Virus record (IMG/VR): IMGVR_UViG_2645727539_000006 | Length of the DNA stretch: 18,011 nucleotides | Source of the DNA: a virus | Taxonomy: Duplodnaviria; Heunggongvirae; Uroviricota; Caudoviricetes | Direction: 5' to 3' (one strand) | Shown here: positions 1 through 18,011 of the stretch, piece by piece | Layout: the number at the start of each line of letters is the position of its first letter | Numbering within the stretch: the stretch's first letter is position 1 | The notes under the pieces: model-generated | Told to the model about the DNA's origin: nothing | Seen by the model: the letters and a program-made list of their open reading frames with translations, nothing else | The model's database searches: none | Translations under genes and position numbers: made by a program

Positions 1-116
1 TTTCTGGCGTCGGTATCCAGACCTGAAAAATGACGCCTTACCCGGCTCATCTGCTCATCGAAACGGACAGCATCCAGACTAAGGTCAATAACAAGATCAC
101 CAACCGGCTGGGACAT
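1..116 (-). CDS. H: tail tape measure protein gpH, N-terminal fragment (gene continues past window start)
   Basis: Minus-strand translation from the ATG at 114-116 reads MSQPVGDLVIDLSLDAVRFDEQMSRVRRHFSG, matching my recollection of the lambda gpH N-terminus; GGGAGG Shine-Dalgarno just upstream; sits immediately after G/T as in lambda. Confidence 0.75.
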   Translation of the reverse strand, partial: MSQPVGDLVIDLSLDAVRFDEQMSRVRRHFSGLDTDAR

Positions 117-561
117 ATCTCACACCTCCCGAAATCCCCGCTGAAGCCATCATTAATGCGGCATCATCCACCATGACATCCGCCACATCCGCAGACGATA
201 AAATATCGCGCCCTCCGTCCCCACCGAACCGGACGCCTCCGGCAAGTCCTGCCGCTTTCTGCATCAGCATTTTGTCCTCATCCGGCCTCTCCACCTGCTC
301 TTCCTCATGCCGGGGGACAAGCAGACTGAAATCAGAGGGATGCATATCCGGATCGCAAAAAAACAGGCTGAGTACAGCGTACGTCAGCCCGGAAAAATGC
401 ATATCCAGCTGGGTATCCTGAAAATAATGCATGCGGTAAAAACGGCGCCAGTCGGCATATTCGGTGGATGTCATCCCGGCAAGCATGGCGCGCCAGTCAG
501 GCCTCCCCATCTCACGCGCCAGTCTGAGGGCAAAATTCAGCTCGCCGTCGAAGACTTTCCC
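97..561 (-). CDS. T: gpT portion of the G-T tail assembly chaperone, reached by -1 programmed frameshift from G
   Basis: The -1 frame relative to G is open from the slippery heptamer (minus-strand GGGAAAG, plus 555-561) to the stop at 97-99. Translation (VFDGELNFALRLAREMGRPDWRAML...YADWRRFYRMHYF...DMHFSGLTYAVLSLFF) resembles lambda gpT. The end overlaps the H start. Confidence 0.7.
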   Translation of the reverse strand, partial: GKVFDGELNFALRLAREMGRPDWRAMLAGMTSTEYADWRRFYRMHYFQDTQLDMHFSGLTYAVLSLFFCDPDMHPSDFSLLVPRHEEEQVERPDEDKMLMQKAAGLAGGVRFGGDGGRDILSSADVADVMVDDAALMMASAGISGGVRYVPAGW

Positions 562-968
562 GCAGAAAAATCATCATCAGTCAGCGCGTTATTTTTCGCC
601 ACTTCAGTAATATCAGTATCCACACGAACAGCCCCGATCATCCCGGACAGACACAACACCACATCTTCCGCCCGGGCAATGGCATCAGCAGGCCAGGTGG
701 TCAGCACTTCCTGCTCAATCTGCATCACAGCCTCATTCATTGACGGTGACCCCGTTTTCTGCGGATGGTTATGCCACAGGGACATCGCCACCAGAAACGC
801 GCCGGTTCTGACGAGATCTTCCACGCTTACCTGCAGGTTGCCGCAGGATTCTGCCTGTTCTGCACGCCGTTTCAGGAGGGCAAGATGCTCAATACGCTGC
901 AGCGCAGACAATTCGGAAAGCGTGACAGACACACCGTTATATTCAAATTGTTCTGTTTTCAGAAACAT
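537..968 (-). CDS. G: tail assembly chaperone gpG
   Basis: The part of ORF 537..1040 from the internal ATG at 966-968 (MFLKTEQFEYNGVSVTLSELSALQRIEHLALLKRRAEQAE...) matches lambda gpG. GGAGG Shine-Dalgarno 7 nt upstream. The 24 codons upstream of that ATG are intergenic/V-tail read-through. Confidence 0.85.
   Translation of the reverse strand: MFLKTEQFEYNGVSVTLSELSALQRIEHLALLKRRAEQAESCGNLQVSVEDLVRTGAFLVAMSLWHNHPQKTGSPSMNEAVMQIEQEVLTTWPADAIARAEDVVLCLSGMIGAVRVDTDITEVAKNNALTDDDFSAGKSSTAS
555..561 (-). promoter_or_regulatory. -1 programmed ribosomal frameshift slippery site G GGA AAG for the G-T fusion
   Basis: Minus-strand tct gcG GGA AAG tct lies six codons before the G stop; this is the same heptamer used in lambda G-T, and the -1 frame is open from it. 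Confidence 0.7.
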
Positions 969-1039
969 GTATGACCTCCGTTTACCCTGCAGCGCCCGCT
1001 TCAGTAACGGTGACTTCAGCCACCGCGGCAAACTGACCA

Positions 1040-1735
1040 TTACCGCAAACCACAGGGATACTGCACCTTACCAGCCGCAACCCCCGTCACAGTAATCACC
1101 ATATCTTTCACACCAATGGTGCCCGTCGACGGATCGGCGGAAACCGCTCTGAACGTCTTGTCGGTTGCACTTTCCGGCTCAAAAGAAACAGTCAGGGTGG
1201 TTGTTTTCCCTTTTGCCACCGTACCGGATGTCGGCGTCACCTTAATCGCACTGACCGGCGTAATTTCGCTGCGTTCTTCCGCCACAGAAGGTTTACCCAC
1301 GTTAGTCACTTTCACCGTACGGGTGATCACTTCCTTCGCCGTCACGGCCTTACCGATACTGCTGACCCAGCCACGAAACACATCCACCGTGCCATTCGGA
1401 AAACGGATTTTATAGGCCCGCACATCCCCGCTTTCAAACCAGCCTATAAGCCCTTTCTGACCTTCCTCTCCCGGTTTCCAGGCCAGCGTAAAACTGGTAT
1501 CACCTGCAGACTTCTGCCCCTGCCCGGTCGCGCTCCAGTCCGCGTCTTCATCATCCAGGTAGTTATCATCGTAGGATTCTGCCGTCATCTCGCCCGGCGT
1601 CAGATCCTTCACCTTAGCCAGTCGCTGCCAGTCATCATCTGACAACGGGTTTGCATAAGCATCACCCTTGCCGGTGTAAACCCACAGAGTGGTACCGGCA
1701 CCTTTTACCGGCACAAGGGGATTTGGTGTTGCCAT
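1040..1735 (-). CDS. V: major tail tube protein gpV, apparently truncated by a frameshift near its 3' end
   Basis: 231 aa, [20 protein letters not shown]...[39 protein letters not shown], strong match to lambda gpV. The gpV-like C-terminus ([25 protein letters not shown], stop at 983-985) continues in another frame; see findings. Confidence 0.9.
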
Positions 1736-1742
1736 ATCGTCC

Positions 1743-2138
1743 TCACATCTCGTATGTAATGGAATAAGTCAAATCTGCAGAGCTCCATAACGCCATATCG
1801 TCATCACGACGATACTCATAGCCCTGCGGAACCATCGTGGTAATCAGCCCTGCCAGTGCAGGGATCGCAGACATCGCCGGATAAATCCGGCACTCCATCC
1901 ACGAATCCAGCTCCGAATCAGGCACCTGAGCAGGCAAAAAAACCTCAATATGCAGTGTGGCCCGCCAGGTATCCGCATCCAGCTCTTCACCGGTATACTC
2001 TGCATCCGTCAGATAAACCGCGACCGCAGGAAAATCCTCTTCGTCAAAAACAACGGGGCGACCATCAAACAGCGTCGCCCCGTGTTCATGCAGCTCCAGT
2101 GCATCCAGCACTGCAGCACGAATATCAGTATGTTTCAT
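1743..2138 (-). CDS. U: tail terminator protein gpU
   Basis: 131 aa, [54 protein letters not shown]..., same length as and near-collinear with lambda gpU. Confidence 0.9.
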
Positions 2139-2710
2139 CGTTTTATCGCAATCCTCAGTTGTTGTTTCAGCGCATATGCCAGTTCTCCAGGCAGGCGTTC
2201 ACGCCGGATACGGTCAACATTCTCATCAAACGCCTGTTTCAGTGGGGCCGCCATCGGGATTTTCACCACATCAATGGGAAGGCGATAACGCTTTTTCCTT
2301 CCCTTGTCGTCATTGCCCTCCTCATATCTGGCCTGGGGAACACGCTGCATAACATGCCAGCGACCATTATTTAATCGCTGAATAAATGCCCGCTGATAAC
2401 GATGCTGACCGGCTTTGAGTATGCTGTCCGGACGACGCCCCGGCATCCTGATCCCCAGCTTAATCACAGGGAGATCACCGCGGTTAACGATAATTCTGGC
2501 ATTCGGATTTCTGACCGTCGCCCGTTTCAGTCTGGACCGTTCCTTTACCAGTTTCCGGCTCACCCTGGTCTCCCGGGCAACCTGTGACGAAGACTGATTA
2601 ATCGCCGTTGTGGCCACGCGGTTAATGGCCATTGCAGAAGCAGCCGGAATGGCGTTTTTACGAACCCGGCTCAGATTGTCAATCGCCTGATCAAGCCCTT
2701 TTATCGCCAT
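2135..2710 (-). CDS. Z: tail completion protein gpZ
   Basis: 191 aa basic protein at the lambda Z position with lambda-like length (192 aa); ATGA start/stop overlap with U. Confidence 0.85.
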   Translation of the reverse strand: MAIKGLDQAIDNLSRVRKNAIPAASAMAINRVATTAINQSSSQVARETRVSRKLVKERSRLKRATVRNPNARIIVNRGDLPVIKLGIRMPGRRPDSILKAGQHRYQRAFIQRLNNGRWHVMQRVPQARYEEGNDDKGRKKRYRLPIDVVKIPMAAPLKQAFDENVDRIRRERLPGELAYALKQQLRIAIKR

Positions 2711-2724
2711 AATTCACCCTGCGT

Positions 2725-3078
2725 TTATCGTCGCCGGTTAACTGCCGGTGGTTGCCCACGGTTGAGCCAGAGATAACAACTGCCCCCGTCATCCGGAGAA
2801 ACACGATCCACCCAGAATGTCTCACCATTAATGGTCAGCGTGTCACCACGCCGCACAGCACGAACCGTATCCGTCCGCACAAATAATGACGGGCAGCTTC
2901 CTTCAATACGGACCCCGCCACCGGCAAACCCCAGCGACTCCGGATCGTCAAAAACCCCCTGAACTTCGCTGCCACACTGTGCCCCCGAGGTGAACTGCGC
3001 ACAGAGCCCCATCACTTCAACAATCGTACTGTCCACCCCGGCAAGGGCAGCATCAAAGGCATTCTGAAAATCACGCAT
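2725..3078 (-). CDS. FII: head-tail joining protein gpFII
   Basis: 117 aa; the C-terminus FWVDRVSPDDGGSCYLWLNRGQPPAVNRRR matches lambda gpFII as I recall it; same length as lambda FII. Confidence 0.9.
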   Translation of the reverse strand: MRDFQNAFDAALAGVDSTIVEVMGLCAQFTSGAQCGSEVQGVFDDPESLGFAGGGVRIEGSCPSLFVRTDTVRAVRRGDTLTINGETFWVDRVSPDDGGSCYLWLNRGQPPAVNRRR

Positions 3079-3456
3079 ACTCAGCCGTTCCGTGCTGTAT
3101 CATGGCCGTCGCCAGTGATGATGGCACCAGAACACGCATACCCCGGAACGCCAGCTCAACGGGACGACCTGTCTCCGGGCAATACCCCATCACATGCAGG
3201 CACTGCCGCACACGGACCGCTTTAACATCATCCGGAGCATCAGTGTTGTGCAACTGCTCACCATCGTCTGTGTGATTTTGATCAGCCCCGCTCTCATCAC
3301 CAGTGCATAATGCCCTCCCGGGAAACAGCAAGCTCCTCTTCCCACTCAGACACACGTTGCGCAATATCCGCAGCACTCCCCGACATATCCGCCTCGCGCC
3401 CCAGCAGGCCAGCCAGTTGACGAAGACGATTCAGATTTTCTTCTTTTGTTGCCATA
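3071..3456 (-). pseudogene. FI: DNA packaging protein FI, split across two reading frames (frameshift or sequencing indel)
   Basis: An FI-like N-terminus (MATKEENLNRLRQLAGLLG...RVSEWEEEL) runs from the ATG at 3454-3456 to a TGA TGA stop at 3297. An FI-like C-terminus (DESGADQ...RPVELAFRGMRVLVPSSLATAMIQHGTAEYA) is open in a different frame down to 3071. Together about 130 aa, close to lambda FI (132 aa). Confidence 0.6.
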
Positions 3457-3506
3457 TCAGCCCCCTGTGAAAAAAGACACGGGGGCATTTCGCCCCCGCT
3501 CACGGA

Positions 3507-4535
3507 TTATTTCACCTGCACCACCACAAACTCATCCGGATCCGGCAGCACCATCAGCGGTGCGGACTGCGTCATGGTAAATTCACGGGCCGGATCGCCC
3601 ACAGTCAGCCAGTGTTTCGGATAACGGGAAGAAGCCACCACACCTTCGGACAACGCCTGCGCATCCTGAATGGCACCATAACAACGAATCCCATCTGCAG
3701 CCGTATTCCCCAGGACCAGCGTGCCCACCGGCAGATAACGTTTTTCGGTACCGTCCTCTGCCACATAAGACGTTTTCGCCACCACAATGGCCAGATCACC
3801 GTAATACCCTTTGAAAGACACCACCGCCCCCAGGTCTTTCACTGCCGTTTCGAGTTGTGAATTTGAGCCGCGACGGGTATCCAGTTTTTCGCGGAACAGC
3901 TTAAAACCATTCAGCAGACGCCAGACAGTACCGTCCATAATGGCAATATTCACAAGACCGCTGGCCTGATCGCAGTAAAGGTCAATATCATGCGTCGGAT
4001 CAAACGTATCACGGTCCTGCTCAGACCATTTTTTACCGTCGGCCTGCTCAATGTTATTTCCTTCAGAGCGTCCAAAATCCACCTCGACAGTATCAAACTG
4101 CTCCCCTTCCATGGTGTATTTGCCATACAGCACGGCATTCACCGCCTGCATTTCTTCCACCTGGACAATCGCATGCTCTTCCTGTTTGAGGTTATCGGTA
4201 ATGATACGCAGACGACGGTAGGCCGGGTCGTTCAGCTGAGCCGGATCTTCACCAGGAAGACGCTCAACCGCCTGCTGGTAATTAAATTCGTGTTTCGGCT
4301 TGACGTAGCCCGGACGTAACACGCGGGTTTCACCACCGCGATGACGAAGCACTTTTCCTTCAACAACCGGGGAGACATAGGCCGCCACCGGCGTTTTTCC
4401 GGTAATTTTGTCCAGCATCACCTCTTCGGTATGGAAATTCACCGTACGGCGGAAAAACAGCTCCAGAAACAGCGCACGAAATTTAACTTTTTGTTCGGTA
4501 TAACCGAGTAACTGGCGGGTCGTAAACAATCCCAT
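3507..4535 (-). CDS. E: major capsid protein gpE
   Basis: 342 aa, near-collinear with lambda gpE (341 aa): LFLELFFR, PGYVKPKH, EEMQAVNAVLYGKYTMEGE, KLDTRRGSNSQLETAVKDLG, TVGDPAREFTMTQSAPLMVLPDPDEF. Confidence 0.95.
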   Translation of the reverse strand: MGLFTTRQLLGYTEQKVKFRALFLELFFRRTVNFHTEEVMLDKITGKTPVAAYVSPVVEGKVLRHRGGETRVLRPGYVKPKHEFNYQQAVERLPGEDPAQLNDPAYRRLRIITDNLKQEEHAIVQVEEMQAVNAVLYGKYTMEGEQFDTVEVDFGRSEGNNIEQADGKKWSEQDRDTFDPTHDIDLYCDQASGLVNIAIMDGTVWRLLNGFKLFREKLDTRRGSNSQLETAVKDLGAVVSFKGYYGDLAIVVAKTSYVAEDGTEKRYLPVGTLVLGNTAADGIRCYGAIQDAQALSEGVVASSRYPKHWLTVGDPAREFTMTQSAPLMVLPDPDEFVVVQVK

Positions 4536-4592
4536 AAATCAGTTCCTTTCATTAAGAAATCAGTCAGGCCACCGCGGTGGCCTGATAACGTG

Positions 4593-4940
4593 TTACGGCA
4601 GCGCCGCGTGACTCAGGGCACTGCCAGCAAAGGCATTGGCCTTTTTGTGTTCATCCACACTGTCAGGCCAGCGGATTGCCTCCGTCGCAAAGGTCCCCGA
4701 CTTGTAATACGTCAGCACCGTCTCTGTGCCTTCAAGCGGCAGTACCAGTATGCCAACCGCACTACCGGCTTTCTGTCCGTCCCAGACCACCAGTTTCCCG
4801 GTAGCTTCATCCAGCATCAGGGGCGTCAGTGCCGGTGTTGCCGAGGAAATCCCGCTGCTGCCTGTGGCGGTATGAGCCGGATCATTACCGGCAAAAATAC
4901 GTACTTCCGCACGCTGTTCAGTGATGGTTTTCGTCACCAT
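4593..4940 (-). CDS. D: head decoration protein gpD
   Basis: 115 aa; NDPAHTATG, TPLMLDEATGKLVVWDG, VGILV, YYKSGTF and AFAGSA segments match lambda gpD. Confidence 0.9.
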   Translation of the reverse strand: MVTKTITEQRAEVRIFAGNDPAHTATGSSGISSATPALTPLMLDEATGKLVVWDGQKAGSAVGILVLPLEGTETVLTYYKSGTFATEAIRWPDSVDEHKKANAFAGSALSHAALP

Positions 4941-4976
4941 ATTGTAAAAACCTCCTATTGATGGTCAGCACTGACT

Positions 4977-5579
4977 TCATGGCATAGCCATGAGCATTTT
5001 CACGTCCGCATCACCGTCTGCTGACGTCTGTGCCACGCCACCCTGTACCGCTGCCGGTGAATGGTTCGCCATGAAACGTTCAAACAGGGCGGTTGTGGAT
5101 GCAGAGACCGGTTCTGCCTTACCTGATCCCGCAGCCAGCACAGCCCGGGCGCTCTCCACGGTCATTCCCGGGCAGGCAGCCAGCTGTTCAGCCTGCGCCT
5201 CAGCCCCTTTTGCCTCATCCAGTGCCATGATCTGATCACGGAGTGATGGTCCGGCATCCGCCTGCGGTGAAGCAGCCAGGATCGGGCGGGCTTTTTCCAC
5301 CGTCATCTCCGGCATCGCCGCCAGCGTTGCCGCCAGTTGTTCACGACCGTTCGCTTCTTCACACGCCATAATGCGATCGGCTTCACTCTGCGTGGATGCC
5401 ACCGGCTGCTGCGGTGCCGCCGCGGCCAGAATCGCCCGGGCCTGTTCAACGCTCATGCCCTGTTGTCCTGCCAGCATCGTGGCAAGCTGTTCACGTCCTT
5501 TCGCTTCCTGGCATGTCAGGATCCCCATAACTCGCTGGTTCTCCTGTGCGGCGGCTTCCGTTGCAGTTAATTGCGGCAT
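4977..5579 (-). CDS. Nu3: capsid scaffolding protein Nu3, nested in-frame inside C
   Basis: Internal in-frame ATG at 5577-5579 (residue 302 of C, MPQLTATEAAAQENQRVMGIL...) preceded by a strong AGGAGG Shine-Dalgarno 5 nt upstream; lambda Nu3 is likewise translated from an internal start in C. Confidence 0.6.
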   Translation of the reverse strand: MPQLTATEAAAQENQRVMGILTCQEAKGREQLATMLAGQQGMSVEQARAILAAAAPQQPVASTQSEADRIMACEEANGREQLAATLAAMPEMTVEKARPILAASPQADAGPSLRDQIMALDEAKGAEAQAEQLAACPGMTVESARAVLAAGSGKAEPVSASTTALFERFMANHSPAAVQGGVAQTSADGDADVKMLMAMP

Positions 5580-6482
5580 AGTGCCTCCTCTGACATTACT
5601 GTTCAGCGCCGTGGCCATCACACTGATGGCATCCGACGCATTGACTAATTCATCCGCCAGCCCGGCATCAATGCCGGACTGACCTTCAAAAACGGCAGCC
5701 TCTGTTCCCGTGACGGCATCAACAGACAGACCGGTAAACATCGCCACTTTTTCGGCAAACATCCGGCGCGCCGCATCAATCCGCTGCTGCATGTCCTGGC
5801 GAACCTCTGCCGGCAACGCTTCAAACTGATTGCCATCCACCTTGTGCGCCCCTGAGTAAATCAGCGTGATATCCACACCGGCCTGCGCCAGATGACCGGC
5901 ATAGCTGACATGGCTCATCATCACGCCAATGGAGCCGATACGGGATGTCTGGGTAACCAGCCGTCGGGAGCAGGCCGACGCCAGCAGCATGGCTGCAGAA
6001 CAGGCCGTGTCATTGCACAGTGCCCAGACCGGCTTCTGCTGACGGAGGCGGTAAATCATGTCAGCGCAGTCAAACGCGCCGGCGGCCTGCCCGCCCGGAC
6101 TGTCAATGTCCAGCAGTACGCCCCGCACCTGGCTATCCGCCATTGCCTGCTGAAGACAGGCGACAATGCCGTCATAGCCTGTCATTCCGGAAAATGGCCG
6201 CATACCCCCCAGCCGGTGCACCAGCGTGCCGGTCACTGGCAGTACAGCAATACCGTTCACCACCCGGTAAACACGGGCCGGTCGTTTACCTCCGGCCATG
6301 TACTCGTCCGTTTCAGCCAGCATTCCGGGAGCATCAAACTGTACCTGCTGTTGTGGTACCGAAAGACTTGCTGCCCCCATCTCGCGCCCGAGCGCGCAAA
6401 AGAAAACCCGCGCATAGGCGGGCTCCAGAAGCAGCGGTTCATTGAATGCTGCGGCAATAATGTGTGAAAGATTACGTCTCAC
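4977..6482 (-). CDS. C: head maturation protease / scaffold protein gpC (S49 SppA-like) with expanded C-terminal scaffold repeats
   Basis: 501 aa; N-terminal two thirds are collinear with lambda gpC (AFNEPLLLEPAYARVFFCAL, SGMTGYDGIV, KPVWALCNDTACSAA, SRRLVTQTSRIGSIGVMM, ITLIYSGAHKVDGN, IDAGLADELVN). About 60 aa longer than lambda C because the Nu3-like C-terminal unit is present three times. Confidence 0.9.
   Translation of the reverse strand: MRRNLSHIIAAAFNEPLLLEPAYARVFFCALGREMGAASLSVPQQQVQFDAPGMLAETDEYMAGGKRPARVYRVVNGIAVLPVTGTLVHRLGGMRPFSGMTGYDGIVACLQQAMADSQVRGVLLDIDSPGGQAAGAFDCADMIYRLRQQKPVWALCNDTACSAAMLLASACSRRLVTQTSRIGSIGVMMSHVSYAGHLAQAGVDITLIYSGAHKVDGNQFEALPAEVRQDMQQRIDAARRMFAEKVAMFTGLSVDAVTGTEAAVFEGQSGIDAGLADELVNASDAISVMATALNSNVRGGTMPQLTATEAAAQENQRVMGILTCQEAKGREQLATMLAGQQGMSVEQARAILAAAAPQQPVASTQSEADRIMACEEANGREQLAATLAAMPEMTVEKARPILAASPQADAGPSLRDQIMALDEAKGAEAQAEQLAACPGMTVESARAVLAAGSGKAEPVSASTTALFERFMANHSPAAVQGGVAQTSADGDADVKMLMAMP
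5105..5570 (-). repeat. three tandem, diverged ~150-bp coding repeats inside C/Nu3
   Basis: Repeat anchors CAGCTGTTCA (5181-5190), CAGTTGTTCA (5334-5343) and AAGCTGTTCA (5484-5493) recur at ~150-bp spacing. They encode three ~50-aa units (RVMGILTCQEAKGREQLATMLAGQQGMSVEQARAILAAA; RIMACEEANGREQLAATLAAMPEMTVEKARPILAAS; QIMALDEAKGAEAQAEQLAACPGMTVESARAVLAAG). Boundaries approximate. Confidence 0.7.
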
Positions 6483-8064
6483 GTGGTGTTGTCTCCTCTT
6501 CCGGCCTACGACTCTCCGCTATCTGCTGCTGATACGCCTGCGCTATCCACACCGGACGTGAGAGTCCGGCTTTTTGCCGCTCAGCAGATTCCCTGACCTG
6601 CTGGCGGAAAATGTCCTGATAATCCTCGCCCATCAGCGCCAGCTCTTTCTCATACGTGCTCAGTCCGGCCTCAATGCGCATCACTGATTCCTGGACTTCC
6701 TTGAGCCCGTCAATGGCCATTCTTCCGGCACCAATCCACTCTGCCCGTGACCAGGCTGATCGCGCCTGATAAAAATCAAAACGTGCCCGTGGCGGACGAA
6801 TAATCCCCCGAAGAAGTGCCTCTTCCAGCCAGCAGGAAAACATCTGCGTGGCCAGCCGGGCCGCAATAAATTTTCGCCGCCCCATAAAATAGCGCCACGA
6901 CTCATTGGCGGAGGCGCGGGCACTTGAATAACTGACCTTCGAGTAATCACGGGACAACTGTTCGTAGGAAACGCCAAGACCGGCGGCGATATACCGCAGC
7001 AGCGCCTGTTCAAGCGCCGAAAATCCATTGTCTGAATCCTGCGCAGTCTGCAGTTTCAGATCATCCCCGGGGAAAAGGTGCGGAATTCTGACACCGCCCA
7101 GCGTCACGTTATTCGTGTCATACCAGCTGGAGAACTTCTCCAGAATATTAATAAGCGGATTATCCTTCTGCCCCTGCGGCGCACCGGCGATATATTCAAA
7201 GGCCTTTTCGGTATCAAGTTCACTTTCAATTGTCGCTGCATACATGGCTTTCACAATGGCCGACTGAAGCTGTGTTGCCTGCAGGGAATCGAGCATCTTC
7301 AGCCGTTCCATGACGCTGTAAAACTGATTAGCCCCACGGGTCTGCCCGTCCTCCACCGGCTCGAAAATATGCAGCATGGCCGGACGCCCGGTGGGAAGTT
7401 CACGCGGGATCCGTTCCCATCGACCACTACCAGAGAACGGAAAATCATCCTCACAGATATGGTACGCAACGGCACGGCCATATCGATCGACCTCCACACC
7501 GGCCCGTAGAAAGCGGTTCCCCATACCGTGTCCAGGCGTGTCCACCCGTTTCGGACTCACGGCTTTAAAACGCGTACGGAATAACTGCGTGGTTTCCGTA
7601 TCCCAGACCGGCTGCACAAAGATTTCGCCGTTAAAGACATGAACGCCCACACCTTCACGGATAAATTCCGTAAACGTGCGTTTCCCTTCCACGTCGATCT
7701 CGCCAGACATCCCTTCTGCGTATTCCGACCAGGCCGCCTCCACCTCATCGACAAAACTTTTTGCCGCGGTCTCCCGCATCCCCAGCCAGCGCCAGTTCGG
7801 ACGGTAGCTGATCAGAAACATATGCCCGACAATGTGATCCTTATGCAGAGCCACCGCATTGGCCGCTATTCCGTTATTGCGCACCAGATCATCTGCCCGG
7901 GCATTCCCCAGACGCAACGCGGGCAGCAGGGCCGCATCGGCACTCTGCGCCGGTGGCAACCACTCAGCCATTTGCCCGCCAAATCCTGCACCGCCCCCGT
8001 TGTAGCTGAGACTCTCACGAAGCGGAACGCCGTTCACATCAATCAGGACAGGCGTTCGTTTCAT
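6472..8064 (-). CDS. B: portal protein gpB
   Basis: 530 aa (lambda 533); GNARADDLVRNNGIA, FEPVEDGQTRGANQFYSVME, QSAIVKAMYAATIESELDT, LLRYIAAGLGVSYEQLSR, SANESW, GSGRMAIDGLKEVQE match lambda gpB. ATGA overlap with the W stop. Confidence 0.95.
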   Translation of the reverse strand: MKRTPVLIDVNGVPLRESLSYNGGGAGFGGQMAEWLPPAQSADAALLPALRLGNARADDLVRNNGIAANAVALHKDHIVGHMFLISYRPNWRWLGMRETAAKSFVDEVEAAWSEYAEGMSGEIDVEGKRTFTEFIREGVGVHVFNGEIFVQPVWDTETTQLFRTRFKAVSPKRVDTPGHGMGNRFLRAGVEVDRYGRAVAYHICEDDFPFSGSGRWERIPRELPTGRPAMLHIFEPVEDGQTRGANQFYSVMERLKMLDSLQATQLQSAIVKAMYAATIESELDTEKAFEYIAGAPQGQKDNPLINILEKFSSWYDTNNVTLGGVRIPHLFPGDDLKLQTAQDSDNGFSALEQALLRYIAAGLGVSYEQLSRDYSKVSYSSARASANESWRYFMGRRKFIAARLATQMFSCWLEEALLRGIIRPPRARFDFYQARSAWSRAEWIGAGRMAIDGLKEVQESVMRIEAGLSTYEKELALMGEDYQDIFRQQVRESAERQKAGLSRPVWIAQAYQQQIAESRRPEEETTPRET

Positions 8065-8267
8065 AACCTCACTCCCAGCGGACGACGGCGACGCCGGGTT
8101 GTCCCCAGTACCGACTCCGCATCATTGATCGCCCGGTTAAGCTCATCCAGAGAAGCCGCCGTATATTCAATTCTGCGACCATCTTTCTGGACAGACACCA
8201 CCCGTTTACCGGTTAATAAATCAAGGCGCGCCTGACGCAGCGCCTGCAGTTCAGCGACTGTAACCAT
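8061..8267 (-). CDS. W: head-tail joining protein gpW
   Basis: 68 aa (lambda W is 68 aa); LTGKRVVSVQKDGRRIEYTA matches lambda [20 protein letters not shown]. Confidence 0.85.
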   Translation of the reverse strand: MVTVAELQALRQARLDLLTGKRVVSVQKDGRRIEYTAASLDELNRAINDAESVLGTTRRRRRPLGVRL

Positions 8268-10179
8268 TCACTCCTCCGGACAGCTTCGCTGCCAGTTCTT
8301 TAAGGGTTGGCCGGGTCGTCTCTTCTTCCCGGGATTTTGCCAGTACAGCCAGATCAAGCTGCCAGCGTTGCACGGACACACGTAATGCCGCGTAGGCATA
8401 CACCAGGCAGTCCAGCGCTTCGTTACGCCGCTTTTTGTTATCCCACAGCAGACGCATCTTTCCTTTTTCCCACTTCTCCACAAGCTCTTCCGCGACCAGT
8501 TGCTGCGCCTCTGTCTGCGAAAAAATCTCCGGATCATCAGGAAAACGGATGGCATACGACGTGGCTTCATCCACAGGCGTGGGATCGGCTTTCATACGGG
8601 CATAGAGAATTTCTTTTGCGGTGTCCGTTCCCACTTCACACAGATACACGCCCCGCTGATTGCGGGTTTTTGGCATGGTGATCACCGGCTTGCCATAGAC
8701 AGATGCGCCTTTTACCGGCAGCACCCGGAAAACACCGTGTTTTTTTGACCTCTGATAAACGATTTCGCCATCGATCCCCCCGGTGTCCCAGCAGACACGG
8801 GAAATAGTCATTTCGGTTCCGTCTGCATGGCGGTATTTTTTGTTGATCGCCGCATCCACACGTAACAGCGTCTCTTCCTCATCGGGACGCCCCATAATGA
8901 TGATTTTATCCACCAGAAAGGCTTCCTCTCCCGGAGCCCATCCCCAGACATACATCTCAAAACGGTTTCGCTGCGAGTCAATGCCCGCCGTCAGATAAAC
9001 CACCCGGGCAGGCACCGCCGCCGTGTAACGCACAACCTTATCCATCAGCACCTGGTGATCGAGTTTTTCGCCCACGGCCTCTTCCCAGGTCTCGCCCAGC
9101 GTGGTGTTCACAAAGGTTTTCAGGCCGTTGGGATCTTTCAGGGCATCCAGCCAGTCATAGACAATCTGTACCCAGGTGGTGAACGGACTGTACGCCGTCC
9201 AGATATGGAAAGTGATGGAGCGCGGCGGCGGAATTTCATCACCCCGGGCGCTGAAAAACATCAGGCCGTCACGGGTCAACATGCCCGTGTTTTCACAGAT
9301 CCACCGCCCGTTACTCTGGTCAAGCTCAGACTGATGGATCACACAGCCATGATGCTCACAAAGGTAGAAAACACTTTCTGGCTTATTCTTCTCCCACTTA
9401 AGACCGAAAGGCGAGGCATCATCACCAAATTTCAGATACTGCTCCTCCCCACAGTGCGGACAGGGCACATAAAAACGCATGAAATGTGCCGACTCGTTAG
9501 CGGCTTTTTCGATCTGGCAGGAGCCTTTGATTTTAGGCGTCGAGCCGCGAATGGATTTTGGCCATACAGAGCCCTCAATACGTTTATCCCCCAGCAGGGT
9601 TGGCGACCCCTCTTTTTCAACATCCGGCTCGAACGAGGAAAGTTCGTCATAGCAGACCACGTCCACGGATTTTTCACGGTAGTTTTTGGCGGCAGCGCCG
9701 CCCAGGCACCAGAAACCGACGCCCGATGAAAAGCGTTTCAGCGTGAGAGTATTGTCACGATGTTTACGACCCAGCCATGGGGAAAGGTCTTTCAGGCATG
9801 GCACGTTCCGAATCGTCGCCTCCACGTGAGACTTCATAAAATCTTCAGCGGCAGAATCCGTGGGCTGAAAAAGCAGACTGTTTCGGGATTTATGCTCAAT
9901 AAAATACCCGACCACCCCCAGCAACATCTTTGTATAGCCAACACGGGCAGATTTAATCAGATTAACAGTGCGGATCTGATCATTCCCCATGCTGTTCATG
10001 ATGGCGATCTGGAATGGCAGCGTTTTCCATTCGCCCTCACCATATGAAGATTCTTTAGGCAGATAATAATTTTGATCAGCCCATTCAACTGGCGTCACCG
10101 GCAATGCCCTTATCAGGGGCTGTAATGCAGTTGTGACAGCGCTCATCATATTATTCAGTTGTTGCTCTGATATATTCAT
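8251..10179 (-). CDS. A: terminase large subunit gpA
   Basis: 642 aa from the ATG at 10177-10179 (MNISEQQLNNMM..., lambda starts MNISNSQ). Collinear with lambda gpA throughout (VEWADQNYYLPKES, KSARVGYTKMLLGV, GSVWPKSIRGSTPK, CPHCGEEQYLKFGD, FHIWTAYSPFTTWVQIV, KGASVYGKPV, DNKKRRNEALDC). The ORF track's longer start (10236) includes upstream read-through. Confidence 0.95.
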   Translation of the reverse strand: MNISEQQLNNMMSAVTTALQPLIRALPVTPVEWADQNYYLPKESSYGEGEWKTLPFQIAIMNSMGNDQIRTVNLIKSARVGYTKMLLGVVGYFIEHKSRNSLLFQPTDSAAEDFMKSHVEATIRNVPCLKDLSPWLGRKHRDNTLTLKRFSSGVGFWCLGGAAAKNYREKSVDVVCYDELSSFEPDVEKEGSPTLLGDKRIEGSVWPKSIRGSTPKIKGSCQIEKAANESAHFMRFYVPCPHCGEEQYLKFGDDASPFGLKWEKNKPESVFYLCEHHGCVIHQSELDQSNGRWICENTGMLTRDGLMFFSARGDEIPPPRSITFHIWTAYSPFTTWVQIVYDWLDALKDPNGLKTFVNTTLGETWEEAVGEKLDHQVLMDKVVRYTAAVPARVVYLTAGIDSQRNRFEMYVWGWAPGEEAFLVDKIIIMGRPDEEETLLRVDAAINKKYRHADGTEMTISRVCWDTGGIDGEIVYQRSKKHGVFRVLPVKGASVYGKPVITMPKTRNQRGVYLCEVGTDTAKEILYARMKADPTPVDEATSYAIRFPDDPEIFSQTEAQQLVAEELVEKWEKGKMRLLWDNKKRRNEALDCLVYAYAALRVSVQRWQLDLAVLAKSREEETTRPTLKELAAKLSGGVNGYSR

Positions 10180-10660
10180 CAAGTAAATCCGGTAATTTAT
10201 CCCCTGCCCGCGCACACTGATTTGCCCCCTTAGCAATAAGGGTTTTCAGATGGTCAAGATGGCGCGGTGTTAAATCAGGAAACTGTCGCTGCATGGATAA
10301 AGGGATGGAATCAAGCGTACTGGATAACGCCATTGCCAGCTTGCTGAGGGCAAAAATACAGAACCCGGTGTCAATCAGTTTTCCTTTTGACACCTCATTT
10401 TTTAACTGCTGTGTAACAGCCTGTTCTGCTGTCAGTTCCCATCTGGCAATAAGCAATTTCTCTTCATAGTCTTCTTCGCTATCGCCATCAGGCACATCGT
10501 TTTTACTTCTTCTCAGATACGATATGTAAAAATCGCGCCAGGCATCCAGATCCAGTTGCCCTCGCTTATTCGAGACCGGGGCACCCGGTAATTTCTGCAA
10601 TCTGCGAAGCTGGCGATCGGTCAGACTCAAATGCCTGGCAACTTCAGTCTGCGTAGCCAC
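10151..10660 (-). CDS. Nu1: terminase small subunit (Nu1 homolog) with a divergent N-terminal DNA-binding domain
   Basis: The C-terminal half (FCIFALSKLAMALSSTLDSIPLSMQRQFPDLTPRHLDHL...LPDLLDEYI) matches the lambda Nu1 terminase-interaction region. The N-terminus (ATQTEVARHLSLTDRQLRRLQKL) is an HTH-like segment unlike lambda Nu1. The first in-frame codon is GTG (10658-10660), preceded by AGGTGAGGA. The 3' end overlaps the A start by ~29 nt as in lambda. Confidence 0.85.
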   Translation of the reverse strand: MATQTEVARHLSLTDRQLRRLQKLPGAPVSNKRGQLDLDAWRDFYISYLRRSKNDVPDGDSEEDYEEKLLIARWELTAEQAVTQQLKNEVSKGKLIDTGFCIFALSKLAMALSSTLDSIPLSMQRQFPDLTPRHLDHLKTLIAKGANQCARAGDKLPDLLDEYIRATTE

Positions 10661-10704
10661 TCCTCACCTCGCAAAAACTCTTACCTCACAATCAGCACAA
10701 AACC

Positions 10705-10808
10705 GGTCATGTCCGGTTTACATGTCCGTTTTTTGCACATGTCCGGTTCACGGACAGCCTGTTTTTATATTTTTCATATAGTTAACTTGCAGAGAAACCG
10801 GACATGGA
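10705..10808 (-). promoter_or_regulatory. candidate cosB: repeated CATGTCCGG elements between Nu1 and cosN (possible small-terminase binding sites)
   Basis: Plus strand carries CATGTCCGG at 10708-10716, CATGTCCG at 10721-10728, CATGTCCGG at 10738-10746 and an inverted copy CCGGACATG at 10798-10806, separated from the direct copies by an AT-rich stretch. Arrangement recalls the lambda cosB R-site layout, though the repeat sequence differs. Confidence 0.5.
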
Positions 10809-10837
10809 TCCCGGAAAATTTTCATAAATAGCGAAAA

Positions 10838-10861
10838 CCCGCTAGGTCGCCGCCCCGTAAC
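10838..10861. other. cosN cohesive-end site; 12-nt lambda-type cohesive end GGGCGGCGACCT at 10844-10855 (minus strand)
   Basis: The minus strand reads CGTAACCTGTCGGATC...CGTTACGGGGCGGCGACCTAGCGGGTTTTCGCTATTTATGAAAATTTTCCGG. This contains the exact lambda 12-nt cohesive end flanked by sequence I recall as lambda-like on both sides, and lies directly upstream of Nu1. Confidence 0.85.
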
Positions 10862-11054
10862 CTGTCGGATCGCCGGAAAGGACCCGCAAAATGATAATAA
10901 TTATCATCTACATGTCACAACGTGCATCTACGCCATCAAACCACGTCAAATAATCAATTATGACGCAGGTATCGTATTAATTGATCTGCGTCAACTTAAC
11001 GTAAAAACAACTTCAGACAATACAAATCAGCGACACTGAATACGGGGCAACCTC

Positions 11055-11249
11055 ATGTCAACGAAGAACAGAACCCGCAGAACAACAACCCGCAACATCC
11101 GCTTTCCTAACCAAATGATTGAACAAATTAACATCGCTCTTGAGCAAAAAGGGTCTGGGAATTTCTCAGCCTGGGTCATTGAAGCCTGCCGTCGGAGACT
11201 AACGTCAGAAAAGAGAGCATATACATCAATCCAAAGTGATGATGGATGA
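11055..11249 (+). CDS. small basic protein with a ribbon-helix-helix-like fold, resembling the lambdoid YlcI (DUF3950) family
   Basis: 64 aa, MSTKNRTRRTTTRNIRFPNQMIEQINIALEQKGSGNFSAWVIEACRRRL. Basic N-terminus followed by beta-strand-like NIRFP and two predicted helices; the only plus-strand gene in the window, sitting between cos and the lysis cassette as ylcI does next to nohD in DLP12. Family assignment is from memory. Confidence 0.5.
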   Translation: MSTKNRTRRTTTRNIRFPNQMIEQINIALEQKGSGNFSAWVIEACRRRLTSEKRAYTSIQSDDG

Positions 11250-11436
11250 ACATCCCGGTTTCTTCCACCATCGCACCGGAAAAGCGACTATGAGGGTAAC
11301 CCTGCGTCTGTCAGCACAGTAAAACCCGGTGTGCATCGTTTTTGATTATTCCCGCACACTCACGCAGAAGGAATTCCCCGTCGGGCTACGGTCATGGTTA
11401 ATGCGGGAATACGGCGACGATACAGCGCATAATGTG

Positions 11437-11985
11437 TCAGGCTTGAATACCTTTATCGAATCCCGGTAATAAAAACTGTCCCTGTCTCTCCAGACGTTCC
11501 AGCTTTGCAAGCAATTGAGGTTTTTTCGTTCTCCCCCAGCGATTGAGCAGACGGCCTGACATGCTGGCGACATCCTTCTCTTTCATGTACTCCAGCATTA
11601 CGGCGTTACGTTCTGCTTCATAACTTTCGCTGTACTTACGGAGTTCTGCTGACATCCAGTTAAACGCATTGATATAGGCTTCTTTAACAGCATCGGCTTT
11701 TGCCCCGTTAAATCCCATAACCAGCATAACGAAGCCACTAAAGTCCATGCGGTAGTAAATCTGTTTCTTGTCAAAAATACCTAAGTCATTGATTTTCTTG
11801 ACGGCCCAAAAATGGGTTGTCGAGAATTCCTCAGAACATCTCAAACATTTAATAGCCCTAATCACATGCTGATGGCGTTTACCAAATGCCCTGGCAATCT
11901 GGAAGGTGTCAGTTACCGGTTGACCTTCTGCTGCGGTAACTAACTGGCGAAAGTCGAAGTCATGATTCGCAATTAATTCATTCAT
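11437..11985 (-). CDS. rha: Rha-family phage regulatory protein (possibly starting at the upstream ATG at 12054)
   Basis: From the ATG at 11983-11985: MNELIANHDFDFRQLVTAAEGQPVTDTFQIARAFGKRHQHVIRAIKCL, resembling the Rha N-terminal motif (PVTxSxxIAxxFGKRHxxVLRxI). Location downstream of Rz and before cos. Confidence 0.55.
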   Translation of the reverse strand: MNELIANHDFDFRQLVTAAEGQPVTDTFQIARAFGKRHQHVIRAIKCLRCSEEFSTTHFWAVKKINDLGIFDKKQIYYRMDFSGFVMLVMGFNGAKADAVKEAYINAFNWMSAELRKYSESYEAERNAVMLEYMKEKDVASMSGRLLNRWGRTKKPQLLAKLERLERQGQFLLPGFDKGIQA

Positions 11986-12137
11986 GGCGTTGCCTGCTTC
12001 TTTGAAATGAACCTTTGCCGCATAGGAAACCAGCCCACCGAGGCTCGCCAGCACTAACTGGTATCCTCAAAGGCCCATTCCAAAGGGTCAGGTTCGGTGT
12101 TTATTGTGCGCTGCGGTGCGCGGTGAAATACCGGTAC

Positions 12138-12166
12138 AAAAATGCCCCGCATCTGCGAGGCATTTT
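12138..12166. terminator. GC-rich hairpin flanked by A/T runs between Rz and rha (possible bidirectional terminator)
   Basis: Plus strand AAAATGCCCCGCATCTGCGAGGCATTTTCC: inverted repeat AAAATGCC(C)CGCA / TGCG(A)GGCATTTT, with T-runs on both strands after the stem. Confidence 0.35.
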
Positions 12167-12203
12167 CCTGAAAGTCACTTGTTAAATTTCAGTGAAATTA
12201 AAA

Positions 12204-12641
12204 TTATTTTAAGCACTGCGTCCTGATGTATTCCTGCAGGTAGTTAACCTGCGCGGTTATCTTGTCGATTCCACCTCGGAGACGGTAATAATTGAGTTCA
12301 GCATCTGCTGTAAGTCCTGGGCTTTCTCCATCGCCCATGCTGCTGGCTCCGGTCGTTGACTTTGCACAGGTGGCGGAGACTTGCAGGCGCTTACGCCCAG
12401 CAGAAACATCAGCACGGAGACTTTCGATAGTCGCATTAGCATCAGCAAGCTCCTTTGTGTATCTGGCGTCAAGTTCTGCTACATCACGTTGCCGCTTCTG
12501 CATATCAGCGATGATGGATGTGGCTTTATCGCGCTGCTCTTTGTAGGCGATGGCGTTATCACGGTAAAGATTAACAGCCCATGACAGGCAGGCGATAATG
12601 CAGATAACCAGAGCGGAGATAATAACGGTTACCCTGCTCAT
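12204..12641 (-). CDS. Rz: i-spanin Rz (inner-membrane spanin subunit)
   Basis: From the ATG at 12639-12641: [23 protein letters not shown] (N-terminal transmembrane helix) followed by a charged, coiled-coil-like periplasmic domain; immediately follows the endolysin with an ATGA-type overlap. Confidence 0.8.
12257..12442 (-). CDS. Rz1: o-spanin Rz1 (outer-membrane lipoprotein), embedded in the +1 frame of Rz
   Basis: Embedded ORF with signal peptide [20 protein letters not shown] (lipobox-like VSAC) followed by a proline-rich mature peptide [16 protein letters not shown]; fully nested in Rz as in lambda. Exact start (12442 or 12436) uncertain. Confidence 0.65.
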
Positions 12642-13135
12642 TGTTGCCCCCACAAACAGACTTCACGCTCAATCTCGCGGCGAGTCATCAGCCCTTTCCA
12701 TTGCTTACCGCCAGCGTATGTCCAGCGCCGTAGCTGATCACATGCGCTTTTGATATCGCCCTGGTTTATTTTGCGAAGAAGCGTCGATGTTCTGAAATTG
12801 CCAGCGCCCACGTTGTAAACGAACGAGTAAAGAGCGCCGCGCGTTGTTTCCGGTATATCGACGTTGATGTACGGGTTAATTTGTCTGGCGACCGTGGCAA
12901 GGTCTTTATTCAGGAGGGCTTTGCATTCTGCTTCGGTATACGTTTTACCGGGCATGATGTCTTTTCCGGTGTGTCCGTGACATACAGTCCATACGCCAAC
13001 GATATCTTTGTATGGTATGTAGCTGACACCTTCCAGACCATCGTTACCACCTGGACCAGTGATGAGCACAGACGCTATGGCAACAGCCCCACCACCAATA
13101 GCAGCTGCAACAGCCTTGCGTAATGACGGCGACAT
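12638..13135 (-). CDS. R: SAR endolysin, phage-21 R21-type lysozyme
   Basis: 165 aa with an N-terminal signal-anchor-release segment ([20 protein letters not shown]) then [27 protein letters not shown]...[29 protein letters not shown]; near-identical to my recollection of phage 21 R. Confidence 0.9.
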
Positions 13136-13341
13136 TATTCACCTCTCGCAGCCTTACGCTTATCTTCTTTAATCTTGAAATAAAGATTTGTCAGATACGT
13201 CAGCAGGCCAAACAGCAGACTTCCCAGCACACCTATTGCCACCCACTGGGACGGAGAGACTTTGTCCAGCAGCTGCAGTAACCAGTATCCCGTCCCCACC
13301 GCTGACGTGGTGTATGACACACCTGTTGTGATTTTTTCCAT
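13135..13341 (-). CDS. S: pinholin, phage-21 S21-type
   Basis: 68 aa, [68 protein letters not shown]; two transmembrane segments and a charged C-terminus, closely resembling S21. The stop overlaps the R start (ATGA). Confidence 0.85.
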
Positions 13342-13385
13342 CTGATGTATGTCTCCGTCACCGCCGACAGAAAATGAAAGTAAAG

Positions 13386-13422
13386 AAAAACAAAAAAGCC
13401 GCCAGTGTCACCCACTGACGGC
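13386..13422 (-). terminator. intrinsic terminator 43 nt upstream of the pinholin start
   Basis: Minus strand GCCGTCAGTG-GGTGA-CACTGGCGGC (10-bp stem, one G-U pair, 5-nt loop) followed by TTTTTTGTTTTTCTTT. Confidence 0.6.
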
Positions 13423-13596
13423 CAACGCCGGGAGCCGTGATTATGGCATTCAGGCTCTGCTAAAAATGCCAGATAACATTCCGGCCTCCCCTGATTCAGG
13501 TTATAAATGACACAATATCTTGACAACATCCGTCACTGTCTGTCAGAAAATGTACTGCCATATAGAAGCAACATGTGAAGTACATCTATCCTTTTG

Positions 13597-13639
13597 AGCC
13601 AGCACCTCTCCACCGAAAGTCAGTGCTGGCTGTTTTTTT
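13597..13639 (+). terminator. plus-strand hairpin plus T-run (module 1 of a paralogous pair), antisense to the late operon
   Basis: AGCCAGCAC (13597-13605) ... GTGCTGGCT (13623-13631) followed by GTTTTTTT; preceded by TTGACA at 13520-13525. Confidence 0.45.
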
Positions 13640-13746
13640 CCTTAATAAGGCATCTGTAACTGAAACAATCCGCATATTGATAATATATTGACAGGCATCA
13701 TTGCTGTCTGTGAAAAATAAGTCTCTACAAACATATAAGGCCTTTT

Positions 13747-13787
13747 AGCCAGCGTCTTCTTTTTCAGGTCAGTCGCTGGCTTTTTTT
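13747..13787 (+). terminator. plus-strand hairpin plus T-run (module 2 of the pair), abutting the nanS stop codon
   Basis: AGCCAGCG (13747-13754) ... CGCTGGCT (13774-13781) followed by TTTTTTT; preceded by TTGACA at 13689-13694 and shares flanking sequence with module 1. Confidence 0.45.
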
Positions 13788-13788
13788 A

Positions 13789-15639
13789 TTATGCTGCCGG
13801 TGCATTTATCTCCAGCATCAGACTTTCTATCTCAACGCCATACGCTGCATTTTTTGTAACATCCGTCAGCGTCAGCGCATTCAGTCCCAGTGTCAGACTG
13901 TCTTTTATAACCTGGAATGCCGGGCCAGCCACTCCATTCAGTTTCGGAGTAACCGTGGCACTGCCGGCGGTGAACACCAGCTCCAGCGTCTGCCAGTCGT
14001 TACCGTAATCGCCGAACTCCCCCAGCTTCGTGTTTCCGGCTTTCCTGTGATGCATCAGATTCACTCTGCCGTCAGTGGTCTGAGTGAAGTACGACATCAG
14101 GAACGGATTACCGGTACCCGTCATCGCCACACCATCAGGAACGGGAGCATCCGTATACAGATAAATCCCCAGCCCGAACTGATTGTTGGTCAGTGCGCCT
14201 GACAGGCGGAACTTACAGGTCAGTCTGCCGCCCTGTGTCAGCAGGGTAATTGCGTCATCCACCGGATGCGTCAGGGACCAGGTTTTATTGCTCTGCTTGG
14301 TGATCTTAAATACACCATCTGACAACTGAATTCCGCCATCCTTAATGCTCCAGCCCTGCGCAGCAGCCTCTCCGGCTGCCGGCAGCAGGGAGATTGTGCG
14401 AACGGACGTATCTGCAGACGGACCCGATGGCGTGTTGCCGCCGGGCGAGGGTTTGATTTCCGGTGCCTTACCACTGATGAAGGCTGAGGTGCGCCCGGCT
14501 GCGTTCAGAATAGCGGTTGCCAGACGATCCGGAATAATGCTCCTGCGCGCCCATGAACTGAAATGTGTCGGGCGGTTTGATGATACCTGGTTTCCATTCG
14601 TTCTCGATGCCGCACCGTAATATCCTGATGCCGGAATATCCGGATCTTCTGCCGGCGCGTTAGTGGCGGTATTGACGCCGTTACCATCTGTCATGAAGGG
14701 CACAAAATAAACGCCCTCACTCTCCCTGTTTTTATACCCGCCGTACACGGTGTCGTACTGGGTAGCGTATGTATTTTTCCAGTAATACGTCGTGTCACCA
14801 CAAACCCACGGCACATCTGCAGCACTGCCACCATGGCACTGCGCGTTAAACACGGAGAGGTCAGCACGAAACTGTGTCAGCATGGCTGTAAACAGCGCAG
14901 GTTGCTGTGCGTGGGTGGCGGCGCTCATGTCAAACTCACCCTGCATCCAGCAGACGGCCAGCAGAACGTTTTTGGGATTTTTCTGCAATGCCGCTTTTGT
15001 GCGGGAAATCAGATCCTGATATAACGGCTTGCCCACCCCCCAGCGTGCCGAATCCTGACTGGCCCCCGTGGACTCGCTGAATGTCCCCTCCGCGCCCTGG
15101 GTAAATGCCGAACCACCACGACAGCATGGTACCAGCAGGATCCCCGCGTTATTCGGGATATACGGGAGCAGTTTTTTGGCAATATGTAAACCCTGACCGA
15201 CACAGCCGTACTGCCCTTTGCTCAGGTCAGCCCTCGGATGATTCAGCGTACTCATATCCTGCACATCATGCAGACAGTGGTCAGCCGGAATAATATCGTT
15301 ATATCTGCAGGCAGCCCCGCCCGGCGTCACTGTACTGCGGCGCGCCAGCTGTTTAATGCGCGGATCCGGAGCATCGTATGAATCCGGCAGCGGAAGCCCT
15401 TCACCGTAAGCCATGGCATTGGACTGCCCGGCCAGTACGATGACGTAGTACCAATCCGGCTCAGATGAAGGGCCGACCTGTGGCTCTCCTTCAATAGCCA
15501 CCGCCTGCATCAGTGTGTACGGCGTAATGGCAACCGGTCCGCCGTATGGCTGCCAGCCCTCTTTCAGTTTGTGTGTCAGCTTTTCCGCAAGGTCTGACGG
15601 CGACGCCGCCCTGACAACATCGTAATGTTTAATCGACAT
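13789..15639 (-). CDS. nanS-p: prophage sialate O-acetylesterase NanS-p-like protein (DUF1737 N-domain + SGNH/SASA esterase + C-terminal domain)
   Basis: 616 aa; N-terminal MSIKHYDVVRAASPSDLAEKLTHKLKEGWQPYGGPVA is DUF1737-like; YYVIVLAGQSNAMAYGE carries the GQSN catalytic-serine motif of sialate O-acetylesterases; sits just upstream of the holin as in Stx and other lambdoid prophages. GGGAG Shine-Dalgarno before the ATG at 15637-15639. Confidence 0.75.
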   Translation of the reverse strand: MSIKHYDVVRAASPSDLAEKLTHKLKEGWQPYGGPVAITPYTLMQAVAIEGEPQVGPSSEPDWYYVIVLAGQSNAMAYGEGLPLPDSYDAPDPRIKQLARRSTVTPGGAACRYNDIIPADHCLHDVQDMSTLNHPRADLSKGQYGCVGQGLHIAKKLLPYIPNNAGILLVPCCRGGSAFTQGAEGTFSESTGASQDSARWGVGKPLYQDLISRTKAALQKNPKNVLLAVCWMQGEFDMSAATHAQQPALFTAMLTQFRADLSVFNAQCHGGSAADVPWVCGDTTYYWKNTYATQYDTVYGGYKNRESEGVYFVPFMTDGNGVNTATNAPAEDPDIPASGYYGAASRTNGNQVSSNRPTHFSSWARRSIIPDRLATAILNAAGRTSAFISGKAPEIKPSPGGNTPSGPSADTSVRTISLLPAAGEAAAQGWSIKDGGIQLSDGVFKITKQSNKTWSLTHPVDDAITLLTQGGRLTCKFRLSGALTNNQFGLGIYLYTDAPVPDGVAMTGTGNPFLMSYFTQTTDGRVNLMHHRKAGNTKLGEFGDYGNDWQTLELVFTAGSATVTPKLNGVAGPAFQVIKDSLTLGLNALTLTDVTKNAAYGVEIESLMLEINAPAA

Positions 15640-15725
15640 CGAATTTCTCCCGTGTAGAGGAACAGAGTTAAAAAGCCGGAAGCGGAATCAAATCACAGGA
15701 TGACCATCTGCCAGTGGCAGGTCAT

Positions 15726-15752
15726 AAAAAAAAGGCTGCGCAATGCGCAGCC
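15726..15752 (-). terminator. strong intrinsic terminator between the cargo gene and nanS-p
   Basis: Minus strand GGCTGCGC-ATT-GCGCAGCC (8-bp GC-rich stem) followed by 8 T; unidirectional (A-run precedes it on the plus strand). Confidence 0.7.
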
Positions 15753-15937
15753 AGAACTCACAAGGAAAATGATAAAAGGAATAACACTAGTGATGTACGC
15801 ATGGCGCCTCCCGCTAAGTTCTGCAATGATCAAACAGAACTCGCTACGTGCCCTTAAAACTCGATCATTTAGCCCCTCCAAGGAGGATTCACCATGCGGT
15901 TGATTTTTTAATAAACAGTAAACAAAAAAGTCAAGAA

Positions 15938-16048
15938 TTATTCATTCTGTTCTTTCATCATCGGCCACAGCAATACCACAATGCCGCAGACCAGAGCGCC
16001 ATCAGTCAGTACCAACATTATCCTGCTGGTGAAATCCATCATCACCAT
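15938..16048 (-). CDS. hypothetical small hydrophobic peptide (~33-36 aa), below the ORF-track cutoff
   Basis: Minus-strand ATGGTGATGATGGAT...TAA reads M(VMM)DFTSRIMLVLTDGALVCGIVVLLWPMMKEQNE, a single predicted transmembrane helix with a charged tail. No convincing Shine-Dalgarno; could be non-coding. Confidence 0.2.
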   Translation of the reverse strand: MVMMDFTSRIMLVLTDGALVCGIVVLLWPMMKEQNE

Positions 16049-16181
16049 CACTAAAAGCAGGATCACAACAGCAAGCAGACACAGTTTATAAAACAATGTT
16101 CAGAAAACGCATTCAGCATGCCTAAGGTTCTATTCCTACGAATAGCCAACTTGCAACTTAAAATATTATTTATGCAGCCAA

Positions 16182-16922
16182 TTAAATTCTGGTCCTTACA
16201 ATATCAACCTGAAGATTCTTATCTTGTGCTGATTGATAAATGACAAACCTTTTACTACCTGCATTGAAAGAAGTAGACAAAACCAGACAATTATCATAAC
16301 GAGCAAGAACATAATACCAACCATCATTATAATTAATCATTTCATATTCTTTCTTAAACTGTGGTTTGTAATATCCTGTCAGAAATGAAAAAAGCCAAAA
16401 ATATGCCACAAAAGCAATCATCACAATCTCAAAAAAATGTTTTTTTATAAATGGCTTATCATAGAAGCATGATACCGATAAAAATCGCCCATAAGATCTT
16501 ATCGAAATTGTAACCGCCAGCGCAATCGCTGCTGACAGTAGCAAAAGAGGTACCTGAATCTTCTGTCTCAATATAGAAAACTCAATAATTGCCGGCACAA
16601 ACAATAATTCCACAGCAAAATAAAGGCGAAATACATTTAGCTCTTGCATAGAATGTTTTCTTTTCACTGCGAAAAAGAATACAACACCAATACCCCAACC
16701 GATAAGAAATATAGCAATGACGATAACTGCAAAAAATAAACTTCTGGCAACATCATCAACACCTGCACCTACAATCCACCATGGGAAGCCGTAGTAAAAA
16801 GAAGTACCCCATCCATAGAAATAAGCACTCCCCCATCCATAGAAATAAGCACTCCCCCATCCAAGGCATCCCATGTAGGCAATAAAAAGTGAAGAACTCC
16901 TGAGCAGCGCACCATCCTTCAT
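16182..16922 (-). CDS. unrecognised polytopic membrane protein with N-terminal Gly/aromatic tandem repeats (phage cargo gene)
   Basis: Long ORF (ORF track 16182..16964) in visibly AT-rich DNA; likely start is the ATG at 16920-16922 (MKDGALL...) preceded by GGGGTGG. Has GWGSAYFY-GWGSAYFY-GWGTSFYY repeats, at least four hydrophobic helices (e.g. LFFAVIVIAIFLIGWGIGVVFFFAV; VPLLLLSAAIALAVTISI) and a ~55-aa soluble C-terminus. No family recognised from memory. Confidence 0.55.
   Translation of the reverse strand: MKDGALLRSSSLFIAYMGCLGWGSAYFYGWGSAYFYGWGTSFYYGFPWWIVGAGVDDVARSLFFAVIVIAIFLIGWGIGVVFFFAVKRKHSMQELNVFRLYFAVELLFVPAIIEFSILRQKIQVPLLLLSAAIALAVTISIRSYGRFLSVSCFYDKPFIKKHFFEIVMIAFVAYFWLFSFLTGYYKPQFKKEYEMINYNDGWYYVLARYDNCLVLSTSFNAGSKRFVIYQSAQDKNLQVDIVRTRI
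16807..16863 (-). repeat. perfect 24-bp tandem duplication (plus part of a third copy) inside the membrane-protein gene
   Basis: Plus strand CCCCATCCATAGAAATAAGCACTC at 16807-16830 and again at 16831-16854, followed by CCCCATCCA; encodes the GWGSAYFY repeats. Confidence 0.9.
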
Positions 16923-16960
16923 AACCACCCCAATACAAGATGATAACATTGGCTTACAAC

Positions 16961-16989
16961 TCATAACAAAAGCAATTCAATGCCGTCAA
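16961..16989 (-). promoter_or_regulatory. candidate sigma70 promoter for the cargo gene (weak -10)
   Basis: Minus strand TTGACG (plus 16984-16989), 17-nt spacer, TTATGA (plus 16961-16966). The -35 is good, the -10 is poor. Confidence 0.25.
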
Positions 16990-17061
16990 GAGGTTACAGG
17001 CTAAAAAAACTCTATTACATAGCAGCCAGCATGTTTACCGTACAAGTACAACTCAGGGCAT

Positions 17062-17085
17062 AAAAAAAACCCACTCGGCAGCGGG
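17062..17085 (-). terminator. intrinsic terminator ~50 nt downstream of the Q-like gene (candidate tR')
   Basis: Minus strand CCCGCT-GCCG-AGTGGG (6-bp stem with one G-U pair) followed by 8 T. Confidence 0.5.
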
Positions 17086-17121
17086 TTTATACATTTTTTA
17101 CAACATACCAAATTTGCATGA

Positions 17122-17150
17122 AGTATATGGCTTTTAATCCAGTTTTGCAA
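17122..17150 (-). promoter_or_regulatory. candidate late promoter pR' overlapping the 3' end of the Q-like gene
   Basis: Minus strand TTGCAA (17145-17150), 17-nt spacer, TATACT (17122-17127); a -10-like TGGTATGTT lies in the early transcribed region (possible sigma-dependent pause); the predicted ~50-nt transcript ends at the terminator at 17062-17085. Confidence 0.35.
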
Positions 17151-17907
17151 TATTTTGCTGTAAAAATGCTGCCTTTTGTTTTGAACGTGTTCTCGTCACA
17201 AGCAATAAAGCATCACTATCAAGCTGTAGAAAAATGTGCTTCATTGCAACCCAGCGTTCAGTAAATGTCTCGGACCAGTTTTTTGTTGTCACTCCCACCA
17301 ATGATGCCAGTGTCTGGTATTCATAGGCCTCACGCCCTGCAAGTTCGCTCTTCACATCCTGTGCAGCCAGCCAGATTAACGTCTTCAGGCGATCCAGTGT
17401 CTTACCTGCAATTTTTCTGTTACTTAACAAATCTTTAAACTCGCTCCATGCCCATTGCGTTATGGTGACCTGATGCCCCCATCGAACGCTTTCGCTGTAA
17501 CACCAAAGCAACCATGCTTTCTGATGTTCATCGAGAGACAAAACCGCGCGGCGCCATGAAGAGGTTGAGAATTCAACCGGGCTGACCAAAGCAATGGATG
17601 AACCTTTTGCGTACGACTGCTTACCGGAAGTCGGCGTATTATCCAGCGTAATCATCTTGCCAGTTACCACATCCAGAATGCGCGGCTTCTTTCGTTTGTA
17701 TGTACCAGTATCAAATTGTGCATGCTCCTGCCAGGCTTCGAGCTGGCCTTTCGTTGCTCCGTTCAAGTCAGCAGTAGCTGCCATAAGTTGCTCACGAACA
17801 TACTGTAAATATTGGGTATTCATGCAGTAAATCCTTTCTATATTTTGGCATAATTCTTCAACATTCGGTAATCGTTCAAAACCGAATCGGGGAAACGACA
17901 TAAGCAC
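17134..17907 (-). CDS. putative late-gene antiterminator Q-like protein (assigned by position and size; family not confirmed)
   Basis: 229-257 aa ORF depending on start (GTG at 17905-17907, or the ATG at 17821-17823 with an AAAGGA Shine-Dalgarno, MNTQYLQYVREQL...). It is the last gene before the promoter/terminator module and the lysis region. No zinc-finger Cys pairs as in lambda Q, so it would be a different Q family (lengths near 250 aa occur in some prophage Q homologs, from memory). Confidence 0.4.
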   Translation of the reverse strand: MLMSFPRFGFERLPNVEELCQNIERIYCMNTQYLQYVREQLMAATADLNGATKGQLEAWQEHAQFDTGTYKRKKPRILDVVTGKMITLDNTPTSGKQSYAKGSSIALVSPVEFSTSSWRRAVLSLDEHQKAWLLWCYSESVRWGHQVTITQWAWSEFKDLLSNRKIAGKTLDRLKTLIWLAAQDVKSELAGREAYEYQTLASLVGVTTKNWSETFTERWVAMKHIFLQLDSDALLLVTRTRSKQKAAFLQQNIAKLD

Positions 17908-18011
17908 AGGAGCCCCCAGCGACAGCGAAGGAGTTCTGATATATAAGACTCAGACATCATTCATTCCCCGGTTCTCCAATATCTGTTTCACTCATCATCC
18001 ATAACTACCTG

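What the first reader, a model, noticed from the sequence alone, without database searches (positions are those of the whole stretch)
13500..13790. Two tandem paralogous modules (TTGACA ... hairpin + T-run) on the strand opposite the late operon
Between nanS-p and the pinholin, the plus strand carries two related units. Each has a perfect TTGACA (13520-13525; 13689-13694), a conserved CTGTCTGT(C/G)A-AAAAT block, a CCTTTT-AGCCAGC...GCTGGCT hairpin and a run of 7 T. AT-rich -10-like elements (TTATAAAT at 13501-13508; TGATAATAT at 13678-13686) precede each TTGACA, and TATAGA / TATAAG lie between TTGACA and hairpin. A paralogous pair of promoter-like plus terminator units antisense to the late genes suggests two small RNAs of roughly 50-120 nt, or convergent-transcription insulators. 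Unit 1 contains GACAACAUCC, a CA-rich motif of the kind used by phage anti-sRNAs to mimic GcvB targets; that link is speculative and from memory only.
Basis: partly seen in the sequence, partly recalled or inferred. Interest (0 to 1): 0.55.

Follow-up and report, generated by a model that had tools for sequence, protein, structure and literature searches.

The report
Known prophage small RNA PasA locus

Summary
Window 13330-13815 is 100% identical to the pasA locus of EPEC E2348/69 prophage PP2, and window 13440-13800 is 100% identical to phage 434.

Unit 1 is PasA. Pearl Mizrahi et al. 2021 mapped it to what is window 13555-13639 (+), 85 nt, Hfq-dependent and confirmed by northern blot. A minor 236-nt form runs on to 13790, the unit 2 terminator. 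The PasA 5' end lies exactly 30 nt after the TTGACA at 13520-13525.

Unit 2 (about 13723-13788) is a diverged paralogue. A covariance model built without it finds it at 31.8 bits (E about 2e-4). In EHEC Sakai prophage Sp4, an IS629 replaces unit 1, yet unit 2 still carries the Hfq-crosslinking peak EcOnc52. In EPEC RIL-seq its 3' end behaves like an sRNA. An independent unit 2 transcript is likely but not proven.

PasC looks like a unit 1 / unit 2 fusion. The 2026 survey of Pas sRNAs states that pasA copies are not tandem duplicates, so this paralogy seems not to have been noticed.

The GcvB-mimic idea fails. The ACAACAUC motif lies in the promoter, outside the RNA, and PasA had no sRNA partners in RIL-seq.

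Verdict: already known, low interest, with a small new evolutionary detail.

The parts
13501..13519 (+).
   Evidence: Its position relative to TTGACA follows from the sequence. It does not vary in 30 distinct two-unit loci. The function is inferred.
13520..13525 (+). TTGACA, the likely -35 box of the pasA promoter
   Evidence: The published PasA 5' end (window 13555) is exactly 30 nt after the end of this box. It does not vary in 30 distinct loci. The same relation holds for PasC.
13541..13551 (+). TGTCAGAAAAT, the likely extended -10 region of pasA. It reads either as TGn + CAGAAA with an 18-nt spacer, or as GAAAAT with a 20-nt spacer.
   Evidence: Read from the sequence. It is conserved between the units and across loci. 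The hexamer is weak, and the promoter scan did not call it. Inferred.
13555..13639 (+). PasA small RNA, major 85-nt form
   Evidence: 100% identical to NC_011601.1 743499->743415 (-), which is PasA in Table S6 of PMC8550237. Northern blot and Hfq dependence are reported there. Covariance model hit of 108.8 bits.
13598..13607 (+). Published PasA seed GCCAGCACCU, in the 5' arm of the terminator stem
   Evidence: Fig. S5 text of PMC8550237; discussed in the Zhu et al. preprint.
13597..13639 (+). Terminator 1: 9-bp stem (13597-13605 with 13623-13631), then a G, then U7
   Evidence: Fold of -16.3 kcal/mol, z -3.5. Annotated as a terminator in phage 434 record OL657226.1. Compensatory changes among variants. 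The G that interrupts the U tract fits partial read-through (inference).
13555..13790 (+). PasA minor 236-nt form, produced by read-through of terminator 1 to terminator 2
   Evidence: Table S6 of PMC8550237 gives the same start, with the minor end at 743264, which is window 13790.
13688..13693 (+). TTGACA, the likely -35 box of unit 2
   Evidence: Does not vary across loci. Retained with about 22 nt of upstream sequence where insertion sequences or rearrangements removed unit 1.
13709..13718 (+). TGTGAAAAAT, the likely extended -10 region of unit 2
   Evidence: Same register as in unit 1. Conserved in the diverged plasmid copy L086. Inferred.
13723..13788 (+). Unit 2 RNA (predicted about 65 nt; EcOnc52-like), a diverged PasA/PasC paralogue. 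The 5' end is predicted, not mapped.
   Evidence: The model built without it hits 13708-13789 at 31.8 bits, E about 2e-4. EcOnc52 in Sakai Sp4 has its 5' boundary at 1182075, against a predicted start of 1182074, with unit 1 absent. The RIL-seq feature pasA.E2348C_0688.IGR had 5 partners and 173 fragments, always as RNA2.
13747..13787 (+). Terminator 2: stem 13747-13754 with 13774-13781, then an uninterrupted U7 tract that abuts the nanS-p stop codon (13789-13791)
   Evidence: Fold of -16.5 kcal/mol, z -6.5. Terminator scan hit. Annotated as a terminator in phage 434. A RIL-seq chimera fragment maps to 13760-13787.
13811..13821 (-). CUGAUGCUGGA in the 3' end of the nanS-p coding sequence, matching the PasA target motif
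   Evidence: Listed among PasA motif-bearing RIL-seq targets (E2348C_0688 and its paralogue E2348C_1246) in PMC8550237. Sequence read. Any regulatory effect is untested.

Best explanation
The region is the pasA locus of a lambdoid prophage. It lies between the sialate O-acetylesterase gene (nanS-p) and the pinholin gene S and is transcribed against the late operon.

Unit 1 encodes PasA, an 85-nt Hfq-dependent base-pairing small RNA. It most likely starts at a sigma-70 promoter whose -35 box is the TTGACA at 13520-13525. It ends at an intrinsic terminator whose 5' stem arm carries the published seed GCCAGCACCU. PasA acts in trans on mRNAs that carry a CUGRUGCUGG-like motif, as shown by others with RIL-seq.

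Terminator 1 is leaky because a G interrupts its U tract. Some transcripts therefore run on to terminator 2 and give the 236-nt minor form.

Unit 2 is an old tandem copy of the same module: -35 box, CTGTCTGT...AAAAT box, short body, CCUUUU-AGCCAGC hairpin and U7. It supplies that second terminator. It probably also makes its own Hfq-bound RNA of about 65 nt (EcOnc52 in EHEC), with a slightly different potential seed, GCCAGCGUCU.

Recombination between the two units produces single-unit loci. PasC appears to be a unit 1 promoter and body joined to a unit 2-type terminator.

Shown: the sequence identity, the structure, the paralogy and the published RNA ends. Inferred: promoter use, the cause of read-through, independent unit 2 transcription and the origin of PasC.
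For: Identity:
- 100% identity over window 13330-13815 to E2348/69 PP2.
- PasA coordinates, sizes, probe and Hfq dependence come from PMC8550237.
- The mapped 5' end equals the TTGACA end + 30. PasC starts at the same register.
- The neighbouring genes are annotated as SASA esterase and class II holin.
- The phage 434 record, identical over the window 13440-13800 stretch compared, annotates both hairpins as terminators on this strand.
- PasD2 sits 2,171 nt away at 15897->15726. This is the 'about 2,170 bp pasD2-esterase-pasA' arrangement reported 248 times.

Structure and paralogy:
- Both hairpins fold significantly well.
- Across 9 hairpin variants, 3 of 9 stem pairs change on both sides and 93.8% of cells pair, against 21-48% when the partner is slid.
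- Unit similarity has z = 9.
- A model built from unit 1 / PasC-type sequences finds unit 2 at 31.8 bits, E about 2e-4. It is the only other significant hit in 18 kb.

Unit 2 on its own:
- Sakai Sp4 lacks unit 1 because of IS629, yet has the Hfq CRAC peak EcOnc52. Its 5' boundary is 1 nt from the predicted start.
- In RIL-seq, unit 2 fragments are always RNA2, with 5 partners.
- Unit 2 survives without unit 1 in several independent rearrangements and on plasmids.

Origin of single-unit loci:
- L155 carries a unit 2 body with the PasC-type hairpin.
- L179 carries the L013-type hairpin in a two-unit locus.
Against: - No experimental transcription start site for either unit could be retrieved here. 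The PasA 5' end comes from RNA-seq coverage, and the 2026 preprint says it arises by processing of a longer transcript.
- The -10 hexamers are weak (3-4 of 6), and the promoter scan did not call either promoter.
- CRAC boundaries are imprecise. EcOnc51 is shifted by 20-28 nt relative to PasA, so the EcOnc52 match may be luck. In Sp4, transcription could also come out of IS629.
- Unit 2 fragments are about 30-fold rarer than PasA fragments in RIL-seq (173 against 5,099). They could all derive from the 236-nt form.
- Unit 2 has decayed in at least one locus, L087.
- All copies are closely related and phage-borne, so conservation says little about selection.
- The model included PasC terminators, which I argue are unit 2 alleles. 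That makes the test partly circular.
Confidence: 0.8

Rival explanations
1. Unit 2 is not a gene of its own. It is a decaying duplicate whose only role is to act as a back-up terminator. It stops PasA read-through before it runs antisense into nanS-p, and all Hfq-bound unit 2 fragments come from the 236-nt PasA isoform.
For: - The 236-nt form shares the PasA 5' end.
- Unit 2 RIL-seq fragments are few, and the one whose coordinates were retrieved maps to the 3' end.
- Unit 2 has decayed in L087.
- No northern blot exists for EcOnc52.
Against: - Sakai Sp4 has unit 2 but not unit 1, and still shows an Hfq CRAC peak that starts 1 nt from the predicted start.
- The -35 to -10 stretch of unit 2 is unchanged even in the 90%-identical plasmid copy, whereas the body and stem have changed.
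- Unit 2 is kept, with about 22 nt upstream of TTGACA, in several independent unit 1 losses.
Confidence: 0.3
2. The main function is in cis. The antisense transcripts or the convergent transcription modulate the late mRNA at the nanS-p / S junction. This could work through RNase III cleavage of the duplex or through transcriptional interference. The effect would be to tune holin or esterase expression, or to insulate the moron.
For: - The 236-nt RNA is fully complementary to the late transcript between nanS-p and S (read from the sequence).
- RIL-seq recovered PasA chimeras with the 3' ends of both nanS-p paralogues, and late-strand fragments from this intergenic region.
- A late-strand terminator-like hairpin at 13423-13397 also brackets the moron.
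Against: - PasA has 41 RIL-seq partners, mostly core-genome mRNAs that share a motif complementary to its seed. That is typical of a trans-acting sRNA.
- Unit 2 and PasA copies persist where nanS-p or S are truncated.
- No data bear on late-gene expression.
Confidence: 0.12
3. The hairpins serve the minus (late) strand, as 3' stabilisers or processing sites of the nanS-p mRNA. On this view the + strand promoter-like boxes are fortuitous.
For: The reverse complements also fold well (-20.8 and -15.5 kcal/mol) and lie just after the nanS-p stop codon.
Against: - On the minus strand the stems are followed by CAAAAGG / UAAAAGG, not a U run. The terminator polarity is therefore +.
- The + strand RNAs were detected by northern blot, RNA-seq, RIL-seq and CRAC.
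- The phage 434 annotators also placed the terminators on this strand.
Confidence: 0.03
4. Unit 1 is an anti-sRNA (sponge) of the AgvB type that mimics a GcvB target.
For: An 8-nt perfect complement to the GcvB R1 region (ACAACATC, 13523-13530) exists. Lambdoid prophages do encode such anti-sRNAs.
Against: - The motif overlaps the -35 box and is upstream of the mapped 5' end, so it is not in PasA.
- Duplex energies with GcvB R1 are no better than for shuffled sequence.
- PasA, PasC and the unit 2 region each have 0 sRNA partners in RIL-seq.
- There is no Rfam AgvB or AsxR match.
- Size and sequence differ from the 51-60-nt anti-sRNA class.
Confidence: 0.02

Closest known systems
PasA (pathogenicity-associated sRNA A) of EPEC E2348/69; Pearl Mizrahi et al. 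2021, Sci Adv (PMC8550237)
   Same: Unit 1 is identical in sequence. It has the same flanking genes, strand, 85-nt and 236-nt forms, terminator and seed.
   Different: Nothing differs for unit 1. The paper treats the unit 2 stretch only as the 3' part of the minor form and as an 'IGR' feature.
PasC of E2348/69 PP5, and the PasA/PasC family described by Zhu, Shabalina and Storz 2026 (bioRxiv 10.64898/2026.05.13.724894)
   Same: The promoter region and the start of the 5' body match unit 1. The terminator is of the unit 2 type. It abuts the esterase stop codon exactly as unit 2 does.
   Different: PasC loci have one unit and this window has two. The preprint states that pasA copies are never closer than 22 kb and are not tandem duplicates, so it did not recognise unit 2 as a paralogue.
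EcOnc51 / EcOnc52, Hfq-CRAC candidate sRNAs of EHEC Sakai (Tree et al. 2014, PMC4104026)
   Same: EcOnc51 (Sp12) overlies unit 1. EcOnc52 (Sp4) overlies unit 2.
   Different: They are known only as crosslinking peaks, with no northern blot and no function. The Sp12 unit 1 has the PasA-2-type 5' body.
AgvB / AsxR prophage anti-sRNAs (Rfam RF02702, RF02703)
   Same: They are Hfq-binding, prophage late-region 'moron' sRNAs transcribed against the late genes. They combine a variable 5' part with a conserved 3' part.
   Different: The sequence is unrelated and there is no Rfam match. They are 51-60 nt and sit just after PR' / stx rather than between nanS-p and S. They act on sRNAs, whereas PasA has only mRNA partners.
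Tandem duplicated sRNA genes such as OmrA/OmrB or PrrF1/PrrF2 (from established knowledge)
   Same: Two adjacent paralogous sRNA units, each with its own promoter-like box and terminator. Read-through gives a longer species, as with PrrH.
   Different: Here the copies are much more diverged in the body, and independent expression of the second is unproven.

Membership tests
PasA sRNA | Sequence match to the E2348/69 pasA gene (NC_011601.1 743499->743415) | tested here: met
   85 of 85 nt are identical, and the whole intergenic region is identical.
PasA sRNA | Located between the sialate esterase gene and the holin/lysozyme genes, on the opposite strand | tested here: met
   ORFs 13789..15639 (-) and 13135..13341 (-). 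RefSeq names for the identical sequence are SASA esterase and class II holin.
PasA sRNA | 3' stem-loop followed by a U tract; seed GCCAGCACCU in the stem | tested here: met
   Fold. The seed is at 13598-13607.
PasA sRNA | Hfq-dependent accumulation of an RNA of about 85 nt | not testable with these tools
   Reported for the identical sequence in PMC8550237 (northern blot, hfq mutant). No expression data exist for this window's host.
PasA/PasC family (unit 2 as a member) | Can be aligned to PasA/PasC in sequence and terminator structure | tested here: met
   Model R1, built without unit 2, hits 13708-13789 at 31.8 bits, E about 2e-4. Pairwise z = 9. Caveat: the PasC terminators in the model are unit 2-like.
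PasA/PasC family (unit 2 as a member) | BLAST-level similarity over more than 75% of the query, the criterion used in the 2026 survey | tested here: not met
   Unit 1 and unit 2 blastn searches gave different sets of places (2,850 against 2,304). The survey found no pasA pair closer than 22 kb.
PasA/PasC family (unit 2 as a member) | Its own transcript with a defined 5' end, bound by Hfq | tested here: inconclusive
   EcOnc52 in Sp4 without unit 1 and RNA2-only RIL-seq fragments favour it. No TSS data or northern blot were available.
AgvB/AsxR anti-sRNAs | Match to Rfam RF02702 or RF02703 | tested here: not met
   No hit at the gathering threshold in the window, and none at E <= 10 in 13300-13900.
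AgvB/AsxR anti-sRNAs | 51-60 nt with a 5' variable region that mimics the target of a core sRNA | tested here: not met
   PasA is 85 nt. The GcvB-complementary octamer lies outside the RNA. Duplex energies are no better than for shuffles. RIL-seq found 0 sRNA partners.
Rho-independent terminator | GC-rich stem followed directly by a U run on the transcribed strand | tested here: met
   Both units on the + strand. On the - strand no U run follows.
Sigma-70 promoter | -35 and -10 hexamers with a 16-18-nt spacer, and a start about 7 nt after the -10 | tested here: inconclusive
   The -35 is perfect and the mapped PasA 5' end is at the expected +30. But the -10 is weak (CAGAAA with TG at an 18-nt spacer, or GAAAAT at 20 nt), and the scan did not call it.

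The most novel reading that the evidence does not exclude
Unit 2 is a separate, so far unnamed sRNA gene of the PasA/PasC family, with its own promoter and a distinct seed (GCCAGCGUCU). The family evolves by unequal recombination between the two tandem units, which shuffles 5' bodies and terminators. On this reading PasC is a unit 1 / unit 2 fusion, and single-unit loci are deletion products.
Probability: 0.5. Interest if true: 0.3.

Novelty: already known. Interest (0 to 1): 0.2.

Why it matters
PasA belongs to a set of prophage sRNAs that link phage-borne elements to host and virulence gene networks in EPEC and EHEC. Its reported partners include bfp and type III secretion transcripts.

For a genome scan, the useful result is that this intergenic region is explained and needs no new hypothesis. 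RefSeq lists no feature under unit 1 and Rfam has no model, so it looks like an unexplained gap.

The small addition is the evidence that the locus is a tandem pair and that PasC is a recombinant of the two units. This would revise the published statement that pasA copies never arise by tandem duplication. It also points to one more Hfq-bound RNA, with a different seed, present in about 680 of 5,426 complete E. coli genomes.

Tried and rejected
- **Rfam.** Scans of the whole window at the gathering threshold and of 13300-13900 at E <= 10 gave only chance-level eukaryotic snoRNA/snRNA hits.
- **GcvB mimicry.** An 8-nt complement was found, but it lies in the promoter. Duplex energies of PasA, unit 2 and the promoter segment with GcvB R1 were no better than for shuffles. 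My first attempt failed because the fetched gcvB segment lacked the start I searched for.
- **HnrS.** This 66-nt multicopy prophage sRNA (PMC13502914) looked like a candidate for unit 2 because of its size and copy number. Its copies (EcOnc10-12) map about 3 kb away in Sp12, and the sequence has no match in this intergenic region.
- **Published start-site data.** The Sy et al. 2020 supplement is not held. The EDL933 TSS supplements contain no sequence strings matching either promoter box.
- **PasA 5' hairpin.** The small hairpin in the PasA body predicted by the single-sequence fold is not kept in PasA-2-type bodies, so it was left out of the model.
- **Species range.** A species-wide scan with the promoter-box pattern gave 63 loci. 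Only the Escherichia albertii locus carries the paired boxes at unit spacing, and its sequence is a near-identical two-unit locus. The other 62 loci are single hits in unrelated taxa and match my chance estimate of about 65.
- **Duplex prediction with the nanS-p 3' end.** The result was uninformative for PasA (not better than shuffles) and marginal for unit 2 (2.3% of shuffles did as well).
Full report
**1. The observation**

- A perfect TTGACA lies at 13520-13525 and a second at 13688-13693.
- Each TTGACA is followed after 10-11 nt by CTGTCTGT(C/G)A-AAAAT.
- After that come a short body and a CCTTTT-AGCCAGC...GCTGGCT hairpin (stems 13597-13631 and 13747-13781).
- Each unit ends in seven T (13633-13639 and 13781-13787).

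The two units resemble each other far more than chance allows. Their global alignment scores 38, against 7.5 +/- 3.4 in 500 dinucleotide shuffles (z = 9).

Both hairpins fold significantly well on the + strand (-16.3 and -16.5 kcal/mol; z -3.5 and -6.5). Only on the + strand does a U run follow them, so they have the polarity of + strand intrinsic terminators.

The flanking ORFs are 13789..15639 (-) and 13135..13341 (-). For identical sequence, RefSeq names them SASA-family carbohydrate esterase (nanS-p) and class II holin. The rest of the window is a lambda-like late and structural region.

**2. Identity of unit 1**

Window 13330-13815 is 100% identical to E. coli O127:H6 E2348/69 prophage PP2 (NC_011601.1). 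Window 13440-13800 is 100% identical to phage 434 (OL657226.1).

Table S6 of Pearl Mizrahi et al. 2021 (PMC8550237) places the sRNA PasA on the minus strand of that genome.
- The start is at 743499.
- The major end is at 743415, giving 85 nt.
- The minor end is at 743264, giving 236 nt.
- On the window these are 13555-13639 (+) and 13555-13790 (+).

That paper reports several properties of PasA.
- Northern detection and Hfq-dependent stability.
- 41 RIL-seq partners.
- A seed, GCCAGCACCU, complementary to a motif shared by its targets.
- Homologues in EHEC called EcOnc51 and EcOnc52, from the Hfq CRAC study of Tree et al. 2014.

A 2026 preprint from the Storz laboratory surveys PasA-D across genomes. 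It describes exactly this arrangement: pasD2, esterase, pasA, holin. PasD2 is indeed present at window 15897->15726 (-), 100% identical. It lies 2,171 nt from the PasA start, matching the 'about 2,170 bp' arrangement seen 248 times.

Unit 1 is therefore a known, experimentally supported sRNA gene. RefSeq lists no feature under unit 1, only the adjoining protein gene under unit 2, and Rfam has no model for either. That explains why the region looked unexplained.

**3. The promoter**

- The published PasA 5' end (13555) lies exactly 30 nt after the last base of TTGACA. That is where a sigma-70 start is expected from a -35 hexamer.
- PasC in prophage PP5 starts at the same register behind an identical box.
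- The -10 is weak. It reads either as TG-n-CAGAAA with an 18-nt spacer or as GAAAAT with a 20-nt spacer, and unit 2 has the same layout. The simple promoter scan missed both sites.
They may act as UP-like sequences (inference).
- The 2026 preprint says the PasA 5' end arises by cleavage of a longer transcript. However, Table S6 gives the long and short forms the same 5' end and different 3' ends. I therefore read the longer species as terminator read-through, not as a 5' precursor. This is an inference, and no primary-end data could be retrieved.
- A G separates the stem of terminator 1 from its U tract, whereas terminator 2 has an uninterrupted tract. This fits partial read-through at terminator 1, an inference from the general rules for intrinsic terminators.

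**4. Unit 2**

Unit 2 is the 3' part of the 236-nt form. Several results suggest it is more than that.

(a) In EHEC Sakai prophage Sp4, an IS629 replaces everything upstream of about 22 nt before the unit 2 TTGACA, so unit 1 and its promoter are absent. The Hfq CRAC peak EcOnc52 nevertheless lies there (1181998-1182075, minus strand). Its 5' boundary is 1 nt from the start predicted from the TTGACA (1182074).

(b) In EPEC RIL-seq, the feature 'pasA.E2348C_0688.IGR' has five partners and 173 chimeric fragments. All of them have the feature as the second RNA, which is the sRNA-like position. One chimera, with escD, maps to window 13760-13787.

(c) Unit 2 persists without unit 1 after several independent rearrangements (L003, L033, L083). 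It also persists on plasmids of about 82-93 kb: about 100 plasmid places for unit 2 against 8 for unit 1. In the one 90%-identical plasmid copy examined (L086), the -35 to -10 stretch is unchanged while the body and stem have substitutions.

(d) A covariance model built only from unit 1 and PasC-type sequences finds unit 2 at 31.8 bits (E about 2e-4). It is the only other significant hit in the window.

The caveats are these.
- CRAC boundaries are fuzzy. EcOnc51 is offset by 20-28 nt from PasA.
- Transcription in Sp4 might come from the insertion sequence.
- Unit 2 fragments are about 30 times rarer than PasA fragments.
- Unit 2 has decayed in at least one locus (L087).
- The model contains PasC terminators, which I argue are unit 2 alleles.

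I put independent transcription of unit 2 at roughly 55-60%.

**5. Comparative picture**

- In complete E. coli genomes, unit 1-like sequence occurs at 2,850 places in 692 of 5,426 genomes. Unit 2 occurs at 2,304 places in 677 genomes.
- Among one-per-species genomes, only Escherichia albertii carries the paired boxes, in a near-identical two-unit locus. The other 62 pattern hits equal my chance estimate of about 65.
- In 30 distinct two-unit loci from viral contigs, both promoter-box regions are unchanged apart from one polymorphic position in the unit 1 spacer (13529). Both stems show only rare single changes. Variation is concentrated in the PasA 5' body (13552-13595) and in T-run lengths.
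- At least six different 5' bodies sit behind the same unit 1 promoter, whereas the unit 2 body is nearly fixed.
- Because all copies are recent and phage-borne, this pattern describes the family but is weak evidence for selection.
- Across nine hairpin variants, three of nine stem pairs change on both sides (C-G/U-A, A-U/G-C). In total 93.8% of cells pair, against 21-48% when partners are slid. A one-sided intermediate occurs in a degraded remnant (L088).

**6. Origin of single-unit loci**

- PasC has the unit 1 promoter and 5' body, and a terminator that shares AGCCAGCGUC...CGCUGGCUUUUUUU-AUUAUGC with unit 2.
- Locus L155 has two units, and its unit 2 carries the PasC-type hairpin. Locus L179 has two units with the L013-type unit 1 hairpin. 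L013 and L054 have that hairpin fused directly to the esterase stop codon.
- The simplest reading is that single-unit loci arise by recombination between the repeated CCUUUU-AGCCAGC / GCUGGCU-U7 segments of a two-unit locus. The reverse, duplication of a single unit, cannot be excluded.
- The 2026 preprint states that the closest pasA copies are 22 kb apart and are not tandem duplicates. The paralogy of unit 2 therefore appears not to have been recognised. That is the only new element here.

**7. How it works**

Shown by others on identical sequence:
- PasA is an Hfq-dependent sRNA with many mRNA partners.
- Its seed is in the 5' arm of its terminator.

Inferred here:
- Constitutive or lysogen-phase transcription starts from a -35-driven promoter against the late operon.
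- Termination at a leaky first terminator and a tight second one keeps antisense transcription out of nanS-p.
- A second sRNA of about 65 nt, with the altered seed GCCAGCGUCU, comes from unit 2.

A cis role at the nanS-p / S junction is possible. The 236-nt RNA is fully complementary to the late transcript there, and PasA forms chimeras with the nanS-p 3' end, which carries CUGAUGCUGGA at 13821->13811. This role is untested.

**8. Rejected ideas**

- **GcvB mimicry.** The only complement (ACAACAUC, 13523-13530) overlaps the -35 box and is outside the RNA. Duplex energies are no better than for shuffles. PasA, PasC and unit 2 have no sRNA partners. There is no AgvB or AsxR Rfam match.
- **Minus-strand stabilisers only.** This is contradicted by the terminator polarity and by the published + strand RNAs.
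- **HnrS.** This is a different multicopy prophage sRNA located elsewhere.

**9. Verdict**

PasA was published in 2021, was first seen as EcOnc51/52 in 2014, and was surveyed in 2026. Interest is low. The tandem-paralogue and recombination picture is a modest refinement that still needs start-site data.

Noticed in passing
window 15726-15897 (- strand): A 172-nt stretch 100% identical to the published sRNA PasD2 of E2348/69 lies just upstream of nanS-p, in the late-gene direction. The window therefore carries the known pasD2-esterase-pasA arrangement.
   Followed up: partly
window 13387-13423 (- strand): A strong terminator-like hairpin with a T run (GGCCGTCAGTGGGTGACACTGGCGGC + TTTTTTGTTTT) sits on the late strand between the sRNA units and the holin start. 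The phage 434 record also annotates it as a terminator. It could keep moron transcription out of the holin gene in lysogens.
   Followed up: no
window 13811-13821 (- strand), inside the nanS-p 3' end: The motif CUGAUGCUGGA, complementary to the PasA seed, lies about 20 nt before the nanS-p stop codon. Both nanS-p paralogues of E2348/69 are listed among PasA RIL-seq targets. The prophage's sRNA may therefore pair with its neighbour's mRNA.
   Followed up: partly
loci L003, L033, L035/L071, L165, L191, L192 (homologues of window 13590-13730): Sequence homologous to the window breaks off within or next to the two units at different points. The upstream sequence is annotated as IS629/IS1203 in Sakai Sp4 (L003). 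In most of the other loci it looks like insertion-sequence DNA but was not checked. The region may be a hot spot for IS insertion in prophages.
   Followed up: no
window 13633-13639 and 13781-13787, compared across loci L006-L211: The T runs of both terminators vary between 6 and 8 T among otherwise near-identical loci. Unit 2 also has a TT indel in its loop and a CT insertion before its T run. These may be real slippage polymorphisms or assembly errors.
   Followed up: no
literature: bioRxiv 10.64898/2026.05.13.724894 versus Table S6 of PMC8550237: The preprint says the PasA 5' end is made by cleavage of a longer transcript. The original table gives the 85-nt and 236-nt forms the same 5' end and different 3' ends, which points to read-through rather than 5' processing.
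   Followed up: partly
plasmid NZ_CP027339.1 81572-81779 (locus L086 2501-2708): A 90%-identical copy of unit 2, attached to a truncated nanS-p remnant, sits on a 93-kb plasmid next to IS600. There are about 100 plasmid places for unit 2 in complete E. coli genomes, but only this locus was examined, so the shared context is unverified.
   Followed up: partly
window 13550-13597 (+ strand): A 15-codon ORF (MYCHIEATCEVHLSF*) starts 5 nt upstream of the mapped PasA 5' end. It would be translatable only from a longer transcript.
   Followed up: no

Follow-up and report, generated by a model that had tools for sequence, protein, structure and literature searches.

A 434-type accessory cassette in the Shiga toxin slot between Q and nanS-p carries a TfpB-family gene with a possible role in lysogenic conversion

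In Shiga toxin phages, the stx2AB or stx1AB genes occupy the slot that follows Q, pR' and tR' and precedes nanS-p and the lysis genes, with an sRNA of the STnc100 family just 3' of them; in Stx2 phages this sRNA lies 75 nt past stx2B (PMC12370729). PasD, an sRNA of EPEC E2348/69, is described as related to STnc100 in structure, without a link by BLAST, and in NC_049952 the gene pasD is placed immediately before that for the esterase (Zhu et al., 10.64898/2026.05.13.724894). In phage 434, the corresponding order is a Q82-like gene, a terminator, the gene CPT_434_68 for a 'putative membrane protein' (UMO75332.1, GenBank OL657226), TciB/DUF3927, an esterase and a pinholin. Outside phages, STM1630 (SL1344_1560) of Salmonella Typhimurium lies in an AT-rich islet, is transcribed from a promoter of its own whose -10 box in the start site region is defined, and shows both induction in macrophages and co-regulation with SPI-2 (10.1101/689075, 10.1101/450098, PMC2639726). 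Its deletion gave a hypermotile phenotype in a screen (PMC4219756), one that is missing from those which clean deletions reproduced (PMC4534456), and did not reduce intramacrophage replication (10.1101/689075).

We analysed a stretch of 18,011 nucleotides from a Caudoviricetes virus (IMG/VR record IMGVR_UViG_2645727539_000006; hereafter the window), in which positions 15938-17010 had been proposed by an earlier note, made from the sequence alone, to be a cargo insert at the locus equivalent to that of stx. This placement was borne out. The main gene of the block is located between Q and nanS-p in phage 434, in phage 2B8 and in about 13% of complete E. coli genomes, and similarity to Stx phages (blastn) picks up again only at the start of nanS-p, at ~15652. 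On comparing the locus across related prophages, as that note had suggested, the block was found in 434-type phages and other cargo (stx) in Stx phages. E. coli genomes with the block often show several matching places each. Positions 13700-18011 (4.3 kb) of the window are 99.4% identical to phage 434, the Q gene being 99% identical to its 'Q82-like' gene, and the two share the gene order given above. Certain Stx phages have tRNA genes at this position; none were found in the window. The products of the two kinds of cargo are unrelated, one being a secreted AB5 toxin and the other a membrane protein; by analogy with stx, dependence on Q read-through at induction would be expected for the gene described here too. 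The features of the locus are collected in Table 1.

Table 1. Features of the window in and around the slot between Q and nanS-p.
Feature	Position	Strand	Evidence
Q antiterminator gene (left border of slot)	17134..17907	-	Pfam PF06323 Phage_antiter_Q, E 1.7e-91
pR'-like late promoter TTGCAA-17-TATACT, overlapping the end of Q	17122..17150	-	consensus scan
Intrinsic terminator, read as tR' (stem 17088-17067, 9 pairs, and T run)	17058..17088	-	hairpin scan
Candidate sigma-70 promoter P1, TTGACG ... TGT-TATGAG	16989-16984 and 16965-16960	-	read by eye
Candidate sigma-70 promoter P2, TTGTTA-18-TATCAT	16969-16940	-	consensus scan
TfpB-family (PF27470) predicted inner-membrane protein gene, 246 aa	16182..16922	-	family alignment, PHROG 1521 E 1e-151, AF2 model
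Tandem array (2.4 copies) of a perfect 24-nt unit that encodes GWGSAYFY	16807..16863	-	repeat scan
Gene for a DUF3927/TciB-like small membrane protein (52 aa with two hydrophobic segments)	15938..16096	-	Pfam PF13064, phrog_1470
Putative PasD/STnc100-family sRNA and terminator (stem 15752-15734, then T8)	15723..15927	-	Rfam RF02076 match
nanS-p sialate O-acetylesterase gene (right border of slot)	13789..15639	-	Pfam DUF1737, SASA and DUF6645

The block had been described as AT-rich against GC-rich flanks. Its GC content is 37.6%, compared with 51.7% over the whole window, and in sliding windows it is clearly distinguishable from this average: among 1073-bp windows across the 18 kb the minimum lies at start 16151, only 4% are at or below 38.5% GC, and the block is the lowest kilobase of all. 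The main open reading frame has a GC content of 36.4% (GC3 30%), and nanS-p one of 55.6% (GC3 60%). The flank on the Q side, upstream, is of intermediate GC and not GC-rich (Q gene, 45.2%), and the description therefore holds for the block but not for this flank. Being a compositionally deviant insert between conserved phage modules which is swapped for other cargo in relatives, the block resembles a moron. The view of it as cargo was right as to its accessory nature but left two components unnamed, since the block is a three-part accessory cassette made up of the TfpB-like gene, the 52-aa DUF3927/TciB-like gene and a putative PasD/STnc100-family sRNA.

The 52-aa reading frame matches PF13064 with 53 bits (cut-off 25; E 3.4e-14) and phrog_1470 with an E value of 2.5e-17, and the phage 434 annotation names the gene TciB. 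We considered DUF3927 as an obligate partner of the TfpB-like gene and rejected this, because the two co-occur only in the 434-type block and DUF3927 is degenerate in E. albertii. The match of the sRNA to RF02076 (STnc100) is full-length, with 41.4 bits and an E value of 8e-8, and lies below the gathering score of 47; over the whole window no Rfam family reached its gathering score. The entire spacer between DUF3927 and the esterase gene is ~98% identical to phage 2B8 (NC_049952), a comparison made at the level of the record and not with the PasD sequence. A 62-aa reading frame at 15693-15881, annotated as a membrane protein in phage 434, overlaps the sRNA and its terminator and is uncalled in RefSeq; we treated it as non-coding.

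The block was also said to be bracketed by hairpin terminators. Both hairpins were recovered with their T runs, but neither is best explained as a bracket of the cargo gene. The number of terminator-like sites (two, each with a T run) is no more than in shuffled sequence (mean 1.6), and so their meaning was drawn from their position and not from their count. A promoter-like site (TTGCAA-17-TATACT) overlapping the end of Q precedes the upstream hairpin, which is most plausibly tR', the late-operon terminator that Q overrides, and not an insulator. The promoter itself is probably pR', as it directly follows Q. A terminator is annotated at the same place in the phage 434 record, and an Rfam match to STnc240 at 17058-17127 was not significant (28 bits, gathering score 55). 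The downstream hairpin is better read as the terminator of the sRNA, and hence also as the downstream terminator of the cassette. Promoter-like sites found by scanning were no more numerous than in shuffled sequence. The homologue on ETEC plasmids has ~70% overall identity, and its similarity to the window sets in near the -35 element and spans both P1 and P2.

The main reading frame is a genuine gene, and selection on it is strongly purifying, with a dN/dS of 0.057-0.084 when the window copy is compared with those of E. albertii and Escherichia sp. From the family alignment its true start is the ATG at 16922; longer in-frame starts are available at 16964 and 16949, and RefSeq adopts the latter. 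A product of about 246 aa with a Gly/Trp/Tyr-rich N-terminal tandem repeat had been predicted, and we confirmed both, the array in the protein being GWGSAYFY-GWGSAYFY-GWGTSFYY-GFPWW. One 8-residue GWGSAYFY unit is extra in the window copy: the other aligned family members are 237-238 aa long and do not have it, and the O26 copy of the region is shorter by 24 nt. Judging from the perfect 24-nt unit that encodes it, the extra unit is an in-frame duplication. A 255-aa protein is on record from nine contigs, which is the length expected from the duplication allele together with the upstream start. Since the duplication falls within the most conserved motif, it might impair the window copy.

The earlier note did not recognise the protein, and here it is superseded. 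By tblastn the product is 96.7% identical to CPT_434_68 of phage 434 and to WP_001302581.1 of E. coli O26:H11 11368, which are essentially the same gene, differing from the window in the absence of the extra GWGSAYFY unit. Neither the phage 434 nor the RefSeq record gives the gene a function. By similarity the protein is a member of Pfam PF27470 (TfpB) and PHROG 1521, a conserved family that is functionally uncharacterised; the gene is already catalogued in phage 434, Pfam and PHROG, and is not new as a gene. The PF27470 assignment was made through homologues, which at identities of up to 96-97% all carry a precomputed match to this family, and through similarity to Moraxella TfpB, and not through a direct HMM score of the window protein. 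The tblastn matches to TfpB of M. bovis and M. lacunata had E values of 1e-17 and 6e-14, respectively, with ~27% identity over residues 9-244, and a profile search recovered members from Neisseria and Pasteurellaceae at E values of 1e-28 to 1e-41. An aromatic and glycine-rich N-terminal motif, several TM helices and a small C-terminal beta domain are common to the relatives (alignments of 29-53 sequences, hydropathy, AF2 model); in Moraxella TfpB these take the form A-Y-x-Y-G-W-G ... Y-H-G-Y-P-W-W ... IARSL, several TM helices and a C-terminal Y-Y-I-L beta domain. The Moraxella genes differ in their location, among pilin cassettes beside piv, with no prophage setting.

The family is very small: at the 50% identity level, 1.84 billion proteins contain 72 representatives of it. 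Those members that have a source name come from animal-associated bacteria. The family takes its name from an uncharacterised Moraxella reading frame in the invertible pilin region. We know of no function for Moraxella TfpB, and because that protein is itself functionally uncharacterised, membership provides a name but no mechanism. Searches of local Pfam (which does not include PF27470), NCBIfam and PADLOC returned nothing for the main protein, the sole hmmscan match being a chance one to DUF4501 (E 0.24); in PHROGs it matches only a label of 'unknown function', and a sequence-profile search of the PDB gave only chance matches (E > 1). We found no literature on the protein accessions, PF27470, the phage 434 genome or Moraxella tfpB.

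A polytopic membrane protein with a short C-terminal domain had been proposed, and hydropathy and an AlphaFold2 model of medium confidence agree on this. Hydropathy identifies four strong hydrophobic segments and a Gly/aromatic N-terminal segment. A first model, built with 47 close homologues, was poor (pLDDT 55); when distant relatives were added the pLDDT rose to 73, with a pTM of 0.67. This model places helices at 23-44, 55-87, 92-119, 124-147 and 163-189, and a five-stranded beta domain at 192-243; loops rich in K/R lie at 87-98 and 143-164. The predicted topology is thus one of about five TM helices with the N-terminus and the two K/R-rich loops inside, which would place on the periplasmic side residues 31-57, the most conserved aromatic/glycine motif (A-Y-x-Y-G-W-G ... 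Y-Y-G-F-P-W-W ... ARSL) and the C-terminal beta domain of ~55 residues. In the wide alignments invariance is limited to A, Y, G and P residues, and neither an enzyme signature nor a fold match was found for the protein. Since no conserved catalytic-type residues were seen, it most likely serves in binding or as a scaffold on the periplasmic side of the inner membrane, and not as an enzyme.

As judged from its relatives, the main protein is not phage-specific. On ETEC plasmids a relative lies ~870 bp from eltAB in divergent orientation, and 106 Shigella plasmids carry one, including pWR501 (pINV). Salmonella has its relative between sseJ and steB, also in subspecies arizonae and diarizonae; in Citrobacter rodentium it is beside lpxR at the syntenic adh-trg locus, on E. 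coli chromosomes between iroBC-like genes and bor, and in Glaesserella parasuis beside cdtC-cdtB-cdtA (Pfam CDtoxinA on two reading frames). One relative adjoins an exporter pair of the HlyB/HlyD type. Those of Pasteurellaceae and of a Neisseriaceae MAG are found among housekeeping genes, and many family members have no toxin gene nearby. STM1630 belongs to the same family, and was equated by gene order, not by sequence comparison, with the member P0075, which is ~44-46% identical to the window protein; it differs in that it is a chromosomal gene with a fixed place between sseJ and steB, where phage genes no longer remain. To our knowledge, no member of the TfpB family has an established phenotype. 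These neighbourhoods suggest a conversion gene which benefits the host and outlives the decay of the prophage; the closeness to toxin and effector genes may also reflect mere shared residence on mobile DNA.

We hold it to be somewhat better than an even chance that the locus as a whole is a 434-type accessory cassette in the stx slot whose main gene is a lysogenic-conversion gene for an inner-membrane binding or scaffold protein. The gene would then benefit the bacterial host in animal-associated niches. In the lysogen it would be transcribed from a candidate sigma-70 promoter of its own just upstream, and upon induction it would receive additional transcription by Q-modified polymerase running from pR' through tR', as for stx. 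The morons bor/iss, lom and lpxR offer a parallel, being of foreign composition, dispensable for the phage, located in the envelope and retained in decayed prophages; they differ in that they are outer-membrane proteins with known phenotypes, while an inner-membrane protein is predicted here. Members of the family adjoin bor and lpxR. The gene was present in 3 of 50,697 phage records, and according to the 434 GenBank record the region is non-homologous, or replaced, in the viable variant 434B; this replacement and the rarity of the gene among lambdoid phages suggest that it is dispensable for the phage.

Some inner-membrane proteins block the entry of phage DNA or kill the infected cell, as known from P22 SieA, T4 Imm, HK97 gp15 and lambda RexB. 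Superinfection exclusion or abortive infection of this kind, by a product of the lysogen, would suit a polytopic protein with a small predicted periplasmic domain, encoded by an AT-rich gene with a candidate promoter of its own at a typical moron position, and carried by phages, plasmids and islands; the adjacent DUF3927 gene falls in a PHROG labelled, by similarity, 'TciB-like ... resistance to colicin'. We nevertheless consider it unlikely, as neither the TfpB-like nor the DUF3927 protein matched a defence model of PADLOC-DB 2.0 (E <= 0.1), and a general anti-phage function would be expected to spread wider than such a tiny, animal-associated family. In Salmonella enterica, moreover, the gene has one chromosomal locus, which is fixed across the subspecies and flanked by two genes for T3SS effectors, and it is subject to SPI-2 co-regulation (PMC2639726). 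A late-phase phage protein, made only from pR' after antitermination by Q and acting on the membrane in the lytic cycle, for instance to time lysis, to modulate the holin or to prepare the membrane, would fit the position of the gene as the first after pR'-tR' in the same orientation as nanS-p and the holin, endolysin and spanin genes. Its relatives, however, also occur on plasmids and among chromosomal housekeeping genes, far from any genes for lysis, most lambdoid phages do without the gene, it is replaceable in 434B, and its composition is sharply unlike that of the surrounding late genes, all of which renders this role quite improbable.

Much the same low probability attaches to a companion of toxins or effectors, which would aid toxin release or vesicle loading or shield the envelope of the producer. 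The neighbours eltAB, cdtC-cdtB-cdtA, sseJ and steB and the HlyB/HlyD-type pair speak for it, as do the stx slot occupied here and the place of STM1630 in the SPI-2-co-regulated set (PMC2639726). Against it, the export routes concerned (T2SS, Sec/vesicles, T3SS, T1SS and phage lysis) are unrelated, so that a single mechanism is hard to picture; many members have no toxin neighbour, the window has no toxin gene, and decayed prophage cargo regions would yield such co-location anyway. That the family as a whole forms a class so far overlooked, of inner-membrane proteins which are not enzymes and which accompany horizontally acquired toxins and effectors in pathogens of mucosal surfaces, is, in our estimate, distinctly unlikely. 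If true, these companions would be kept with LT, CDT, SseJ/SteB, LpxR, Bor/Iss and the Stx slot as prophages decay, and could take a direct part in the release of toxins or effectors or help to fit the envelope of the producer to the host. Most improbable of all is an accessory factor of type IV pili which acts on a pilin, in E. coli perhaps PpdD/HCP, in the manner of TfpY/FimB. Members of M. bovis, M. lacunata, M. equi and M. oblonga do lie in or beside the invertible pilin region, near piv-like and pilin genes, but a pilin signature within 4 kb occurs only at the Moraxella loci, in none of the other 40 loci scanned and nowhere in the window. TfpY-like proteins have three TM helices and a large periplasmic domain, in contrast to the four to five helices and ~55-residue C-terminal domain found here, and the work describing them does not mention TfpB (PMC11841053). 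As pilin genes are neighbours of family members in Moraxella alone, we rejected a pilin-accessory role as a general explanation.

Since the slot between Q and lysis carries Shiga toxin in lambdoid phages, any other occupant of it is a candidate lysogenic-conversion factor. The cassette is present in the classical laboratory phage 434, which grows on E. coli K-12, and its deletion and the phenotyping of lysogens should therefore be easy. Should there be no phenotype, the gene would be one more uncharacterised moron; otherwise, such work could yield the first function for a small pathogen-linked family.

The block at 15938-17010 has a GC content of 37.6%, against 51.7% for the window, and in sliding windows the lowest-GC 1.07-kb stretch of the 18 kb starts at 16151, which bears out the AT-rich cargo described in the earlier note. 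The ORF of its membrane protein, the main gene of the block, has 36.4% GC (GC3 30%), and the flanking genes nanS-p and Q have 55.6% and 45.2%, respectively. In alignments with 25-46 homologues the ATG at 16922 was identified as the family start, and neither of the longer in-frame alternatives (16949 and 16964) was conserved. Against copies differing at 19-27% of synonymous sites dN/dS was 0.057-0.084, indicating strong purifying selection on the main gene. As a correction to the earlier note, the cassette has three parts, namely the main gene, a DUF3927 gene and a putative downstream small RNA (sRNA). The DUF3927 gene lies beside the main gene only in the phage 434-type block, being degenerate in E. 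albertii and absent elsewhere, and was therefore ruled out as its obligate partner.

Features of the cassette and its flanks
Feature	Coordinates	Strand	Remarks
Promoter TTGCAA-17-TATACT	17150-17122	-	Consensus match; overlaps the end of Q
Terminator-like hairpin with T run	17088-17067	-	About 35 nt downstream of TTGCAA-17-TATACT
Candidate promoter TTGACG, TATGAG	16989-16984 (TTGACG)		18-nt spacer with extended -10 'TG'
Candidate promoter TTGTTA-18-TATCAT	16969-16940		Consensus scan
Main ORF	16182-16922	-	246 aa
DUF3927 gene	15938-16096		52 aa; clear member, E 3.4e-14; PHROG labelled TciB-like
Rfam STnc100 match	15723-15927	-	Full length; 41.4 bits (gathering score 47, not reached); E 8e-8
62-aa ORF	15693-15881	-	CPT_434_70 'putative membrane protein' of phage 434
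Terminator-like hairpin	15752-15734	-	Strong; ends the STnc100 match

The main protein gave no match in the local Pfam, NCBIfam and PADLOC libraries; in PHROGs it matched phrog_1521 ('unknown function', E 1e-151). In a large protein database all its homologues carry PF27470, named TfpB, and one E. coli fragment is annotated 'protein tfpB'. The protein, which had earlier been considered unrecognised, thus belongs to a named family and its gene is already catalogued, being annotated in phage 434, although the family itself is uncharacterised. It is also small and associated with pathogens; an exhaustive profile search of 1.84 billion representatives yielded 72 proteins, many of them fragments. 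Those with a source name belong to Escherichia, Shigella, Salmonella, Citrobacter, Cronobacter, Klebsiella, Enterobacter, Yersinia and Mangrovibacter; to the Pasteurellaceae (Aggregatibacter, Glaesserella, Pasteurella, Avibacterium, Gallibacterium and Actinobacillus); to Neisseria and Conchiformibius; and to Moraxella. In Moraxella bovis the relative, an ORF of 261 aa, has an inverted pilin C-terminal cassette on either side; in M. lacunata its neighbours are a piv-like gene of the IS110 family and a complete pilin gene. We take this to be the classical tfpB position of the Moraxella pilin-inversion literature.

Hydropathy analysis revealed four strong transmembrane segments (58-86, 97-118, 122-142 and 163-185) and a weaker Gly/aromatic segment at about 9-30, with K/R-rich loops at 87-98 and 143-164. 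An AlphaFold2 model, built with distant relatives in the alignment (pLDDT 73, pTM 0.67), shows five helices, at 23-44, 55-87, 92-119, 124-147 and 163-189, followed by a beta domain of five strands at 192-243. By the positive-inside rule, the protein more probably spans the membrane five times from an N-terminus on the inside; the most conserved stretch (YYGFPWW..G.D.ARSL) would then, like the C-terminal domain, lie in the periplasm. In the widest alignments the only invariant or nearly invariant positions are A, Y, G and P, and the protein is therefore unlikely to be an enzyme. Foldseek searches with the model found no specific match in the PDB (E >= 0.66) or BFVD (E >= 0.05).

A perfect 24-nt tandem repeat of 2.4 copies (16807-16863) encodes GWGSAYFY-GWGSAYFY-GWG, followed by the related units TSFYY-GFPWW. 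This in-frame 24-nt duplication gives a third unit of the GWGSAYFY type within the family's most conserved motif, and the extra unit was found in none of the other aligned members. The region is 24 nt shorter in the prophage copy of E. coli O26:H11, and identity of at least 99% across it was seen in only 2 of 711 matching E. coli records. A 255-aa protein, whose length matches the duplication allele when the upstream start is used, is recorded on 9 contigs.

In lambdoid phages Q is followed by pR' and then by tR', which Q-modified polymerase passes. From their position and this established biology, we infer that TTGCAA-17-TATACT and the hairpin that follows it are pR' and tR'; the phage 434 record also annotates a terminator at this position. 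The hairpin had been thought to bracket the cargo from upstream, but read as tR' it provides no insulation, and would instead, once the prophage is induced, let the late transcript include the cargo, as it does stx. The predicted pR'-tR' transcript of roughly 55-60 nt presumably arises in a comparable way to StxS RNA in Stx phages. The initially transcribed region of pR' contains a TGGTATGTT element, which could be a sigma-dependent pause site, and the only Rfam match there, to STnc240 at 17058-17127, is weak (28 bits vs a gathering score of 55). Similarity to the homologue on enterotoxigenic E. coli (ETEC) plasmids, with about 70% nucleotide identity overall, starts at about CCTCTTGACG and is lost upstream of there; both candidate promoters of the table fall within the stretch of similarity. 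Promoter-like sites in the scan were no more numerous than in shuffled sequence, and the candidates upstream of the ORF are only suggestive of an own promoter.

The downstream hairpin, likewise taken earlier for a bracket of the cargo, is better read as the terminator of an sRNA, given the STnc100 match that it ends. PasD is a structural relative of STnc100 described by Zhu, Shabalina and Storz, who locate pasD in phage 2B8 (NC_049952) immediately 5' of the gene for the sialate esterase (bioRxiv 10.64898/2026.05.13.724894). Since the window and 2B8 are about 98% identical over the whole spacer upstream of the esterase gene, we read 15723-15927 as a putative PasD-type sRNA with its own terminator. 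It lies immediately 3' of the DUF3927 stop codon; a TTGACT hexamer at about 15934-15929 could be its own -35 element, or processing of the cassette mRNA may release it from the 3' end. The 62-aa ORF overlaps both sRNA and terminator, has no RefSeq call and is unlikely to be a real gene. Stx2 phages have a copy of STnc100 75 nt downstream of stx2B (PMC12370729), and by blastn the similarity of the window to Stx phages resumes only at about 15652, the nanS-p start. The cassette therefore fills the stx slot between tR' and nanS-p, in support of the Stx-equivalent location proposed earlier.

From 13700 to 18011 the window shares 99.4% identity with classical phage 434 (OL657226) and 99.0% with a prophage of E. 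coli O26:H11 11368. Phage 434 has the same gene order (Q82-like antiterminator, terminator, CPT_434_68, TciB (DUF3927), a 62-aa 'putative membrane protein', SASA esterase and pinholin), and its CPT_434_68 'putative membrane protein' shows 96.7% identity to the window protein. The O26 copy is hypothetical protein WP_001302581.1 in RefSeq. The nanS-p-type esterase gene is annotated as frameshifted in the O26 prophage (locus L001, 4136-6000) and is intact, with 616 aa, in the window. A 1.5-kb cassette query matched 706 of 5426 complete E. coli genomes (678 with at least 80% coverage), with a median of 6 matching places per genome, and among 50,697 phage records the main gene was found in 434 and 2B8 only. 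The cassette is thus frequent among E. coli genomes, but few sequenced phages have it. A 3-kb contig labelled MAG: Veillonella sp. (L021) is 97% identical to the E. coli prophage block of the window, most likely a binning error and not a Firmicute copy.

Outside 434-type prophages the family gene is found repeatedly as cargo on its own. In Yersinia enterocolitica it directly follows Q. On porcine ETEC plasmids such as pUMNK88_Ent (L049 2987-5714; L010-L014) it lies about 870 bp from eltAB and divergent from it, flanked by IS elements and near STb and EAST1; its product is 57% identical to the window protein, and the locus may be what is left of a lambdoid Q-to-lysis cargo region that moved with LT. 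IS elements also flank it on Shigella plasmids, 106 of which match, including pCP301 and the S. flexneri invasion plasmid pWR501 (L048 6001-6717, annotated hypothetical protein). In Citrobacter rodentium (L051) it adjoins a split lpxR at the adh-trg locus, which is syntenic with the Salmonella locus described below; in phage 434 and the O26 prophage lpxR is the gene before Q. In E. coli chromosomes (L052-L055, 1-6945) the variant P0045 has iroB/iroC-like genes on one side and, on the other, a lambda Bor homologue encoded on the opposite strand, in what looks like a decayed prophage late region with its conversion genes kept. In Glaesserella parasuis (L028 3974-7017) it adjoins cdtC and cdtA, between which an ORF of 277 aa occupies the position of cdtB, the two outer ORFs having Pfam CDtoxinA matches; in a Mesocricetibacter MAG (L026 4888-8454) it adjoins an HlyD/HlyB-type exporter pair, and in other Pasteurellaceae it lies among housekeeping genes. 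The simplest reading is that the lambdoid late-regulatory region has long carried this gene as cargo, and that on prophage decay it is retained along with other conversion genes.

In Salmonella (L003 3349-6247; L024, L025) the family gene lies between sseJ, presumably STM1631, and an ORF of 133 aa that we take for steB; the locus is common to subspecies enterica, arizonae and diarizonae. As steB is STM1629 (PMC4219756), gene order suggests that the family member is STM1630. STM1630 belongs to a gene set co-regulated with SPI-2 virulence regulators (PMC2639726) and has its own promoter, whose -10 box is disrupted by two SNPs that silence the gene in ST313 strain D23580 (10.1101/689075; 10.1101/450098). 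Its deletion caused no drop in intramacrophage replication (10.1101/689075), and a hypermotile phenotype seen in a screen (PMC4219756) is absent from those reproduced with clean deletions (PMC4534456). These published findings suggest that family members are transcribed autonomously in non-phage settings.

Retention together with conversion genes in decayed prophages and the low dN/dS suggest that the gene benefits the bacterium, and speak against its serving phage growth. A late phage function seems improbable to us. We lean slightly towards the main protein being a host-beneficial, non-enzymatic inner-membrane conversion protein, which would be expressed autonomously and also by Q read-through. 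That it serves in exclusion or abortive infection seems to us unlikely, and a companion of toxins or effectors, such as those adjoining it in ETEC, Glaesserella and Salmonella, is about as doubtful as a late function. A pilus accessory factor is very improbable; type IV pilin signatures were found within 4 kb of a family member at the Moraxella loci only.

What the first reader, a model, noticed from the sequence alone, without database searches (positions are those of the whole stretch)
16807..16863. Perfect 24-bp tandem duplication inside the cargo membrane-protein gene
A 24-bp unit is repeated twice without a single mismatch, with part of a third copy, producing GWGSAYFY-GWGSAYFY-GWGTSFYY. 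Perfect in-frame tandem copies imply a very recent duplication or an actively slipping repeat, which could vary the length of an exposed aromatic segment between strains.
Basis: seen in the sequence. Interest (0 to 1): 0.5.

Follow-up and report, generated by a model that had tools for sequence, protein, structure and literature searches.

The report
Rare slippage duplication in prophage membrane gene
A perfect 24-base tandem duplication adds eight amino acids to the most conserved motif of an uncharacterised prophage membrane protein; it is a real, recent and rare copying-slip allele that has arisen several times in E. coli, not a hypervariable repeat.

Summary
Positions 16807-16863 hold 2.4 perfect copies of a 24-bp unit, in frame in a minus-strand gene (16182-16964), and encode GWGSAYFY-GWGSAYFY-GWGTSFYY. 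The gene is the first ORF after Q, the late promoter and its terminator in a lambdoid prophage. It belongs to Pfam PF27470 and RefSeq names it "STM1630 family"; its function is unknown.

The normal allele has 1.4 copies. All 682 complete E. coli genomes that carry the gene have it, as do phage 434 and every homologue examined. In that allele a 9-bp direct repeat, TGGATGGGG (the two GWG codon sets), brackets the 24-bp unit. The window's duplication and a reciprocal 24-bp deletion allele both join exactly at this repeat, which is the signature of replication slippage.

Exact-protein look-ups found:
- the +1 allele on 9 contigs;
- the -1 allele on 3 contigs;
- the normal allele on at least 1,944 contigs;
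- no +2 or +3 allele.

The +1 allele sits on at least three prophage backbones. Each has a 1.4-copy relative that differs over 6 kb by 0-5 substitutions plus the 24-bp indel (one pair also a 1-bp gap), so gains and losses recur but stay rare. The site is an ordinary low-frequency slippage hot spot, not a contingency locus. The functional effect is unknown. Interest is low.

The parts
16807..16863 (-). The tandem array: two full 24-bp units (16807-16830 and 16831-16854) plus a 9-bp partial third unit (16855-16863). On the coding strand the unit is GAGTGCTTATTTCTATGGATGGGG.
   Evidence: TRF. 33-base self-match at offset 24, against 8-12 in shuffles.
16807..16815 (-). First of three copies of the 9-bp microhomology CCCCATCCA (coding strand TGGATGGGG, the Gly-Trp-Gly codons). 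The others are at 16831-16839 and 16855-16863. The ancestral allele has only two, 24 bp apart.
   Evidence: ancestral TW14359 allele: 9-bp repeat at 24-bp spacing. The junctions of the +1 and -1 alleles coincide with it.
16791..16862 (-). Codons for GWGSAYFY-GWGSAYFY-GWGTSFYY. The first GWGSAYFY is the extra copy, an 8-aa in-frame insertion in the family's invariant N-terminal motif.
   Evidence: Translation. In alignments A1-A4 every other family member has a single GWGSAYFY.
16182..16964 (-). Membrane-protein gene, PF27470 / 'STM1630 family' / phrog_1521. The maximal ORF is 260 aa. PGAP-style annotation starts at M6 (16949; 255 aa). The family-consensus start is M15 (16922; 246 aa, against 238 aa in the normal allele).
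   Evidence: PF27470 recorded for this exact protein. Hydropathy.
17122..17150 (-). Sigma-70-like promoter (TTGCAA-17-TATACT) just downstream of Q, in the position of the lambdoid late promoter pR'.
   Evidence: Consensus scan only. The position is analogous to the annotated phage 434 module.
17067..17088 (-). Intrinsic-terminator-like hairpin followed by a T-run, in the position of tR', between the late promoter and the membrane-protein gene.
   Evidence: A terminator is annotated at the equivalent place in phage 434.
17134..17907 (-). Antiterminator Q gene (Phage_antiter_Q).
   Evidence: Pfam E = 1.7e-91.
15938..16096 (-). DUF3927 small membrane protein directly downstream. It is annotated 'TciB' in phage 434 and accompanies the gene in every locus seen that extends past the gene's 3' end.
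13789..15639 (-). SASA-family carbohydrate esterase (DUF1737 + SASA + DUF6645), the next gene of the late region before the lysis genes (lysozyme ORF 12638-13135).

Best explanation
The array is a recent in-frame tandem duplication made by strand slippage during replication, or by an equivalent misalignment between sister strands. In the normal allele the two Gly-Trp-Gly tripeptides of the conserved motif GWGSAYFY-GWGTSFYY happen to use the same codons. This creates a 9-bp direct repeat, TGGATGGGG, at a spacing of 24 bp. Misalignment of the second repeat on the first re-copies 24 nt, giving the window's 2.4-copy allele (+8 aa). The opposite misalignment deletes 24 nt, giving a 0.4-copy allele (-8 aa).

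Both products exist in natural E. coli isolates. Both have arisen several times on different prophage backbones, and both remain rare tip alleles. The normal 1.4-copy allele accounts for more than 99% of copies.

The gene is a dispensable 'moron': the first ORF of the Q-dependent late transcript of a lambdoid prophage. It encodes a multi-pass inner-membrane protein of unknown function.

Shown: the array, the ancestral 9-bp repeats, exact junctions, reciprocal products, rarity, and several backgrounds. Inferred: slippage as the molecular route, and that the insertion is neutral to mildly deleterious rather than adaptive.
For: - **Array.** It is perfect and far beyond chance.
- **Ancestral repeat.** The ancestral allele carries TGGATGGGG twice, 24 bp apart (L012). 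Sister alleles that encode the same peptide have only 5-8 bp of repeat.
- **Junctions.** The +1 alleles (L002-L008) and -1 alleles (L009-L011) differ from the ancestral allele by exactly one 24-bp unit bounded by that 9-mer.
- **Complete genomes.** 682 of 682 complete E. coli genomes with the gene align at 90-95% identity. The best hit is 92.0% (277/301), which is one unit fewer. None has 2.4 or 3.4 copies. The apparent 99.9% match in OkiPb01675 is a 1.4-copy allele split by IS1.
- **Exact-protein look-ups.** +1 is on 9 contigs and -1 on 3. The ancestral protein is on >=1000 (capped) + 918 + 26 contigs. +2 and +3 are absent.
- **Matched backbones.** L003 (+1) against O157:H7 TW14359 shows 0 mismatches in 6000 bp plus the 24-bp gap. 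L009 (-1) against TW14359 shows 1 mismatch. L002 (+1) against UTAK-6 shows 5 mismatches plus the 24-bp gap and a 1-bp gap. The window (+1) against FHI_NMBU_03 shows 1 mismatch in 6012 bp. The backbones differ from each other by 0.7-2.3% in the shared core and are unrelated outside it.
- **Within the O157 prophage.** +1 and -1 each occur on both states of a common SNP that splits complete genomes 296:229.
- **Family.** One motif copy is present in all homologues down to 11-15% identity.
- **Moron position and dispensability.**. Phage 434B lacks the region and is viable (PMC9119081).
Against: - The molecular route (slippage rather than unequal sister-chromatid exchange or gene conversion) is not distinguishable from sequence alone.
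- The gene is nearly identical on all backbones, with one synonymous SNP 460 bp from the repeat. A single +1 event spread by short-patch gene conversion between co-resident lambdoid prophages therefore cannot be excluded.
- The counts come from exact-sequence look-ups. They miss variant alleles that carry any other substitution, and the denominator is capped, so the frequencies are approximate.
- The effect on the protein is unknown. The AlphaFold models are poor (pLDDT 56-60, and below 50 in the motif).
Confidence: 0.85

Rival explanations
1. The repeat is a contingency (phase- or length-variable) locus. Frequent slippage would tune the length of an exposed aromatic segment of a surface or membrane protein, under diversifying selection between strains.
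For: Both +1 and -1 alleles exist and recur on several backbones, including both alleles on both major haplotypes of the O157:H7 prophage. Once duplicated, the array offers 33 bp of tandem homology and should be less stable. This last point is inference.
Against: - All 682 complete genomes have 1.4 copies.
- Variants are at most about 0.5% (+1) and 0.15% (-1) of contigs.
- There are no alleles with 3 or more copies.
- The 57-bp pattern is absent from IMG/VR, the GTDB representatives and the JGI metagenomes.
- The unit is 24 bp and in frame, so slippage gives no on/off switching.
- The motif is the most invariant part of the family and is single-copy everywhere.
Confidence: 0.06
2. There was a single duplication event, later moved between prophages by homologous recombination or gene conversion. 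On this view there are no recurrent independent slippage events.
For: The gene is 100% identical among most +1 loci, with 0-1 differences. Lambdoid prophages in STEC are mosaic and often co-resident: complete genomes have a median of 2 matching places each. Mosaic boundaries are seen within a few kb of the gene.
Against: - Each +1 locus has a 1.4-copy relative that is almost identical over 6 kb, including the immediate flanks.
- The reciprocal -1 allele also appears on at least 2-3 haplotypes, which shows that the site mutates repeatedly.
- L003 and L006 carry the O157-specific synonymous SNP inside the gene.
Confidence: 0.12
3. The extra unit is an assembly or sequencing artefact.
For: The window is a short-read draft contig, and tandem repeats can be mis-assembled.
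Against: The identical allele is found in at least 9 contigs from separate assemblies. The 57-bp array is shorter than a sequencing read. A 1.4-copy genome contains no repeated k-mer longer than 9 bases at this site, so a de Bruijn assembler with k of 21 or more cannot create a spurious loop. This last point is reasoning, not a test.
Confidence: 0.02

Closest known systems
Phage 434 gene CPT_434_68 (UMO75332.1, 'putative membrane protein'), which is the same protein as E. coli O157:H7 EDL933 CP-933K 'unknown protein' AAG55113.1 / WP_001302581.1
   Same: It is the same gene in the same module: Q82-like Q, terminator, membrane protein, DUF3927 'TciB', then SASA esterase. The DNA is identical over the 301 bp tested apart from the repeat.
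   Different: These carry the normal 1.4-copy allele (247/252-aa annotation). The window has one extra 24-bp unit.
Pfam PF27470 ('TfpB') / RefSeq 'STM1630 family protein' / phrog_1521
   Same: The window protein has the precomputed PF27470 hit, matches phrog_1521 at E = 1.3e-151, and shares the invariant GW.xAY.YGWG...G..WW motif, the hydrophobic helices after it, and a C-terminal region that a low-confidence model predicts to be beta-rich.
   Different: The function of the family is unknown. STM1630 appears only in lists, among genes co-regulated with SPI-2 and in motility screens (PMC2639726, PMC4534456). The origin of the label 'TfpB' could not be traced in the paper library. My recollection that TfpB is an ORF of the Moraxella pilin inversion region is memory only and was not tested. 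The window allele is the only family member examined with two GWGSAYFY units.
Slipped-strand duplications and deletions between short direct repeats (classical misalignment mutagenesis, e.g. the lacI hot spots; established knowledge, not looked up here)
   Same: Short direct repeats flank a short interval, and both the duplication and the reciprocal deletion are recovered with junctions at the repeat.
   Different: Nothing mechanistically distinctive was seen. Here the microhomology is created by a conserved peptide repeat (GWG...GWG) with matching codon choice.
Phase-variable tandem-repeat contingency loci of Neisseria and Haemophilus surface genes
   Same: A tandem repeat lies inside a gene for an envelope protein, and copy number differs between some isolates.
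   Different: There are only 1-2 full units. The 24-bp unit keeps the reading frame. More than 99% of isolates share one copy number, and there is no on/off consequence.

Membership tests
Slippage-derived tandem duplication at microhomology | Perfect head-to-tail copies | tested here: met
   TRF reports 100% matches over 2.4 copies.
Slippage-derived tandem duplication at microhomology | The ancestral allele has short direct repeats exactly at the duplication junctions | tested here: met
   TGGATGGGG occurs twice, 24 bp apart, in 1.4-copy alleles (L012, L018). The junctions are shown.
Slippage-derived tandem duplication at microhomology | The reciprocal deletion product is found at the same repeats | tested here: met
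   P0002 / L009-L011 lack exactly one unit.
Slippage-derived tandem duplication at microhomology | RecA-independent and replication-dependent formation | not testable with these tools
   This needs genetics (recA and dnaQ backgrounds, fluctuation assays).
Contingency / phase-variable repeat locus | Copy number is highly polymorphic among isolates | tested here: not met
   682 of 682 complete genomes have 1.4 copies. Variants are on 9 and 3 contigs, against at least 1,944 for the normal allele.
Contingency / phase-variable repeat locus | A long array of many units | tested here: not met
   The maximum observed is 2.4 copies. 3- and 4-unit proteins are absent from the 15-billion-protein collection.
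Contingency / phase-variable repeat locus | A change in copy number switches expression or reading frame | tested here: not met
   The unit is 24 bp, which is 8 codons, so all alleles stay in frame.
PF27470 (TfpB) / STM1630 family | Match to the family model | tested here: met
   PF27470 is recorded for this exact 255-aa protein and for nearly all homologues listed. phrog_1521 matches at E = 1.3e-151. The local Pfam and NCBIfam copies lack a matching model, so the Pfam hit is a precomputed one. RefSeq names identical normal alleles 'STM1630 family protein'.
PF27470 (TfpB) / STM1630 family | Conserved N-terminal aromatic/Gly motif, present once | tested here: not met
   The motif is present but partly duplicated. 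All 47 other full-length members in A2, and the distant members in A4, have one copy. This is an allele-level departure. It does not argue against homology.
Lambdoid late-operon moron | Located between Q/pR'/tR' and the lysis cassette | tested here: met
   Q, promoter- and terminator-like sites, and downstream lysozyme and Rz hits with a holin in the called genes of the locus.
Lambdoid late-operon moron | Dispensable for phage growth | not tested
   Literature only. Phage 434B had the ~5.5-kb Q-to-lysis region replaced by DLP12 sequence and forms plaques (PMC9119081). An IS1-disrupted copy exists in OkiPb01675.

The most novel reading that the evidence does not exclude
The 9-bp GWG codon repeat may make this site a recurrent +/-8-residue toggle in the invariant aromatic motif of a late-expressed prophage membrane protein. 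The rare 0.4- and 2.4-copy alleles would then be functionally distinct states, for example with altered membrane insertion or partner binding that affects lysis timing, exclusion or envelope properties. They would be repeatedly selected in STEC lineages rather than being neutral or deleterious lesions. After duplication the locus would become truly unstable.
Probability: 0.05. Interest if true: 0.45.

Novelty: new member of a known kind. Interest (0 to 1): 0.15.

Why it matters
It matters little beyond bookkeeping. The result shows that an eye-catching perfect repeat is an ordinary slippage product at a codon-level microhomology, and that the gene's normal state has one fewer unit.

Two modest points may be useful:
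- The site is a recurrent indel hot spot. At least three or four gains and two or three losses were seen, plus an IS1 insertion in the same 9-mer. It could serve as a homoplasic marker, which should be treated with caution in STEC prophage typing.
- The natural -8, 0 and +8-residue alleles fall in the most conserved motif of an uncharacterised and widespread prophage moron family (phage 434, O157:H7 CP-933K, STM1630 relatives). They form a ready-made allelic series for anyone who wants to test what this protein does.

Tried and rejected
- **69-bp query across the array.** It was meant to count duplicated alleles, but the tool joins overlapping pieces, so single-copy genomes scored 100% coverage. 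I replaced it with a 301-bp query, where the 24-bp gap shows up in the identity band.
- **The one 99.9% hit of the 1-kb query (H1, OkiPb01675).** It looked like a second duplicated allele. It is a 1.4-copy gene interrupted by IS1, whose target duplication mimics the repeat.
- **Exact 57-bp pattern scans.** Scans of IMG/VR, the GTDB species representatives and the JGI metagenomes found nothing.
- **Structure.** The AlphaFold2 models of the duplicated and normal proteins are low-confidence (pLDDT 56 and 60, with the motif below 50). Foldseek against PDB and BFVD gave no hit with E <= 0.001. afdb50 was unavailable. The PDB sequence profile search gave no hits.
- **Function.** There was no PADLOC defence-system match. 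The local Pfam and NCBIfam copies gave no family. Two profile searches and one exhaustive HMM search found only 'hypothetical' relatives.
- **Literature.** Searches for TfpB, TciB, PF27470 and the protein accessions gave nothing relevant. The TfpB hits are an Acinetobacter pilus ATPase or chemistry acronyms.
- **Sublineage idea.** I tested whether -1 alleles derive from +1 alleles within one rare O157 sublineage. The shared SNP turned out to be a common polymorphism (296:229 genomes), so there is no support for this.

Full report
**1. The observation**

Tandem Repeats Finder reports one strong array in the window: 16807-16863, period 24, 2.4 copies, 100% matches, no indels, score 114. The longest exact self-match at any offset of 10-60 is 33 bases, at offset 24, starting at 16807. 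Thirty shuffles of the window gave 8-12. The array lies in the minus-strand ORF 16182-16964. The reverse complement of 16791-16862 translates to GWGSAYFY-GWGSAYFY-GWGTSFYY.

**2. The gene and its setting**

- Upstream on the coding strand lies antiterminator Q (17134-17907; Pfam Phage_antiter_Q, E = 1.7e-91).
- Next come a promoter-like site (17150-17122) and a terminator-like hairpin with a T-run (17088-17067). This is the layout of a lambdoid late promoter pR' and its terminator tR'.
- Downstream lie a DUF3927 mini-protein (15938-16096), a second terminator-like site (15752-15734), a SASA-family esterase (13789-15639), then lysis genes (lysozyme and Rz by Pfam, a holin in the called genes of the locus) and lambda-like head genes.
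- The gene therefore occupies the 'moron' slot at the start of the late operon.
- The window is the contig JHSD01000187.1 of assembly GCA_001265815.1, reversed.
- The protein has no hit in the local Pfam or NCBIfam copies. It carries the precomputed Pfam family PF27470 ('TfpB') and matches phrog_1521, of unknown function, at E = 1.3e-151. RefSeq labels identical normal alleles 'hypothetical protein' or 'STM1630 family protein'.
- The same gene is in classical phage 434 (CPT_434_68, 'putative membrane protein'), in the same module. It is also in EDL933 prophage CP-933K.
- Phage 434B, in which the ~5.5-kb segment holding Q, the late promoter and the lysis region was replaced by DLP12 DNA, is viable (PMC9119081). 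The gene is therefore dispensable for lytic growth.
- Hydropathy shows four clear hydrophobic helices after an uncharged stretch rich in aromatic residues and glycine. That stretch contains the repeat.
- The AlphaFold2 models are poor (pLDDT 60 for the normal protein and 56 for the window allele, below 50 across the motif). They predict helices through the hydrophobic part and a beta-rich C-terminal region of about 60 residues. Fold and PDB searches found nothing.
- The function remains unknown. STM1630 appears in the literature only in gene lists.

**3. The normal state of the repeat**

In alignments of 23, 49 and 24 family members, reaching Salmonella, Yersinia, Klebsiella, Neisseria and Pasteurellaceae, the segment GW(G/S)xAYxYGW(G/A)....G..WW is the most conserved part of the protein. 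It contains a single GWGSAYFY unit in every sequence except the window's.

At the DNA level, a 301-bp query centred on the array matched 683 of 5,426 complete E. coli genomes. Of these, 682 fell in the 90-95% identity band. The best hit was exactly 92.0% over 277 record bases, which is 24 bases fewer than the query. No genome reached the identity expected for 2.4 or 3.4 copies. The three phage records behave the same way.

The one record that had looked like a full match to a longer query (OkiPb01675, 99.9%) is a normal 1.4-copy allele split by an IS1 element. The IS1 is inserted in the second 9-mer and has a target duplication CCCCATCC.

**4. The variant alleles**

Exact-sequence look-ups in the 15-billion-protein collection gave:

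| Allele | Protein form | Contigs |
|---|---|---|
| +1 (window allele) | 255 aa | 9 |
| -1 (lacks GWGSAYFY) | 239 aa (P0002) | 3 |
| Normal | 247 aa / 238 aa / 252 aa | >=1000 (counter capped) / 918 / 26 |
| +2 and +3 (constructed) | 254-271 aa | absent |

The 57-bp array is absent from IMG/VR, the GTDB species representatives and the JGI metagenomes. The +1 and -1 alleles are therefore real, since they occur in multiple independent assemblies. They are also rare: at most about 0.5% and 0.15% of contigs that carry an otherwise identical protein. These counts miss alleles with any other substitution.

**5. Mechanism**

In the normal allele the coding strand reads CTT GGA TGG GGG AGT GCT TAT TTC TAT GGA TGG GGT. 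The 9-mer TGGATGGGG occurs twice, 24 bp apart. The +1 alleles contain three such 9-mers and the -1 alleles contain one. The indel is exactly the 24-bp interval in each case.

A duplication and its reciprocal deletion, both bounded by the same short direct repeat, are the textbook products of strand misalignment at microhomology. That attribution rests on established knowledge. The route itself is inferred here.

Close sister alleles encode the same peptide with other Gly codons. The Escherichia sp. and E. albertii alleles (L016, L017) have only 5 bp of repeat at this spacing. The Salmonella and Haemophilus ducreyi homologues have 6-8 bp. The 9-bp microhomology is therefore an accident of codon choice in this allele.

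**6. One event or several**

The +1 allele lies on at least three prophage backbones:
- L002: an Antiterm-type Q with HNH and NinG genes upstream.
- L003 and L006: an O157:H7-type prophage with a DUF1441 terminase and a Gifsy-2-like head.
- L004, L005 (the window), L007 and L008: the SASA-esterase / lambda-head type.

For each backbone a complete genome exists that is almost identical over 6 kb but has 1.4 copies:

| Variant locus | 1.4-copy relative | Mismatches, besides the 24-bp gap |
|---|---|---|
| L003 (+1) | O157:H7 TW14359 | 0 in 6000 bp |
| L009 (-1) | O157:H7 TW14359 | 1 |
| L002 (+1) | UTAK-6 | 5, plus a 1-bp gap |
| Window (+1) | FHI_NMBU_03 | 1 in 6012 bp |

The backbones differ from one another by 0.7-2.3% in the 1.4-2.6 kb they share and are unrelated beyond that.

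Within the O157 prophage, +1 (L003, L006) and -1 (L009, L010) each occur on both states of a holin SNP. That SNP splits complete genomes 296:229. A third -1 allele (L011) sits on yet another haplotype.

The simplest reading is at least 3-4 independent gains and 2-3 independent losses. The gene itself is nearly invariant, with one synonymous SNP 460 bp from the repeat. Short-patch gene conversion between co-resident prophages therefore cannot be excluded as a way of spreading a single event. The existence of recurrent reciprocal deletions nevertheless shows that the site mutates repeatedly.

**7. What it is not**

- **Not a contingency locus.** It has only one or two full units. The unit length preserves the reading frame. 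More than 99% of copies share one state, and no longer arrays exist.
- **Not an assembly artefact.** The array is shorter than a read and recurs in independent assemblies. A 1.4-copy genome offers no repeated k-mer longer than 9 bases from which a spurious loop could arise. This last point is reasoning.
- **Not evidently adaptive.** The insertion falls in the most conserved motif of the family. Other lesions hit the same gene, including the IS1 insertion and copies annotated as frameshifted. The variants are confined to tips.

Its effect on the protein is unknown.

**8. Verdict**

'Recent duplication' is correct. 'Actively slipping, strain-varying segment' holds only as a rare, recurrent mutational hot spot. 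This is an undescribed allele produced by a well-known mechanism in an uncharacterised but widespread prophage moron. Interest is low (0.15).

The most novel reading that remains open is that the -8, 0 and +8-residue alleles are functionally distinct, repeatedly selected states. It has perhaps a 5% chance.

Noticed in passing
L001 3707-3740 and 4500-4515 (E. coli OkiPb01675, NZ_AP042478.1); equivalent to window 16855-16863: An IS1 element is inserted exactly in the second copy of the 9-bp repeat (CCCCATCCA) of a normal 1.4-copy allele, with target duplication CCCCATCC. This disrupts the gene. It is the same 9-mer that bounds the 24-bp indels.
   Followed up: partly
L015 (phage 434, OL657226.1 39634-44910): Classical phage 434 carries the identical late-region module: LpxR, YlcG, Q82-like Q, terminator, this membrane protein, DUF3927 annotated 'TciB', and a SASA esterase. 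The variant 434B lost the ~5.5-kb Q-to-lysis segment and is viable (PMC9119081). The source of the name 'TciB' was not found in the paper library.
   Followed up: partly
L018 (JAIITD010000172.1, 3,054-bp contig of a 'Veillonella sp.' MAG): A contig binned as Veillonella carries a 94%-identical copy of the gene, with the E. coli-type 9-bp repeat. It is most likely mis-binned E. coli prophage DNA.
   Followed up: no
P0005 (Logan assemblies, 4 members), N-terminal 45 residues; equivalent to window ~16780-16940: The protein is read in two other frames through the G-rich motif and rejoins the true frame at PWW. This points to frameshifted copies, or to homopolymer read errors at the GGGGG runs of the repeat.
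   Followed up: no
L003/L006/L009/L010/L022, position +1758 from the gene start (holin gene): A C/T SNP in the holin of the O157:H7 prophage splits complete genomes about 296:229. +1 and -1 repeat alleles occur on both states.
   Followed up: yes
window 15693-15881 (-) and 15734-15752 (-): A 62-aa ORF overlaps a strong terminator-like hairpin between the DUF3927 gene and the esterase gene. Phage 434 annotates a 'putative membrane protein' with a terminator inside it at the equivalent place.
   Followed up: no
window 4455-4481, 10708-10732, 14615-14645: Three weak two-copy tandem repeats (periods 12, 13 and 16; 80-91% matches; TRF scores 33-48). They are probably chance.
   Followed up: no
Family PF27470 outside Enterobacteriaceae (P0131, P0134, P0136, P0138, P0142): Distant members occur in Neisseria dumasiana, Actinobacillus, Gallibacterium, Avibacterium and Pasteurella. 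All are annotated as hypothetical. Only 73 representatives exist at 50% identity among 1.84 billion proteins, so the family is small and host-associated.
   Followed up: partly
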